Sequence record: PP456878.1 | Source: Pseudomonas phage vB_PaePAO1-KEN19 | Length of the DNA stretch: 64,000 nucleotides | Strand: one strand, 5' to 3' | In this document: positions 1 through 64,000 of the stretch, one piece after another | Numbering within the stretch: position 1 is the first letter of the stretch | How the letters are laid out: every line of letters begins with the position of its first letter | Translations under genes and position numbers: made by a program | Notes under the pieces: model-generated | Seen by the model: only the letters and a program-made list of their open reading frames with translations | Databases searched by the model: none | What the model was told of the DNA's origin: nothing

Positions 1-634
1 GATTATTATAATCAGTTAAGTGTGCTGTAACTCGATCTCTATAATCGTCCACAGCGGTTTTTGCATCAGTGAGATAAACTTTATAATAATCATCGGCAGC
101 ATTATCCATGGCACTTCTACCGACCCGATAAGCATGTGCTATTCGGTTTAATTCAGTTACCATTGTATCTGTGCCATAAATCTGCCAATATTCATGGCCG
201 TGAGGTGCAGGCGGATATGCATCGGGTTTACCAATAATATCATCCCAAGTGAAACTTAATTCATCTAATTCAAGTTTATCAAAAACAGCTTTAAGTTCTA
301 ATGCTGAAATACTAAAGAAACCACCAACTGCTCTATATGTAACTTGGACATTAGGACTAACATTAGGATCAGTTACTACAACAATACCCATTACTTCTAA
401 GCCAGTCATTTCAGATAACTGTGAATAAAGATAGGTTGTTTTATATTGATCTTTGTTTAAAGATAAACCAGTCTTCTTATCACGTAGATTAAAGTCCTTA
501 GTATAAAAACCACCATGTGTACACATAAGTACGCGATGTGTTTTATTATTGACTTGAATAAGTGTGTGATCCTCATCTACAATGTAATTAGATGCTAATT
601 TAGCTTTTAGATCTAATGGTAAAAAAGTAATCAT
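1..634 (-). CDS. Tail-fibre-like protein, partial (start at 634, 3' end beyond the window). Its N-terminal domain is shared with the three downstream fibre genes.
   Basis: Hand translation of the minus strand gives MITFLPLDLKAK…GGFYTKDF… with no stop down to position 1. The ATG overlaps the TAA of the upstream ORF (TAATG). The N-terminus aligns with the ORFs 634..2007, 2019..3407 and 3827..6142 at (L)PFDP.G…GGFYTKG. Confidence 0.45.
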   Translation of the reverse strand, partial: MITFLPLDLKAKLASNYIVDEDHTLIQVNNKTHRVLMCTHGGFYTKDFNLRDKKTGLSLNKDQYKTTYLYSQLSEMTGLEVMGIVVVTDPNVSPNVQVTYRAVGGFFSISALELKAVFDKLELDELSFTWDDIIGKPDAYPPAPHGHEYWQIYGTDTMVTELNRIAHAYRVGRSAMDNAADDYYKVYLTDAKTAVDDYRDRVTAHLTDYNN

Positions 635-2007
635 TATGCCGGTTCCCCTATATTAGTCCACGTTGATCCAACTTTACGTAGGAATAGAGTATTCCTATAG
701 GAAGTAGCTGTTGTACCATTGCCATGTCCAATAACGAATTCTTGATCGTAATGGCAAATAGCTAACGAACCAGGCCACCATTGTTCAGGATCTGAGAAGT
801 ATGTGTTATGGAAAGCAATTGCTTCTTGAATAGACTTAAAGTTGGTGTTATTCCAGTGGACCATCGTTCCTGTTTTTTGGAAGCGATTAAATATAAAACC
901 GAAATGAGTCCATTGACCATTAGGCATCAATGTCCAATCACGGCCTGGCCAGGTAGCTGAATTACCAATCCTACCAGGTGCTAGTCGACCAGTCGTCAAT
1001 ACACTTAAAGGCATTTTAGCACGTACTGTTTCACCCATGCTATAAACATCTTGACCAAATAAAAGTTTAGACGTATTGGCTGTTTTACCTTTATCTAATT
1101 TTTGATTTAGTAAAATATTAGCTTGAGTAACAGTATACGTATTTAATTGTTCAGCCGTTACCCTGTGTGGGTTAGTGGTGACATCATTAACGTGTGCCAG
1201 ATATTGAACTGTATAATTGGTATCAACTGATAACTTCATTGACCATGGCGTAGCATAGACATTCATGATAGCGCCATTTGGCTGTTTGGCTTGTGTTTCA
1301 GTTGCAATGCCAGCATTATAAACATTACCTAATGCCACTTGCCCTTTACGTGTCTGGTGTGGGTTAGTGGTGGTATCATTGATGTGTGTAGTAAGTCGTG
1401 CTTCAATTGTATTAAGATCAGCTTCTATTAGACTTAACTGATATTTAAACTCATCTAAAATGGAGTCATATGAGTCTGATGAGCTTTTCTTTAATAAGTC
1501 AGTTATTTCTTTTAACTTAACAACTCTAGGCGTAAAACCATAAAGTTCCCAATAGGCATGCATATGTCCATTAGGTTTAAATTGGTCAGGAATATCTAAA
1601 ATATTAGACCAATGTGGTTTACGGGTATTATTTAAAAGAGCGTTAGCATGCTCAGATATGGAAGGGGAAAGGTTACAGTATATACCACCGCACATCTGAG
1701 CATCAATGTAAATATCCTCGTGGACATCTTGTTTTGTAATAACAATTACTGAACACGCTTCAAGTCCAGTCTTCTCGATTACTTCTGGATTAATACCAGT
1801 ACACTGATAATCCATTTCTGGATTTAACTCATTCTGCCTACCATCTCTGATAACCATTCCTTTAGTGTAAAAGTAACCCTTATCCATCACGATGATGCGA
1901 TAGGGGAATCCTTTCTGTTTTGCTAGTGAATGGTATTCACCCTTTGTTCGGTTACTATAACTCTCTCCAGTTTCATCAAATGGAAGAGGTAAAAGTAATG
2001 GATTCAT
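634..2007 (-). CDS. Tail fibre protein (paralog family). Carries NPH repeat motifs and a C-terminal receptor-binding-like domain.
   Basis: Conserved N-terminal domain (LPLPFDETG…KGYFYTKG). Repeats TTNPHQTRKGQVALGNVYN and TTNPHRVTAEQLNTYT. The C-terminus is similar to that of 2019..3407. Confidence 0.65.
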   Translation of the reverse strand: MNPLLLPLPFDETGESYSNRTKGEYHSLAKQKGFPYRIIVMDKGYFYTKGMVIRDGRQNELNPEMDYQCTGINPEVIEKTGLEACSVIVITKQDVHEDIYIDAQMCGGIYCNLSPSISEHANALLNNTRKPHWSNILDIPDQFKPNGHMHAYWELYGFTPRVVKLKEITDLLKKSSSDSYDSILDEFKYQLSLIEADLNTIEARLTTHINDTTTNPHQTRKGQVALGNVYNAGIATETQAKQPNGAIMNVYATPWSMKLSVDTNYTVQYLAHVNDVTTNPHRVTAEQLNTYTVTQANILLNQKLDKGKTANTSKLLFGQDVYSMGETVRAKMPLSVLTTGRLAPGRIGNSATWPGRDWTLMPNGQWTHFGFIFNRFQKTGTMVHWNNTNFKSIQEAIAFHNTYFSDPEQWWPGSLAICHYDQEFVIGHGNGTTATSYRNTLFLRKVGSTWTNIGEPA

Positions 2008-2018
2008 CTAAACTATCC

Positions 2019-3407
2019 TTATGGAATTACCCAGCCACCTTGTGAACGGAAACACACGTAGTTAGGAGTATAATCAACGAAAATCAATCCGTTACCAGCT
2101 GCCTGGATTTTCTGTTCTTTAATAGTGAAGAATACAGTAGATCCAATAGGCCATGCATCTGGATTAGTGAAGTTAGTTCTACAGAAATCTAATGCTGCTT
2201 GCACGGATGGTTGTAATCCTAGTGCATAAAACTTTAACTTAACCGGATATGAATACTCTGTGGCTAATTGATCAAAATGTGTAAATATACCATTCCCACG
2301 GAGTGGTGCTTTCCATTGTCCCATTGTACCGGAACCAATCCGATTTATATTGATGACATTACTCTGGCCATCACCAGCTGTAAAGTTCACATCAGTGTCA
2401 AAGTTCTTACGCATCCACCAAATAAGATCGCTATAACCCATTAAAGTAGCAGTAGGTTGCCCTTTAGGTTTATAATAAACCATATTAGTATTAGCTACCG
2501 TATCGGTCTTTAAATACTTACCAGTAATTCGTGCATCGAAATCACTTTTCAAATACGACTGTACATGTGTATTTTTGACTTTATGTGGATTATCTCGACG
2601 TGCTATGTGAGCATTGAGTGGTTTTATAGCTATTTCATCTAATACACCATATGCTAATTGTGGTGTTAGATAATGCGCATTGGATTGACCTAGTTGAGCA
2701 ATGGCTGGAGTAGCTAATGGGAAGTTATTAACTAAACCTAGTTCCACATTGGTTGGAGTGATCTTGTGCGGATTGGCTTTATCTTGAATATGCTTTTCTA
2801 GCCGATCATTAAATTTCTTTAAGAATTCATCATAGATTTCTTTAACTTTACTACGATAGTCATCTTCACCATTTGTATCACCAGCCATGAGTGCTTGTGT
2901 TATCCACTCCATCTCATTATTGTAAGGCTGATATGTATCAAGATGCCATCGCTCACCAACTAACTCACCATCTTTCCAGTATGGTTCATTACCAGTGTAG
3001 TCAAGATCCTTTGGCTTTGGCTTACCATTTGTTTTCCACCAGTTAATATAATCATCAATAACTGTGAAACTAAAAGCTAGGTCACCACCAACCATGTGGG
3101 CTGAAGTATACACTATTGGTGTACTAGGTGTTTTTAAGAAAACAATTGCTGAACATATTTCTTGACCGACATACGCACTAGCATCTTTGTGATAATAAGT
3201 AACAATATAATCAATATCTTTAACTAAACGATTATATTTACCATCATAAACTTCTAACCCTTTTGTATAGAATCCACCATGATATAACTTGATGATTCTA
3301 TAGTCGAATCCCTGATACTGAACTAGAGTATGAGGCTCGCTACCAATGAAACAATCTGGATTTGTACCTAATGGATCAAATGGTAATTGTAAAATAGGAT
3401 TATACAT
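2019..3407 (-). CDS. Tail fibre protein (paralog family).
   Basis: N-terminus LQLPFDPLGTNP…GGFYTKG. Repeats NPHKITPTNVELGLVNNFP and NAHIARRDNPHKV. C-terminal domain G(S/N)GT.G.W…NG.(F/W)THF shared with 634..2007. Confidence 0.65.
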   Translation of the reverse strand: MYNPILQLPFDPLGTNPDCFIGSEPHTLVQYQGFDYRIIKLYHGGFYTKGLEVYDGKYNRLVKDIDYIVTYYHKDASAYVGQEICSAIVFLKTPSTPIVYTSAHMVGGDLAFSFTVIDDYINWWKTNGKPKPKDLDYTGNEPYWKDGELVGERWHLDTYQPYNNEMEWITQALMAGDTNGEDDYRSKVKEIYDEFLKKFNDRLEKHIQDKANPHKITPTNVELGLVNNFPLATPAIAQLGQSNAHYLTPQLAYGVLDEIAIKPLNAHIARRDNPHKVKNTHVQSYLKSDFDARITGKYLKTDTVANTNMVYYKPKGQPTATLMGYSDLIWWMRKNFDTDVNFTAGDGQSNVININRIGSGTMGQWKAPLRGNGIFTHFDQLATEYSYPVKLKFYALGLQPSVQAALDFCRTNFTNPDAWPIGSTVFFTIKEQKIQAAGNGLIFVDYTPNYVCFRSQGGWVIP

Positions 3408-3481
3408 AAGAAATACCTTTTAACTGAAACAGCAAAAAGAGACACAGCTTTTGGCTGTGTCTCTTATGCCGGGTCAGATGT

Positions 3482-3814
3482 TTATAGACGGTCTGCTGCG
3501 TCATTAAATAATTTCGCAAGTGGACCGTATATGTGCACTCGATTATAATCATCTGTCCGTTTAGGAGTCATGTACGTAGTGTTATTGAAACCTTCTTGTG
3601 CACGCTTCTTAGTAGCTGGACGATAGTTAGCCACATTACCAAGACCAATATCCGATGGTTGCAGATTATGTGGGTTACCTCTAGCTGCAATATGCCCATT
3701 GATCCTATTAATAACGGCTATGAATTTATTAAGGACTGCCTTAGTAAATAAGCCTTGATTACTAATAGAAGCATTTATTTGAGCATCCATCTCTTGACGT
3801 GTAACTTCTGCCAT
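3482..3814 (-). CDS. Small fibre-associated protein carrying a single NPH/GLGNVANY repeat unit.
   Basis: GHIAARGNPHNLQPSDIGLGNVANYRPAT matches the repeat in the neighbouring fibre genes. Sits between fibre genes in a tight operon. Confidence 0.45.
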   Translation of the reverse strand: MAEVTRQEMDAQINASISNQGLFTKAVLNKFIAVINRINGHIAARGNPHNLQPSDIGLGNVANYRPATKKRAQEGFNNTTYMTPKRTDDYNRVHIYGPLAKLFNDAADRL

Positions 3815-3826
3815 TTTTAAATCCTC

Positions 3827-6142
3827 TTATGGACCAGTGGGTGGAGTTGGTTCAATATGTTTCACACGTGTACCCCTGCCATTCCATAATAAGGAGTTAT
3901 CAGGTGAATCTCCCCAGAACATGACTTGATTCAAAGTATTTACTGTCACAGTGAAATTATGCCCTGCTGCCAATTGAATATATGGTCCAGCATGGTCATC
4001 TACGTCACATTGTCCATTATCGTTATTTCCGAAGAAAGCGATTTGGCCATCACCATACATCACTGTGTAATGTGTGTACAATCCTGATACACCACCAATT
4101 GGGTTACTATTTACATTAGCAGTTACATCGTTACCACGTCCATCAAACCATAATGGCGAGATAACCATAAAGGATGTATCATTACCATTGCGGATGATTT
4201 CCATGACATGTACTTTACTAGATTCAGATGTATAATCTTCAGGAGCAACTAATGGATCTATTGAATGCATGATGATGTGGGTGCAACCAATTGACATTGA
4301 ATCAATAACATGATTCAATGGTTTAATTGTGTTGTTAACAAAATCATTAAAAGCACTAATGAAGCTTGGGATACCATAAGCTGTATATACATAGTCAGCA
4401 CTGCTAGCTGGACCTATGTTTACAACAACTGTCATTTCACCAGGATAGGTGTCTTCAGTATTGGTAAATATAGCCCATGGTTTATTAACAGCAGGTACTA
4501 ATAGTTCAGATGTACCACCTTTAACACAACGATAAAGATCTTGGTGCTCAAAGATTGCTGATTCACCTGTTGAACTAAAGATGAACTTACCTGTTAACAT
4601 ATACAGAGATGTTTTATTCGCCCAGATACTTGAAGGAATATTTCCATCTATAGGTGCAGTCCATTCTACTGGAATTGGTATCATCTCATCGACTTTAGTT
4701 TCATCGATACATGCTGACTTGGCTACACCATTCTCTACCCAATACTGACCATATCGGTGAGATACCCAGGATTCCTGAGCATATCCTAAACGCTCTGGTA
4801 TAACAGCATAAGGGTTAGCTGGCGATTTAGGATGAACTACACAGTCATCTCTGACAATTGTACAATCCCACCAACTATTAAATCCAGCATAAGCATGGAA
4901 ACCTGCCGTGACACCTTGAATTAATTCCATTCGGTCATATTCACTAGTATCATCCACAATAACTGGTAATGTATCTATCTTTAATTGTACATCATCCCAG
5001 TTAGCGTTATAGCCGGCTGCCATCCTTTCAATATCACCGAATGATGGGAATTCATCTTTCCATTGCTCAGGTGTTAATCCACCAAAGGTAGAAGCATCAC
5101 CACCACCTAGTCCTGCCAGTAGTTGATCAACTTGTGTTTTAGTATATGCATTAACCTGGTCGGCAGTTACAACGTGTGGGTTATTTTCATTACTAATATG
5201 TTGATTAAGTTTCTCTTCTAGTTCATTAATTCTAGAAGCATCACCAATCTGACTATAGAGAATAGATGCAGTATAAGGTGTTAATAATACCGAATCATTA
5301 GTTACGTCTACCGCAGTAGTTGGTGTTGCAGCTGGGTAGTTAGGAACATTACCTAAATTAATATCAGCTGCTGTTAGACCGTGTACGTTACCCCTAGCCG
5401 CTATGTGGGCATTAAGCGGATTTACGGCAAACTTATTAACTAATGCTAATGTACCACGTGGGTTCGTAAATAGATCATTACGATTAGCATCTAAATGCTG
5501 TTGATCACTTGCCATTGCATAGTTTGGAACTAGTGACAAGCCAACTTGTGCTTTAGTTACCCTGTGTGGGTTATTATAATCACGAATATGTTGGTCAGTT
5601 GTACCGGCAGCCGCAGCACGGATAGCTTCTATAATCCCTTCGATACCTTCAAGAATCTCTTTACTACCTACTAATGAATCAATAGGTTGATTGTGTTCTA
5701 AAGGTGGGAAAGAAGCAGGTAATGGACCAATTGCACCCCATGACCGAATCAAGGGGTTATACTGTTTGCGTGCAAGCTCAGCCAGGATCTGCTGATTACT
5801 AAATCCCCATTGCCCACCTATTGTACGATAATCCATACCAATCATAGCGTTTATCGAACGCTTCATGATACGTATAGATCCAGCGATAGGTCTACCTATC
5901 GATTCCATAGCTTCAATAAACCAATGCCCAATAAGGTAATCAACACCTTCTACATAAGTCTGATTGGTCAGTGGGTTAAATAGTCGTAATGAATCTACAA
6001 AGAAAGGTGCAGCAAATGGTATAATGAAATAATAATCATCACCATCTGGTACCTGGAGAGTTTGGCGCTCACCTTTAATAAAGTTCTGGGGATTTGTTCC
6101 ATTGGGGTCGAATGGATATAACCCAGTTTCACCGTGGGCCAT
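3827..6142 (-). CDS. Large fibre / baseplate-periphery protein, 771 aa. N-terminal fibre-family domain, NPH repeats, and a C-terminal RCC1-like beta-propeller. Resembles my recollection of phiKZ gp131.
   Basis: N-terminus LYPFDPNGTNPQNF. Three NPH…GL..VPNY repeats. C-terminus has RCC1-like YGDGQIAFFGNNDNGQCDV. The length 771 aa matches phiKZ gp131 as I remember it. Confidence 0.55.
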   Translation of the reverse strand: MAHGETGLYPFDPNGTNPQNFIKGERQTLQVPDGDDYYFIIPFAAPFFVDSLRLFNPLTNQTYVEGVDYLIGHWFIEAMESIGRPIAGSIRIMKRSINAMIGMDYRTIGGQWGFSNQQILAELARKQYNPLIRSWGAIGPLPASFPPLEHNQPIDSLVGSKEILEGIEGIIEAIRAAAAGTTDQHIRDYNNPHRVTKAQVGLSLVPNYAMASDQQHLDANRNDLFTNPRGTLALVNKFAVNPLNAHIAARGNVHGLTAADINLGNVPNYPAATPTTAVDVTNDSVLLTPYTASILYSQIGDASRINELEEKLNQHISNENNPHVVTADQVNAYTKTQVDQLLAGLGGGDASTFGGLTPEQWKDEFPSFGDIERMAAGYNANWDDVQLKIDTLPVIVDDTSEYDRMELIQGVTAGFHAYAGFNSWWDCTIVRDDCVVHPKSPANPYAVIPERLGYAQESWVSHRYGQYWVENGVAKSACIDETKVDEMIPIPVEWTAPIDGNIPSSIWANKTSLYMLTGKFIFSSTGESAIFEHQDLYRCVKGGTSELLVPAVNKPWAIFTNTEDTYPGEMTVVVNIGPASSADYVYTAYGIPSFISAFNDFVNNTIKPLNHVIDSMSIGCTHIIMHSIDPLVAPEDYTSESSKVHVMEIIRNGNDTSFMVISPLWFDGRGNDVTANVNSNPIGGVSGLYTHYTVMYGDGQIAFFGNNDNGQCDVDDHAGPYIQLAAGHNFTVTVNTLNQVMFWGDSPDNSLLWNGRGTRVKHIEPTPPTGP

Positions 6143-6236
6143 GGTTGCCCTCCTTTAATAAAACGCTATTGCGCAATTTGTTAGCGTAATGATGTGAAAT
6201 TCACATAGGATTGTCCAATCATTCCATGGAGACTAA

Positions 6237-7523
<1,287 letters not shown>

Positions 7524-7525
7524 CG

Positions 7526-7558
7526 TCATAAGCCCTCCCGTAATGGGAGGGCATTATG
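7526..7558. terminator. Bidirectional intrinsic terminator (CATAA-GCCCTCCC-gtaat-GGGAGGGC-ATTATG).
   Basis: Perfect 8-bp GC stem with AT-rich extensions on both sides. Sits between convergent genes. Confidence 0.75.
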
Positions 7559-7569
7559 TTGTTTAGAAA

Positions 7570-10269
<2,700 letters not shown>

Positions 10270-10289
10270 CTAAATTTTAAAGTGAGTAA

Positions 10290-12470
<2,181 letters not shown>

Positions 12471-12477
12471 GGAGCGA

Positions 12478-13353
<876 letters not shown>

Positions 13354-13361
13354 GGTGTGTA

Positions 13362-13805
13362 ATGGCTGATACAAGAGCTGAATTAGTAGCTGCTTGGAAT
13401 GTGGCTAATAAACCTAAAGATAATAATGGTAAGCCTAGGGATTTAACTGTTGATGATGTTGAATTTATAGGGACTGATACATTCTTAGCAACTGGTACAA
13501 ATGCCAAAACAACAATGAGAGCGAAGACCAGTTCACTTTATTTTAAAGGTGAGACAGTTATTTACTTTAATAGACGCTCTTTACCAGAGTACTGTCTTGG
13601 TATAAAAGTACCGGGTAAACCAACTGACTATACTGATAATTTAGAAGTAGCTGAAAAATTAAGAGATGTTTACGGTATTCCATTTATTATAGATGAGATA
13701 CAACCGCAACCTATTACTGGGAATACGGTTACGATACATCCATACTTTAATAACTTGTCGTGGATACCAACAATACCAGTAACTCTTGAATTTGAAAGTA
13801 GTTAA
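13362..13805 (+). CDS. Hypothetical protein (147 aa).
   Basis: ORF followed by an A-rich run and a bidirectional terminator. Confidence 0.5.
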   Translation: MADTRAELVAAWNVANKPKDNNGKPRDLTVDDVEFIGTDTFLATGTNAKTTMRAKTSSLYFKGETVIYFNRRSLPEYCLGIKVPGKPTDYTDNLEVAEKLRDVYGIPFIIDEIQPQPITGNTVTIHPYFNNLSWIPTIPVTLEFESS

Positions 13806-13825
13806 ATAAAAAAAAAATAAAGACA

Positions 13826-13855
13826 TAGCCCCTCTCCATGCGGAGAGGGGTTTAT
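13826..13855. terminator. Bidirectional terminator hairpin (GCCCCTCTCC-atgc-GGAGAGGGGT).
   Basis: 10-bp stem between convergent genes, preceded by an A-run and followed by TTTATG. Confidence 0.7.
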
Positions 13856-13870
13856 GCCATTACTTAATTA

Positions 13871-14503
13871 TTACCATTCAACCTTAAATTCACCGCATTT
13901 AAATGACAGTTTATTAGATCGATGATCTCGCCCAAACCAACATCCTTCCTTGGTAACTGCATCTGCGATTTGTGGTTTAACCATATTGTTTTTGTATGAT
14001 TCACGAAGTGCAGTATATAGGGCTTTATGACATGTTTCGAAGAATACCTTATTAATAGGATTCTTATCATTAACTCGTGCTAGTGAATGTTTATCAAGAA
14101 GAGTGTGCATTCCAATTGAATACTTCTGGATAGTTTCTAGATCTTTCTTAAGCGCCCAGATACCATAAGTTACTTTTAGAGAAGTATTAGCTTTGGTTGA
14201 TGGAATAAATGCTGATGGGTCATCAATCATTGGTGCTAATTGCTCAGTGGAATATGGATTATAAGAAAGATATTGTTGGCCATCCCAAATATACATATCC
14301 ATTGTATCTTGAACGACATATAGAACTAGAACTTTACCATTTGCCGGTAGATCACATTTTGTATTTACTTCTACAGTGTCATTAAAATCTGGTTTATAGT
14401 TACTATAACTATTCATCAATACCACATCATCGAATAGTCCTGCCATATTCACCGTATTTTTGTTTAGTAATTCTTTAAAGAATTTATTCATTTTAGCTAG
14501 CAT
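13871..14503 (-). CDS. Hypothetical protein (210 aa).
   Basis: ORF. Confidence 0.5.
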   Translation of the reverse strand: MLAKMNKFFKELLNKNTVNMAGLFDDVVLMNSYSNYKPDFNDTVEVNTKCDLPANGKVLVLYVVQDTMDMYIWDGQQYLSYNPYSTEQLAPMIDDPSAFIPSTKANTSLKVTYGIWALKKDLETIQKYSIGMHTLLDKHSLARVNDKNPINKVFFETCHKALYTALRESYKNNMVKPQIADAVTKEGCWFGRDHRSNKLSFKCGEFKVEW

Positions 14504-14555
14504 TGTATTACTCCTTTTTTACAATATTTGATTAAACTATACATTACTCATAAAT

Positions 14556-14577
14556 AAGCCCCTCCGAAGAGGGGCTT
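14556..14577. terminator. Terminator hairpin (AAGCCCCTC-cgaa-GAGGGGCTT).
   Basis: 9-bp stem with a tetraloop, downstream of 14584..16749. Confidence 0.65.
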
Positions 14578-14583
14578 TCATGC

Positions 14584-16749
14584 TTATTTGATAAGCTTAA
14601 GTAGAACAGCATTATCAACAAGAGCGCCACGAATAACTTGTAGATAAGATCCATCAGCAGTGATAATGTACATTTTGTGGGTACGTGCATCATCTGAATC
14701 TTTAGAGCTATTTAGACGCTTTGCCATTCCCATGATTACTTGAGTAATCTTAGGTTCAGTAAGTTTACTGATAAGCACTGCTTTCTCGGTATAAATATTT
14801 AGGCAGGATAGTTCCTCAAGGCGCCAGCCAGTTTGGAAACGCACTGATAGATCTAGAATAGAATTACCTTCTTCTGGATCAATATTAACACACATACTCC
14901 GTCCAACAATAAACGGAATACTAGCGGTAAATTTATCAGCTACTGACTTACCCTTCTTACCGATCAGATATGCGATAAGGTCACCGATATCTTCACAGAA
15001 GTCATCAATGGTTACCTTCTGACTCATTGAATCAGCCAGGAACTCATTAACTGCACTGGTGAGCCTTTCAACTAGGAACCGATAGTAGCGTTGAGCCAGC
15101 TTACCATCTAGCATTAGTTGCTTAAGGCGCTTTGCAATTAGATGCGGATCGGGTTCTTTTCGAATATCCTCGATCTCATACATGACTTCAATTGAAGCAT
15201 CAAATGGATGGGATGATGCTGCGCGATACTCATGTGCTGGAACTACATCATCTTCGCTTAGCTCAAGTGCTTCACGAACTGCATTGAGTGCACCAGCTTC
15301 TGCTTCAAGATTATTTGCACAAGCAATATAACCTTCTAGGATAACTGGATCATGTTCACGATTATCAGTTAACCCAGCATCATTTGGTGAAAACTCTTCG
15401 GCTACTTCTTTAACCGGTTTGGCATCACCCATAATGGTAGATAGCTTATAACTGGTTGCAGTACGCGCACCACCACCACGATGTGCTTGACGACGGAGAT
15501 CATCTTGAAGCTCATGCTTTAGATAATCCATTTCCATGTGATTCTCCCACTTACGATATACTTCATGTACAGTGTTATCAGGCCATTTAGCAAGGAAGCG
15601 ACAATATACTGCCGGATCCATTAGGATGCTGTATGGATTAGCTGAACTAGCAGTACGTACCCAATCAGGTTTATCTGCAACTAGATGAGCAGGTCGGATT
15701 TCAATGCCACCTGGATTATAGATAACATCCATCGGACGATCTTTATTAATTACAAATCCATTGGGTACATAATAGTTCGGATCGAATACGAGTTCTTTCA
15801 CATCTTGAGGGATGGGTAGATCCGTATTATCATTAGTTACAGTATTTGCATTTTGTTGTAGTTCAGGTAGAATCATTACATCACCTCCACCAGGGATTGT
15901 ATCATAACTACTATTTGGAGATACTTCAACAGTGGCACCCCAAGAGTCTTTAGGTTGCATGACTGGTTTGTTTTCCAGGAAAGGAGAAGAACCAGGTACG
16001 TCATATGCAGCATTTGCAATTGATGGACCAGTGTCATGATTAGTTGTTGGTGTATATGCCCCTGGAATGTTCAGCTGCGGATTAGCCATGGTAGCCGGTT
16101 GACCATAGGTCTGTTGGATACCTGCGTTAATTGGAGGTAGTTGTGAACTCATGCCAGGACGACCCATTGCTGCACCCATCCCAGGGAAACTTCCAGGCTG
16201 TACACCAGGTTGTTGATATCCACCCTGCATCATGGTGTTACCACCCATACGCATCTTTTGGATATCTGATTCAATCTGCCCGATTACACCAAGTGCCTGT
16301 TGGATATTCGGCATTAGATGTTGAACTAGACTTTGTAGCTGCGGGAAGGTTTGAGCACATTTACCAACAAAACCAGACCATACTAGAGATGCAGCTTGCT
16401 GCATTGCCTGCTGTGGGTTATTCACCATTTGACGATGAATAAATAGAAACTCTAGAAAGTCAATAACTTTCTGAGCCCACTGCTGATAATAGTTATTCTG
16501 AAAACCATTACTAGATAGCAGATTATACGCAAATGCATGAAGCTGGGTGGTAGTAGCAGCATTTTGAGCATTCAGCCGGAACAGCCCAATTACACCATTG
16601 AAATATGGTTGTAGTTGAGGATGTTGTTGATGTGGTGATAACTGTAGCGGTAGGCTAAACAGATAATTCCCATTAGGTAGGTTAGGATCGAAAGTACTGG
16701 TATCTACACTCTCAAAATCGACAGGTAGATTGTACTGTGCATAGTTCAT
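14584..16749 (-). CDS. Hypothetical virion protein (721 aa) with an internal Q/G/P/M-rich low-complexity segment.
   Basis: Long ORF. Residues ~150-290 are QQPGVQPGSFPGMGAAMGRPGM…. Confidence 0.5.
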   Translation of the reverse strand: MNYAQYNLPVDFESVDTSTFDPNLPNGNYLFSLPLQLSPHQQHPQLQPYFNGVIGLFRLNAQNAATTTQLHAFAYNLLSSNGFQNNYYQQWAQKVIDFLEFLFIHRQMVNNPQQAMQQAASLVWSGFVGKCAQTFPQLQSLVQHLMPNIQQALGVIGQIESDIQKMRMGGNTMMQGGYQQPGVQPGSFPGMGAAMGRPGMSSQLPPINAGIQQTYGQPATMANPQLNIPGAYTPTTNHDTGPSIANAAYDVPGSSPFLENKPVMQPKDSWGATVEVSPNSSYDTIPGGGDVMILPELQQNANTVTNDNTDLPIPQDVKELVFDPNYYVPNGFVINKDRPMDVIYNPGGIEIRPAHLVADKPDWVRTASSANPYSILMDPAVYCRFLAKWPDNTVHEVYRKWENHMEMDYLKHELQDDLRRQAHRGGGARTATSYKLSTIMGDAKPVKEVAEEFSPNDAGLTDNREHDPVILEGYIACANNLEAEAGALNAVREALELSEDDVVPAHEYRAASSHPFDASIEVMYEIEDIRKEPDPHLIAKRLKQLMLDGKLAQRYYRFLVERLTSAVNEFLADSMSQKVTIDDFCEDIGDLIAYLIGKKGKSVADKFTASIPFIVGRSMCVNIDPEEGNSILDLSVRFQTGWRLEELSCLNIYTEKAVLISKLTEPKITQVIMGMAKRLNSSKDSDDARTHKMYIITADGSYLQVIRGALVDNAVLLKLIK

Positions 16750-16784
16750 GTGAATAATACCTATTAAGTAGTTAAAGATTTAAT

Positions 16785-18416
16785 TTATTTTGCACGGAAC
16801 ATTAATTGAGCGTTGTCAATTATTTCACGCACTTCTTCACGACGTTCAACTAGTCCAGTTGGACCCACTTTGGTATACATATTAAGCCTACCTCGACCAT
16901 CCGGGTTGTTCTTAGGTTGGTTTTTATATTGACCTACCTCAGCAATAGATGCGTGAATAATCCTAGATGAGTCATTGATTAGAGACTTATTATGAGCCTT
17001 AGCTGTTTTAGCGCGATCCTGTGTAACTAGGATAGATGTCCCTTTAATCAACATACTGGAGTTTGGATTACTCATTGTATCGAGTTCACCATGGTCCACT
17101 GTTAATCGTTTAATAGCTGTCTGTAGTTTAAAAGAACGTTTTAAACCTTCGTTTAGCTCTTGTACAGTCCATTCACGATCACGCCTAGACTGGAACATAT
17201 AACCAAACATACTTACAGCATAGTTAAACTCTGACATCAAGTAATGCAGTACTGTTAACCTTTTACCATACATACTAGTTTCATCAATATCAGTAGCATA
17301 AAGATGATGAGCCAAACTAGTCATGATCTCGTAAAGAAGTTCCCAAATAGTACTTACATTGACACCAACTGTTTTAAGTTCTTCAATAGTCATTTCGTCT
17401 AGTGAATTACAGAAACTGTGTAGGTGTGAATCAATGTTTTCCTCTACTTTACCTTGGTGCTCAAAATCACCAAACACCATGTGACCTAGGATAACACGCC
17501 ATAAGTTGGTACTATCTACATATTCAGGTCGAGTAAACCGCATTGGAAATGCATCGACCACATACCAGAAACCAGCGATAAGTCGTGTGGCAAAAATAGA
17601 TTCTTGATGACGAGGTATAACAAGAACCATTTCACCGGTGGGATGTTTGCCTTTTAATGTTGCACTGGAATAAATATTCCACTTTTCACGTGGATATTCT
17701 TCTTCAGGAAAATCAGACAGCAGTCCACACTTAACATCTACATTAGCCCATTGTTTGAAAGTTTGAGTTACTCCAAACTGACAGAAGAAATAATGAGCTA
17801 AACATGACTCAATATGTGGTCGATTATCCAGATCTCGTTTAGTACGCTTAGCCATTTCATTGTGAATCTGTGACCAGATCACATACATGATTTTACGCTG
17901 ACCATTGCACATGTAATGGTGGTCAGTTTGTTTAAAGGTTAGCTTAGTACGACGAAACGGGATGAAGATGCTATCATTAAGTACAGAGAACCCAACATCA
18001 GTTAATACTGGTGAACCGATATATTTCGCACCATTGATAGTTACCATATTGCCTCTCTTAAAAGCTGGTAACAACATTGGACGAGGATAAAGCATTTCCC
18101 CTTTATAACTAAACATTAGGTCAATCATGTACATGTCAGTTGGAGCAATATTGGCAATACGCTTAGCATTATATTCCCGAGTAATCTCTTCAAAATGCTT
18201 AAGCGGTGTACATGCACGATTGCCTTCATATTTGAAGCCATCGGGAAATAGAACTGAACTGATATCAAATAAAGAATCAATATAACGCCTGGTCATATTA
18301 ACACCAGTATTTGGATCACGAGTCATGGTGTGTTCGACTGTGATACCATTTGCTAGTGTTGGATTCATGCAAGGCGTATTTTCACGAATCTTTTCAATTA
18401 GAAATGGATCCGGCAT
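16785..18416 (-). CDS. Hypothetical protein (543 aa).
   Basis: ORF with no recognisable motifs. Confidence 0.5.
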   Translation of the reverse strand: MPDPFLIEKIRENTPCMNPTLANGITVEHTMTRDPNTGVNMTRRYIDSLFDISSVLFPDGFKYEGNRACTPLKHFEEITREYNAKRIANIAPTDMYMIDLMFSYKGEMLYPRPMLLPAFKRGNMVTINGAKYIGSPVLTDVGFSVLNDSIFIPFRRTKLTFKQTDHHYMCNGQRKIMYVIWSQIHNEMAKRTKRDLDNRPHIESCLAHYFFCQFGVTQTFKQWANVDVKCGLLSDFPEEEYPREKWNIYSSATLKGKHPTGEMVLVIPRHQESIFATRLIAGFWYVVDAFPMRFTRPEYVDSTNLWRVILGHMVFGDFEHQGKVEENIDSHLHSFCNSLDEMTIEELKTVGVNVSTIWELLYEIMTSLAHHLYATDIDETSMYGKRLTVLHYLMSEFNYAVSMFGYMFQSRRDREWTVQELNEGLKRSFKLQTAIKRLTVDHGELDTMSNPNSSMLIKGTSILVTQDRAKTAKAHNKSLINDSSRIIHASIAEVGQYKNQPKNNPDGRGRLNMYTKVGPTGLVERREEVREIIDNAQLMFRAK

Positions 18417-18425
18417 TATAAACTC

Positions 18426-19508
18426 CTAAACTTTTGGCAAAATTAAATCCATCAGTGAACCTACAATTTTAATGGATGATACTAGATCAGAGGCAATGGA
18501 GTTTAGATCACCCCATTTTAGACCATGAATCAATACAACATCTTTTGGTTTGAATTCTTTATCAAACGTACCAGCTGCTTTTTCCTGGGCTTCCCTTTCC
18601 TTAATATCAGCCGCTGTTAAGAGCGCAGTCTTAAGACGTTCAATAACTTTCTTATCTTTAATTCCAACCATTGCAGCAGCTTCTTCATGTGTTCTAAAGA
18701 AACCATTTTCATGGAACTGTTCAGGAGGTATTACATATCTCTTTTCGCCATTATGACTAATACATCCATGCTTACCACGGATATTAACAATAAGACCAGG
18801 ATCTAATGATGGATTATAGATTGACTCAATGGCCATAATTCTGCCAGCCATTACATAAAACAATTTATCTGGTTTATTGATGTCAGTATTATACGTTAAA
18901 GAATATGTTTCATTCCATACTTGATTAGAAAGTGCTTCTTCTTCTGGACTAAGTCCGCTGTAACCAGGAGGACTAATATTTCTATTTGGATAAAATTCAA
19001 AATACTGACTATACTCAGTTTTAAATACTTGGATACCTAAACTCTGAATCCAACCACCATGATACTGATCTACTAGTTTTGATAAGTCAATTGAATACCA
19101 AATAGTAATCTCAGATAGCTGGTTATTAAACTGATCGAATGTCTGTCGACTAAATGACTGAATATATTCTAACATTTCCTCAGGTGTAAAACCTGGAATA
19201 GATTTAGCCATAACTTCATAGTTAAAACTATCATCACCACTCCATCGGTAAATGACCTTAACTACTAGTCTATTAGACATTACATACTTACGGGATGTCC
19301 CAATATTGATAGCGTGACCAGATGAATCGACTACAGTAATACGATGAAATGATTCATTCCGATACTCAACAAAACGTGAGACAGGGAGATTCCAATTAGC
19401 GTATGGATCACCCTTAGTGTATGCAGTTCCCGATTTCTTATCATACGGGTGATCGATAGTAGGCTTAACTGATACTTGAGTAAGCCCCGCAATTTTTAGT
19501 GTTACCAT
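18426..19508 (-). CDS. Hypothetical protein (360 aa).
   Basis: ORF. Confidence 0.5.
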   Translation of the reverse strand: MVTLKIAGLTQVSVKPTIDHPYDKKSGTAYTKGDPYANWNLPVSRFVEYRNESFHRITVVDSSGHAINIGTSRKYVMSNRLVVKVIYRWSGDDSFNYEVMAKSIPGFTPEEMLEYIQSFSRQTFDQFNNQLSEITIWYSIDLSKLVDQYHGGWIQSLGIQVFKTEYSQYFEFYPNRNISPPGYSGLSPEEEALSNQVWNETYSLTYNTDINKPDKLFYVMAGRIMAIESIYNPSLDPGLIVNIRGKHGCISHNGEKRYVIPPEQFHENGFFRTHEEAAAMVGIKDKKVIERLKTALLTAADIKEREAQEKAAGTFDKEFKPKDVVLIHGLKWGDLNSIASDLVSSIKIVGSLMDLILPKV

Positions 19509-19917
19509 TGAAATCTACCTTAATCACAACGGCCTCCAAATCTACAATGTTGGGGAGCCTCTTTTTAGTTTGATGTACGGACCTTCCCTTAAAGGATTCA
19601 CTCTTTTCCTTATTACTTGATTTCTGCCATTTATGCGGGTCACTCGAACAATATAACTTTTCGGTGGCCCGCTTAAACTGTTTTTCTTGAAGGATCTCCT
19701 CAATGTTTTTCTTGGCATAATCAGTAATAAAGTCCTCTAGCCCTTTGGGCATAAAGGCATCCTGAACAGGATGGAATTCTTCAAAGAAAGTATTAATGTA
19801 TTTATCATCATCTACGGTAGACATCTTATTATCTACCATGGTATTTTTTTCTATAAGAGATACCCTTAGGGCATCTTGCCATCTTTCGATGACTTCTGGA
19901 AATAATTGAACGTTCAT
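19465..19917 (-). CDS. Hypothetical protein (150 aa). The true start may lie downstream of the annotated Met because of overlap with 18426..19508.
   Basis: ORF. A TATATTAC motif lies ~45 nt upstream on the minus strand. Confidence 0.4.
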   Translation of the reverse strand: MNVQLFPEVIERWQDALRVSLIEKNTMVDNKMSTVDDDKYINTFFEEFHPVQDAFMPKGLEDFITDYAKKNIEEILQEKQFKRATEKLYCSSDPHKWQKSSNKEKSESFKGRSVHQTKKRLPNIVDLEAVVIKVDFNGNTKNCGAYSSIS

Positions 19918-19995
19918 TTGGATTAACCTATTTTTAAATTAGAAGATCATGATCATTACTGTAATATAGATCTTAAACTTTTTTTAATGTAATAC

Positions 19996-20030
19996 AACAT
20001 AAAGCCCTCCCCGAAGGGAGGGCCTATGTC
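19996..20030. terminator. Bidirectional terminator (ACATAAA-GCCCTCCC-cgaa-GGGAGGGC-CTATGT).
   Basis: Perfect GC stem with AT-rich extensions, downstream of the putative capsid gene. Confidence 0.75.
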
Positions 20031-20113
20031 TGTTACTCTTCTAACTTCCGGGCATTACCGTCTTCCAAATAACGGATAGTCCCATTTTCTAGATAACGGT
20101 AACCCTTTCCAGC

Positions 20114-22357
20114 TCACGGCTTAAGATCAGCAAGCTTACCGTTGAACTGAGTTTCGCCCATGACTTTCTGGAAGCCAGTGATCTTGAACTCTAGTGCGAA
20201 CGGAATGTTGTTGACGTGTAGGTTGAACGGAATGGCCGCGATTTCGCGAGTAACCTGGTGACCACCACGGGTGATCGGTAGGTCAGCGATAACAGTAGAT
20301 ACGTAGAAGAACTGACCCCAGGAGAGGATGTCGTTTTCTTGTTGTACTGCGCGGGTCGGAATTACAACTAGCTTACCATCGAATAGCTGGTTGTTGGTGG
20401 AAACGATATCGTACTTGAGATAAGCACCTAGAGTACGGTCGTCACCTTTAGTCATTAGATAGTTAGCAATCTCTTTGTCGGAGCAGAAGAGATACATCGG
20501 AGTTTCATCCTGGTTACCGGAGATAACACGGAAGGCAGCTTCAATGTTGGAATCACGGTGAGCCGGGAATAGCTCAGCTTTAACACAGTTTAGGATCGCA
20601 GCGCAAACGTCGTCCCAACGATCTTTAGACTTGATGGTGTCGATGACTTTCTCAAGATCTAGTTCTTTGTAACGATAGGTCGGACGCATTACAGCGGATA
20701 GTGCACCTTCGATGATACCAAACTTCGGACGGTTGTAACCATTGTGTACAACTTCACGTAGTTGAGCAAGGTAGTTAAGCATGCGCTTAACAGCGTTGTT
20801 GCTGTTACGGATGTTGGTGTTAACAGTTAGAGCTTTAACAACCTCACCCGGACCTTCATCGGTCATGGTGTCCATCGGTAGAGTTACAGGAGCGTGCATC
20901 GGGATCGGATGACGGAACTGTAGCGCACGGGTCTGTAGTAGGTGACCACGCTGACGACGGTTAGTGTTGGTGAAGCGAGTGTCTAGTTCGAAACCGATAA
21001 CCGCTAGGTCAGTTAGCTGATCTAGAATAGCTTTAACAGCCGGGTCAGCATTATCCATTACCTGACCATCTTCGTTTAGAACTTTATCGACGTAAGTGTC
21101 GGTAGCACCAAACTTAGAATCGCCTTTGGATAGGCTGATTGTACCACCAAAACCAACGCTTAGACGTAGGCTTAGTTTAGCGGTCTTAAGATCATTGATA
21201 ACACCGTCAGCTGAACCATCGATGAAAGTGGTATCGCCACTAACAACTAGATCGTCGCTATCGAAACGGATAACAGCGTTCCGGGTATCACCAACTAGAT
21301 CGGGCTGGAACACAGCGCGAGGTAGACGGTCAACCTTGAACTTAACAACTTTACCACCGAGTAGAACGAATAGGTTCTTTAGACGACCAGCCGGATCAAT
21401 GGTGTCAGAAACTTCAAGCATGCCACGCTGGATGAGTAGGTTAGCATTGGAGTTACCCATTAGATCAAGACGTACGTTCGCTTTTAGCGGAGCAGTAGTG
21501 ATAGTTAGGTTCTGCTCGTTCTTGATGGTGTACGGAGGAACAAGAGCCGGGTCTACGAAGAAGTCAGCATTGGAACCAGCCGGATCTAGGGCAGGAATTA
21601 GTGCAATGCTTTCGTCGTCGAGGATGGAAGGATCACGATAGGCTTCTACCATGTTCACTTCTTCGTTATCCATCTTAACGCCGGATACTTCGTGGTAAAC
21701 GTCTTTCATTACAGCGATGTAAGGAAGAACCTGAACAACACCACCTTCAATCGGGTTGATAACGGTGGTCGGATAGATACGCTCAGCGAATTCATCCTGA
21801 CGGCTAGCAGCTAGGTTATAACCAATAGTTACAACACGGAAATCACGCTGTGACTTCTCGTTATAGTTCTCTAGGCCAACACCATTTTCGAATACTTGAA
21901 TGCCACCAGCAGGGCCATTGAACTGATGCTGTACAACCTTAACATGATCTTCGTTAGAAGCTTTAGCTTTGGTAATACCACGTAGTGCACGGATATATTT
22001 AGTTTCATCAGCACAGGCGATAGCAGCCATGGTAGCAGCAGTGATCTGGTTCTCACGAACACGTTCTTCACGAGCACGTACTTGAGGATCACTGGAACTT
22101 ACTCGTTCGAAACCATAGTCGTTAACGAGCATTTGCATTTTGTTATAAATTGCAGCAGCATCTTGAACGTCGGTAGCTTGTACGGTACCGAAGTTTTCAT
22201 GTGAAATGGTGCTAACAAGGGAACGACCTTGACTAACAATGCTGTCATTTAGACCAATTTCACTTTCTAGGTGGCCAATGAAATCTTCCATTGAGAAGAC
22301 TTCGTATTTCTTTTCGCCTTTGTGTTTAAACAGTTCTCTTAGGGCATGTACGCTCAT
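20114..22357 (-). CDS. Putative major capsid protein (747 aa). Strongly atypical, GC-rich codon usage suggests very high expression.
   Basis: Local GC is about 50% against about 38% background, with codon choices unlike the neighbours. 747 aa equals the length I recall for phiKZ gp120. It lies in the head-gene context. Confidence 0.5.
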   Translation of the reverse strand: MSVHALRELFKHKGEKKYEVFSMEDFIGHLESEIGLNDSIVSQGRSLVSTISHENFGTVQATDVQDAAAIYNKMQMLVNDYGFERVSSSDPQVRAREERVRENQITAATMAAIACADETKYIRALRGITKAKASNEDHVKVVQHQFNGPAGGIQVFENGVGLENYNEKSQRDFRVVTIGYNLAASRQDEFAERIYPTTVINPIEGGVVQVLPYIAVMKDVYHEVSGVKMDNEEVNMVEAYRDPSILDDESIALIPALDPAGSNADFFVDPALVPPYTIKNEQNLTITTAPLKANVRLDLMGNSNANLLIQRGMLEVSDTIDPAGRLKNLFVLLGGKVVKFKVDRLPRAVFQPDLVGDTRNAVIRFDSDDLVVSGDTTFIDGSADGVINDLKTAKLSLRLSVGFGGTISLSKGDSKFGATDTYVDKVLNEDGQVMDNADPAVKAILDQLTDLAVIGFELDTRFTNTNRRQRGHLLQTRALQFRHPIPMHAPVTLPMDTMTDEGPGEVVKALTVNTNIRNSNNAVKRMLNYLAQLREVVHNGYNRPKFGIIEGALSAVMRPTYRYKELDLEKVIDTIKSKDRWDDVCAAILNCVKAELFPAHRDSNIEAAFRVISGNQDETPMYLFCSDKEIANYLMTKGDDRTLGAYLKYDIVSTNNQLFDGKLVVIPTRAVQQENDILSWGQFFYVSTVIADLPITRGGHQVTREIAAIPFNLHVNNIPFALEFKITGFQKVMGETQFNGKLADLKP

Positions 22358-22429
22358 TTTTTATTCCTACGTAGGATGAGTTTTTGGTTTAAAAATTTGG
22401 GTCTACTAAGCATCTTTTCCGGAATCAAC

Positions 22430-22963
22430 CTAGCAGCTCTCCAAATAATAGGTAAAAATTTGTGTTGACGCCACGGATTCACGTGGGCGGGTGTTCAACA
22501 TTTCATTTATCATACTATCAAAGAAAGTATGGTTAAGTTGAATTGAGACACGTCTAGGATCGCTACTTGCAATGTGCGCACTCTGCTGCACCGCAACCCA
22601 CAGATTCTCATCTACAGGATATAGGTAATAATCGTACACTAAATTACGGTTACCTGCATCCCTAAGTTCATTAGTCGCTAGGCGGCTCTCTAAACGATTG
22701 TGTAAATCCTTCATCTTAAATTGTTCAGGACCGTCTATTTCACCTAGCTCAGCAACTTTAATTATCGGGCTTACTGCTAACTTAATATCTAGTTTTTCTG
22801 GTAATAGAAAGGGGAAAGCAGTTAAAGCCTGATGTATCTCCGCAAGATCATTTACGGAGGTTTCGGAAACTATATAGTTGGTGTCTAACAATTTGTTAAA
22901 TTGTACACCTGCTGTTTTATATGATTCAAAAACAGCTTTTGGCATAACCAGAACTTGGGTCAT
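22430..22963 (-). CDS. Hypothetical protein (177 aa) immediately upstream of the putative capsid gene.
   Basis: ORF. Confidence 0.5.
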   Translation of the reverse strand: MTQVLVMPKAVFESYKTAGVQFNKLLDTNYIVSETSVNDLAEIHQALTAFPFLLPEKLDIKLAVSPIIKVAELGEIDGPEQFKMKDLHNRLESRLATNELRDAGNRNLVYDYYLYPVDENLWVAVQQSAHIASSDPRRVSIQLNHTFFDSMINEMLNTRPRESVASTQIFTYYLESC

Positions 22964-23102
22964 TGTGAAAGTACCTATATTGTAACTTTAGGCTTTTGGG
23001 AACTGTCTACATAGCAATATAGCAAATACATTCACTAAAATTACTAGCTATCTAAATGATACACTGTACATCTCTTAATTTCACAATTGGAAATCTATAA
23101 AA

Positions 23103-24650
23103 ATGTCAAGTCCAAAACAATTACTCGTTTCATGTATCACTCTATTATGTTTAGAAAATCGAGAAGATTCTCCTGTGGAACCATCCAATGAATTGGTTAC
23201 CGAGATTCTTGATACTCTAAATGATAAGGGTGGTACATTAGATGTAGATCATGGTCGGCAAACATTTTTAGATCTTCGTAATCTACTAGTGGATCTAAAT
23301 AAGAAACAGAAAACATATTTCCCAGCTACCCAACAGGTATTACAATCACTACAAGTATGTTGTCGTGAAGAAAGTTATCTATACGATGCTGTTAAAAATG
23401 CGGTAGAAGAAGAATTTCCAAATGGCATGGCATTAGCTATGCGTGTAACATCATATCGTCGTGATCTAAATAGCTACTTAGCTGATGAAAAGGTAAAAGC
23501 TATTGTAAAAGAATGTTCATCAAAAATTCTTTTCAATAGAGGCTCTGCTGATATTCCGGCAATCATTAATGAAATGGCAACCAGAGCTGACCCATATATT
23601 CGCGCCCGTGCTGAAGAGAAACACCCAGCTGAAATGGGTGCACTTGATTTTGGTAATTTAGATTCTATTGAAGGATTCTTCGAAGAAGCTAAAACCATTC
23701 TTTCACCAAATGGTGCTTTCCGAACTGGATGGAAAGGCTTTAACCGTATGCTTGGTGATCTAGGTGCATTAAAACGTGGTGAATTCATTATTGGTGGTGG
23801 CCTACAACACCAATATAAATCTGGCGTTTCTATGAGTCTATTTTGTCATGTATGTCTATTTAATAAACCATACATGCGTGATATCAATAAGAAACCATTA
23901 GTAATGTTTATTACTCTTGAGAATGAGATTCCGGATAACCTTATTTTCATTTATGAGTATATTTACGAAAATGAAACAGGTATCAAGGTAGATCGTAGTT
24001 CCATTAGTAAAGCTGAAGCAGCTGAATATGTATCAGCTCGTCTTCGTGAAAATGGTTTCGAGCCAGTAATGTACCGTTTTGACCCGACTGAATTTACGAT
24101 TGCTGGTTTAGTTAACTATCTAGATACATATCAAGCACGTGGTTATGAACTACAATATCTCTGCGTAGATTATCTAAACATGTTGCCTAAAACTGGATTA
24201 GTAACCAGTGTAGCAGGTGATGACGTTCGTCTCCTATTTAGGCGAATGCGTAATTATACTGCGCCACGTGGTATTACATTCTTTAGTCCACACCAGTTAA
24301 GTTCTCAGGCACTAGAACTAATCAGGGATAATATCCCACCAGAAGACTTTGTTAAACAAGTTGCTAACAAAGGTTACTATGATGGTTGTCGTCGACTTGG
24401 GCAAGAACCTGATCTGGAATTCTTCTTCCACATTGTTAAAGTAAGTGGTAAGTATTATCTAACTGTACAACGTGGTAAACACCGTAACGTTGTAAGTGAT
24501 AGTAAGCATCACTATTTTGTTATGCCGTTTGATCCAGACCGTATTGGTGGTATTAGATGGGATATCGATAAAGAAGAAAACAATTACATGGATTTCGTAC
24601 CAAGTCTTAGTAACATGCAAGCAACTGGTGGAGATGACTGGGGATATTAA
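23103..24650 (+). CDS. RecA-fold protein of the DnaB-helicase family with a degenerate Walker A.
   Basis: LCVDYLNML matches the DnaB H2/Walker-B hallmark IDYLQLM. Upstream is GEFIIGGGLQHQYKSGVSMSL where Walker A would be. A ~150-aa N-terminal domain precedes the RecA-like core. Confidence 0.35.
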   Translation: MSSPKQLLVSCITLLCLENREDSPVEPSNELVTEILDTLNDKGGTLDVDHGRQTFLDLRNLLVDLNKKQKTYFPATQQVLQSLQVCCREESYLYDAVKNAVEEEFPNGMALAMRVTSYRRDLNSYLADEKVKAIVKECSSKILFNRGSADIPAIINEMATRADPYIRARAEEKHPAEMGALDFGNLDSIEGFFEEAKTILSPNGAFRTGWKGFNRMLGDLGALKRGEFIIGGGLQHQYKSGVSMSLFCHVCLFNKPYMRDINKKPLVMFITLENEIPDNLIFIYEYIYENETGIKVDRSSISKAEAAEYVSARLRENGFEPVMYRFDPTEFTIAGLVNYLDTYQARGYELQYLCVDYLNMLPKTGLVTSVAGDDVRLLFRRMRNYTAPRGITFFSPHQLSSQALELIRDNIPPEDFVKQVANKGYYDGCRRLGQEPDLEFFFHIVKVSGKYYLTVQRGKHRNVVSDSKHHYFVMPFDPDRIGGIRWDIDKEENNYMDFVPSLSNMQATGGDDWGY

Positions 24651-24656
24651 CAACAT

Positions 24657-24682
24657 AAAGCTCTCCCTTCGGGGAGAGCACT
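24657..24682 (+). terminator. Terminator hairpin (GCTCTCCC-ttcg-GGGAGAGC) followed by a T-rich tract.
   Basis: 8-bp stem directly after the stop of 23103..24650. Confidence 0.7.
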
Positions 24683-24704
24683 ATAATTTTAATAGGTAAT
24701 CTAA

Positions 24705-25073
24705 ATGAGTGCAATTGATAATTTAGTAAATACTTTAAGAAAAAATATTAGTGAATGTAGAAAGTTTAATCGCCCTCTATTTGCACGTGTATATGCCGCA
24801 TCACAAAATTACGATAAAATCCGTTATGCTGTAGCAGAAGAAGCCCATTATTTTAAATATGGGAAATATGCAGAGGGTAATAATTTAAACATTGATGAAC
24901 TCATCAGTGATCTTTATTTATATTACACTATTTACGTTGATATTATCCGTAAACCATTACCCGATCCTAATGGGGATTTTATCAGTATCGTAAACCAAGA
25001 TCACTATACACACATCTACTGGGATTTAGATCGGTGTGAATCTATTCCAGATGATGTAAAGGAGTTAATGTAA
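24705..25073 (+). CDS. Hypothetical protein (122 aa).
   Basis: ORF. Confidence 0.45.
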   Translation: MSAIDNLVNTLRKNISECRKFNRPLFARVYAASQNYDKIRYAVAEEAHYFKYGKYAEGNNLNIDELISDLYLYYTIYVDIIRKPLPDPNGDFISIVNQDHYTHIYWDLDRCESIPDDVKELM

Positions 25074-25074
25074 T

Positions 25075-25311
25075 ATGTACTATGGTAATGTTTATATTAT
25101 CTTTATTGGTGGTTTATTAATATTTATCCTAGGATTGGTATTTGGAGGAATACTGGGAGAAGAGAACAATAACGTATATAAACTCAAATCCCAACAATTT
25201 GAATACTGCGTTAAAAATAAACAATCAAAAAATAATGACAGTGAAAATATCCAAGTTATTAAAGTATGCGCAGAGTCTATTGTACTCCTATATCCGACTA
25301 ATGAAAAATAA
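25075..25311 (+). CDS. Small membrane protein (78 aa) with an N-terminal transmembrane helix.
   Basis: The sequence VYIIFIGGLLIFILGLVFGGILG is a hydrophobic helix. The ATG overlaps the stop of the upstream gene. Confidence 0.45.
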   Translation: MYYGNVYIIFIGGLLIFILGLVFGGILGEENNNVYKLKSQQFEYCVKNKQSKNNDSENIQVIKVCAESIVLLYPTNEK

Positions 25312-25328
25312 AGCATTTAAGCCCTCAT

Positions 25329-25353
25329 AGGAGGGCTTTTATGTCGTATGGCT
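25329..25353 (+). terminator. Terminator hairpin (AAGCCCTC-atag-GAGGGCTT) followed by TTTATG.
   Basis: Hairpin plus T-run after 25075..25311. Confidence 0.65.
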
Positions 25354-25472
25354 AATATGCTAGTAGATAATGAATAAAATCGATTATAGAGCAAATTAGA
25401 AGGTATTAAAGGCATAAAGAAAGTCTATCTCTAGACTTATTATTTTTTAATTAAAAAAAATATAATCTACAC

Positions 25473-25494
25473 TGTGTCTCCTTTTAGGGAGACA
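25473..25494. promoter_or_regulatory. Hairpin CTGTCTCC-uuuuag-GGAGACAG in the non-coding hub.
   Basis: 8-bp stem. Its UUUUAG loop is related to the UUUAGCGG loops of two downstream hairpins. Confidence 0.4.
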
Positions 25495-25648
25495 GTATGT
25501 ATTAGCTAACGCTATTAGAATAATGCTAATATTGTTTATTATTAGAATAAGGATATACCTTCGGTATAGTTTATTATGAAATAAAAGCCCCTACGGGGCG
25601 ATCCGATTCATCAGTTCCACATTAGGTAATATTCATGAGTAATATTTG

Positions 25649-25679
25649 ATTACCAGTATTACTCAATGATACTGGTAAT
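25649..25679. repeat. Perfect 11-bp inverted repeat ATTACCAGTAT-(9 bp)-ATACTGGTAAT. Candidate protein-binding operator or origin element.
   Basis: Exact palindrome in an AT-rich non-coding stretch. A third ACTGGTATT copy lies at 25765-25773. Confidence 0.5.
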
Positions 25680-25836
25680 AATATACTAGGTTATTAACAA
25701 TATGTATTGATTATTCTGATTAAGTCAAATTAGTTAATAAACAAATCAATTATCAACGAGTGATAACTGGTATTGATTACTAGCTAAAGAGATTAATTAG
25801 GATATCTACATGAGGAGTCGCTACCCCATGTATACT

Positions 25837-25898
25837 GGAGTGTCTCTTTAGCGGGAGACTTAACTCCACTTGGGAGCCGCTTTAGCGGGCGGCTCTCA
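25837..25898. promoter_or_regulatory. Two adjacent hairpins with different stems but the identical 8-nt loop TTTAGCGG (GTCTC/GAGAC and GAGCCGC/GCGGCTC). Candidate structured RNA or regulatory element.
   Basis: Loop identity with stem covariation, non-coding position, A-run after the second hairpin. Confidence 0.45.
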
Positions 25899-25924
25899 CT
25901 TAAACAAAAAAAGAATTCAGATAA

Positions 25925-25948
25925 GTCCCTCTCCTGAAGGAGAGGGGT
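25925..25948 (-). terminator. Terminator for 25955..26260 (CCCTCTCC-tgaa-GGAGAGGG, followed by T7 on the minus strand).
   Basis: Hairpin plus U-run in the minus orientation. Confidence 0.65.
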
Positions 25949-25954
25949 TGTTTA

Positions 25955-26260
25955 TCATAGGCTTCTCCTTTCGGTTACATAGAACTTCTTCTGATCCATG
26001 TCAGTGTCCGTTACTATGAAATTGTCGAAGGGGTTGATGGATACGGCTAAACTTGCGTTGTTGACGTATCCTATCGTAGGACCAGCCCAATAACCAATGA
26101 AGTGACCTTTACGATCTCGACATTGGATAACATTATCAGCGTGTATTTTCGCAACTGACATGCTATGGGTTGATCCATCGGGTCTCTTGAAAAAGAAACC
26201 CACATCCTGCATTCTGTGCAGGTCAGGGCTAACATTGTTAGCGGTAACTGGAATTAACAT
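25955..26260 (-). CDS. Hypothetical small protein (101 aa).
   Basis: ORF. Confidence 0.45.
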   Translation of the reverse strand: MLIPVTANNVSPDLHRMQDVGFFFKRPDGSTHSMSVAKIHADNVIQCRDRKGHFIGYWAGPTIGYVNNASLAVSINPFDNFIVTDTDMDQKKFYVTERRSL

Positions 26261-26387
26261 GATGGTTCCTCTTGTTAATCCAAGCCCATTTGGGCGAAAA
26301 TGTTGAGTATTTTTTACTCAACGGCATATAGTCCTACTGCTGCAACAGTAGGGCTAATTCTTTTATTCTTAAATGTTTAACTGAATA

Positions 26388-26417
26388 AATGCCCTCTCCC
26401 GAAGGAGAGGGCTTATG
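26388..26417. terminator. Terminator hairpin (GCCCTCTCC-cgaa-GGAGAGGGC).
   Basis: 9-bp stem downstream of 26426..26701. Confidence 0.65.
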
Positions 26418-26425
26418 TCGTTGAT

Positions 26426-26701
26426 TTATTTAACCAGCGATGGTTCCCTAATACGAGAGATGCATAGATAATTACTATAATCGCTAGGGTCGTACTCATC
26501 ATACCCTAGACAACTTGTATGGATATATTCAGTACTGATATTAATCATATCAAGAGTAATACCATCACCCCATTTCTTAGTTGCCATCTTGATAATATCG
26601 GCGATAGTATTGGCCACATAACAATCACCCAAGACATAAAAGGTATCTTCGGTATCATCCGGACGAAAATAACGAATACCATTCTGTGTATATTCACCCA
26701 T
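26426..26701 (-). CDS. Hypothetical small protein (91 aa). Last gene of a small-gene operon.
   Basis: ORF. Confidence 0.45.
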   Translation of the reverse strand: MGEYTQNGIRYFRPDDTEDTFYVLGDCYVANTIADIIKMATKKWGDGITLDMINISTEYIHTSCLGYDEYDPSDYSNYLCISRIREPSLVK

Positions 26702-26702
26702 G

Positions 26703-26846
26703 TTAATTATCCTCTTTTCCTTCTTGGGTATGATGAGCGGGCTCTACCCAGTAAAAATCAATAAACAGATCAACTGGTTCACAGCCGACCGCCTCACTGT
26801 CATCGGCCCATTTACTTTCATCTGCGATAATTTCTTCATTGGTCAT
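26703..26846 (-). CDS. Very small acidic protein (46 aa), MTNEEIIADESKWADDSEAV…
   Basis: Hand-translated. Packed between neighbouring genes with no gaps. Below the ORF-track size cutoff. Confidence 0.3.
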   Translation of the reverse strand: MTNEEIIADESKWADDSEAVGCEPVDLFIDFYWVEPAHHTQEGKEDN

Positions 26847-26885
26847 TTGTATTTCTCCTTATTTACTATATTGAATATTGTTTAG

Positions 26886-27098
26886 TTACATAGTCCAATT
26901 AGTGGCTTCATCAACCATGTCAGCTGCTTCTTTATCAGAAGCATTCCAGAGTTTATCAGCCCATTCTTTATCCATTTCATTTTGGATATTTTCAAGACGC
27001 ATGTAATTATGCCATGCCTGACCCAGGCGAAGATTCTTATTGTTTTTGTAATAAATTCCAAACTCACCACGAACTGATGCAGGAATTGAAATAGTCAC
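26886..27098 (-). CDS. Hypothetical small protein (70 aa, GTG start).
   Basis: ORF. Confidence 0.4.
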   Translation of the reverse strand: MTISIPASVRGEFGIYYKNNKNLRLGQAWHNYMRLENIQNEMDKEWADKLWNASDKEAADMVDEATNWTM

Positions 27099-27099
27099 T

Positions 27100-27256
27100 T
27101 TATAATCTCCTTAGTTACTATCTGACGTGCTTCTTTATAAGAAATATTCGGATTATCATTGATGTATTTAAGAACTTTCTGATGTATAATGTTCTCTCGC
27201 TCAGTTAGTTCTTTTACTACTCTTTTAAAATAACCTGGTGATCGTTTCATAGTCAT
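27100..27256 (-). CDS. Small basic protein (51 aa), MTMKRSPGYFKRVVKELTERENIIHQKVLKY…
   Basis: Hand-translated. Its ATG overlaps the TGA of 27253..27540 (ATGA coupling). Confidence 0.3.
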
Positions 27257-27540
27257 GGTTCTTCGATTAACAAGTTATTTGCCTCGAAAAAGAATGGGGC
27301 TGACCAGCTATAATCTGGTTCATTTACCAGTTTTACACTGTTCTTGGTTTTGATAATCTTGCGATCATACCGCCAGTTTTGTGGTCCATGTTTAGGAATA
27401 GTGTAGTATTCACCATCGGGTAGATTAGTGGCTTTTTCCCATCCGAGTTCTTTAATACTAAACTTTTTATCAGTTGTCATTTTCTTAATTTCCTTGCTGT
27501 CATGAAACCACCCGATGGCCGTATCAAGCTGCGGACCCAT
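27253..27540 (-). CDS. Small protein (95 aa). Paralog of 27836..28099, sharing LP(N/D)G.Y.T.P.HGP…Y.(H/Y)DR(R/K).
   Basis: Motif alignment with the 87-aa gene upstream of the helix-turn-helix gene. Starts 3 nt after the helix-turn-helix gene's stop. Confidence 0.5.
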   Translation of the reverse strand: MGPQLDTAIGWFHDSKEIKKMTTDKKFSIKELGWEKATNLPDGEYYTIPKHGPQNWRYDRKIIKTKNSVKLVNEPDYSWSAPFFFEANNLLIEEP

Positions 27541-27543
27541 GGT

Positions 27544-27828
27544 TTATACTGCACGTGGGATCACTGATATCTCAAGAGTCAGATCAGCCGCGTCCAGTAG
27601 GTTTACCAGGGCGTCCAGAGAGAACTTGTCAATCTTGCCTTTGAGAAGATCATTCAATCTCGGTTGCGTAACATGTAGGCGAGCAGCAGCGTCTTTTTGC
27701 GGAAGATCCCAGCCCTTTATAGTACGGGTGAGAGCCCGCATGAGTTGGGAACGGATACGTAGGTTTTCAGTTTCTTTTGTCGAGTCAACTAGTGTATCCC
27801 AGACACCGGGAGTGCATTCGTTTGCCAT
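27544..27828 (-). CDS. XRE-family helix-turn-helix protein resembling HigA-type antitoxin DNA-binding proteins (COG5606-like). GC-rich relative to its neighbours.
   Basis: …AAARLHVTQPRLNDLLKGKIDKFSLDALVNLLDAADLTLEISV matches the …VSQPR(I/V)SDL(L/M)RGKID.FSLD.LV.ML… signature of this antitoxin family. Local GC is about 50% against about 35% for the flanks. Confidence 0.6.
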   Translation of the reverse strand: MANECTPGVWDTLVDSTKETENLRIRSQLMRALTRTIKGWDLPQKDAAARLHVTQPRLNDLLKGKIDKFSLDALVNLLDAADLTLEISVIPRAV

Positions 27829-27835
27829 TTATTTA

Positions 27836-28099
27836 TTACCTCTTGAGGTAAATGCTCGGATAATAAACTACATTATATTTAAAGAAATCACTTACCTTGA
27901 ATTTTATGTTCGGTGCAGTGATTAGATAACAATAATCACCATCAACCATAACGCGTCGATCATGGCTATATACCCTAGGACCATGTAACGGAGAAGTTAC
28001 ATAAATCCCATTGGGAAGATTCCGTAAATCGTCTTTATTCAGAAACTTACCATTAGGATTTATAGTTAATGGATAACAACCAGGATTAAGTTTATGCAT
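27836..28099 (-). CDS. Small protein (87 aa). Paralog of 27253..27540.
   Basis: LPNGIYVTSPLHGPRVYSHDRRV aligns with LPDGEYYTIPKHGPQNWRYDRKI. Confidence 0.5.
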   Translation of the reverse strand: MHKLNPGCYPLTINPNGKFLNKDDLRNLPNGIYVTSPLHGPRVYSHDRRVMVDGDYCYLITAPNIKFKVSDFFKYNVVYYPSIYLKR

Positions 28100-28115
28100 A
28101 TTTCACCTCTTTTAT

Positions 28116-28145
28116 AAACCACCCTTATATAGGGTGGTTTTTTTC
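28116..28145 (+). terminator. Plus-strand-oriented intrinsic terminator (AAACCACCC-ttatat-AGGGTGGTTT + T7) lying inside a minus-strand operon.
   Basis: The hairpin plus T-run reads correctly only on the plus strand. On the minus strand an A-run precedes the stem. Confidence 0.45.
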
Positions 28146-28522
28146 TATTGACCAATATACGTGCTGGTGTATAATTCAATGGTTGGTTTATGAATGGTCA
28201 GATTATATTTCTTAGCTAAATCATCAATATCCCTGGAACAATCAATGAATTTTCCAGTCTCTCGGTAGCGCATCACCCATGAACCCCGAAATGGTGCATC
28301 ATCTAATGGATTAATACCATATTCACGACATACCACAATTGCTTCATGTCGTGGAGTAGCACCAGTAGTGACAAAGTGATTTTCATAAACTGGGATCATT
28401 GATACATCTTTATTGCTCATACTAACCTCTCTAAAATTACCTGAAGGGATATGCATGATATTTATTTTTGTTTTTGACTGATCATGGAGGCATTGGTGAA
28501 GTAATATAACGCATGTTTCCAA
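28145..28522 (-). CDS. Small protein (up to 125 aa). Paralog of 29414..29665, sharing REYGINP…RG.WV.R…TG.FID.
   Basis: Motif alignment. The annotated N-terminus overlaps 28462..29001, so the true start is probably an internal Met. Confidence 0.45.
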   Translation of the reverse strand: METCVILLHQCLHDQSKTKINIMHIPSGNFREVSMSNKDVSMIPVYENHFVTTGATPRHEAIVVCREYGINPLDDAPFRGSWVMRYRETGKFIDCSRDIDDLAKKYNLTIHKPTIELYTSTYIGQ

Positions 28523-29001
28523 TCTTGAGGGTCATATGTGCACTTATGAGCAACCACATAATCACCATCAATTTTTTTGAACAAGTTTACCATGATCACC
28601 TCACCCATATCAGTCCCGTTATGCACAGTTTGATAATTCAGTCTCACCAACATGTCATCTACATTGGTTTTCAACTGGAGACCATCTTTGAAGAAATCAC
28701 GAACACCATCCATGATTTGTTCATTGCGAGACAGGATGTTTTCAGAGATCTGTTCGAACATACCCCTTGCACCGATCAAACGTAATTGATCGTAATTGGG
28801 TTCACCCATGCAGATGGCCTCATCATCACGATTACACATCTTCTCCAGCAGAACGATAGGGTTATAATCCCAAGCAACCCCACCAGTTACAACAGAGGTC
28901 AAATAGCCATAGAGACTGAGTTCACTGTCACGCTCATTTGCAGGAATCATGCGGTTCATAATTAACGATCCTCGTATTGGTGTTGCAGCATAGCTCAGCA
29001 A
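28462..29001 (-). CDS. Hypothetical protein (179 aa).
   Basis: ORF. Confidence 0.4.
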   Translation of the reverse strand: MLSYAATPIRGSLIMNRMIPANERDSELSLYGYLTSVVTGGVAWDYNPIVLLEKMCNRDDEAICMGEPNYDQLRLIGARGMFEQISENILSRNEQIMDGVRDFFKDGLQLKTNVDDMLVRLNYQTVHNGTDMGEVIMVNLFKKIDGDYVVAHKCTYDPQDWKHALYYFTNASMISQKQK

Positions 29002-29378
29002 GTCTCTTGAGCTTTCTCAAAACTAGCCATCGAGCGGGTGCGCGCACGCTGTAGAATAGACAAGCCGTATTTTTTGAACTTCTTCTTGTGGATGAAACCA
29101 AGGCGTTCGTAGATGAAGTCTTTACGGTCGGCGCGAGGTTTACCATCAGCTACGATACCACGGTCGAAAAGAGCCCAGAACAGAGCGCTTTCATCATGCA
29201 GGTAGTTGGCCATTTCCTGAGGCCACTGAACTGCGCATAGAGCAACGATTTGTTCAAGTAAACCACTATCTGAGATAGCATAGTACTCACGACCCTGAAC
29301 ATAGTTCATTTTGTCGAAGTTGCACATAGCCAGTCTGCCAGTACCCTGGTTGATTTTCTTTTGAATGTGTTCGTTCAT
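28995..29378 (-). CDS. Hypothetical protein (127 aa) with elevated GC (about 50% over 29040-29300).
   Basis: ORF with a compositional anomaly similar to that of the helix-turn-helix gene. Confidence 0.45.
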   Translation of the reverse strand: MNEHIQKKINQGTGRLAMCNFDKMNYVQGREYYAISDSGLLEQIVALCAVQWPQEMANYLHDESALFWALFDRGIVADGKPRADRKDFIYERLGFIHKKKFKKYGLSILQRARTRSMASFEKAQETC

Positions 29379-29413
29379 GGTTTGACCTATTTTCAGATTT
29401 GGATTAATTATAG

Positions 29414-29665
29414 CTAGACGAAGGTATTGCGTTCGAATTGGATGGAATTACGTTCAACAATATCGTTGAGGTATTTATCATTGTCGATAAATTCCCCAGT
29501 GAGCATGTTACGCAGAACCCAGTTCCCCCGAAGTGGTATACCGCTGTTAGGGTTGATCCCGTATTCACGCATCAAAATCCGACGATTGTGGTCAACACCT
29601 GGCTCCATGTAAGATTCACTGATAAAACATTCCACCATGTTGATAACTTCTTTAGATTCGCTCAT
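29414..29665 (-). CDS. Small protein (83 aa). Paralog of 28145..28522.
   Basis: MREYGINPNSGIPLRGNWVLRNMLTGEFID aligns with CREYGINPLDDAPFRGSWVMRYRETGKFID. Confidence 0.5.
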   Translation of the reverse strand: MSESKEVINMVECFISESYMEPGVDHNRRILMREYGINPNSGIPLRGNWVLRNMLTGEFIDNDKYLNDIVERNSIQFERNTFV

Positions 29666-29736
29666 TGACTTATTCCTTCTTTTGCAGGTATTATGTAATA
29701 CGATAATGGATTATGGCTTTAACCATCAGATCCTTT

Positions 29737-30159
29737 TCACGCAGTTGGTTTGAATGGATTTGCACTACGACTACGTTTTTGATATGAAATTAGTGCACCC
29801 CATACATTATCGGCTGATACATATTCAGGCATAGCTTTTTCATCATTGTAACTGACACGGTATGCCTTAGCCACACCTGTGCTATCTACAATGTGAACTT
29901 TTTCAATGACAAATGCTTTTCCAGAAGGCCCAGGGATATGTAATCCTCTTTTAAAAAGTTCTTCAAGAATGCGTTCTAATGCAATTTTAGCATTAGGGTA
30001 ATCATTATCAAGTGACTTAATACCACCTTTAATTTTATTATCTAGGTCACTGAGTGCCTTTTTAAAAACACTAACATCATGATCAAAACATTCGAGAGTG
30101 TGATCGAAGTTTTGCATGAGCGCTATTAGTAGACCATTAGGAAATACTACTTTTGACAT
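29737..30159 (-). CDS. Hypothetical protein (140 aa).
   Basis: ORF. Confidence 0.45.
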   Translation of the reverse strand: MSKVVFPNGLLIALMQNFDHTLECFDHDVSVFKKALSDLDNKIKGGIKSLDNDYPNAKIALERILEELFKRGLHIPGPSGKAFVIEKVHIVDSTGVAKAYRVSYNDEKAMPEYVSADNVWGALISYQKRSRSANPFKPTA

Positions 30160-30169
30160 ATATCACCTA

Positions 30170-30526
30170 TTAGTAAACAGTTGGGAACGTTTGTAGGAAC
30201 CAATCATTAATACGTGTATTAACACTAGCCCCGTGTTCAGGCGCTACTTTAAAACCAGCGACGATGTCCTGTAACTCTTCAGTGAGTTTGTTGTGTACTT
30301 TACCTTCACAATCGATAAAGTCTTCTGCGGTTGGCATAACCTCAGCGCGAATAACAGAGGCACGCTTAGAAAGCATTGTAAGAATTTCATTAGACACTGA
30401 AGCAGCATTACGCAACTTATTGATTTTTACATCAATAACAGTTTTATGATAGATTTTACCAACTGCACACATTGTAACTGAACCAACAAAAATACCAAGA
30501 CAGAGTGATGCTTTATCAATATTCAT
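30170..30526 (-). CDS. Small membrane protein (118 aa) with an N-terminal transmembrane helix.
   Basis: MNIDKASLCLGIFVGSVTMCAVG is a hydrophobic N-terminus. Confidence 0.45.
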   Translation of the reverse strand: MNIDKASLCLGIFVGSVTMCAVGKIYHKTVIDVKINKLRNAASVSNEILTMLSKRASVIRAEVMPTAEDFIDCEGKVHNKLTEELQDIVAGFKVAPEHGASVNTRINDWFLQTFPTVY

Positions 30527-30587
30527 TTTGTATACCTATTTACGTTTATTGAAGTGATTAAAAAATAATACGATGTAGAAAATAAAA

Positions 30588-30605
30588 GGGAGTCCGAAGA
30601 CTCCC
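30588..30605 (-). terminator. Terminator hairpin (GGGAGTC-cgaa-GACTCCC) with a T-rich tail on the minus strand.
   Basis: 7-bp GC stem after the stop of 30614..31111. Confidence 0.55.
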
Positions 30606-30613
30606 ATTATCAG

Positions 30614-31111
30614 TTACACATCTGACACATCATCGAACAGATCAAGTTGTTTCCGATTACGTCGTTCTTCTTCTTCGATACGACGATTCTCTTCTTCAAT
30701 CTCTTTCTGCCGTTTGACAAGCCTCCTGTGCAGACTCATTTGCCATGCAGTATCATAACGGCATCGCACTGATTCAATATATTTAAGCCCTACTTCATTA
30801 ATGCTCTCAAGAAGATCCAGTGACACAAGTGTCTCCTTGGATGCATTAATGCTAGCCTTAAGATAATGGGCCATTGCTGTTGCTGGATGGAACGGTAGTT
30901 TATCGACATCCATGGTCTTTTGATAAGCTTTCAGTTTATGGATAATAATTCGTCCATAATAGAATTCATAAAGTTTTTCTCTAGAATCCCAAGCAAGCTT
31001 ACCGAGCACGGCTCCACTTACCATCCCTAATGTAAGAGATAGCTTAGAGTTCATTGTTAATTGCATCCTTAATCCAGTTACGGATTTTTGATTTAATTCG
31101 ATGTTTATCAC
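30614..31111 (-). CDS. Small membrane protein (165 aa) with a charged coiled-coil-like C-terminus.
   Basis: Hydrophobic segment LSLTLGMVSGAVLGKLAW. C-terminus QKEIEEENRRIEEEERRNRK. Confidence 0.45.
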   Translation of the reverse strand: MINIELNQKSVTGLRMQLTMNSKLSLTLGMVSGAVLGKLAWDSREKLYEFYYGRIIIHKLKAYQKTMDVDKLPFHPATAMAHYLKASINASKETLVSLDLLESINEVGLKYIESVRCRYDTAWQMSLHRRLVKRQKEIEEENRRIEEEERRNRKQLDLFDDVSDV

Positions 31112-31361
31112 TGATGGTGTTAAACATATTCAATCCATCATTAATGACATCCATAAGCTCTGCTTCAATTAAGTCCGCCATTACTTCCACGGTGCAATTA
31201 TCTGAATTAGTTTTGATATGCTCAGAATAGCCCTTTACTTTTTCACGGATATTCTTTTCTAATTTAATTTCATTATAAACAGTCACACCGACTTCGAACA
31301 CGTAGATGGTGCCGGCCAGCATGAGACCAGTTTTTACAACATTGCCGATAATGGAAAGCAT
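31044..31361 (-). CDS. Small membrane protein (105 aa) with an N-terminal transmembrane helix.
   Basis: MLSIIGNVVKTGLMLAGTIYVFEVGV. It overlaps the 5' end of 30614..31111. Confidence 0.4.
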   Translation of the reverse strand: MLSIIGNVVKTGLMLAGTIYVFEVGVTVYNEIKLEKNIREKVKGYSEHIKTNSDNCTVEVMADLIEAELMDVINDGLNMFNTISDKHRIKSKIRNWIKDAINNEL

Positions 31362-31407
31362 GATAATATCCTATTAGTTAATGAATGTAGATTTATTTCG
31401 ATTATAT

Positions 31408-31568
31408 TAAAACTTGATATTTAGAACACGTTTAGCTATTACAATACCAACATATACTCCTAATGCTATCTCCGCATATTTGGTGATGACATTTACGATC
31501 TTCTTAGGTTTAGGTGCCTCAGGTACATCTGCGATAAGTTTTTGAAGTTTAACTTTATCAATATTCAT
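31408..31568 (-). CDS. Very small membrane protein (53 aa), MNIDKVKLQKLIADVPEAPKPKK…YAEIALGVYVGIVIAKRV…
   Basis: Hand-translated, below the ORF-track cutoff. Has a C-terminal transmembrane helix. Its N-terminus MNIDK is identical to that of 30170..30526. Confidence 0.3.
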
Positions 31569-31648
31569 TTGTATTTTCCTTTTTACATTAATTTAAGATT
31601 TAACAAACTCATTCAAATATAATTTTATTATTGTAATTATATTTGAAT

Positions 31649-31667
31649 GGGGCCTCAATGAGGCCCT
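31649..31667 (-). terminator. Terminator hairpin (GGGCCTC-aatg-AGGCCC) after 31676..32014.
   Basis: GC stem followed by an AT-rich tail. Confidence 0.5.
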
Positions 31668-31675
31668 ATCCATTT

Positions 31676-32014
31676 TCACATCTTACGAACTGTATCGAAT
31701 ACTTGATTCGTATAATCATCACCATAAATGGTCGACAGCTTATCACGAATTACATCCAGTCGATGTTTTTCAATATTGCTCTCAGCAACAGCACTATCCA
31801 TTGTCTCAGTCATTGCAGCATTGACGAACATCATGAACTCATCTGATTCACCATACTCTTTTGAAATACTTTTAAACTGATCCCTGAAACCCATGAGTTT
31901 GTCAAAGTTGGCTTTAGTCTCTTTAGCCTTCTTGTAGATAACATACCCAGTTCCAGCCAGTGATGCAGTGGCCAGAAGAAAAGATACACCTTTTGCAATC
32001 GTATTGAATTTCAT
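31676..32014 (-). CDS. Small membrane or secreted protein (112 aa) with an N-terminal hydrophobic segment.
   Basis: MKFNTIAKGVSFLLATASLAGTGYVIYKK. Confidence 0.45.
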   Translation of the reverse strand: MKFNTIAKGVSFLLATASLAGTGYVIYKKAKETKANFDKLMGFRDQFKSISKEYGESDEFMMFVNAAMTETMDSAVAESNIEKHRLDVIRDKLSTIYGDDYTNQVFDTVRKM

Positions 32015-32048
32015 AATAAATATTCCTATTTACTAATATTAAAACTAT

Positions 32049-32495
32049 TTAATAGTTTCTGAAATGTTCACAAGTCGTTACTTCTTTCAGTCGTTTGATG
32101 ATGTAATCTCGACTTTTATTGAATTGAAGTTTCTTTGCGTCATCCAGTTCATCCCATTGTGTAATTCTGGCCAGTTCAGGAACATTGTCATATTTTGCTT
32201 TGTTAAGTTTTTTAATCATGTCCCATACATAGCAACCTTCGATAAACCACAAAAGACTCGTGTATGTATCCTTGTCAATTAAATTTACTCCATAAAGACT
32301 AAGGTCAACCTTGGCTTCTTCTGCCATTTTAATGGTTTTCTTATAATTATCAAATACATTGTGGAGGTTATGCTCTTCGCCACTGCTATCACAGTTTTCA
32401 ATAGCTTTCATCAACTCCGGAAATGTATCACTATAGAACTTGATCAATTTACGAGTAATCGCCTCTTGCACTTTCTGCTTTTTAGTCTTTGCCAT
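32049..32495 (-). CDS. Hypothetical protein (148 aa).
   Basis: ORF. The TTAAACAGTATATTACA motif lies ~60 nt upstream. Confidence 0.45.
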   Translation of the reverse strand: MAKTKKQKVQEAITRKLIKFYSDTFPELMKAIENCDSSGEEHNLHNVFDNYKKTIKMAEEAKVDLSLYGVNLIDKDTYTSLLWFIEGCYVWDMIKKLNKAKYDNVPELARITQWDELDDAKKLQFNKSRDYIIKRLKEVTTCEHFRNY

Positions 32496-32587
32496 TTTAT
32501 TTCCACCTATTTACATTAAGTTGTATGATAATGTTTACAGTATTGTCACAAATGTAATATACTGTTTAAAATGGTTTGAATATACGA

Positions 32588-32618
32588 CATAAAGCCTTCC
32601 CCTGAGGGAAGGCCAATG
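32588..32618. terminator. Bidirectional terminator (ACATAAA-GCCTTCCC-ctga-GGGAAGGC-CAATGTT).
   Basis: 8-bp stem downstream of the macrodomain gene. Confidence 0.65.
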
Positions 32619-33107
32619 TTAAACCGATGAATCTATCCACGGTGGATAAACAACCACAATCTGGTTAGGCATGTGATTAGACCAATCTTCAATGATAGTT
32701 CTAACATCAGAGAAATCTAATCCACCATTAGCACACCCTAGAGGTGGTATGATAATTTTCCAATCTGGATGAATACAGTCTTCTTCATTTTCCGCAGAAT
32801 CCGATACGTTCTCCATCATCCACTCTAGACCACGTTCAATGAAACTAATTTGAGATGGGTTCCGCCAGTTATCCTTAGTAGGAAACATCATGAAACGTTT
32901 ACCATCGGATGCTTTGTAAATAACCGGATTACCAATAGTAATAATTCTCTTTTTGCAATCGTGTTTGTATCTTTCAAAAAGTTCAGGATACTTTTCTTTA
33001 AACGATTTGGCTAAACCAGCGCCCATGACGCCAACAACATTAACAGTGATTAGATAAAGATCACCAGGTACATTGAATATATCTTTACCTATAATAAATT
33101 CAGCCAT
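32619..33107 (-). CDS. Macrodomain protein of the TARG1/DarG (ADP-ribosyl glycohydrolase) type.
   Basis: LITVNVVGVMGAGLAKSFKEKYPELFERY matches the VNxVGVMGKGIAxQFKxxYP signature. IIPPLGCANGGLD matches the PRIGCGLDRL catalytic-loop region of TARG1/DarG macrodomains. Confidence 0.65.
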   Translation of the reverse strand: MAEFIIGKDIFNVPGDLYLITVNVVGVMGAGLAKSFKEKYPELFERYKHDCKKRIITIGNPVIYKASDGKRFMMFPTKDNWRNPSQISFIERGLEWMMENVSDSAENEEDCIHPDWKIIIPPLGCANGGLDFSDVRTIIEDWSNHMPNQIVVVYPPWIDSSV

Positions 33108-33132
33108 GATAATGGCTCCTTCTACAAGAGTA

Positions 33133-33168
33133 CTAATGAGAAGATCAAAACATAGACCTTCTCATTAG
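33133..33168 (-). promoter_or_regulatory. Perfect 11-bp stem hairpin (CTAATGAGAAG-15 nt loop-CTTCTCATTAG) immediately 5' of the macrodomain gene's ribosome-binding site.
   Basis: Perfect inverted repeat. On the minus strand it is followed by TACTCTTGTAGAAGGAGCCATTATCATG (Shine-Dalgarno AAGGAG then ATG). Confidence 0.45.
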
Positions 33169-33187
33169 ATTGGGTGCATTTCCAGGC

Positions 33188-33664
33188 TTATTGGATTTCT
33201 GGATTAGCGTTGTAGAAGCCAATATAAGCCTTATTAAATTTCAAGTAATAATTATACTCTGAAGGCTCACCAGTTATTTCCCTAAATACCTTAGCAGTTA
33301 TAACTTCGAACTTAGAACGCCGTAGCATTGGGAATAATTTCTTACTGCGCGATAGCTCACACAATCTAATCGAGATAGCTTGATCTTTAAATAAACCTGA
33401 TTTAGTAAAGAAAGCACCTTCATGAAGCCATTGAATTACTTCATTGAAGTCTGCGCGCCATTTCTTATGCTCATTTAAAGTTTTACCATTTATAAGATAC
33501 CATAAAGCTCTAACTTTAGATCCAATAGTAAAAATACCTATTACCATTACTGCTAGACATATAGCAATTATAAATGACATATGTCCTCCTAAATACCATT
33601 GAAGATTAAAGTTCCTATTAGTGAGAGAATGAATAACACGACCACATGATGAAGTTTTATCCAT
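33188..33664 (-). CDS. Membrane protein (158 aa) with an internal transmembrane helix.
   Basis: MSFIIAICLAVMVIGIFTIG. The TGTAATATACTGTTTAA motif lies upstream. Confidence 0.45.
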   Translation of the reverse strand: MDKTSSCGRVIHSLTNRNFNLQWYLGGHMSFIIAICLAVMVIGIFTIGSKVRALWYLINGKTLNEHKKWRADFNEVIQWLHEGAFFTKSGLFKDQAISIRLCELSRSKKLFPMLRRSKFEVITAKVFREITGEPSEYNYYLKFNKAYIGFYNANPEIQ

Positions 33665-33753
33665 GTTTCAGGTACTACCGGTTGTTTAGGTTTATTTAAA
33701 GGGATGTTTTCCATGTATATACTCCACATTAGTTCATATGTGTAATATACTGT

Positions 33754-34189
33754 TTAAGATCTTTCAAATACACCTTTCCAATTAGTAGGTCTTGGATAGG
33801 ACCTAGGTAGTGATTCAGAATGTATAATGAATCCCTCGATATCCCCTTCTTTTGTTTTAACAGCAACTATATCTTTGATAATACCTTTTATTTGTAATAA
33901 GCTATTCATAATCTCACGATAGAGTTGATCAAATCTATTTGCAATGATATTAGGATTTATTGGATAACCACAAATTGATTTATAGAAACTACACATTACA
34001 TCATTGTATCTATCTGGAACACATGTCCAAAAGAAATTATGTCGTTCTTTAATATAAAGAATGATCAAGTAGTTAAGATCATCTTCATCTTTTGCGGTAT
34101 AATTAAAGTATTGTTTTAATTCAGAAAAGAATTGTTGTGACCACCTCACATCAACTCGTATAAATAGTTGTTCCATAATACACCTAAAT

Positions 34190-34200
<11 letters not shown>
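33754..34200 (-). CDS. Hypothetical protein (148 aa). The likely true start is the ATG at 34176 rather than the GTG at 34200, which lies inside the terminator stem.
   Basis: ORF. MEQLFIRVDV begins at the internal ATG. Confidence 0.45.
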
Positions 34201-36166
<1,966 letters not shown>

Positions 36167-36170
36167 GGTA

Positions 36171-39226
<3,056 letters not shown>

Positions 39227-39254
39227 TTAAGATCATAAGATCATGGTCTAACAG

Positions 39255-39288
39255 CATAAAAGGGAGCCATGAAGGCTCCCCGTTATGT
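39255..39288. terminator. Terminator hairpin (GGGAGCC-atgaa-GGCTCCC) followed by GTTATG.
   Basis: GC stem after the stop of 39292..41742. Confidence 0.6.
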
Positions 39289-39291
39289 TTG

Positions 39292-41742
39292 TTACTTAAT
39301 GGCACGATTCACAGCAGTGTTAATTGCATTGGTAAGAGCTACAATGTAATCAACTAGAACGGTGTGGTTTTCAGCCGATTGGCCAACAACTTCCCATACT
39401 GCACTAGCTAGTTGCCGGACTTTCTTTTTACCGGCTTTACTATCCATGCTAGCCACTTTAGAGATATCACGGTTAGCTTGGTCAAGACGACGTACACCGC
39501 GGTTACCGCTAACTTTTAGAGAGGCATTACCAAGACCAATTAGAACTTTAGAAAGTTTCATTAGTTCAGTAACGTCCTTACGGCTAACTTTAGCAGTAGC
39601 AGTACCGGTAGCACCCCATTCACCAGTTGGAAGTGCAATAGCAGCTAATCGTTCAATATCTTTACTAGTGCGACCAGTTACATCACGGCCAGACTTCTCG
39701 AAGGTAAAACTACCTTCTAGTTTTCCACTGATAAATGAACTCTCAGGATATTTCTTAACAGGTACTTCTAATTTAGTTGCTTCTTCTAGAGCCTTATCAA
39801 TAGCTTCTTCACTATCAGCTTCAATAGCAGTTGATAGGTGACCAACTAAACGTTCGATGTATTCACCATCGATTTTGAAGCATTTGTTAATAATATCGCT
39901 AATACGACGAACTTCTCCAGCAACACCGCGTACTAGATTATCATCACCTTTTAGAATACCATTAATTTTGATTTCTTTATTTTCAAAATTATCAGTATCT
40001 TTAAGCTTAACTAGAAGTTGGTCAGCTTTAGTATTAGCTGCGGCTAGTTCTTTTTGGTTAGCTTTAACATGGATGGATGCATTTGCACCTTCAGCAATGT
40101 TGTCGATAATATTTCGAACAAACTTACCAATAGTGCTATTAAATGATTCTAGCGAAGTAACCATCGCCTTATAGTAATCTTCTAGATTACCATAACCATA
40201 ATCTTCCATTGCTGGAACACCAGGTGAATAGACATCAAAGGCGTTATGCAGGCGTTCTAAACAGCTATTAGCATGTACGATGAACTGAGGACTATATTGC
40301 TTATGTTCTAGGCCATAATGTAGAATCTCAAGCATGGATTCATTTGATGCCTGCTCTTCAAGTAATTGACCAATGGTTTTCTTACCATCTTCAATGTCAT
40401 CTTCAAGCTTATCGGCTTCTTCAACTGCCTCATCAGCAGTCTCGTCAGCTTCTTCAACATCATCTTCAGTTACTTCTACGTCAACATCCGGGATGTCAAT
40501 TTCACCTTCAGCTAACTTTTCTTCGATGTCATCTTCTGAAACGTCATCATCTGTTTCTGCAACAATTGTTTCACTGTCGTCTTCAACAGCACCTTCTTCA
40601 ATTGTTGGTTCGGAAATAGTAGATGCCGTTTCGGTTTCAGCAACTGTTTCTTCAGTTTCAGCTTCATTGATTAATACATCAGTAGAATCACTGTCATCAT
40701 TAGTTAATTCTTCTTCAGCTTCATCCCGAACTTCTTCCAATTCGCTTAAGCCTTCTTCAGCTACTTCTGCTGTTTCGGCAGCTTCTTCTACAATTGGATC
40801 AGTTACAGCTACTTCTTCATCAACTGCTACGATTTCATCTGGTTCAGCTTCAGCAGGAACACTTTCAGATTCCGCCTCTACTACTTCAGCTACTTCACTA
40901 TCAGTTGTATCCGGCGTATCTTCTACGGTTTCAACAACTTCTGTTTCAGCATCAGCTACAGCTGGTTCAGTAATTTCGACTTCTTCTGTTTCAGTGATCT
41001 CTGTCTCAGGTTCATCATTGGAACTTTCATCAGCAGTTGTTTGCTCAGCACCGGCTTCTTCAGGAGTTACATCGTCATCAATACCAGGGACTGCTTCACT
41101 TACAACTTCACCAGCATCTAACACTTCATCTGGTAGTGTATCCATGGTTGATGAAACAGGTTCATCACCAGCTGGAAGTTCCTCAGATAGTGGTGCAGGC
41201 GGTGGAGTTTCGTCACCAAGTGGGGTTTCTTCAGTGGGGGTTAATTCCACTGCTGTTTCACCAGGTGCTTCTGCAACAGGTACTAGTTCAGTATCATCAG
41301 CCGCATCTTGTGCAGCTTCAATAATTTCAGTGGTTGAATCTAAAACCTCTTTACCGCCTTCAGAAATTGTACCGATTTCTTCAGCGATTTCAGCTTCAGC
41401 AACTTTAACTGCTTCTTCGCCTTCTTCGACACTAGTGGTAGCTAGCGGTTCAGGAATACTTTCCTCAACAACAGTTTCTTCTGGTACAACTTCTTCAACA
41501 ATTACTGCTGACTTATCAGCAGCATGTGCTGTTTCTTCATGTTCTTCAGCAGAGATAATATCAGTATCTGTTTTAACAGTTTCATTCTCAATAGTTGCAG
41601 ATGCATCATTATCTTTCTTTAAATCTTGAACTAGTTCATGATCATCTTTAACAGATGTCTCGACTTTGGATACATCCTGTTCCACAGCCGTACCATCTTG
41701 GTTCTCAAGGCTGGCTACATATTTGTGAATATTTACCATCAT
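39292..41742 (-). CDS. Virion-interior-like protein (816 aa) with a low-complexity acidic region of about 350 aa (E/T/V/D/A-rich) and a structured C-terminal domain. Resembles inner-body or head proteins of jumbo phages.
   Basis: Residues ~60-420 are runs of E, D, T, V and A. The N-terminus (…LENQDG…) resembles those of the neighbouring paralog family. Confidence 0.5.
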   Translation of the reverse strand: MMVNIHKYVASLENQDGTAVEQDVSKVETSVKDDHELVQDLKKDNDASATIENETVKTDTDIISAEEHEETAHAADKSAVIVEEVVPEETVVEESIPEPLATTSVEEGEEAVKVAEAEIAEEIGTISEGGKEVLDSTTEIIEAAQDAADDTELVPVAEAPGETAVELTPTEETPLGDETPPPAPLSEELPAGDEPVSSTMDTLPDEVLDAGEVVSEAVPGIDDDVTPEEAGAEQTTADESSNDEPETEITETEEVEITEPAVADAETEVVETVEDTPDTTDSEVAEVVEAESESVPAEAEPDEIVAVDEEVAVTDPIVEEAAETAEVAEEGLSELEEVRDEAEEELTNDDSDSTDVLINEAETEETVAETETASTISEPTIEEGAVEDDSETIVAETDDDVSEDDIEEKLAEGEIDIPDVDVEVTEDDVEEADETADEAVEEADKLEDDIEDGKKTIGQLLEEQASNESMLEILHYGLEHKQYSPQFIVHANSCLERLHNAFDVYSPGVPAMEDYGYGNLEDYYKAMVTSLESFNSTIGKFVRNIIDNIAEGANASIHVKANQKELAAANTKADQLLVKLKDTDNFENKEIKINGILKGDDNLVRGVAGEVRRISDIINKCFKIDGEYIERLVGHLSTAIEADSEEAIDKALEEATKLEVPVKKYPESSFISGKLEGSFTFEKSGRDVTGRTSKDIERLAAIALPTGEWGATGTATAKVSRKDVTELMKLSKVLIGLGNASLKVSGNRGVRRLDQANRDISKVASMDSKAGKKKVRQLASAVWEVVGQSAENHTVLVDYIVALTNAINTAVNRAIK

Positions 41743-41841
41743 GTTAATATACCTTCTGTACAGAGTTTATGAGTTATGCTATTCGTCTTAGTCATAACTC
41801 CAAGCGACGAACGTTAACATTCAAAATATTGCGCTGGAATC

Positions 41842-42957
41842 TTACTTTAGATTTTCATCGCATACATTGAGTATGGCAGTCAAATTACGACATGTTAATT
41901 TAAATAGGTCGTGATAAGGAATAGCCAACCAATCAACATATGTTTCTACCAATGAAACAAGTTCTTGTATTTCTCTATCAGGTCGCCCTTCATTACGAGC
42001 ACGTGTTAGTTCATCTCTAAACCTGATTAATGCACCTTTAAGAGTCCTTAACCGTTCATTTCGACGAGTACGCATTGATGCAGCATTTGCACGATTGATC
42101 TTATCAACTACCTTAACAACTCGATCAATAATACTTTCAGTAACTTGATGGTTGAAATGTTCAAATTCTATTTCGACTGGTAGTGGTCTAGGGGTTTCTT
42201 CAGATGGAACTAACCGTGAAGAAATATCCCTACACTGATCATAAGCACTTGCATTCTTATCGGGATTATAGTTAATTACAATTTGATGATTACCTAGCAA
42301 ATGCAATGATACAAATCGATTACCTTGATCGCGATAAACAGATGGTGTGGTTATTTTAGTTGGGGCACTATTTAATAGTAGTTCTGCTAAAGCATCTGGA
42401 CTAGCATTTGGATTCATATACGAAGGTATGATATTAGCTGGCCTTAGAATCACATTGTCTAATCCATTGATATACCCATCAACTACTGTCTCCAATACGC
42501 GTAAGTGAGATAACAAATTAGCACTATTGGTAATAGGTTTATATCTAACACTTAAGTTCTGAATACGAGTTGTAATTAGAAATGTAGGATTCTTATTTTT
42601 ACGAGTTCTAGCACGACTGTTAACTCGTAAGTTTTCTGCTCGAATTGCAACATATTCAGCAGTAGCTGCTAGCACTACTCCACTATCCATCAGTTTCTCA
42701 ATAGTGGTAACAAATAGTTTTATAACTCGATCAATAACATGTTTAATAGTATCACTAATATCTTCAGTAGATACAACATCCTCTAATTCTTTGATAACCC
42801 CTTGGATCTGATTATAATCTTCCATACCGCCTAATAGATCCATCACTCGCCTAGCTAACGCTTCATCGCCTGATAATAAATCTGCAAGTCTTTTAGGTTC
42901 ATCAAGATCAATAATCATTTCATCTGGAGTATCTTTATAAATATCAATTAATTCCAT
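41842..42957 (-). CDS. Hypothetical head-associated protein (371 aa).
   Basis: ORF. Confidence 0.45.
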   Translation of the reverse strand: MELIDIYKDTPDEMIIDLDEPKRLADLLSGDEALARRVMDLLGGMEDYNQIQGVIKELEDVVSTEDISDTIKHVIDRVIKLFVTTIEKLMDSGVVLAATAEYVAIRAENLRVNSRARTRKNKNPTFLITTRIQNLSVRYKPITNSANLLSHLRVLETVVDGYINGLDNVILRPANIIPSYMNPNASPDALAELLLNSAPTKITTPSVYRDQGNRFVSLHLLGNHQIVINYNPDKNASAYDQCRDISSRLVPSEETPRPLPVEIEFEHFNHQVTESIIDRVVKVVDKINRANAASMRTRRNERLRTLKGALIRFRDELTRARNEGRPDREIQELVSLVETYVDWLAIPYHDLFKLTCRNLTAILNVCDENLK

Positions 42958-42975
42958 TGCTAACTCCTAACATAA

Positions 42976-42999
42976 GACGGGACTCTTCCGAGCCCCGTC
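42976..42999 (-). terminator. Terminator hairpin (GACGGGaCTC-ttcc-GAGCCCCGTC).
   Basis: 10-bp stem with one mismatch, after 43019..44662. Confidence 0.5.
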
Positions 43000-43018
43000 G
43001 ATATGTCGTCACTTATCA

Positions 43019-44662
43019 TTATTCTGCTTGGAATTTAGTGTTAATTACACTATTATAAAGTCCAGTTGCAGTATTTGCGTAACGCATTGCTTCACGAATA
43101 ATGGAGTCATGTTTAGGTGCACTATCTGTAATAATAGATGCTACCTTACGTGATACTTCTTCGATCTGTTCTTTAGAAACATCGTCGATTTTATCACTCT
43201 CTAGTTTCCGTGAAAGTTGATCAACATCATCTTCAAGTTGCTTAATGGCTTTAACAATATTCCGACCGCCAGTGATAACATCAGCTGCATCATCAACCAG
43301 ATTACGTAGAGCTACCGCTTCTTTCTTAGCTTGACTCTTATCAAAGTTCTTTAAAGTCACTTCAGTGCCAGGTTCTGCGGCTGTCTCATCATCCGTTAGA
43401 TATACTTGAGTAGCAGTCGTAGTTACAAGCTTATTACCCGGTAAAGTGTTAGATGTACTAGCGTAGTGTTTGAGAGGTCCATCTTGAAGTTTGTCCATCT
43501 TCTCAACTAGTTCACTAGCATCATTACGCTCTGGATCCCAAGCTTTAAGCACAGTACCAATATTCGTTAGGTAGGTAGCATAGTCTTTTGCATATACAGA
43601 TGCTATCCATTTAACGATAGGGCCATATCCAACGTTAGCTGAAGGCTGAATGAATTTACCATTAGCAAATACGGGTCCACCATTTTTAACAGGAACCGTT
43701 AATTCACTGGGTATATTTTCAAACTTAGCATTTTGGATAGCTAAAATGAGTTCATCAACTTTTACACTCACACGCGGTACACTATTCTTAAGACTATCCC
43801 ATACGTGGCTAATAATTTCACGTAGTTTAGCAATAGCTTTCTTGATATAAGCAAGCGCCTTACGACTTAACTCTTTAATATCCTCAGTTGAAATCTTAAC
43901 TGGATATAAATGACTTTTACCACCAGTCGTATAGTTTTCTAATGAGCTAGTTAAAGTATTATCACCAAGTACATGACGATGTGGTAAGAGTGCAGAATGA
44001 ATAAATGCAGCTGTACTTTGACTGATACCATTAATACCAGCTTGTCGAACAAGAGCTTTAATCGACTCTAGGGCATATGCGGTATTTAGACCTTGATTAA
44101 TATCTTGCACTGCTGTAGTAACTACTTGTGCATTACCAATGTCCATGAAATCAGTAGGTTTATCCATATCCACTGCAACAGCGATCTGTGGCACCACGCC
44201 ATTATGCGCTAGTGGAATAGAACTATCTTTGGCAGCCTGATCAGCGATTTGCTGAGTTACTGTTTCACCACCTTGTGGTTCCTCTCCTTCGGCACCTGCT
44301 GGAATAACTGTTTCAACAGCAATATTAGGTTGTTCAGGAATAGGGGGTACTTCTGTTACTACATCTGTTTCAACTACGGTAACTGGTACAGCTGGTTGTT
44401 CAACTAGAGTAGCAGCTGGAGTCTCAACAATAACGCCATTATTAGGAGTATTAACAATAGTGGTATCTGCATCCACTGGTGCAGTTGGTGTTACACCAAC
44501 ATTATTGTCAGTCACATCTTGAATAGTATTTTCAGGTACAGCGTCTTCAGAAATACAATCGCCACTAGTCATGGCTGCTACTTTATCAACTGCTGTTTCA
44601 GGAATAGGTACCTCAGTATAGTCTTCTAGACTATCTAGATACTCATTGAGTTTAAATGTCAT
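43019..44662 (-). CDS. Paralogous head-interior-like protein, family member 1 (547 aa).
   Basis: Shares with the next two genes the N-terminus M..L.E.LDSLE… and the core motif G(I/D)(S/T)(K/R)Q(S/A)AAF(I/M)H. Confidence 0.5.
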   Translation of the reverse strand: MTFKLNEYLDSLEDYTEVPIPETAVDKVAAMTSGDCISEDAVPENTIQDVTDNNVGVTPTAPVDADTTIVNTPNNGVIVETPAATLVEQPAVPVTVVETDVVTEVPPIPEQPNIAVETVIPAGAEGEEPQGGETVTQQIADQAAKDSSIPLAHNGVVPQIAVAVDMDKPTDFMDIGNAQVVTTAVQDINQGLNTAYALESIKALVRQAGINGISQSTAAFIHSALLPHRHVLGDNTLTSSLENYTTGGKSHLYPVKISTEDIKELSRKALAYIKKAIAKLREIISHVWDSLKNSVPRVSVKVDELILAIQNAKFENIPSELTVPVKNGGPVFANGKFIQPSANVGYGPIVKWIASVYAKDYATYLTNIGTVLKAWDPERNDASELVEKMDKLQDGPLKHYASTSNTLPGNKLVTTTATQVYLTDDETAAEPGTEVTLKNFDKSQAKKEAVALRNLVDDAADVITGGRNIVKAIKQLEDDVDQLSRKLESDKIDDVSKEQIEEVSRKVASIITDSAPKHDSIIREAMRYANTATGLYNSVINTKFQAE

Positions 44663-44749
44663 GTTATTTCCTCAAGGAATTTCTTTGCGCGCGTTTAACA
44701 ATAAACCATAGAATTAGGTACTTAGATAAAAATGAACACTTAGATATAT

Positions 44750-46267
44750 TTATTGGCCATATCTTTCTAATTCCATATTACAAACAGCATTTCGTTGCTT
44801 TGCAATACGTAATAGGTAACTAATTAGTGTTGCGTATTCTGGTGACATATCGGTAATAAAGCCATTAACTAAAGATATAATCTCATTTGCATCATCACGA
44901 GCACCTTTCCAAATAGCTTTAGACCTACGTAGCTCCATGTCCTCAATGCCCTGTGCAACCTTCTTCAGTTGTTCAAGGACATCTTTTTCAGCTTTAAATA
45001 GATCACCTAAACGACGAATAGCTTCTTTATTAACTTCTAATGTTTTACGCACTTCAACAGGCGGCCTTGGCTCGATCGTGATTGTATCTGGACCATCACC
45101 ATGTTTATCTTCACCAAGTCGTGGAGCATATTTATCTTTCTGGAATATAAGTTTACTATTACCAGGTAGAGAAGTATCTTTTACTTTATCTAACTGATTA
45201 GCTTCACCAATAAATTCAAAAGCCTCTTTAAACTTATCTAGTTCATTATCTTCTAAGTCGTAGTCTTTAATTAATTTAACTACTTTATCAATGTTTGATC
45301 TAGCTATATTTGGCCATTCTTTAGCTAGAAATTGACTAACTTTTGTTTCATTAGTTAAATCGTCTAAAACAAATTCATCACCAATGAATAACATTTTAGG
45401 ATTGTCAATTTTAATTGACATATCAAAATCAGGTGTTACCCTTTCATTTGATACAGTTGGCTTATTGATTAAACTTTTCGCTTTTTCAATTAACTCATCA
45501 GTTTTATCTTCAACTGATTTGATTCCAGTTAGTACACGCTGTGCCGCTACTTTAGCTTGTTCAATAACATGGACTATTAAAGCAAGTATCTTTTTACCTA
45601 TACTTTCAATACGTTCTTTTATTTCTTCTTGAGAAATATTTACAAAACGCATAGCGCTGCTAGGGGTTGCATTAAAATCTTCAATACTAATCTTTTCAAA
45701 GCCGATAAGCTTATCAATTGATTCTAATGTAACGTGCATAAAAGCAGCTGATTGTTTAGTAATACCTCTATCACCAGCGGTATTTAATAAATCTATAAAA
45801 CATTCTAAACTAGTACGCGCATGCAGTAATTGATTTAGCTGATATGTCATGTTTTGAGATGGAGGTGCATCATACGCAAAGATATTTAAATGATCATCAT
45901 CACTATCTAAATCTTTACCATCCACTGGTGTAGGTCTATTATCAGGACTTTCTCGGGTATCATGGGGTGATGCTGGATATTCTTCTGATGCGACGTATGT
46001 TTTACCAAATGAATCAACTTCAGTAACTAAACCACGATCTGATTTCCAATGGATATTAGGTTTATGTGCTTCTTCAACATCTAACCCATTATTAGTTGCT
46101 TTTACATCATTTGGTAATTCATCAATTAATTTGGCAGCTTCTTCTGGTTCTTTAGATATTTGCTTGTCGTCTGTAGCAGCGTGCTTTAGTTTGGCTTTCG
46201 CGACTTTTTCTTTTACTTCGACAACACCATAACCTTCTAAACTATCAAGTAACTTATTTAAGTTCAT
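44750..46267 (-). CDS. Paralogous head-interior-like protein, family member 2 (505 aa).
   Basis: …GDRGITKQSAAFMHVTLESIDKLIGFEK… aligns with members 1 and 3. Confidence 0.5.
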   Translation of the reverse strand: MNLNKLLDSLEGYGVVEVKEKVAKAKLKHAATDDKQISKEPEEAAKLIDELPNDVKATNNGLDVEEAHKPNIHWKSDRGLVTEVDSFGKTYVASEEYPASPHDTRESPDNRPTPVDGKDLDSDDDHLNIFAYDAPPSQNMTYQLNQLLHARTSLECFIDLLNTAGDRGITKQSAAFMHVTLESIDKLIGFEKISIEDFNATPSSAMRFVNISQEEIKERIESIGKKILALIVHVIEQAKVAAQRVLTGIKSVEDKTDELIEKAKSLINKPTVSNERVTPDFDMSIKIDNPKMLFIGDEFVLDDLTNETKVSQFLAKEWPNIARSNIDKVVKLIKDYDLEDNELDKFKEAFEFIGEANQLDKVKDTSLPGNSKLIFQKDKYAPRLGEDKHGDGPDTITIEPRPPVEVRKTLEVNKEAIRRLGDLFKAEKDVLEQLKKVAQGIEDMELRRSKAIWKGARDDANEIISLVNGFITDMSPEYATLISYLLRIAKQRNAVCNMELERYGQ

Positions 46268-46300
46268 TTACAATTCCTCAAGAATACTTAATTACATAGC

Positions 46301-46332
46301 ATAAGAGGAACCCCGAAGGGTTCCTCATTATG
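46301..46332. terminator. Terminator hairpin (GAGGAACCC-cgaa-GGGTTCCTC) followed by ATTATG.
   Basis: 9-bp stem. Confidence 0.6.
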
Positions 46333-46336
46333 TTTG

Positions 46337-47644
46337 TTACTTCTCATCATTCTCAGATGCTTTAGAAGTTTCTTTGCCATATGCAGCTAGTTCATATTTA
46401 ACAATAAATGTATATTGCGCAGCGATACATTTAGCAATATAGTTAACTAGTGCACTATTGTCAATGCCACCAATATTCAGTGCATCACGCGCTGTTTCTT
46501 TTGACATACCTGCTTCGTCAGGATTCCAATCAGCTAGGGCCTTTTCAAGATTCTCAGCAATCTTGTAATCAATCTTATTAAAGTCCTGTAGTTTAATAAC
46601 AAGACCTTTAAGAATATTAAGATGTGCTAAGATTTTACTCGGTGCACGGACATCAACTTCAACTTCATGTAGATCCGTTTCCCCATCACCCTCAACAACT
46701 TCCCACTTATTCACACCCGACTTAGAAGAAGTAACTTCTAACTTAACATTACCAGGAGCTTTCTCAACGGCTTTATTAATATCTTCAGCCATCTTAGCTT
46801 GTAAATCACTGGTGACTTGATCAATATCAATAGACTTGTCACCTTTGAGATAACGTACTCCAAGTTCGCCATATTTCCTAAGAGCAGATACATACTGAGT
46901 TGAGAATACAGTCATGAAGTCTGCAATAGTCTTCGGATTATTTGCAATAAAGCCACTACTAGATACCATATACTCAGAAGGAGTGAACTTAATTTCTTCT
47001 TTCTTTAGATCACCGGCTTTGAGTGATTTAATAGCATCAATAGTTTTAGTAATACGCATATCGAGTGCAATCAGCTTAGGATTAAAATCTTTAATCTTCT
47101 GCTTTATCATTGCAACAATCTTCTTGATAATCTCTAAAGCTTTCTTACCTGCTTCTTTTAGTTTCTCTTTGAGATCCTCAAGAGAGATAACTGCTGCTTT
47201 CTGAATAGCGCTGCGTGGAGAAGCATCGTAATTCTCAAGCGCGGCAGTGAGTCCAGATTTTTCAATACCTAGGATACGATCAATTGATTCCATGCCAACA
47301 TGCATGAAGGCAGCTGCTTGACGAGAGATACCATCTTCACCAGCTTGAAGTAAAAGACCTTGGAACTTTTCAAGTGCTTCTTTAGCATCTTCAATTAGGC
47401 CTAATTCATCTTCAGCTTGAACAATAGTCACTTCAGTATCTAATGCAGTGGGTTGAACAGCATCATCTGCATCAAGAACTTCTTCTACGGGATTATTCTC
47501 AATCTGATCTACTTCTGCTAAAACGGATGATACATCAGCAGAAGTTTCATTTTCAACGACTAATTCAACATCACCATGAATCGTAGTGCCTTGATCTTCA
47601 ATTGATTCAAGTGATAGTTTGTCTAGCATTTTAAGTAGAGACAT
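46337..47644 (-). CDS. Paralogous head-interior-like protein, family member 3 (435 aa).
   Basis: …GEDGISRQAAAFMHVGMESIDRILGIEK…. Confidence 0.5.
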   Translation of the reverse strand: MSLLKMLDKLSLESIEDQGTTIHGDVELVVENETSADVSSVLAEVDQIENNPVEEVLDADDAVQPTALDTEVTIVQAEDELGLIEDAKEALEKFQGLLLQAGEDGISRQAAAFMHVGMESIDRILGIEKSGLTAALENYDASPRSAIQKAAVISLEDLKEKLKEAGKKALEIIKKIVAMIKQKIKDFNPKLIALDMRITKTIDAIKSLKAGDLKKEEIKFTPSEYMVSSSGFIANNPKTIADFMTVFSTQYVSALRKYGELGVRYLKGDKSIDIDQVTSDLQAKMAEDINKAVEKAPGNVKLEVTSSKSGVNKWEVVEGDGETDLHEVEVDVRAPSKILAHLNILKGLVIKLQDFNKIDYKIAENLEKALADWNPDEAGMSKETARDALNIGGIDNSALVNYIAKCIAAQYTFIVKYELAAYGKETSKASENDEK

Positions 47645-47649
47645 GTTAA

Positions 47650-48972
47650 TTACCTTACCTGGGAGGGATTATTTACTTGTTCTTGCGTAGGTCTTTGAAT
47701 TGGACGCTGGTAAGCTTTTAATTCTAACTCGGTCACGAATACTAGTCGACCCATTACTCTGACTAAACCAGCAAGAGCATTACTAAAATCTGTTACAACG
47801 CGACTTACATTATTGATCATTAATGTAATTGAATTAATGATATTTGAGATAGCAGGGATGCCATCAGGTGCATCCGGATCTTGAACTTTTGCTTGACGAT
47901 TTCGCATATTAGATTGTTGTGCCCGAATCCTACCAGCTTGTTGACGATTAGTCTCGGCTAACTGCATTAACCTACCAAATTCAAAATCTAGTTTAGTTGC
48001 ATAATCTTTTCTAGCATCTATACGTTTAGCCATTTCGCTTAATAATACTAACCGTCTTCCAATTGAACTCGTATCATTAACCTTAAAGGTATTGTTACCT
48101 TCAGGTGCATCCTTCATAGTAGGAATAGTATAAAACTTAAAGGCAAAATCACGGACAGTATTTACTAAAAAATCCCAATCCCTGATCTCTTCAGTCTGTG
48201 TTTCAGTTGGCCCTGCGCCAAATAAAGTCTTATTACCTTGAACTGGCATACTACGATAAACTGTAGAACTTACTCTAAATCTATCATCTTTCTTAATAGG
48301 TACTGCACCCTTCATCCAGTTCTTAACATTAAACTTACTAAAGTCTTGTGCAGCTCTATCAGTCCATTTTTCATCAAATGATAATTTCCTAAGGATATCC
48401 GCTACAGATTGGATATACAAGAGTAGGGATTTATCATAGAAAGCTATCAAGTTGTTAACTTGCATGAGTATCGGATCAACTGTAGTCGGTTCGAATTTAC
48501 CATCAATACTAAATCGTTTAGTATTTTTAAATTTTAATTCTTGCTTAAATGGCTCATGCTTAATATTTTCAGCTCTTTCTAAAAGCATGTTTATTCGTTC
48601 AAGAGTACGTTGATTACCTTGTGTAATAACACGTGCATACTCTTTTAACTCATCTCGATGCTTTGCTTGGGATTTTTTCATTTCATCCCAGGTATTTCGT
48701 GCTGTCTTAGATAGGTCTTCTAATGACACATTCTCAGTTTTTAGAATGTGTTCACTAACAACATCTTGGTTATCTGCATATTTTTGAAATAAGCCATCGG
48801 TATAGGTTTTAACTAAAATGTCTTTTTCAGTGCATTCTAATCTACTTTGAATATCTTCAATTGATGGCAATAATTCTTTTAGATATCCATCGCATGTAGC
48901 GATCATATCGACGGGGCTGTCCCCGTCGATTGATTCAAGTAAGACCGAATGACTAAGTGAATTATTAGTCAT
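47650..48972 (-). CDS. Hypothetical head-associated protein (440 aa).
   Basis: ORF. Confidence 0.45.
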   Translation of the reverse strand: MTNNSLSHSVLLESIDGDSPVDMIATCDGYLKELLPSIEDIQSRLECTEKDILVKTYTDGLFQKYADNQDVVSEHILKTENVSLEDLSKTARNTWDEMKKSQAKHRDELKEYARVITQGNQRTLERINMLLERAENIKHEPFKQELKFKNTKRFSIDGKFEPTTVDPILMQVNNLIAFYDKSLLLYIQSVADILRKLSFDEKWTDRAAQDFSKFNVKNWMKGAVPIKKDDRFRVSSTVYRSMPVQGNKTLFGAGPTETQTEEIRDWDFLVNTVRDFAFKFYTIPTMKDAPEGNNTFKVNDTSSIGRRLVLLSEMAKRIDARKDYATKLDFEFGRLMQLAETNRQQAGRIRAQQSNMRNRQAKVQDPDAPDGIPAISNIINSITLMINNVSRVVTDFSNALAGLVRVMGRLVFVTELELKAYQRPIQRPTQEQVNNPSQVR

Positions 48973-48981
48973 AGATAGTCC

Positions 48982-49527
48982 TCAGTCCTTATCTATTACT
49001 TCTACAGATCCAAATAGTAGATGTAGGGTATACATTAGATCATTCATACCGTTTTTGTGTTTAACCCAATTCTGGATCATTGAAACAGTATCTAGATCTA
49101 ATTTTAACTCATTAAAGAGAGTAGCAATTTCAGCGCGCGGTTCAATGAGTTGTGCACCAGCATCTGGTTCAGTAGCTAGTAACATTGGCCATTGGGTAAT
49201 TGAAATACGTCGATGACCCGTAGCAATGTATCGAACAGTATCTAATAGGAATTGATAATTATAACTATCAATATTACTATTATTGTCCTGTAGAATAAAC
49301 CAATTATAGTTTCCGCTAAAAAGACGAATAGCACAAGCTAGAACTTTCTTATGGAATTCCCAATATGCAGTTTGTGCAGGAAAGTTGGTAAAGATAAGAT
49401 ATAGTTCTTCAACTTGAGGATCACCGGGACGAGCAGTGAACCGTGAAATGGCCTGTTGTTGACCACCTGAGTAATTACGACCAAATGGGCGTACAGCATT
49501 AGTTGCTGGCATATCAATGTCCTCCAT
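48982..49527 (-). CDS. Hypothetical protein (181 aa).
   Basis: ORF. Its ATG overlaps the stop of 49527..50459. Confidence 0.45.
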   Translation of the reverse strand: MEDIDMPATNAVRPFGRNYSGGQQQAISRFTARPGDPQVEELYLIFTNFPAQTAYWEFHKKVLACAIRLFSGNYNWFILQDNNSNIDSYNYQFLLDTVRYIATGHRRISITQWPMLLATEPDAGAQLIEPRAEIATLFNELKLDLDTVSMIQNWVKHKNGMNDLMYTLHLLFGSVEVIDKD

Positions 49528-50459
49528 TAGTGACCAAGAGATAGTAGATCACGATGGTTAGCAAAGAACTCAGATGCGCGATCTTGGATCATACCTAGGC
49601 GATAGTTATAATCAGAGATACGAATTTCATACTCTTTAATAAGCTTCTGTAGGCGTGCATCCACTTTACCATTACTTTGCATTTCCCGCATTTCTTGTAA
49701 ACGTAGTTGAAGTGCAAGGAATTCTTGCTCAGCTTCTTTAAAACGTTCAACCTGATACTCAGCTAAGAACTTGCCAAATAGCACGAACGGGTTCTGACGA
49801 GGTGAGAAGCCATCCATGTTAAGTGGATCACGTTGAGCTATAGAGAGAGCACTCACAGCTACATCATAAGTACCTTCATTGACTTCAGCACTAGATGCAC
49901 GACTTAAGCGTTGTTTCAGTTCATTAGTCTTAAGACTCATTGCTGGATACAGAGTAATGAATTGCGCCATATTAGTGTATAGCCATTCTTTCTCAGCACG
50001 AGATGATTTTAATTCTGTAGCCTTACCTAATTTCATTGCTTCTTGTGCAATTAGATTTAGTAGTAGCTTACGGCCATAACGAATATAGAAACTAAGACCA
50101 TCAACAAAACGTAACATGTTTGCACGGTCAAAGGTTAGATTAGAGTTAGTAAACTGAATAGCAAATAAACGCCGGATTTCGCTTTCGATCATATCAAAGC
50201 TACCACGAATATTTGAAAGAGTATCCAGTACTAGTTTAATCGGTTCAGTATTAAAACTAATCGCTCGCCGTAGTTCAGTAGATAACCGCATACCTAAATC
50301 TGATTTAAGTTGCATATTACCAAATACTTCACCTACATCGTCAATAATTGGTGCGAGAGTTGCATCATATTCTTCACGTAATGAACGGATTTGATTTAAT
50401 AGTTCACGACGTTCAGTAACTGGTGCGAGTTCACGTACATAATCAATAATTCTCATCAC
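49527..50459 (-). CDS. Hypothetical protein (310 aa).
   Basis: ORF. Confidence 0.45.
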   Translation of the reverse strand: MMRIIDYVRELAPVTERRELLNQIRSLREEYDATLAPIIDDVGEVFGNMQLKSDLGMRLSTELRRAISFNTEPIKLVLDTLSNIRGSFDMIESEIRRLFAIQFTNSNLTFDRANMLRFVDGLSFYIRYGRKLLLNLIAQEAMKLGKATELKSSRAEKEWLYTNMAQFITLYPAMSLKTNELKQRLSRASSAEVNEGTYDVAVSALSIAQRDPLNMDGFSPRQNPFVLFGKFLAEYQVERFKEAEQEFLALQLRLQEMREMQSNGKVDARLQKLIKEYEIRISDYNYRLGMIQDRASEFFANHRDLLSLGH

Positions 50460-50466
50460 TCAGTCC

Positions 50467-51630
50467 TTAAATATTGGTAGACATGGTTTTATTCATCATT
50501 TTAAAGATCTCAGTGATATCCGGACCTTTATTCTTTTCAGCCATTTTAATTTCATCAAGTCGGTGAGATGTAGATAGATCAACCCCACGATGATAAATAG
50601 TTACTCGCTCATAACGGTCATCAATAACAACAAGCATCATTAGATAGCTATTGTCAAAGATCTTTTGCCGAGTGGCGAAATCATCAATACGACCATAAAG
50701 AGAATTAGAAGCAGCTTTAAGAGTTGAAGTTGATACAATCGCGATATTTGATGCATCTGCTAATGAAACCGTACCACTGCGAACTGATTGTTTCCAGTTG
50801 TTACGGCGGCGATCGGTGATTTGTTTATAAACACCTGATTTATCATTCATTAGAATGCGATAATGTTCATCGATCATATCTTGACCTAGAACGAAGTCAC
50901 GCCAGAATTTAATTTGACCAGTTTTTACTAGAAATAGGCGATGTAGCCAAGTATCTCGTCCACCAGCACTAAAGATGTGCGCAATAATCTGAGGACTAAC
51001 AGCGGCTGGAATTAAACGGATCATAACAGGAATTTTAGCTTTCTGCTTTCCTGATTTAACATCAACGTTAACCAGCTTACCAACGGCAAGGTTTTCAACT
51101 TCATAAATCTTTTGTGTATCACCACTAGAAATACTTTGTGCACTTGTACTTTCGTCATTCGCTTCCATTGAAGCTACCCAACGCTCATGTGAGTGTTCAG
51201 CGACGATATTTGGTAAATGCACAGGCTTCTCAAAAGACTCTAATGAAGGAAGACCATCAGAATACTCTTCGGCAGAGAATACACTAGTGCGAGTTACACC
51301 TGTACGGTTAGGATTAATAGTATCGAATACTTTTAAAGTATCAATCTTATCCACACCTAGAAGCATATTAACAGCTTGTAGATAATAACCAGTAAAAGAC
51401 GATGAAACAAATTTCATAACGTCTTTCATGTAAGGTTGATCAACTAAGGTTTGGTCTACGATGACCAATGGTTCAACACGAGTTGGACGTGCTAGATCGG
51501 TTAGAGAAGAAATCTCTACACCATTTTTAGTGGCTTGTAGGACAGTCTGCATTAGACCACGTACACCTTGATCAGCAGCAACAGTCATCAGAGCAGAACT
51601 TACTGCTCCGGCGATTACAGGTAATGGCAT
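50467..51630 (-). CDS. Hypothetical protein (387 aa).
   Basis: ORF. Confidence 0.45.
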   Translation of the reverse strand: MPLPVIAGAVSSALMTVAADQGVRGLMQTVLQATKNGVEISSLTDLARPTRVEPLVIVDQTLVDQPYMKDVMKFVSSSFTGYYLQAVNMLLGVDKIDTLKVFDTINPNRTGVTRTSVFSAEEYSDGLPSLESFEKPVHLPNIVAEHSHERWVASMEANDESTSAQSISSGDTQKIYEVENLAVGKLVNVDVKSGKQKAKIPVMIRLIPAAVSPQIIAHIFSAGGRDTWLHRLFLVKTGQIKFWRDFVLGQDMIDEHYRILMNDKSGVYKQITDRRRNNWKQSVRSGTVSLADASNIAIVSTSTLKAASNSLYGRIDDFATRQKIFDNSYLMMLVVIDDRYERVTIYHRGVDLSTSHRLDEIKMAEKNKGPDITEIFKMMNKTMSTNI

Positions 51631-51666
51631 TTTTCTCTTCCTATATGGGTTTGCAGAGAGTTATAA

Positions 51667-55638
<3,972 letters not shown>

Positions 55639-55641
55639 GGT

Positions 55642-55675
55642 CATAAGCCCTCCCCTAGGGGAGGGCATTATGTTG
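55642..55675. terminator. Bidirectional terminator (CATAA-GCCCTCCC-ctag-GGGAGGGC-ATTATG).
   Basis: Perfect stem between convergent genes. Confidence 0.75.
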
Positions 55676-55679
55676 TATT

Positions 55680-56969
55680 TTACATTGCATAACCACGTTT
55701 AAAGTCATCGATGACTTTATCAAATCGACGCTGCCATTCGCGAATAGCATCATTGAAGCCATGGATCTTATAATCTTCACTAACTACTTGTGCACACTTA
55801 CCATAATAGTTAAGTACGCAACTAGCTGCTAGATATTGTGCTTGAGAATATTCAAACATCGTATCAGTAATACGACGCATACCTTCAAGGGAAGTGTTGA
55901 TTAATTGAACAGACTCACCAATAGCATCAATAGTTTCTTGACTATAATTACGTGATAGTTGCTTTAACTTACGTAGAGTATCACTGCTATTGCGATATGC
56001 TTTTAACAAATCATCAAGTGGTGCGACAAAACGATCTTTTAACAGATGTGAGTTTTTCCAGAAATTCTTATCAGGGAAATCTGGAATGCTTGAACGATCA
56101 GGATACACTGTAGATAGTTCATTGCACCGGGTAGCTAGTTTACCAATCTCACGGATATTAGCGATAGGCATAAGTGCACGATAATCATCACCATTGTAAT
56201 TAACATATTCAATGATAGTGCCAACTAGCTTTTCCATTGTACCTAGTTCAGTACGTGCTTCATTATTAATATTAATGATTTCTTTCTGGTAGTATACACT
56301 ACCAAATGCAGCAGCATATACACGACTAGCTAGGATTTTAGGATCATCAATGATTGATTGTGCAATTGCATCAAACTTTTCTAGTAATGCATCCTTTCGA
56401 TTACCTAATCGATTTTTAACTAGTAACTCTTGAAAGAGAGTACGTGCTTGATCAACTGCCCGGACAATCTTTCCATAACGAGTTGCTACAACAACATCAC
56501 GCTTCTTAAAATCACTAATCCAACGCATCAGCTTAGCAAATAGTTCCATTAGTTTCTCAAACCAAGTCTTAAGAGTATTAATGATGGTAGCCATCACTGC
56601 CTCTTGAGAAATAGTCACATTAAGAGTACTACGGGTTGGTGTAAACATAGAAGCATATTGCTCAAGTGAAGCTACTGCTTTCTTAGGAGCTTCAAACCCT
56701 TCAGTGCTCATGCGCTTAACTAATGCTCGAATACCATCAACATCTGGTTTTGATACGCCTTCAAGTTTAGTGATTGCATAAATATCAGATAGCTGATGAA
56801 TCGCTTCGACAGCTACACACATCTTAGCTAAAATTTCAGGAGCCGAGGCACTTGAAACAGTCTCTTCTTCGCCTTCAACCATCTCTGGTTGGTTCTCATC
56901 AAAGAAAAGTTTTTCCTCTTCGACATCTACTTCTTTAACATGAGACATGGGTTTAACCTCACTCATCAA
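55680..56969 (-). CDS. Hypothetical protein (429 aa).
   Basis: ORF. Confidence 0.45.
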   Translation of the reverse strand: MMSEVKPMSHVKEVDVEEEKLFFDENQPEMVEGEEETVSSASAPEILAKMCVAVEAIHQLSDIYAITKLEGVSKPDVDGIRALVKRMSTEGFEAPKKAVASLEQYASMFTPTRSTLNVTISQEAVMATIINTLKTWFEKLMELFAKLMRWISDFKKRDVVVATRYGKIVRAVDQARTLFQELLVKNRLGNRKDALLEKFDAIAQSIIDDPKILASRVYAAAFGSVYYQKEIININNEARTELGTMEKLVGTIIEYVNYNGDDYRALMPIANIREIGKLATRCNELSTVYPDRSSIPDFPDKNFWKNSHLLKDRFVAPLDDLLKAYRNSSDTLRKLKQLSRNYSQETIDAIGESVQLINTSLEGMRRITDTMFEYSQAQYLAASCVLNYYGKCAQVVSEDYKIHGFNDAIREWQRRFDKVIDDFKRGYAM

Positions 56970-57408
56970 TACTACCGATTAATTGATTTAATGCATTACC
57001 CATGTCTGCTTGGATACGGTTATAATCTGGGCCATTAACAACGGCAGAGACAATATTGATATCATCGACAGTTAGATAATCATTAGCGGTATCAGATGTC
57101 AGTACAGCTTTGACAAGACATGGATCAGTAATACCGTTGATAAGACTTTGGCGAATGCGAAGAATATTGTTAAAATATGTTACGGCTAGTTTAGTATCAA
57201 CTGCAATATTCTCATTAACTTTACTTAAGATTTTCTTAAATTTAGCAACAGCTTTATCCTGTTGTTCATTGAAATCAAGTAAAATCTCAAATGGAATCTG
57301 TAATGCCACCGCATTAGCTAGGAGCATTGCGCGGGTTTTACGATCAGAACCACCTAAGTTAGGCAGTTGCTTTAGAATACGGGAAAGTTCAAAACCTAAT
57401 TGTTGCAT
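56959..57408 (-). CDS. Hypothetical protein (149 aa).
   Basis: ORF. Confidence 0.45.
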   Translation of the reverse strand: MQQLGFELSRILKQLPNLGGSDRKTRAMLLANAVALQIPFEILLDFNEQQDKAVAKFKKILSKVNENIAVDTKLAVTYFNNILRIRQSLINGITDPCLVKAVLTSDTANDYLTVDDINIVSAVVNGPDYNRIQADMGNALNQLIGSIDE

Positions 57409-57419
57409 GATTTTTCTCT

Positions 57420-58661
57420 CTATTTAGTTAAGCGGTAGGCTCTTACAAATAAGTCATTATTTAATAGACTTTCTAAAGTATCTTCTAATTCAGTAGCCCG
57501 TTTATCTTTACGACGCTGGGGACTAAGGAAATCTAAAATTTTATCAAAAATGGTCCACTCATTAGCTAAATCATTTATCAATGAATCAATTACTTTAATG
57601 TCATCATCAATTCCTGGTTTTAGTGATGAGTCCTTTACCCATTTAAGTTGTGCTACTAGATCTTGTTTAATTTTCATTAAACGTTGTCGTTGTTTGTCAT
57701 AACGTGAACTAATTGGATCATATCCAACTTTTAAATTACCGGCAATGATACCTAGTGTAACAGGTAAACCAATGATCATAAATAGACCTTTGAATACCTC
57801 AGCAGTAATATGGCTAGAAACAGATTTATATTCACGGTCATTATAATACCGACCTGATTTAGTTAATGCCGTTGCCAGTGGCCTTCCATAACCTAATCGA
57901 GTGGCGAATAAATCAGCTAATTGTTCATCGCGTTTACGTGATTGAACATCACCAGTTAAATGCGGACGTTGCGCTTTCTTAAATGATGATAGAATGACTT
58001 TACGAATATTTCCTTCAGTCCTATCATTAGCAAACTTCTCATAATCGGCTGGATCAACGTTTTTCTTTAACCATGTTTCATCCAATAATTGAATCTTATA
58101 CTTATTAGCTTTCCTACCCTGTAAGATAAGTATACCTTCAGTAAGTGCATAGTTAAGATAGACGTAGTCACCCATTGTAGCCAGTGTTTCCCAACAATGC
58201 CCAATTTCATGTAATGTAATGGCAGTAGCTTCTGCTATACTAACACGGTTAATAGCCGATAATAAACCAATAGATAAACCGACCTTGTATTTAAAAGTTG
58301 AAACAGCCTCACCCGTAACTTTTAAATTTGTTAAATCAATATTAATGAATGTATTGACACCTTGCTCAGTTGCTAAAGTAACTCGATTAATATTGTCAAA
58401 TTTACTACCAGTATGTCCAACTGTAAAGGATGTGTATGCACCACCCATTATACCCTGATCATCCAGGTGTGTAAACTCTATATTCATATTGAGGATCTTA
58501 GAAACATCATCACTCAGTGACCTAAAATCATTAATATCTATTCTCTGTTGATTATCTAATTTATCACGAATCTTGGTTAGATGTTCTTCGATCAATGGAC
58601 CTAAGTCACGCTTAACATTCACATCTAACACTTCATTAGAGATTTCTATCGTATGTAGCAT
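57420..58661 (-). CDS. Putative zinc metallopeptidase (HExxH) with a C-terminal hydrophobic segment.
   Basis: AITLHEIGHCWE contains HEIGH. The C-terminal hydrophobic stretch is FKGLFMIIGLPVTLGIIAGNL. Confidence 0.4.
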   Translation of the reverse strand: MLHTIEISNEVLDVNVKRDLGPLIEEHLTKIRDKLDNQQRIDINDFRSLSDDVSKILNMNIEFTHLDDQGIMGGAYTSFTVGHTGSKFDNINRVTLATEQGVNTFINIDLTNLKVTGEAVSTFKYKVGLSIGLLSAINRVSIAEATAITLHEIGHCWETLATMGDYVYLNYALTEGILILQGRKANKYKIQLLDETWLKKNVDPADYEKFANDRTEGNIRKVILSSFKKAQRPHLTGDVQSRKRDEQLADLFATRLGYGRPLATALTKSGRYYNDREYKSVSSHITAEVFKGLFMIIGLPVTLGIIAGNLKVGYDPISSRYDKQRQRLMKIKQDLVAQLKWVKDSSLKPGIDDDIKVIDSLINDLANEWTIFDKILDFLSPQRRKDKRATELEDTLESLLNNDLFVRAYRLTK

Positions 58662-58762
58662 TTTATATCTCTACCAGTATTAATTTATAATCATAAAGAT
58701 AAGGCTGCGTTGTATAGAATTCAATCTTATGCACTACGTATTATAAAAGAGGCGCACACAAA

Positions 58763-60277
58763 ATGTTTGAGTTATTGTTGTCTTCTGGACTAACAAATAC
58801 GCCTATATATTCCGATCCTTATCCAGGTCCTAAAACACTGATAGCTGGGACAAGGGAATTAGGTTTGTATGGTGAAACAACATCTTCAGAATTATTTGGT
58901 TATGATGATGCAGCTAAATTAGTTAATATGACATTTGGAACAGTAATCAATGATGGACAACCATGGTTAAAGTTCTCTAATAAAAATGTTACTTGTTACA
59001 TACCAAAGAAACCAGCTCGTAAATCAATACAAAAATCACGGCTTAATAATGCCGGACTCCGTAATGGTGACTATGAAGTTAGATTTATGGGGAACATTTA
59101 TAAATTTGGTTTATTAACAATGGCTGGTGCCACATCAGAATGGCAAAGGTTACTTTATAATGTTCACGTATCTAATTTAAATGGTGCTAACTGGCCTTAT
59201 AAATTTACAGATAATGACTTAGGTATTAACCAAGCGGTCGCTGGTGGTATTAGCACTGATGGTACTACTAACTGGGGAAGAGACCCAGGTAGTGATCCAG
59301 TTAATGACCAGCTCTATCGTGGCTACTATGCGATTGATATAACTAGCTCGTCAAGTAGTGAAACGGGTGCTGCAACCCAAGGTTGGCGTCCAGTGGTTTA
59401 TGCTAGTGGTACATATCCATTCGTTAAAGATAATGTTATTAAACTTACTGATTTTGAAACTGATAACGAAATGGCAGCAGGTGCCCAAATAGGTAACTTA
59501 GTCTATTATTACGGTGGTAAGAATAATGCTAATACTGCTCTACGTACACTGAATTTAGTCACGGGTAAGTTAACAACATTACAACCAACTGGTACGCCTA
59601 TAGCAGTTAAACAATGCTCGGCTGTTGCATTTAATGGTAAAGTATATTTCTATGGTGGTGAAAGTGCCACAGATGGTGTACTTACTAAAGATATGCAGTG
59701 TTATGATCCTGCAACTAATACATGGGAAATAAAATCACCAGGCACGATAGCTTGCCGGTATGCACGTGGAACTAGTCTTAATGGGTTAATCTACATATTA
59801 GGTGCAGCTGATACAACTGCGACAAATAATCGTGGATTTACATTAATGTACAATCCAACTACAGATACATATACCAGTGGTGCAGCATTTAATGATACTG
59901 GGGAATATACCCAAGATTATTCAGTGAGTATTTATAATAATAGCGTATGCGTTATTGGTGGTACGGTTGGTGCTGGTGTTAATACTGGAATCATATCGTA
60001 CAATCAAACCAACAATAATTGGTCCAAACCAATAACTACAGGTATACCTCTTGGTGCAGCTATTAATATACGCCCATCTGGTGAACTTTATGTAATCGCT
60101 GGTGAAAATCAAAATAACGCACCAATTAAGTATTATGAACCACGATTAGCACGATGGATAAATTTAGGTAATTTAGAAACTGGTTTAGTGGATGCAGGTT
60201 TTGCCAATACGTTTAATAATGACGGTAAGATTTATGTTCTAAACGGTAATCAGAATTTAAAATACCAAATTAGTTAA
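58763..60277 (+). CDS. Kelch-like beta-propeller protein (504 aa).
   Basis: Repeated blades end in …YYYGG / …VYFYGG / …IYILGA / …VCVIGG with conserved W/Y spacing. The N-terminal 240 aa are non-repetitive. Confidence 0.5.
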   Translation: MFELLLSSGLTNTPIYSDPYPGPKTLIAGTRELGLYGETTSSELFGYDDAAKLVNMTFGTVINDGQPWLKFSNKNVTCYIPKKPARKSIQKSRLNNAGLRNGDYEVRFMGNIYKFGLLTMAGATSEWQRLLYNVHVSNLNGANWPYKFTDNDLGINQAVAGGISTDGTTNWGRDPGSDPVNDQLYRGYYAIDITSSSSSETGAATQGWRPVVYASGTYPFVKDNVIKLTDFETDNEMAAGAQIGNLVYYYGGKNNANTALRTLNLVTGKLTTLQPTGTPIAVKQCSAVAFNGKVYFYGGESATDGVLTKDMQCYDPATNTWEIKSPGTIACRYARGTSLNGLIYILGAADTTATNNRGFTLMYNPTTDTYTSGAAFNDTGEYTQDYSVSIYNNSVCVIGGTVGAGVNTGIISYNQTNNNWSKPITTGIPLGAAINIRPSGELYVIAGENQNNAPIKYYEPRLARWINLGNLETGLVDAGFANTFNNDGKIYVLNGNQNLKYQIS

Positions 60278-60281
60278 CGAA

Positions 60282-60314
60282 ATAAACCCTCCCGTAATGG
60301 GAGGGTTTTATGAT
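60282..60314. terminator. Bidirectional terminator (AATAAA-CCCTCCC-gtaat-GGGAGGG-TTTTATG). Its core is nearly identical to the element at 7526-7558.
   Basis: Same stem and gtaat loop as the 7.5-kb copy. Confidence 0.75.
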
Positions 60315-60380
60315 GTGTCGAAGTTTATGTTAGCAGTAATGATCAATTGATAATATTTAATTAGGAATACCTTCCATTTT

Positions 60381-60721
60381 TTAATATCCTTCATTAAGTA
60401 GTTCTGCTAGAGCACGTGCCTGTGAAATATCAGTAGAAGCAAAAACATCAGAAAGATAGTTATCATGTTCTTTTGCATTCTGACGCAATTCATCCATTAG
60501 ATGTTTATTAGATACCGCCCATACTTTCCACAGATTTTTATAATCATCATATTTGGGATTATACCCGTCTAGTGGTGGTTTTCCTTTACCAGCTTTCCAA
60601 TGGTTGGAGTATATGCGATATCCTTTACAATCTAACTGCCAAGCTTCCTCAATTGTTCTGCCATCAGGAAGCCTTGCGTAAAGAGCCGAGAATCTTTTGT
60701 CACCAACAGATGAACATTCAT
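60381..60721 (-). pseudogene. Frameshift-interrupted gene. A Shine-Dalgarno sequence plus ATG opens a 29-codon ORF, and a 115-codon open frame with no start codon continues in the -1 frame. One extra A in the A4 run (plus-strand T-run 60695-60698) would fuse them into a ~120-aa protein (MNVHLLVTK·RFSALYARLPDGRTIEEAWQLD…).
   Basis: Hand translation of the minus strand. GAGGAGGA sits 6 nt 5' of the ATG at 60721. The long frame has no ATG, GTG or TTG until its last 25 codons. Confidence 0.45.
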
Positions 60722-60748
60722 ATCCTCCTCGGCGCTTCCACTGATATA

Positions 60749-62665
60749 TTACTTTGGGTTCTTATAGGTATTAATAAACTTCTCTAGCAGGGTGTCCATT
60801 TTAGGAGCACCCATGATCTTCTGTGTGATTTCAATAGCATTAACCCTACCACCTGTTAAGTTTACGCCAACTTCACGGCGATGGTGTTCACTAATTCCTT
60901 CCATCATTGAGAATTCCATCACACATGTTTCACGTGCAATATTTAGAATCTGACTAACGTTAGGATATGTCGACACGATGTCAAGGTCGGCGATATGACA
61001 GAAGATTAAGGTTTTATAATTCGGTAAATCTTTAACACACTGCAATCCATTTGGACCTGCCATGTATGATGGTAGTGTAACAATCCAATCATTATGGCCA
61101 ATAACATATTGATCAAGTTCATGCACCATCTGATCTGAACTTGAACCAATGACACATGGCTCTGGTCTATTCAAATACCAGAAGTGCATATCGTCACATA
61201 GTCGTTTTGGGTTAGAACTAAAGTTCTTATAGTCAGATGCCTTAGAGAATAGACTTATAGAGCGACCAAGGTCATTTACTTGTTCATCAAGTTGTTCTAG
61301 TCGAATGGAGTCGATGATGTTATAAAGACCATATTTGATTTTATGCTTAGTCTGCATCTCACGGTGCCAATCGATACCACCAAGATGTGCAGTTTCTTTA
61401 AAGGTTAACTTACCAAATTCCATTACATATCTAATAGAATCACCATAGGTAAAGTTATCATTTAATATAAAATCATCCACCGGTACCCATTCATTACTAC
61501 CTACATTTTTAATATATTTAGTAATAACGCCGCCTGGTCGGTCAACTAGTTGTTTATTAAAACCTTCAATAAAATCTTCTAAGTCCTTATCATTTTTAAT
61601 GGTCGTGGATTTATCGATGTTTAGTTCTTTTCTAAGAATAGACTCTAACCGATAGTTAGGATCACGTCCTTTAGCTAATCGAGTTACTCGATAAGTTGAC
61701 ATAGAATCGATACATTGAAAACTAGAGGGTGCTGTAATCCAATGCCATTGATCCTCCGGTCCTTTAGATTTAGTGACCCCAGATGCAGTGGTGGTCATAG
61801 GTTCATCAATCTTAAAATGGAAATACCTATAATTCTTAGGTACCGATGGATCAGAAAAAACATCAGCTGGATTAACACCATAGTGTTCTAATGTTTTTAA
61901 GATTCTACCAATGTCGAAGCTAATATTCCAGAATGCGAAGAAATCTGGTTTCCAGGTATGTAGTCGTTTAAAACATTCAATAATAATATCTACTGGTGTT
62001 TCAACAACCATTACTTCAATATCTAGACCACGTTCTTTAATTAGATGCGATAGCACCTCTTCTTTTTGTGCTTGTTCTAATGTCTCTTTCACTGGATCTT
62101 CAATATCACTAACCCATCGTTTTAAATAGGCTAAGAAAGCTTTGTTCTTATGTGTAACTGACATACAGATAATCTGACCATCGTTCTCAGCTTCATAAAC
62201 GTTGGTTTCGATGTCACCGCCAGCAACAGTGTTTAGAGAGATTAGACCAGGATAACGTTCTTGATAATCATGCTTCAGATAACAGGTTGAACTAACATCA
62301 CTGCCATATAGGTAAGGACTACGCGCTAGTTGACGAAGAGATCTAGCCGAATAGTCACCTAGGATTTTACTAATCTTACGTTTCATGTCAATTTGAGTTG
62401 ACATGTATTTAACTAAGTTACGCTCATATTCGTAATCTTTCTTTTCTTTATGGTTACGCATTCCTTTTGAGGTAATCCAAAAAGGACGCTGGTAGTTTTC
62501 CCACATCCTTAAATTATTTGCAGTTGTACCATCTTCAAAATGAATTCGTTCTTTAACGAAATGCGCATCTGTAAACTTACCAAATTGATCAGTACAATAA
62601 GTAATATGTTTGGCTTCAATGCCCTTAATCTTTTTCTTATTTGTAACCTGTTGTTCATTAGACAT
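60749..62665 (-). CDS. N-terminal half of a family-B DNA polymerase (3'-5' exonuclease domain plus palm motif A). It is a split or fragmented polB, and the C-terminal half with motifs B and C is not adjacent.
   Basis: Exo I is GGDIETN, Exo II is WNISFDIGRI (N…FD), Exo III is YGLYNIIDS (Y…D), and motif A is DLDIVSTYPN (Dx2SLYP-like). The ORF ends ~55 aa after motif A. Confidence 0.55.
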   Translation of the reverse strand: MSNEQQVTNKKKIKGIEAKHITYCTDQFGKFTDAHFVKERIHFEDGTTANNLRMWENYQRPFWITSKGMRNHKEKKDYEYERNLVKYMSTQIDMKRKISKILGDYSARSLRQLARSPYLYGSDVSSTCYLKHDYQERYPGLISLNTVAGGDIETNVYEAENDGQIICMSVTHKNKAFLAYLKRWVSDIEDPVKETLEQAQKEEVLSHLIKERGLDIEVMVVETPVDIIIECFKRLHTWKPDFFAFWNISFDIGRILKTLEHYGVNPADVFSDPSVPKNYRYFHFKIDEPMTTTASGVTKSKGPEDQWHWITAPSSFQCIDSMSTYRVTRLAKGRDPNYRLESILRKELNIDKSTTIKNDKDLEDFIEGFNKQLVDRPGGVITKYIKNVGSNEWVPVDDFILNDNFTYGDSIRYVMEFGKLTFKETAHLGGIDWHREMQTKHKIKYGLYNIIDSIRLEQLDEQVNDLGRSISLFSKASDYKNFSSNPKRLCDDMHFWYLNRPEPCVIGSSSDQMVHELDQYVIGHNDWIVTLPSYMAGPNGLQCVKDLPNYKTLIFCHIADLDIVSTYPNVSQILNIARETCVMEFSMMEGISEHHRREVGVNLTGGRVNAIEITQKIMGAPKMDTLLEKFINTYKNPK

Positions 62666-62735
62666 TGCTATAACCTCAGCACATATTGATATTTATCTAC
62701 GTACTATATTAGTGTCTAGTAAAAGTAATAATCAG

Positions 62736-62766
62736 CATAAAGCCTCCCCTAGGGGAGGCAATATGT
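62736..62766. terminator. Bidirectional terminator (CATAAA-GCCTCCCC-tagg-GGGAGGC-AATATG).
   Basis: GC stem with AT-rich arms. Confidence 0.7.
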
Positions 62767-64000
62767 TTACATACCAGCTTTCTGCCGGAAGAAGTGTAGA
62801 ACGAGTTGCCGTTTACCTTCAGGGATGAAACGTGCAAGATAGTTGATATCTACCTGATAAAGCGCATCTGATACATCACTAGTAAATAGGCAGAATAGAG
62901 TAAGAAGATTAATGTGTGCTTCTTGACGGTTATTCTGAGTAGGTAGAGTAGCAACAAAGCGAAGTGCGTTAGATTCACTAAATAGAGTATTACGATTTTT
63001 CTTAACGAAATCAAAGATAATATCCATGCCTGATTTAAAGCCTTCAATATCTTCGATTGTCATTACGTAGTTGAATACATCATCTAGTTTCTTTTGTGCA
63101 TCGCCACCACGTTCGATAGTGATATAGTCACCAGGTTTAGCACCAGTGGCAAACTGCTCTAGACGAGATTCGATAAATACTTGGTTCATTTTGGTCATAC
63201 CTTTACGAAGTACAGGTTCATTAGATGTTGATTCACTATTCAAGATTTTAACTTCCCCGGTTGGTTTAATATCATCTTTACCAGAGAATACTTTCCATTG
63301 TTCAACAATAGTTTCAATATCTTGACTAGTGGTAGGTAAGAATAAGCGATCGCGTAACTCAATAGCAATTTTAAAATCTTTTATCAGATTACTATTTTTA
63401 ATAAGTCCTTCAGCCCAGTCTTCAAGCTCTGCTGTCGTCCAATCGGTAGGTGGAGCATTATCACGAATAACACTATTAACCCAACTACCACGTAGTGTTT
63501 TTGGTGGAGTAATACCTTGTTTAACAAAATCAACCACTTCTTGGGTAGACCAATCTAGTGGAATATCACTAGTGTGAATACGCAGTTGCTTGACTAATTC
63601 TTCAAGCTTGATACTGTCTTCAGTATTGCGAATATCTTGTTTCAGTGTATCTTCATTAACTACCGGTACAATTACTTCCTCAGTAGTCTCATTCTCTTTA
63701 GCCCGTTTAGTTAAAATATCATCAGCAATATCGGCGATATCATTAACTACACCAGTTAGACGATGGTTAGCAGCATCGATTAGTTCATCATCTGACCATT
63801 CATCATAAGGACGATATTTACGGGTTGGGTCAAATACAAAGTTGCCGAGTTCAGTTTTACCTTTAGCAGGACCACCTACAGATTCCCAAGCAGCAATGTC
63901 TTCATTGGTCCAGGATTCTGGGATATTGTAAGTAGTACGAATGCCTTCCCAATTAGGTTCGCCGTAAACAGCGCCTTCTGCAAGAGGAGTAGGTTCAGTT
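62767..64000 (-). CDS. Hypothetical protein, 5'-partial (at least 411 aa, open to the window edge). The GTG at 63537 chosen by the ORF track is probably internal.
   Basis: Codon-by-codon check shows no stop in this frame between 63538 and 64000. Confidence 0.5.
   Translation of the reverse strand, partial: TEPTPLAEGAVYGEPNWEGIRTTYNIPESWTNEDIAAWESVGGPAKGKTELGNFVFDPTRKYRPYDEWSDDELIDAANHRLTGVVNDIADIADDILTKRAKENETTEEVIVPVVNEDTLKQDIRNTEDSIKLEELVKQLRIHTSDIPLDWSTQEVVDFVKQGITPPKTLRGSWVNSVIRDNAPPTDWTTAELEDWAEGLIKNSNLIKDFKIAIELRDRLFLPTTSQDIETIVEQWKVFSGKDDIKPTGEVKILNSESTSNEPVLRKGMTKMNQVFIESRLEQFATGAKPGDYITIERGGDAQKKLDDVFNYVMTIEDIEGFKSGMDIIFDFVKKNRNTLFSESNALRFVATLPTQNNRQEAHINLLTLFCLFTSDVSDALYQVDINYLARFIPEGKRQLVLHFFRQKAGM

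Follow-up and report, generated by a model that had tools for sequence, protein, structure and literature searches.

The largest ORF-free stretch of the DNA analysed here is very probably a composite intergenic region in which converging transcription meets, with a stand-alone small-RNA gene as its core. The source of this DNA (64,000 nucleotides, hereafter the window) is a jumbo phage of the phiKZ type, 100% identical to vB_PA32_GUMS and 97.8% identical to phiKZ. A preliminary description of the sequence had already singled out this stretch. It spans 25331-25954 (624 bp), and no other internal part of the window goes as far without an ORF of 50 aa or more. This locus matches that of phiKZ at 97.8% identity over 631 nt, and it has the same flanking genes (gp117.3 on one side, 117.2/ORF117 on the other). 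Published transcript maps of phiKZ already account for most of the stretch as promoter, small RNA and terminators (Table 1); the assignment of promoter P060 and 3' end T053 is a transfer of these maps via the 97.8% identity, and the expression data are those of phiKZ. Relatives were drawn from the GenBank phage collection, and in IMG/VR neither the helicase protein nor the hairpin 3 sequence gave a usable match.

The stretch is more structured than chance. Compared with 500 dinucleotide shuffles, its longest inverted-repeat arm was 11 (7.2 in the null, P=0.008), hairpins with a stem of 7 bp or more numbered 5 (0.6, P<0.002) and repeated 9-mers 8 (2.45, P=0.018). ARAGORN detected 0 tRNA genes, in agreement with the earlier remark that this is not a tRNA cluster. 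The best Rfam matches in E-value mode reached 13-23 bits against gathering scores of 36-70, which is chance level, and no family was above threshold.

Table 1. Features of the ORF-free stretch and its borders (window positions)
Feature	Position	Strand	Evidence or remark
Intrinsic terminator of the helicase-gp117.4-gp117.3 operon, AAGCCCTC-ATAG-GAGGGCTT then TTTATG	25319..25344	+	-13.3 kcal/mol, z=-3.9; 8 nt past the gp117.3 stop
Hairpin 1, TGTCTCC-TTTTAG-GGAGACA	25475..25494	+	Terminator-like; stem core GTCTC/GAGAC as in hairpin 2
58-nt island, 90% identical in PA1C-like phages	25534..25591		Includes hairpin 25554-25568 (TATACC-TTC-GGTATA); also the U/A tract that belongs to the minus-strand terminator beside it
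Minus-strand intrinsic terminator, GCCCC-GTA-GGGGC then UUUUAUUUC	25578..25599	-	Terminator scan
Perfect palindrome ATTACCAGTAT-N9-ATACTGGTAAT	25649..25679		-55 to -25 of the P060 start; candidate operator or cruciform
Core of phiKZ middle promoter P060, A-rich element and TACT (25684-87)	25680..25704	+	Start site G25704; phiKZ TSS 114922(-) maps there
198-nt small RNA, ortholog of phiKZ '5'UTR_p40' / TU089	25704..25901	+	Published phiKZ TSS, TTS and northern blot
Four stem-loops of the small RNA	SL1 25709-25806; SL2 25807-25832; SL3 (hairpin 2) 25836-25868; SL4 (hairpin 3) 25871-25898	+	Predicted fold
Tandem pair of UUUAGCGG-tipped hairpins	25836..25898	+	SL4 marks the RNA 3' end, without U tract
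Hairpin CCCCTCTCC-TTCA-GGAGAGGG, T7 run further downstream	25905..25949	-	Likely terminator of ORF117; forms on the plus strand too
ORF117, 101 aa	25955..26260	-	Appears to be a real gene; P060 read-through (TU088) would be antisense to it

The phiKZ counterpart of the small RNA, '5'UTR_p40', is a northern-validated ncRNA (Gerovac 2021, PMC8545117; Putzeys 2024, PMC10914365 / bioRxiv 10.1101/2023.10.13.562163). The window carries the orthologous locus of the RNA treated in these papers (Gerovac et al. 2021 mBio; Wicke et al. 2021; Putzeys et al. 2024), sharing the start context, the two terminal hairpins, the 3' end and the length (197-198 nt). The phiKZ coordinates of P060 and T053 fall on identical bases in the window, with T053 (114725) at 25901. 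In the published phiKZ data, the northern signal for the ~198-nt RNA lay at ~180 nt, and gradient fractionation revealed an abundant free transcript sedimenting with the RNAP and 30S fractions. The majority of P060 transcripts stop at 25901, and a minority, the read-through unit TU088, reads on, over ~715 nt, to a bidirectional terminator at ~26419. The RNA has a minimum free energy of -67.9 kcal/mol (z=-6.7) and ends 3 nt past hairpin 3. The same fold was predicted in 12 genomes, where variable sites are in bulges, linkers or wobble-compatible positions; however, fold conservation is weak evidence because the 46 close relatives differ by only 2-3%. The published work presented a 5' UTR with two stem-loops, whereas four are predicted here, and it addressed neither the palindrome nor the tip that the hairpins have in common. 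An Rfam match of SL2 to MS2 was at chance level only (13 bits, E=10). Since hairpins 2 and 3 constitute the 3' domain of this RNA, the part of the preliminary description that suggested a small non-coding RNA or a protein-binding motif is supported.

Both Gerovac (PMC8545117) and Putzeys (PMC10914365) read the RNA as derived from a 5' UTR. With this label would agree a cis-acting 5' leader of the attenuator or riboswitch type that controls p40 and p39 by premature termination, and in RefSeq phiKZ, PHIKZ117.2 and 117.1 do follow the small RNA on its own strand, both spanned by TU088. A 7-codon mini-ORF with a Shine-Dalgarno sequence, ending in the hairpin 2 loop, also points in this direction, but no other part of the RNA varies as much, and no riboswitch match was found for the region in Rfam. 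Moreover, p39 is interrupted by nonsense mutations in 4 of the 12 genomes (at codon 3 in the window phage and Churi, at codon 16 in ANB1 and 124.01), and p40 is only 31 aa long and lies wholly antisense inside ORF117. In nearly all other records sampled (11 phiKZ-like genomes), the minus-strand 101-aa ORF is annotated instead, and it is intact in 46 out of 46 phiKZ-like genomes. A leader function therefore appears improbable, and because the downstream plus-strand ORFs look spurious, the RNA is more plausibly a stand-alone sRNA whose read-through is antisense.

These sequence comparisons suggest that the minus-strand ORF117, and not p39/p40, is the real gene; read-through from the small RNA would therefore be antisense to it, and hairpin 3 may serve as a gate on such transcription. 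The ratio of nonsynonymous to synonymous codon differences was 0.95 in the ORF117 frame pair versus 2.9-6.9 in the others, although these codon statistics cannot separate ORF117 from p40 because the p40 plus frame has the same wobble positions. Neither published data set maps a start site for ORF117, which would be expected near 26288. Among 5.8 billion proteins, its homologues were confined to its own cluster, with none outside phiKZ-like phages, and its AlphaFold model was of low confidence (pLDDT 42). Protein paralogy between ORF117 and ORF024 was rejected on the basis of BLASTP, which gave no alignment; the DNA flanks of the two ORFs are homologous.

Middle-class promoters of phiKZ, the subject of work by Ceyssens in 2014, reportedly combine an A-rich tract with TACT about 20 nt before the start. 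The same motif, with TACT about 20 nt upstream of the start, was given by Wicke (2021). P060 resembles other such promoters in having AATAATATACT 17 nt ahead of its start; the TACT-to-start spacing equals that of P027 and P033 and lies within the range of about 17-22 nt for the class. According to the transferred phiKZ maps, the phage non-virion RNA polymerase begins transcription at G25704, 17 nt past the TACT box. P060 differs in the perfect 11-9-11 palindrome directly upstream and in a TACT box mirrored on the opposite strand; among the few further middle promoters inspected, none has this sequence.

This palindrome is present exactly as the preliminary description had given it, and the third half-site copy reported there also exists, with its position corrected by one (ACTGGTATT starts at 25766, not 25765). 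Its location is explained by the mapped middle promoter that it abuts, and it may represent an operator-like site modulating P060. Imperfect extension yields 20-nt arms that reach the TACT boxes on both sides. A wider regulon of half-sites was considered and discarded, with only one other exact copy in 280 kb. Chloroplast non-coding DNA offers the classical cases of small inversions, in which the hairpin-loop spacer between two short inverted repeats is flipped. A similar event is seen here: while the palindrome arms are invariant in 12 genomes, the 9-bp spacer is replaced by its exact reverse complement (TACTCAATG to CATTGAGTA) in four of them (FBPa36, SL2, PA7 and 30-1). In contrast to the chloroplast cases, this palindrome belongs to a phage and lies upstream of a promoter. 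Template switching or cruciform processing may have produced the flip. The spacer inversion goes beyond the published literature.

Together with the hairpins, palindrome and repeats had also been likened to an origin or partition-like region, for which no support was found here. In T4, oriF and oriG consist of a middle promoter with a downstream DNA-unwinding element. The present locus is similar in that about 100 bp of 24.5% GC lie downstream of a mapped middle promoter, near replication genes; a DnaB-like helicase gene adjoins the region, and the 58-nt island is conserved with PA1C-like phages. Nevertheless, we consider a replication origin (iteron type or R-loop primer of the oriF/oriG type) or a partition site very unlikely. 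Cumulative GC/AT skew has no extremum that would mark a strand-composition switch at 114.7-115.3 kb of phiKZ, the only one (265 kb) follows gene orientation, and the region does not rank with the genome's windows of lowest GC. Two TATTGATTA copies are indeed present (25705 and 25771; the first had been placed at 25704), but no array of at least three regularly spaced direct repeats was found, only two-copy families. The 9-mer repeats are part of the transcribed RNA, and phages with 98% identity do not conserve them (T25712C, T25768G). As to partition, repeated sites beside ParA/ParB-type genes were not found: the exact half-site has a single further copy in the genome, neighbouring proteins have no Pfam family and only PHROGs without known function, and no initiator or ParAB gene is adjacent. 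Unlike the T4 origins, the AT-rich segment with promoter and sRNA is not conserved, being absent from the syntenic gap of PA1C-like relatives, and the transcript is released as a stable, structured free species rather than as a hybrid. P060 and its AT-rich downstream segment are thus highly unlikely to be a T4-like R-loop origin, less likely than the reading of the hairpin tips as an RNA signal discussed below.

The rest of the stretch, outside the small-RNA gene, holds terminators for both strands. A divergent RNA of ~42 nt with a minus-strand start near 25620 is also predicted. Hairpin 1 had been presented as a relative of hairpins 2 and 3; however, CTGTCTCC, as it was written, does not occur in the window, and the actual hairpin has the loop UUUUAG, not UUUAGCGG, so that it does not belong with the other two. 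Moreover, hairpins 1 and 2 provide no covarying stems, because the GTCTC/GAGAC core is common to both. Hairpin 1 is probably a terminator: phiKZ has just one further hairpin with a UUUUAG loop (218182+), and this is T098, a mapped intrinsic terminator, although published phiKZ maps contain no transcript 3' end at hairpin 1. Of the two runs reported for the AT-rich tract, A8 (25453-60) is correct, whereas T7 is in fact T6 (25443-48). A canonical early promoter in the T6/A8 tract was rejected, as the sequence does not fit the AGAT-N2-TATATTAC consensus of the published list and no start site maps there. The conserved island stands out from its flanks, since the helicase gene is only 64% and gp117.4 only 50% identical in PA1C-like phages. 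One compensatory swap was found in its hairpin (T25554-A25568 to A-T in PA1C), and at the position of the minus-strand terminator the GC stem of PA1C is a different one, with the same U tract behind it. With regard to the likely ORF117 terminator, a homologous arrangement is present after the ORF024-like gene of PA1C and after phiKZ ORF024.

The two terminal hairpins of the small RNA were found as first described, namely hairpin 2 as GTCTC-TTTAGCGG-GAGAC (25842-25859) inside GGAGT/ACTCC (25837-41 / 25863-67), and hairpin 3 as GAGCCGC-TTTAGCGG-GCGGCTC (25874-25895), extendable to 10 pairs (25871-25898). According to RNAfold, the apparent 8-nt loop is closed by two U.G pairs around a UAGC tetraloop. 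The hairpins are tandem duplicates of 27 nt at a spacing of 34 nt; they share 74% identity and show two compensatory swaps of pairs. The proposal of identical loops on covarying stems, which failed for hairpin 1, thus holds for this pair, and it extends to a third locus with independent covariation: another UUUAGCGG-tipped hairpin is located at a different mapped RNA 3' end, phiKZ T003. In phages SL2 and fMGyn-Pae01, the T003 hairpin shows an independent compensatory change of U-A to C-G with the tip unchanged. When five versions of the stem are compared, both members of every pair vary (7 of 7), 91% of cells are paired and the tip keeps all 8 of its positions, a count that is partly circular because the entries were chosen for being hairpins. 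Looser tip variants in phiKZ were barely above expectation (27 observed versus 15.7 +/- 4 in shuffles), and G25842T removes one hairpin 2 stem pair, uncompensated, in half of the genomes. The matching tips belong to a small, so far undescribed motif family; no mention of the tip sequence was found in the literature. The family is very small, since a scan of 300 kb of PA1C gave a single UUUAGCGG-tipped hairpin, the T003 homologue. Pairing of the tip with the major capsid mRNA was rejected, as the 8 nt of complementarity are only what is expected by chance for an 8-mer.

An invariant tip on covarying stems fits the protein-binding type of hairpin. Lambda/P22 boxB and the MS2 and PP7 coat-protein operators likewise have a fixed tip and variable, compensated stems, whereas the tip sequence found here matches none of them. 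Hairpin 3 (10 pairs plus two U.G pairs, -20 kcal/mol, z=-5.1) resembles intrinsic terminators and hairpin-protected sRNA 3' ends in being a GC-rich hairpin of 10-12 bp immediately before the mapped 3' end. In contrast to intrinsic terminators, it is followed by CACUUAAAC without a U-rich tract (the tail being CACUUAAACAAAAAAAG), the terminator scan does not list it, and Putzeys left the type of T053 blank, i.e. did not class it as intrinsic (PMC10914365). The last hairpin may be what sets or protects the 3' end, through hairpin-dependent termination or a block of exonuclease trimming, and the conserved tip is a candidate recognition site for a protein.

It is possible, though doubtful, that the matching loops reflect shared ancestry only, being copies of ordinary terminators whose tip does nothing by itself. 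In favour of this, hairpins 2 and 3 are duplicates, hairpin 1 has its stem in common with hairpin 2, T003 is an ordinary hairpin-plus-U-tract terminator in a region that may have been exchanged recently between phage groups, and PA1C has just one copy. Such copying is harder to reconcile with the comparison of hairpin 3 and T003, in which the 5' stem arm differs at 6 of 7 positions yet the tip is identical at 8 of 8, with compensatory stem changes in three independent comparisons, or with the three exact-tip hairpins observed versus none in 20 genome shuffles. Rather unlikely, and offered tentatively, is the reading of the UUUAGCGG-tipped hairpin as a phage-specific RNA signal. A phiKZ or host protein would read it, and it would define or protect U-tract-less 3' ends of non-coding and antisense transcripts and gate antisense transcription across small cassette genes, namely ORF117 and, at the T003 locus, ORF024. 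Possible modes for this signal are hairpin-dependent termination by the non-virion RNA polymerase or an exonuclease block.

The main content of the region, that is, promoter, small RNA and terminators, has already been mapped experimentally in phiKZ and adds little as a discovery. What goes beyond the literature is the tip at a third locus with covarying stems, the inverted spacer and ORF117 as a real gene. The invariant tip shared with a second RNA 3' end provides a concrete handle on an abundant phiKZ small RNA. Should ORF117 and ORF024 prove to be the real genes, this would reverse two RefSeq re-annotations, and the RNA would have to be studied as an antisense or stand-alone regulator and not as a 5' UTR.

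Over 25200-26100, identity was 100% with Pseudomonas phages vB_PA32_GUMS, PaSz-1, PaZh_1, PhiPizzaParty and PA_ZH1 and 97.8-97.9% with phiKZ, in whose record the plus strand of the window is the minus strand. Genes for a DnaB-like helicase and the major capsid protein lie upstream. The stretch is bordered on the left by PHIKZ117.3 and on the right by the PHIKZ117.2/117.1 locus, which RefSeq places on the plus strand and nearly all other annotated records sampled give as a 101-aa minus-strand ORF (ORF117). Deletions at window 25090-25285 remove most of the left neighbour, gp117.3 (PHIKZ_p41), in T2P, ANB1 and SL2; the phages can therefore do without this small gene. With an ORF cut-off of at least 50 aa, 25331-25954 was confirmed as the largest internal ORF-free stretch. 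Compared with 500 dinucleotide shuffles, the region had an excess of strong hairpins (5 vs 0.6) and of repeated 9-mers (8 vs 2.45), and its longest inverted-repeat arm was 11 (7.2 in the null). The preliminary description of these motifs was largely correct, with hairpins 2 and 3 and a perfect palindrome exactly where it had placed them. It should be noted that two coordinates were off by one, that hairpin 1 does not belong with the related loops (its loop is different and its stem core is that of hairpin 2), and that the 9-mer repeats are not conserved, their copies differing among 98%-identical phages (T25712C, T25768G).

The entity in this region is already described for phiKZ. The start site of P060, classed as a middle promoter, was mapped by ONT-cappable-seq to phiKZ 114922(-) and the 3' end T053 to 114725(-), giving the 197-nt transcription unit TU089, and a 715-nt unit (TU088) continues to T051 at phiKZ 114207; P060 was also detected in the dRNA-seq of Wicke et al. 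(2021), according to the same authors (Putzeys et al., bioRxiv 10.1101/2023.10.13.562163, supplement). The same RNA was recovered by Grad-seq, sedimented apart from ribosome-bound phage mRNAs and appeared as a ~180-nt species on a northern blot, and premature termination was proposed at its second stem-loop (Gerovac et al., 2021, PMC8545117). By alignment transfer, its ends correspond to G25704 and T25901, the latter 3 nt beyond the extended hairpin 3 stem. Its final two stem-loops are hairpins 2 and 3, and the suggestion of a small RNA was thus borne out. AATAATATACT fits the published middle-promoter motif (an A-rich tract and then TACT ~20 nt before the start); its TACT lies at 25684-87, with a spacing of 17 nt to the start, as in phiKZ P027 and P033.

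Coordinates of the features discussed (window positions unless phiKZ or PA1C is named)
Feature	Position	Strand	Remark
PHIKZ117.3	25075-25311	+	left neighbour
Operon terminator	25319-25344		start of left half
Hairpin 1	25475-25494		TGTCTCC-TTTTAG-GGAGACA
Initiation-like copy	25492-25503		ACAGTATGTATT
Conserved island	25534-25591		58 nt
Minus-strand terminator	25599-25587	-	
Palindrome	25649-25679		11-9-11
Palindrome spacer	25660-25668		TACTCAATG
P060 initiation region	25697-25708		ACAATATGTATT
SL1	25709-25806	+	long AT-rich first stem-loop of small RNA
SL2	25807-25832	+	stem-loop of small RNA; ACAUGAGGAGUCGCUACCCCAUGU
SL2 with mini-ORF MYTGVSL	25807-25851		7 codons
SL3 (hairpin 2)	25836-25868	+	last but one of four stem-loops
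SL4 (hairpin 3)	25871-25898	+	last of four stem-loops
ORF117	25955-26260	-	101 aa
ORF117/ORF024 flank	26283-26358		phiKZ 12241-12169
ORF117/ORF024 flank	25897-25950		phiKZ 12590-12538
ORF024	phiKZ 12264-12530	+	88 aa
ORF024 homologue QBX32293	PA1C 3681-3947	-	
T003 hairpin	phiKZ 12041-12011	-	
T004-T003 interval	phiKZ 12005-12168	-	PA1C 4040-4203
AT-rich palindrome, 11-9-11	phiKZ 70871-70901		before late promoter P037
AT-rich perfect palindrome, 15-bp arms	phiKZ 108975-109014		before PHIKZ106.1
Second island-core copy	phiKZ 214136-214160	+	

The 197-nt RNA had a minimum free energy of -67.9 kcal/mol (-41.8 +/- 3.9 in shuffles; z=-6.7), and an identical fold was predicted in all 12 aligned genomes. 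Seven sites vary: they lie in a bulge, in the linker between SL2 and SL3 or where a U.G pair becomes C-G, or they weaken one pair only; at a divergence of just 2-3%, this retention gives weak but consistent support for the structure. Both TATTGATTA copies and the ACTGGTATT copy, read earlier as iteron-like repeats, lie inside the transcribed RNA, within SL1. In the 3' arm of SL1, GCUAAAGAGA (25783-25792) is a perfect 10-nt complement of UCUCUUUAGC (25843-25852), which comprises the 5' arm of hairpin 2 and most of its tip, and its GCUAAAG core also matches the hairpin 3 tip; this complementarity could allow an alternative pairing or a pseudoknot. SL2 resembles the MS2 operator hairpin, with a chance-level Rfam score (13 bits), and sequesters the Shine-Dalgarno and AUG of a mini-ORF (MYTGVSL) kept in 12 of 12 genomes with a variable codon 3 (T/S/I), whose stop codon is the UAG within the hairpin 2 tip.

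Selection on the loop sequence, as proposed earlier, is supported by an identical 8-nt tip on covarying stems in hairpins 2 and 3 and at the mapped phiKZ 3' end T003 (Putzeys et al.). Hairpins 2 and 3 form a tandem duplicate (34-nt spacing, 27 nt, 74% identity) with two compensatory stem-pair swaps (T-A to C-G and T-A to G-C) and an unaltered tip. In phage SL2 and fMGyn-Pae01, a U-A pair of the T003 stem has become C-G by compensatory change, again under the same tip. Among five stem versions, all 7 pairs had changed on both sides, 91% of cells were paired and the tip was invariant (8/8), a count that is partly circular because the set was selected for being hairpins. The phiKZ genome contains eight TTTAGCGG copies (6.4 expected), three of which cap these hairpins; none of twenty genome shuffles produced the exact tip on a stem of 5 bp or more. 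In the 300 kb of PA1C scanned, the T003 homologue was the only tip hairpin. The tip family is very small, and we found no mention of the tip sequence in the literature. RNAfold predicted a UAGC tetraloop within the tip, closed by two U.G pairs. The tip is probably under selection, as a putative recognition site. T053 was not classed as intrinsic by Putzeys et al. (bioRxiv 10.1101/2023.10.13.562163). Hairpin 3 lacks a U tract, whereas T003 has one, and hairpin 3 would set the 3' end of the RNA either by U-tract-independent termination or by a block of 3'-5' trimming. The ~160-nt interval between the 3' ends T004 and T003 has 95% identity in the comparison of phiKZ with PA1C, exceeding the adjoining coding gene, and is wholly or partly absent from U1B, PA02, PA_ZH1 and FBPa36. 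It contains several predicted hairpins, terminates in a UUUAGCGG-tipped terminator and is a candidate for a further conserved ncRNA.

An origin or partition site had also been suggested. The cumulative GC and AT skew of phiKZ climbs steadily to one peak at 265 kb, the point at which the genes change orientation, with no feature at 114.7-115.3 kb. The GC content of the region (33%) is not extreme, no iteron array was found in it and the neighbouring proteins had no informative family matches. The ~300-bp segment with the palindrome, P060 and the small RNA is absent from the syntenic gap of PA1C-like relatives. These results speak against such a site. A T4-like origin, in which a middle promoter is combined with an AT-rich element for unwinding (here 24.5% GC over 100 bp), is an unlikely alternative to which only this resemblance points.

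Upstream of the small RNA, the palindrome occupies -55 to -25 of P060 and abuts the A-rich element of the promoter. Both 11-bp arms are invariant in 12 genomes, and the 9-bp spacer is changed to its exact reverse complement, CATTGAGTA, in FBPa36, SL2, PA7 and 30-1. Such a swap is the signature of a small inversion polymorphism between the arms and suggests that the palindrome folds, if only occasionally, into a hairpin or cruciform; spacer orientation is thus not critical. The exact half-site has one copy only elsewhere in phiKZ, which argues against a regulon. In phiKZ, AT-rich palindromes that differ in sequence also lie ahead of a few other starts, and of genes (see table). Extended imperfectly to 20-nt arms with 85% complementarity, the palindrome takes in a mirrored A-rich-plus-TACT box, AAATATTACT, at 25641 on the minus strand, divergent from P060 and followed by 17 nt ending AATG, with a predicted start at ~25620 (minus strand). 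The putative divergent transcript would stop at the minus-strand terminator after ~42 nt; ONT-cappable-seq is blind to RNAs below ~80 nt.

In the left half (25312-25648), the operon terminator is followed by an AT-rich tract and hairpin 1; the one other phiKZ hairpin with the hairpin 1 loop is T098, a mapped intrinsic terminator. An early promoter in the tract was considered and rejected, since it did not fit the early-promoter consensus in the published list. The 12 nt after hairpin 1 are a near-repeat of the P060 initiation region, and published maps have no start site there. The island is 90% identical in PA1C-like phages, whereas in the same genome pairs the helicase gene is 64% and gp117.4 50% identical and the remaining spacer is unalignable. 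It contains a small hairpin in which one pair is swapped with compensation (T25554-A25568 to A-T), two direct repeats (TATTAGAATAAKGMTA and TATWGTTTATTAT, twice each) and the U tract of the minus-strand terminator; the GC stem of this terminator is a different one in PA1C. Most simply, this would be a zone of termination on both strands, which leaves the level of island conservation unaccounted for. A second copy of the island core (TAATAGAATAAGGACTCTACCTTGGAAT vs TATTAGAATAAGGATATACCTTCGGTAT) directly follows the bidirectional terminators T096/T097 in phiKZ.

Downstream of the small RNA, ORF117 was full-length in 46 of 46 phiKZ-like genomes (92-100% amino-acid identity). On the opposite strand, nonsense mutations interrupt p39 (PHIKZ117.1) in 4 of 12 close relatives: its codon 3 is a stop in the window phage and Churi, and its codon 16 in ANB1 and 124.01. 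The nonsynonymous/synonymous codon-difference ratio was 0.95 in the ORF117 and p40/p39 frames, which share wobble positions, and 2.9-6.9 in the other four. Thus one of the two codes, and only the ORF117 frame is never interrupted. ORF117 is preceded by a middle-promoter-like box and a Shine-Dalgarno and followed by a hairpin and a T7 run; no start site for it is mapped in published data. Its protein is an ORFan with an uninformative structure model. The RefSeq re-annotation at 25955-26306 (117.2/117.1) is probably on the wrong strand, and we consider it fairly likely that "5' UTR of p40" is the wrong name and that TU088 runs antisense to ORF117. The flanking modules of ORF117 recur around ORF024 of phiKZ and the homologous gene of PA1C, which have 86% nucleotide and 82% amino-acid identity and mostly conservative differences. 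ORF024 has likewise been swapped in RefSeq for two small opposite-strand ORFs (024.1/024.2). ORF117 and ORF024 have no detectable protein homology, yet their 5' and 3' flanks are homologous and comprise GCCCAAATGGGC, a covarying hairpin, a terminator, and TTAAACAAAAAAA with a hairpin; the locus looks like a swappable gene cassette.

The earlier interpretation was half right, in that the small RNA with a selected hairpin tip stands and the origin or partition site does not. Beyond what was described for phiKZ, our data add a family of UUUAGCGG-tipped hairpins whose stems covary, found at two mapped RNA 3' ends, a spacer inversion within a palindrome upstream of a promoter, and a case for small-RNA read-through antisense to a real minus-strand gene.

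Follow-up and report, generated by a model that had tools for sequence, protein, structure and literature searches.

The window, meaning the whole 64,000-nucleotide stretch of DNA that was analyzed (64 kb), belongs, as judged by sequence comparison, to a phiKZ-type Pseudomonas jumbo phage. The 3-kb region around the gene considered here, adfM, is 100% identical to the Pseudomonas phages PaSz-1_45_270k, PaZh_1, and PA_ZH1 and 99.5% identical to phiKZ. In the phiKZ RefSeq annotation the open reading frame corresponds to PHIKZ104 ("macro domain-containing protein"), flanked by PHIKZ103 and PHIKZ105 with one strand used throughout, and the neighbors of adfM are annotated as hypothetical genes only; PHROG 335 carries the label "phosphatase." Positions were converted by the relation window = 140624 − phiKZ, which is anchored on a 106-nt match that is 100% identical. 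The features of the locus are given below in the direction of transcription.

34320, minus strand: transcription start P055 (phiKZ 106304), promoter motif unassigned; the P055 upstream sequence is matched exactly up to 34320
33735–33784, minus strand: early (virion RNA polymerase) promoter P056, start at 33735 (phiKZ 106889); P056 sequence matched exactly
33188–33190, minus strand: gp103 stop codon; the hairpin begins 19 nt past it
33133–33168, minus strand: conserved stem-loop between gp103 and adfM that lacks a U-tract (5' arm 33168–33155, loop 33154–33147, 3' arm 33146–33133), equal to phiKZ T048
33129, minus strand: mapped RNA 3' end T048 (phiKZ 107495), placed by coordinate conversion from the supplementary table of 10.1101/2023.10.13.562163
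33116–33121, minus strand: Shine-Dalgarno AAGGAG, 8 nt before the ATG, read from the sequence
33102–33117, minus strand: small stem-loop AGCCAU-UAUC-AUGGCU over the start codon, predicted by RNA folding
32619–33107, minus strand: adfM (phiKZ gp104/PHIKZ104), 162-aa stand-alone DarG2-type macrodomain (identity to PHIKZ104, Pfam, PDB, AlphaFold2, Foldseek, PADLOC, PMC13309987)
32584–32613, minus strand: canonical phiKZ intrinsic terminator GCCTTCCC-TCAG-GGGAAGGC-TTTATGTCGT, assigned by terminator motif match, directly 3' of the adfM stop codon

The adfM product and its function

The 162-residue product of the open reading frame carries both of the features by which the sequence-only reading had singled it out, a glycine-rich loop (VNVVGVMGAGLAKSFKEKYPELF, residues 22–44) and the motif PPLGCANGGLD (residues 121–131), and is identical to phiKZ gp104 at 162 of 162 residues. 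The protein had been placed in the DarG/TARG1 clade of macrodomains, and sequence, profile, and fold searches agree with this placement while narrowing it to the DarG type. Pfam Macro (PF01661) matches residues 21–138 with 30.1 bits against a cutoff of 22 and is covered from profile position 3 to position 117 of 118. The best match in a phmmer search of the PDB is the Mycobacterium tuberculosis DarG macrodomain (5m3i, E 9e-25), and the other matches are Thermus aquaticus DarG (5m31 and 5m3e, E 3e-19) and a Thermosipho DarTG fusion (7omu, E 9e-18); this sequence search returned nothing credible beyond DarG and DarTG macrodomains. An AlphaFold2 model of the product (pLDDT 95.6, pTM 0.90) shows the predicted three-layer alpha/beta/alpha arrangement of the macrodomain fold. 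Foldseek found 200 PDB matches with E ≤ 1e-3, the top ones listed being macrodomains or designed hydrolases; the top four are all DarG or DarTG (E 1e-16 to 1e-14, TM about 0.8, 30–34% identity), and TARG1 comes next (E about 1e-8).

The profile search and the inspection of catalytic residues that had been proposed as checks both favor a DarG-type enzyme. Across 62 aligned homologues the residues N23, G29, G31, K78, P121, G124, and G128 are invariant, and N23 and K78 align to the catalytic N22 and K80 of T. aquaticus DarG. A profile built from the 62 homologues matches DarG with E 1e-52 and 1e-51 compared with E 1e-18 for TARG1. Human TARG1 (C6orf130; 4J5Q, 4J5R, and 4J5S) belongs to the same macrodomain subclade and its catalytic K84 aligns with K78, but its catalytic D125 falls on the invariant G128 and its residue at the N23 position is a serine, so that the Lys84/Asp125 dyad of TARG1 is incomplete in AdfM. 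The substrate of TARG1 is mainly protein glutamate-linked ADP-ribose. The alignments thus support a DarG-type rather than a TARG1-type assignment of the adfM product.

The likeness to DarG extends over the macrodomain only. The PADLOC DarG model matches with E 4e-39 over the macro (N-terminal) half, and the NCBIfam equivalog antitoxin_DarG (NF048014) scores 137.8 bits, below its cutoff of 250 bits, with model positions 7–148 of 338 covered; by these two models the C-terminal DarT-binding domain is absent from the 162-aa product. No darT lies adjacent to the gene, as none of the five neighboring proteins scanned reached the gathering cutoff of a Pfam model and neither flanking protein was matched by PADLOC. 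The adfM product is best described as a stand-alone DarG2-type macrodomain, and by its sequence it does not belong to the full-length DarG antitoxins of DarTG operons. Because the DarT-binding domain of DarG is lacking, AdfM would be an eraser enzyme only, with no role as a toxin binder.

The function of phiKZ gp104 was recently published by Morgan et al. (2026, Cell Rep; PMC13309987), who named it AdfM (anti-DarT factor macro); the DNA of their expression construct reads the same as the window open reading frame where the two were compared by eye. Purified AdfM strips DarT2-made ADP-ribose from a DNA oligonucleotide in vitro, the hydrolyzed ADP-ribose being that which host DarT2 places on thymidine in single-stranded DNA (PMC13309987). 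The catalytic Asn and Lys named in that study are the same residues (N23 and K78), and a N23A substitution reduced the activity. Furthermore, AdfM fully rescued E. coli from DarT2 toxicity, and adfM deletion mutants showed a loss of titer that was specific to Pseudomonas aeruginosa strains or constructs with DarTG2 (PMC13309987). [quoted passage not shown] 2024, PMC11087766), gp104 had also been used as a model cargo.

The hydrolase assay, the rescue from DarT, and the plating of a deletion mutant on a DarTG-positive host, which the sequence-only reading had suggested, are thus already in the literature with positive outcomes and with DarT2-modified DNA as the substrate, and its proposal of an anti-DarT counter-defense is borne out by the identical protein. 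Its second proposal, that the enzyme reverses modifications made by ADP-ribosyltransferases of the phage itself, found no support. A main substrate other than DarT2-modified DNA is very unlikely, be it ADP-ribosylated protein or RNA, ADP-ribose derivatives (a "phosphatase" acting on Appr-1''-p), or a phage-made modification. Such a substrate would agree with a fold that is common to TARG1 and Poa1p, with the label of PHROG 335, and with the presence of homologues in many phages without a nucleus, but the direct DarT2-DNA assays, the toxicity rescue, and the DarTG2-specific deletion phenotypes (PMC13309987) point to DNA, as do the much closer relationship to DarG than to TARG1, the glycine in place of TARG1 D125, and a nuclear localization that puts AdfM where the DNA is.

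Compared with known systems, the window protein and its genomic context are the same as in AdfM/phiKZ gp104 (PMC13309987), with no difference at the protein level, and the protein side of the finding is correct and already published, with no new biology. The DarG2 macrodomains (T. aquaticus 5M31/5M3E and M. tuberculosis 5M3I) share the fold, the catalytic pair, the glycine-rich loops, and the published activity of removing ADP-ribose from DNA thymidine (PMC13309987 for AdfM), whereas AdfM consists of the macro half without the DarT-binding domain or an adjacent darT, is encoded by a phage, and is imported into the nucleus. AdfA, AdfB, and a NADAR-domain factor of T4-like phages (summarized in PMC13309987) follow the same anti-DarTG logic and the NADAR factor is likewise an eraser, but AdfA and AdfB inhibit DarT directly, and the NADAR factor is built on another fold and targets the guanine adducts of DarT1 and not the thymine adducts of DarT2 (PMC13309987).

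The hairpin in the gp103-adfM spacer

The perfect 11-bp inverted repeat that had been noted upstream of the gene is exact on the minus strand, with the arms CTAATGAGAAG and CTTCTCATTAG at 33168–33158 and 33143–33133. As RNA the stem grows to 14 bp, consisting of the 11 perfect pairs and then G.U, U-A, and C-G, which close an 8-nt loop (UAUGUUUU). In its 106-nt context the predicted structure has a z-score of −3.65 relative to dinucleotide shuffles and is more stable than 200 out of 200 of them. Of perfect inverted repeats whose stem has 11 bp or more and whose loop does not exceed 20 nt, the window contains six, compared with 0.15 ± 0.36 in dinucleotide shuffles; the hairpin is therefore not a chance feature but one of a class of hairpins in the genome. 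The claim that it abuts the ribosome-binding site has to be corrected, as 11 nt (TACTCTTGTAG) separate the end of the stem at 33133 from AAGGAG at 33121–33116.

The hairpin does not have the makeup of a canonical intrinsic terminator. Downstream of its AT-rich stem comes UACUCUUG with no U-tract, a terminator scan of 30–36 kb did not report it, and the published phiKZ terminator motif (BCCYCCCCHWWDGGGRRGGBYTTATKYYGT) has no match at 33133–33168 with three mismatches allowed. The motif is found instead downstream of adfM, where the sequence at 32584–32613 differs from it at two out of 30 positions; the whole window contains eight matches to the motif and shuffled sequences contain none. The classical terminator scan missed both the upstream hairpin and this downstream terminator owing to its tail rule. 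A hairpin followed by UUUAUG lies directly 3' of adfM in PS119XW, D6, and RVTF4 as well (three loci checked). The published table of termination sites has no entry for the terminator 3' of adfM.

Further searches gave no sign of a known RNA element. Rfam has no gathering-level match in the whole window, a permissive local search giving only a chance-level hit (9.5 bits, E 5.8), and no gene was found in a tRNA scan. A sigma-70 promoter scan of 30–36 kb gave hits at chance level and is irrelevant to a phage with its own polymerases. Three candidates were considered and rejected. The sequence AATCTAATGAG is not a dispersed genome motif, being present as this copy and one chance-level near match only. 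A hammerhead-like CUGAUGAG in the relative L003 lacks the GAAA and cleavage-site context, and phiKZ has CUAAUGAG at this place. An upstream open reading frame starting from an AUG in the 5' arm has six codons in phiKZ but in D6 continues in frame into adfM, and this inconsistency across relatives marks it as a coincidence.

The adfM locus was compared with those of the GenBank phages PS119XW, D6, and RVTF4, 11 IMG/VR contigs, and nine Logan/ENA contigs, whose AdfM proteins are 50–69% identical to gp104. A hairpin is present in all but two of the loci (more than 20 relatives), spanning roughly −60 to −22 relative to the ATG. Two types can be distinguished, type A (CAATCTAATGAG...CATTAG(A)), which includes phiKZ, phiPA3, and D6, and type B (CAATTAGATGAG...ATCTAA). 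The apical stem is wholly different between phages, yet it always pairs. The basal helix was analyzed in a hand-made gapless alignment of 22 columns with 19 distinct sequences and seven pairs, in which the 3' arms were chosen by eye: 84% of the cells pair, compared with 29–43% when the partner is slid. Four out of seven pairs change on both sides (C-G/U-A, U-A/A-U, and A-U/G-C) and the covariation score was reached by 0 out of 500 shuffles, although most of the double changes separate just two clades and hence represent few events. Within Phikzvirus the 106-nt region varies by two loop substitutions and one change from G.U to A-U, with no others.

One relative (L024) carries a canonical-looking GC-rich hairpin with a U-run at the same position, and this replacement is consistent with a conserved function of halting transcription that comes from upstream. 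No homologues of gp103, gp105, and gp106 were detectable in the loci of the relatives. Since nearly all of these loci nonetheless retain the hairpin and adfM, the hairpin is linked to adfM and not to the preceding gene.

Transcription through the hairpin and the start region of adfM

The transcriptome of phiKZ has been mapped by ONT-cappable-seq (Putzeys et al. 2024, PMC10914365; supplement of 10.1101/2023.10.13.562163), which placed the transcription termination site (TTS) T048 at 107495(+). The listed sequence of T048 from −60 to +40 contains the hairpin, and ARNold classified it as not intrinsic (supplement of 10.1101/2023.10.13.562163). According to the same source (supplement of 10.1101/2023.10.13.562163), the transcription unit TU084 runs from P056 via gp102.1 and gp103 to T048, with its longest read extending to 108157 and covering PHIKZ104; P056 is labelled "early promoter, Wicke et al. 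2021." A second unit, TU083, runs from P055, also to T048, and its longest read extends to phiKZ 108038 and again covers PHIKZ104 (supplement of 10.1101/2023.10.13.562163). Among the 149 phiKZ start sites none is listed between gp103 and gp104 and none for adfM itself (supplement of 10.1101/2023.10.13.562163). According to the available evidence, adfM expression comes about through read-through of the T048 hairpin. Late expression of AdfM is stated in PMC13309987, with Ceyssens 2014 cited, and stands in tension with the mapped promoters, since the only one of known class upstream of adfM is early.

In the window the T048 RNA end falls at 33129, between the hairpin, whose stem ends 4 nt earlier, and the Shine-Dalgarno sequence. 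The 3' ends seen by ONT-cappable-seq may reflect processing or exonuclease trimming as well as termination. The hairpin might accordingly be an RNA processing or stability element where the polycistronic transcript is cleaved or shortened as far as the stem, so that the gp102.1-gp103 mRNA would be shielded from 3' exonucleases and its half-life uncoupled from that of the adfM mRNA. This account is possible, though doubtful. It would suit a stem without a U-tract that ARNold does not call intrinsic, an end only 4 nt past the stem as would be typical of exonuclease-trimmed ends, and the neighboring T049, where the mapped site similarly follows a GC hairpin with no U-run at a distance of 5 nt. 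Termination is favored over processing by the method itself, as ONT-cappable-seq selects primary 5' ends and a TTS is called only at a drop in coverage of at least 20%, and by the canonical-looking terminator with a U-run that L024 has at the same place.

The sequence-only reading had suggested that the hairpin serves regulated translation or transcript processing. A mapped 3' end or termination site does lie at the hairpin, which retains part of this suggestion, but the hairpin does not sequester the ribosome-binding site. Regulation of adfM translation by the hairpin through the adjacent ribosome-binding site is accordingly unlikely: 11 unpaired nucleotides lie between the stem and AAGGAG, the predicted fold leaves the Shine-Dalgarno sequence clear of the hairpin, the RNA 3' end maps between the hairpin and the Shine-Dalgarno sequence, and the initiation region is touched by a different, smaller stem (33102–33117). 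What speaks for such a role is that the hairpin lies within the 5' leader of adfM and is conserved together with the gene, and that in some type B relatives the Shine-Dalgarno sequence follows directly after the stem with outer pairing that extends to it.

In the predicted fold of the smaller stem (AGCCAU-UAUC-AUGGCU, 33117–33102), the last two bases of the Shine-Dalgarno sequence and the spacer pair with the AUG and codon 2. The initiation region of adfM from −24 to +12 is the third most structured among the 46 open reading frames of the window that are preceded by a Shine-Dalgarno sequence (−8.1 compared with −3.8 ± 2.4 kcal/mol). This makes the AUG stem a moderate outlier only. A stem at or overlapping the AUG is present in about 21 out of 24 loci, according to the author's reading of the folds, with the variants GGUC/GGCC, GGCC/GGUU, and GACC/GGUU, and the relatives have a GGAG or GGGAG element at the Shine-Dalgarno position. 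The folds weakly suggest that the AUG stem may damp translation; the reading is weak because the 3' arm of the stem is coding sequence.

The late expression reported for AdfM could also be explained without termination if the hairpin hid a late promoter. The loop contains TATG at 33154–33151 (minus strand), the late-promoter core that is necessary for use by the non-virion polymerase (PMC4666361); if its G served as +1, late transcription would begin inside the loop and yield RNAs without the 5' arm, and adfM could be expressed late (PMC13309987) with no termination at T048. This is highly improbable, as none of the 149 mapped phiKZ start sites is located there, TATG is frequent in the genome and insufficient alone (PMC4666361), and the TATG is lost in the loop of the T2P-type Phikzvirus variants (TATATTCT) and absent from the loops of most relatives.

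Expression and significance of the adfM cassette

The explanation that accounts jointly for these observations, and to which a probability of about 0.9 is assigned, is that AdfM is a DarG2-type eraser encoded in a cassette that consists of the early promoter P056, the hairpin T048, adfM, and a canonical terminator. P056 drives gp102.1 and gp103, and the hairpin would end part of these transcripts before the ribosome-binding site of adfM. AdfM would then be made from the fraction that reads through, and transcription would halt at the canonical phiKZ terminator just past the gene. The hairpin may thus be a partial terminator or an attenuator and control the dose of AdfM by limiting how much early P056 transcript reaches adfM, and the AUG stem may lower the translation of adfM further. 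The hairpin and the AUG stem probably belong to a mobile module of hairpin, adfM, and terminator, since both persist in relatives with different flanking genes.

A more specialized version of this arrangement was also considered, in which the hairpin without a U-tract and the AUG stem together act as a cis-regulatory leader that is dedicated to adfM, moves with it, and controls both the timing and the amount of AdfM, possibly as a polymerase-specific terminator. The hairpin could, for example, terminate early transcripts that the virion polymerase starts at P056, while the non-virion polymerase reads through. Such a leader is rather unlikely. If true, polymerase-specific termination would remove the conflict between the early promoter upstream and the late expression reported for AdfM, in a phage with two non-canonical RNA polymerases.

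The finding as a whole is already known, because both the protein, as AdfM, and the hairpin, as TTS T048, have been published; the original observation is confirmed and its interpretation supported. The hairpin and the leader of the gene are not discussed in PMC13309987, where the word "hairpin" has zero occurrences. T048 (PMC10914365) is the same element as the hairpin and differs from the conserved phiKZ terminator motif; the published table only lists it, and its conservation with adfM across genera and its compensatory changes were worked out here. The joint retention of the hairpin, adfM, and the terminator in diverged Pseudomonas chimalliviruses, with the hairpin accompanying adfM in more than 20 diverged relatives, the compensatory changes, and the structured start region are new, and are modest, minor additions to what is known.

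These details of the hairpin and the start region could guide the study of how the dose and timing of AdfM are controlled and of how the phiKZ polymerases stop without a U-tract. With regard to the phage itself, AdfM indicates that the nucleus of a jumbo phage is not a complete shield: the DNA modification made by DarTG2 reaches the phage genome, and an imported eraser is needed (PMC13309987).

Gene starts at the adfM locus and in relatives

The mechanically called ORF upstream of the macrodomain gene adfM (33188-33664, minus strand, 158 aa) overlaps gp102.1. In the phiKZ annotation gp103 starts at 33580 and encodes 130 aa, and the match of PHROG 25704 over 130 of 130 positions favors this shorter start over that of the 158-aa ORF.

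The adfM start in Logan contig L019 (601-616) was probably called 15 nt too far upstream, since the tblastn match starts only at 616 and since ATGGGGGTC looks like the Shine-Dalgarno region of the relatives. The relative L024 contains a GC-rich stem followed by UUAUUUUUUG (540-600) in place of the conserved adfM hairpin.

Promoter core repeat, terminators and inverted repeats

An exact repeat of the core (33741-33755) of the mapped early promoter P056, AAACAGTATATTACA, is located at 32553-32567 on the minus strand, where it adjoins the adfM terminator on its downstream side and precedes gp105. The regions of P056 and of this copy have 17 nt in common (TTAAACAGTATATTACA). Between P056 and P057, no transcription start is recorded at this copy in the ONT-cappable-seq table.

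A motif search of the window for the conserved phiKZ terminator identified eight matches (zero expected by chance), including overlapping bidirectional pairs at two loci.

Matches to the phiKZ terminator motif (motif search)
7523-7562, both strands
60277-60316, both strands
19994-20023
26392-26421
55647-55676

The gp106/gp106.1 spacer contains a 15-bp perfect, AT-rich inverted repeat (31610-31649) that is directly preceded by a GC hairpin. TTS T049, a published site (phiKZ 108979, window 31645), falls 5 nt past the GC hairpin and represents a further 3' end without a U-run. Other perfect inverted repeats, with 11-13 bp stems, are far more frequent in the window than expected from shuffling.

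Long perfect inverted repeats, 11-13 bp stem range (repeat search)
3437-3465
12549-12581
25636-25679
58289-58327

Macrodomain homologues in other phages

A search of the phage collection identified homologues of the AdfM macrodomain in 275 phage records, and some of these phages are not phiKZ-like jumbo phages. Among the latter are phiEco32-like coliphages (41% identity), the Thermus phage phiMa, and Streptomyces phages, in which the macrodomain match falls on a feature annotated as "ADP-ribosyltransferase".

Follow-up and report, generated by a model that had tools for sequence, protein, structure and literature searches.

A reading frame of 638 codons at 60749..62665 of a 64,000-nucleotide stretch of DNA from the Pseudomonas phage vB_PaePAO1-KEN19 (PP456878.1; the stretch is called the window below) carries the exonuclease motifs and the palm motif A of a family-B DNA polymerase (polB) and ends soon afterwards, which raises the question of where the remainder of the enzyme is encoded, or whether the product is part of a polymerase at all. 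With a probability of about 0.97, the product of the reading frame is DNAP-N, the N-terminal subunit of the replicative family-B polymerase that phiKZ-type (chimallivirus) jumbo phages encode in two genes; no result contradicting this identity came up. Publications already cover the gene and its partner as well as the activities and structure of their complex, and no new biology comes from this window; what the case does show is that a reading of raw sequence alone correctly spotted a very divergent polB half that is missed by Pfam.

Motifs, profiles and fold of the reading frame

The DNAP-N reading frame lies on the minus strand and, in the ORF listing, runs from an ATG through 638 amino acids to a stop codon. 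The four motif strings named in the original prediction are all found in it, in polB order:

60749..62665, minus strand: DNAP-N gene, orthologue of phiKZ gp82 (ORF listing, PHROG 3011, tblastn, residue numbering as in PMC13648687)
62201..62221, minus strand: Exo I, GGDIETN, residues 149-155 with D151 and E153 (sequence; invariant in 39 of 39 homologues)
61901..61930, minus strand: Exo II, WNISFDIGRI, residues 246-255 with D251 (sequence, homologue alignment)
61307..61333, minus strand: Exo III, YGLYNIIDS, residues 445-453 with D452 (sequence; profile alignment to RB69 YNIID)
60959..60988, minus strand: polymerase motif A, DLDIVSTYPN, residues 560-569 with the catalytic D562 (sequence; RB69 profile alignment)

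The exonuclease patterns occur in their proper succession, as D151-I-E153 (DxE), N247-ISF-D251 (Nx2-3[FY]D) and Y448-NII-D452 (Yx3D), and behind the exonuclease domain the motif A pattern (DxxSLYPS) appears as D560-L-D562-IVSTYPN. The frame ends 69 residues past the last residue of motif A (76 past D562); the distance had been given as about 55 residues, the sole inaccuracy of the original observation.

Homologues of the protein numbered 274 at E<=0.001, with lengths of 457-727 aa among the 120 listed, and 39 of them, 42-67% identical to the query, were aligned. In this alignment D151, E153, D452, W246, N247, Y445 and Y448 are invariant; residue 251 is D in 36 of the 39 sequences and E in the other three, and D560, D562, Y567 and P568 are invariant in every aligned homologue that reaches the motif A region. 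Judged by this conservation, the polB motifs of the reading frame are not due to chance.

Among phage protein families the best assignment is PHROG 3011, "DNA polymerase" (E=1.2e-241), residues 6-636 being aligned with positions 2-570 of the 576 of the profile. A Pfam scan of the reading frame gave no match, even at E<=10, and a single-sequence phmmer search against the PDB returned only noise (calponin and REV1 C-terminal domains, for example, at E>0.1); both outcomes indicate that the DNAP-N protein is very divergent. When the family profile was compared with PDB sequences (entries released up to April 2026, among which the structure of the phiKZ complex is not found), RB69 gp43 was the best match, with E=0.0024-0.04; the YGvYNiiDs of the family is aligned there with RB69 Exo III, and aDLDivStYPn with the RB69 motif A, FDLTSLYPS (residues 404-432). 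The RB69 profile value of E=0.0024 is modest, and the link to polB from sequence would be thin without the fold match.

That match comes from an AF2 model built from the alignment, which has a mean pLDDT of 82 and a pTM of 0.78. Averaged over blocks of ten residues, the pLDDT lies at 70-98 for residues 11-510, with most blocks above 87; it drops to 31-55 from residue 516 to 638, as is expected for a partial palm domain that would need its partner for folding. A Foldseek search of the model against the PDB put RB69/T4 gp43 on top (E=2e-12, probability 1.00) and gave 206 matches at E<=0.001, of which all 50 listed are polB structures, yeast Pol epsilon included; the polB N-terminal domain and the RNase H-like exonuclease fold are both present in the model by this search. 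The view that the frame represents the N-terminal half of a polB is thus upheld by profile and by fold, RB69 gp43 leading in both, with Exo III and motif A aligned. Three parts of the protein can be delimited:

61136..62644, minus strand: N-terminal plus 3'-5' exonuclease domain, residues 8-510, predicted to fold independently (AF2 pLDDT, Foldseek)
61421..61618, minus strand: lineage-specific insertion in the exonuclease domain (the "little finger" of PMC13648687), residues 350-415 (mixed alpha/beta unit in the AF2 model)
60752..60901, minus strand: segment 1 of 3 of the "palm insertion", residues 589-638, site of the split (limits from PMC13648687; low AF2 pLDDT)

The model suggests that residues 8-510 could fold autonomously. 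Many homologues are aligned in one BLAST piece over no more than about 58% of the query, as would fit a variable insert at residues 350-415; the little-finger-like insertion at these residues occurs, according to PMC13648687, only in a subset of Pseudomonas chimalliviruses.

The partner gene and the constancy of the split

By tblastn, DNAP-N is 98.3% identical to phiKZ gp82 (NP_803648; NC_004629 77960-79873, annotated "DNA polymerase") and 100% identical to the alleles of PA7 and Koomba Wadjak 2. A megablast search with positions 60000-64000 of the window found 48 Pseudomonas phage records, 46 of them covering at least 80% at 95-99.8% identity, all phiKZ-like jumbo phages. One near-identical phage, Bobae, has 7 mismatches to the window over 4001 bases, and nearby annotations in its record include ChmA, virion and non-virion RNA polymerase subunits and a DnaB-like helicase. 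By these similarities the genome is that of a phiKZ-type Pseudomonas jumbo phage of the nucleus-forming kind. The G+C content of the window is about 37% throughout, except for a peak of 47% at 20-22 kb.

Motifs B and C, which had been said to be missing downstream, are absent from the reading frame and from the whole window by regular expression and tblastn searches. The sole match to the K...NS.YG expression in the six frames of the window, KAASNSLYG at 50692-50718 (minus strand), is put down to chance; it lies in an ORF of 387 aa that belongs to an unrelated phiKZ family (phrog_3239) and weakly matches a virion structural protein family. A tblastn search of the whole 64-kb window with the 731-aa DNAP-C described below gave a best value of E=1.4 and hence no partner, and the same search with DNAP-N revealed no paralogue.

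The record of Bobae does contain a partner: a 731-aa "divergent family B DNA polymerase" is encoded at 16303-18498, on the same strand as the DNAP-N gene (52216-54132) and 33.7 kb from it. This DNAP-C is 100% identical to PHIKZ050 (gp50), carries KINNNSYSGG (motif B-like) and ISDTDS (motif C; D424, D426), and matches the Pfam family PF20286, "Divergent Family B DNA polymerase", over its full length with E=0, as well as phrog_2927. It lacks a motif A, and what Pfam and PHROG recognise in it begins at the palm insertion and the fingers. The search for an ORF with motifs B and C elsewhere, which the original prediction had proposed, hence leads to a gp50 orthologue about 34 kb off in Bobae, and the proposal that the polymerase is made from at least two separately encoded polypeptides finds its second polypeptide in this protein. 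A complete polB elsewhere in the genome had been named as a finding that would speak against that proposal; none is reported for phiKZ-type phages. As gene numbers fall toward the right end of the window, the partner gene of the phage studied here would lie past position 64000.

The stop of the DNAP-N frame falls mid-domain relative to other polBs, as it might in a truncated pseudogene or in an assembly or frameshift artefact of a once-complete polB; such an origin is exceedingly improbable, because the position of the stop is kept in 46 near-identical genomes, in 285 of 290 phage records (at least 80% coverage) and, bar truncated entries, in the best 150 of 1248 metagenome clusters (50% identity), and because no polB-like sequence occurs downstream in any frame and the catalytic residues are strictly conserved. 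The clusters stem from a profile search of 1.84 billion representative proteins, which yielded 1248 relatives at E<=0.001 and 558 at E<=1e-30; the best 150 of the 1248 are 452-894 aa long, none has a C half, and they reach to within a few positions of the end of the profile, apart from 5'- or C-terminally truncated entries (about 450-640 aa). The longest, an 894-aa homologue (P0122), was considered as a possible fusion of the N and C halves and rejected, its extra 330 residues being an acidic low-complexity tail with no polymerase domain.

By tblastn of the phage collection, 290 records contain the N half and 305 the C half. The counts per genus are identical for both (Pseudomonas 80, Erwinia 62, Salmonella 24, Vibrio 23, Serratia 21, Aeromonas 20, Klebsiella 16, Ralstonia 13), and the surplus of C-half records consists of weak partial matches in Bacillus AR9-like phages, Yersinia phiR1-37 and Staphylococcus PALS_2. 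Both halves are present in about 290 phage genomes. In 18 genomes taken from both lists, the two genes are never neighbours, being separated by 27.6-93 kb, and they lie on the same strand in five, all of the phiKZ type, and on opposite strands in the other 13. As far as these distributions go, the split is a stable feature of the family and not an accident of one genome; the lack of motifs B and C in the N half is the defining mark of the split subfamily and does not count against polB homology.

The two-chain enzyme and its relation to other polymerases

Thomas et al. 2016 (PMC5105663) state that the "split subunit DNA polymerase" of phiKZ was found ten years after the genome was sequenced, and credit Cornelissen et al. 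2012; the remark in the original prediction that such a split was reported for phiKZ relatives is right, the arrangement having been in print, by that citation, since 2012, and a structure has been added (PMC13648687). The phiKZ polBs were recognised by Kazlauskas et al. as a divergent cluster that forms a sister clade to the T4-like enzymes (PMC7544198, PMC4889955), and Iyer et al. 2021 describe a unique divergent family B polymerase clade as a hallmark of group 1 jumbo phages (PMC7824862). According to a 2024 bioRxiv preprint (10.1101/2024.03.24.586471), gp82 and gp50 are found inside or beside the phage nucleus, and so is the helicase gp75. A transposon-mutagenesis preprint (10.64898/2025.12.19.695335) is irrelevant in this context, its "gp82" and "gp50" belonging to other phages. 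Nucleus-forming jumbo phages, to whose unusual replication machinery the split polymerase belongs, are of interest in phage therapy and as a model of how replication can be compartmentalised in bacteria.

Basu et al. (preprint, October 2026) purified a stable 1:1 complex of gp82 (DNAP-N, 638 residues) and gp50 (DNAP-C, 731 residues), made from the two separately expressed proteins, and solved its structure by cryo-EM at 2.1 A; its architecture is RB69-like (PMC13648687). The break in the chain lies inside a helical "palm insertion" formed by residues 589-638 of DNAP-N and residues 1-98 and 221-419 of DNAP-C, and the interface between the two proteins, of which only the complex was purified, is extensively interdigitated and hydrophobic (PMC13648687). 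The exonuclease site comprises D151, E153, D251 and D452, with D151 and E153 as metal ligands in the structure, and in the polymerase site D562 of DNAP-N stands opposite D426 of DNAP-C (PMC13648687). The complex has polymerase and exonuclease activity, the exonuclease mutant D151A/E153A serving as control, and when D562A and the exonuclease mutations are combined, neither primer extension nor degradation is seen (PMC13648687). A further protein, gp155 (Rhc), in which an RNase H is combined with a clamp-derived domain, binds to the thumb as well as to the duplex as it emerges, and synthesis is strongly enhanced by it (PMC13648687). All residue numbers given in that work, including D151, E153, D251, D452 and D562, match the reading frame in the window exactly.

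These data bear on the reading that the protein is a stand-alone DEDD 3'-5' exonuclease whose likeness to motif A is coincidental, the polymerase being gp50 alone or some other enzyme. It would agree with the lack of a Pfam polymerase domain in the reading frame, with the exonuclease part being the confidently folded part of the AF2 model and with the labels "ribonuclease" or "nucleic acid binding protein" of some homologue records; it is nonetheless almost certainly wrong, given the invariance of D560, D562, Y567 and P568 across the family, the alignment of this stretch with the motif A of RB69, the lack of a motif A in gp50, the place of D562 in the polymerase site and the inactivity of the mutant that contains D562A, which indicates that gp82 supplies a catalytic palm residue. 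The original prediction had itself named a stand-alone DEDD exonuclease as the outcome that would overturn it, and on conservation, alignment and mutant that alternative fails.

With the frame taken as DNAP-N, this subunit contributes the N-terminal domain, a complete DEDD exonuclease for 3'-5' proofreading and, with motif A (D562), the first strand of the palm. The other subunit, DNAP-C, is the gp50 orthologue encoded on the same strand about 34 kb off; from it come the thumb, the fingers with motif B and the remaining palm with motif C (D424/D426). Two segments of DNAP-C and the last 50 residues of DNAP-N fold jointly into one mostly hydrophobic domain, which makes the enzyme an interdigitated and presumably obligate 1:1 heterodimer; its polymerase active site is built from both chains and exists only in the heterodimer. 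Whether the N-terminal half also works alone had been asked from the start; because of the interdigitated hydrophobic interface (PMC13648687), DNAP-N would be nonfunctional on its own and an independent role is unlikely, while the predicted independent folding of residues 8-510 means that it may have some activity or partner of its own.

A mature enzyme of one chain, with the halves joined by a split intein or by RNA trans-splicing, would have precedents in the split-intein polBs of other phages, such as the Aes123 PolB1 (PMC11923092), and group I introns do occur in the DNAP-N gene of relatives (see below). It can be given hardly any credence: the cryo-EM structure shows residues 589-638 of DNAP-N and 1-98 of DNAP-C as separate chains in one domain, the complex was reconstituted from two separately expressed proteins (PMC13648687), the genes are separated by 27.6-93 kb in the 18 genomes compared, in most of them on opposite strands, and the introns of the relatives interrupt motif A and not the place of the split.

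The heterodimer to which DNAP-N most probably belongs can be set beside several known systems. The phiKZ gp82 is the same gene, with 638 aa, the same catalytic numbering, the same neighbours and the same distant partner gene; DNAP-N differs from it at about 1.7% of the residues, and no functional difference was found. Further split family-B polymerases are the PolB of Methanothermobacter and that of Nanoarchaeum, which, like the Aes123 and Pfu examples below, show that such an enzyme can function from two encoded polypeptides; in some T4-like Aeromonas phages the enzyme is split into gp43A and gp43B. By profile and by structure the best match is RB69/T4 gp43, in which N-terminal domain, DEDD exonuclease and motif A follow one another as they do in DNAP-N; it is, however, one chain of 898-903 aa, whereas the phiKZ-type enzyme consists of two chains of 638 and 731 aa, has two large insertions (palm insertion and little finger), shows only about 13-16% identity in the Foldseek alignments and has gp155/Rhc as its processivity partner, in place of the ring clamp of gp43. 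The PolB1 of phage Aes123 is likewise a polB of two polypeptides, but there an intein ligates the halves into one chain (PMC11923092). An engineered split Pfu polymerase also consists of two polypeptides, but is broken at the fingertip (PMC3061061), whereas the phiKZ-type break lies in the palm insertion ahead of the fingers, the two chains remain unjoined and tens of kilobases lie between their genes.

Surroundings of the gene and introns in relatives

The neighbours of the DNAP-N gene are genes for virion proteins and not for replication; among them is one for a virion RNA polymerase subunit, as in phiKZ. Three signals flank the gene:

62674..62677, minus strand: GAGG ribosome-binding site, 8 nt before the ATG at 62665 (read from the sequence)
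62742..62759, no strand assigned: palindromic, G+C-rich hairpin between the upstream gene (stop at 62767) and DNAP-N, terminator-like on both strands (pattern match only)
60284..60308, minus strand: terminator-like hairpin of 10 pairs, 3' of DNAP-N and two small annotated ORFs (pattern match only)

The last of these hairpins adjoins the end of a convergent gene for a kelch-like virion protein. A scan for sigma-70 promoters gave 3 matches versus 11.6 in shuffled sequences; the phage uses its own RNA polymerases, so this result is not meaningful. A tRNA scan of the 64-kb window found none.

In a separate observation, the DNAP-N gene of the PhiPA3-like phage HPP-Temi is interrupted exactly between D562 and I563. 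Its first exon ends with ...HVADLD and is followed by TAA and by an ORF for an HNH endonuclease of 445-451 aa (L003 4721-6076); the reading frame picks up again as IVSTYPNVSQ (L003 6412). Behind the endonuclease ORF comes a match to the Rfam group I intron model with 59.2 bits, compared with a gathering score of 50 (E=4e-13), and the boundaries of the interruption obey the group I rules, U ending the 5' exon and G the intron. Goslar has the same layout with a NUMOD1/HNH ORF, the group I match there, with 44.7 bits (E=9e-9), falling short of the gathering score. In the published literature that was examined, no mention of an intron in the DNAP-N gene was found.

The DNAP-N gene in the window has no intron and is identical at only 62 of 90 nt to the joined exons of HPP-Temi around the junction. 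Its intron-less motif A site (60959-60988) might serve as the target of the HNH homing endonuclease from the D562|I563 intron of the PhiPA3-like phages and Goslar; we regard this as unlikely. If it were so, intron-mediated interference competition between jumbo phages that infect the same cell would have a second locus in the polymerase gene, next to the published case of PhiPA3 gp210 and phiKZ gp178.

A predicted intron within motif A of relatives

In two relatives, the PhiPA3-like phage HPP-Temi and Goslar, the gene for DNAP-N (the orthologue of phiKZ gp82, that is, the N-terminal half of the split family-B DNA polymerase) is interrupted inside motif A, exactly between the catalytic D562 and I563, by a predicted group I intron which encloses an HNH endonuclease ORF. 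The homologous site of the window is uninterrupted, and its DNAP-N gene contains no intron.

Predicted introns and the homologous site
HPP-Temi (PP968062), extract L003, 4690-6411: predicted DNAP-N intron; Rfam RF00028, 59.2 bits, above the gathering threshold
Goslar (MK327938), extract L004, about 4498-6300: predicted DNAP-N intron; Rfam RF00028, 44.7 bits, below the gathering threshold
Window, 60979-60981 and 60976-60978, minus strand: codons flanking the D562/I563 boundary

The arrangement resembles the published intron-endonuclease case of PhiPA3 gp210 and phiKZ gp178; no mention of an intron in motif A of DNAP-N was found in the literature, as far as the papers were accessible. Broken matches are also seen in two other phages. 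In Pseudomonas phage vB_PQ1 (PQ516283.1, 29937-32022), DNAP-C (the gp50 orthologue carrying motifs B and C) matches in two segments, and the region is annotated as four distinct “DNA polymerase” CDS; in Viktualia (PV037725.1, 180680-182752), the match to DNAP-N is likewise split in two and spans an extra “hypothetical protein”. Both cases suggest that the polymerase genes of some relatives are further interrupted by introns or mobile elements.

The neighbor of DNAP-C and a motif B look-alike

In Bobae, a phage nearly identical to the window, the DNAP-C gene is preceded at a distance of about 200 bp, with one short annotated ORF of 30 codons in between, by a gene for a 138-aa protein, which the available part of the preprint on the phiKZ gp82-gp50 complex (PMC13648687) does not name as a component.

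Bobae (PV754031), 15686-16102 (extract L002, 5687-6103): 138-aa “DNA polymerase-associated SH3 family protein” (phrog_3235)
Window, 50692-50718, minus strand: KAASNSLYG, matching the family-B motif B pattern K...NS.YG, inside ORF 50467..51630

The latter was treated as a chance match; its 387-aa host protein, a member of phrog_3239 that weakly matches a family of virion structural proteins, has no similarity to polymerases.

Strain variation and base composition

Between positions 60000 and 64000, six of the seven mismatches to Bobae fall within 187 bp (61805-61991) of the DNAP-N gene and cause only one amino acid change; the cluster resembles a short patch exchanged by recombination between strains of the phiKZ type. 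Roughly half of the almost identical phage records, among them PA7, Brmt, LC, and PA02, align to this segment no further than query position 3869, and 63869-64000 is therefore a strain-variable stretch. It lies in the 5′ portion of the gene that precedes DNAP-N; this gene, truncated at the window end, codes for a virion structural protein with a length of 508 aa in Bobae.

The G+C content reaches 47% at 20001-22000, compared to about 37% elsewhere, and this peak covers one large ORF.

Window, 20114..22357, minus strand: 747-aa ORF, a candidate counterpart of the phiKZ major capsid protein gp120, which its size and position fit
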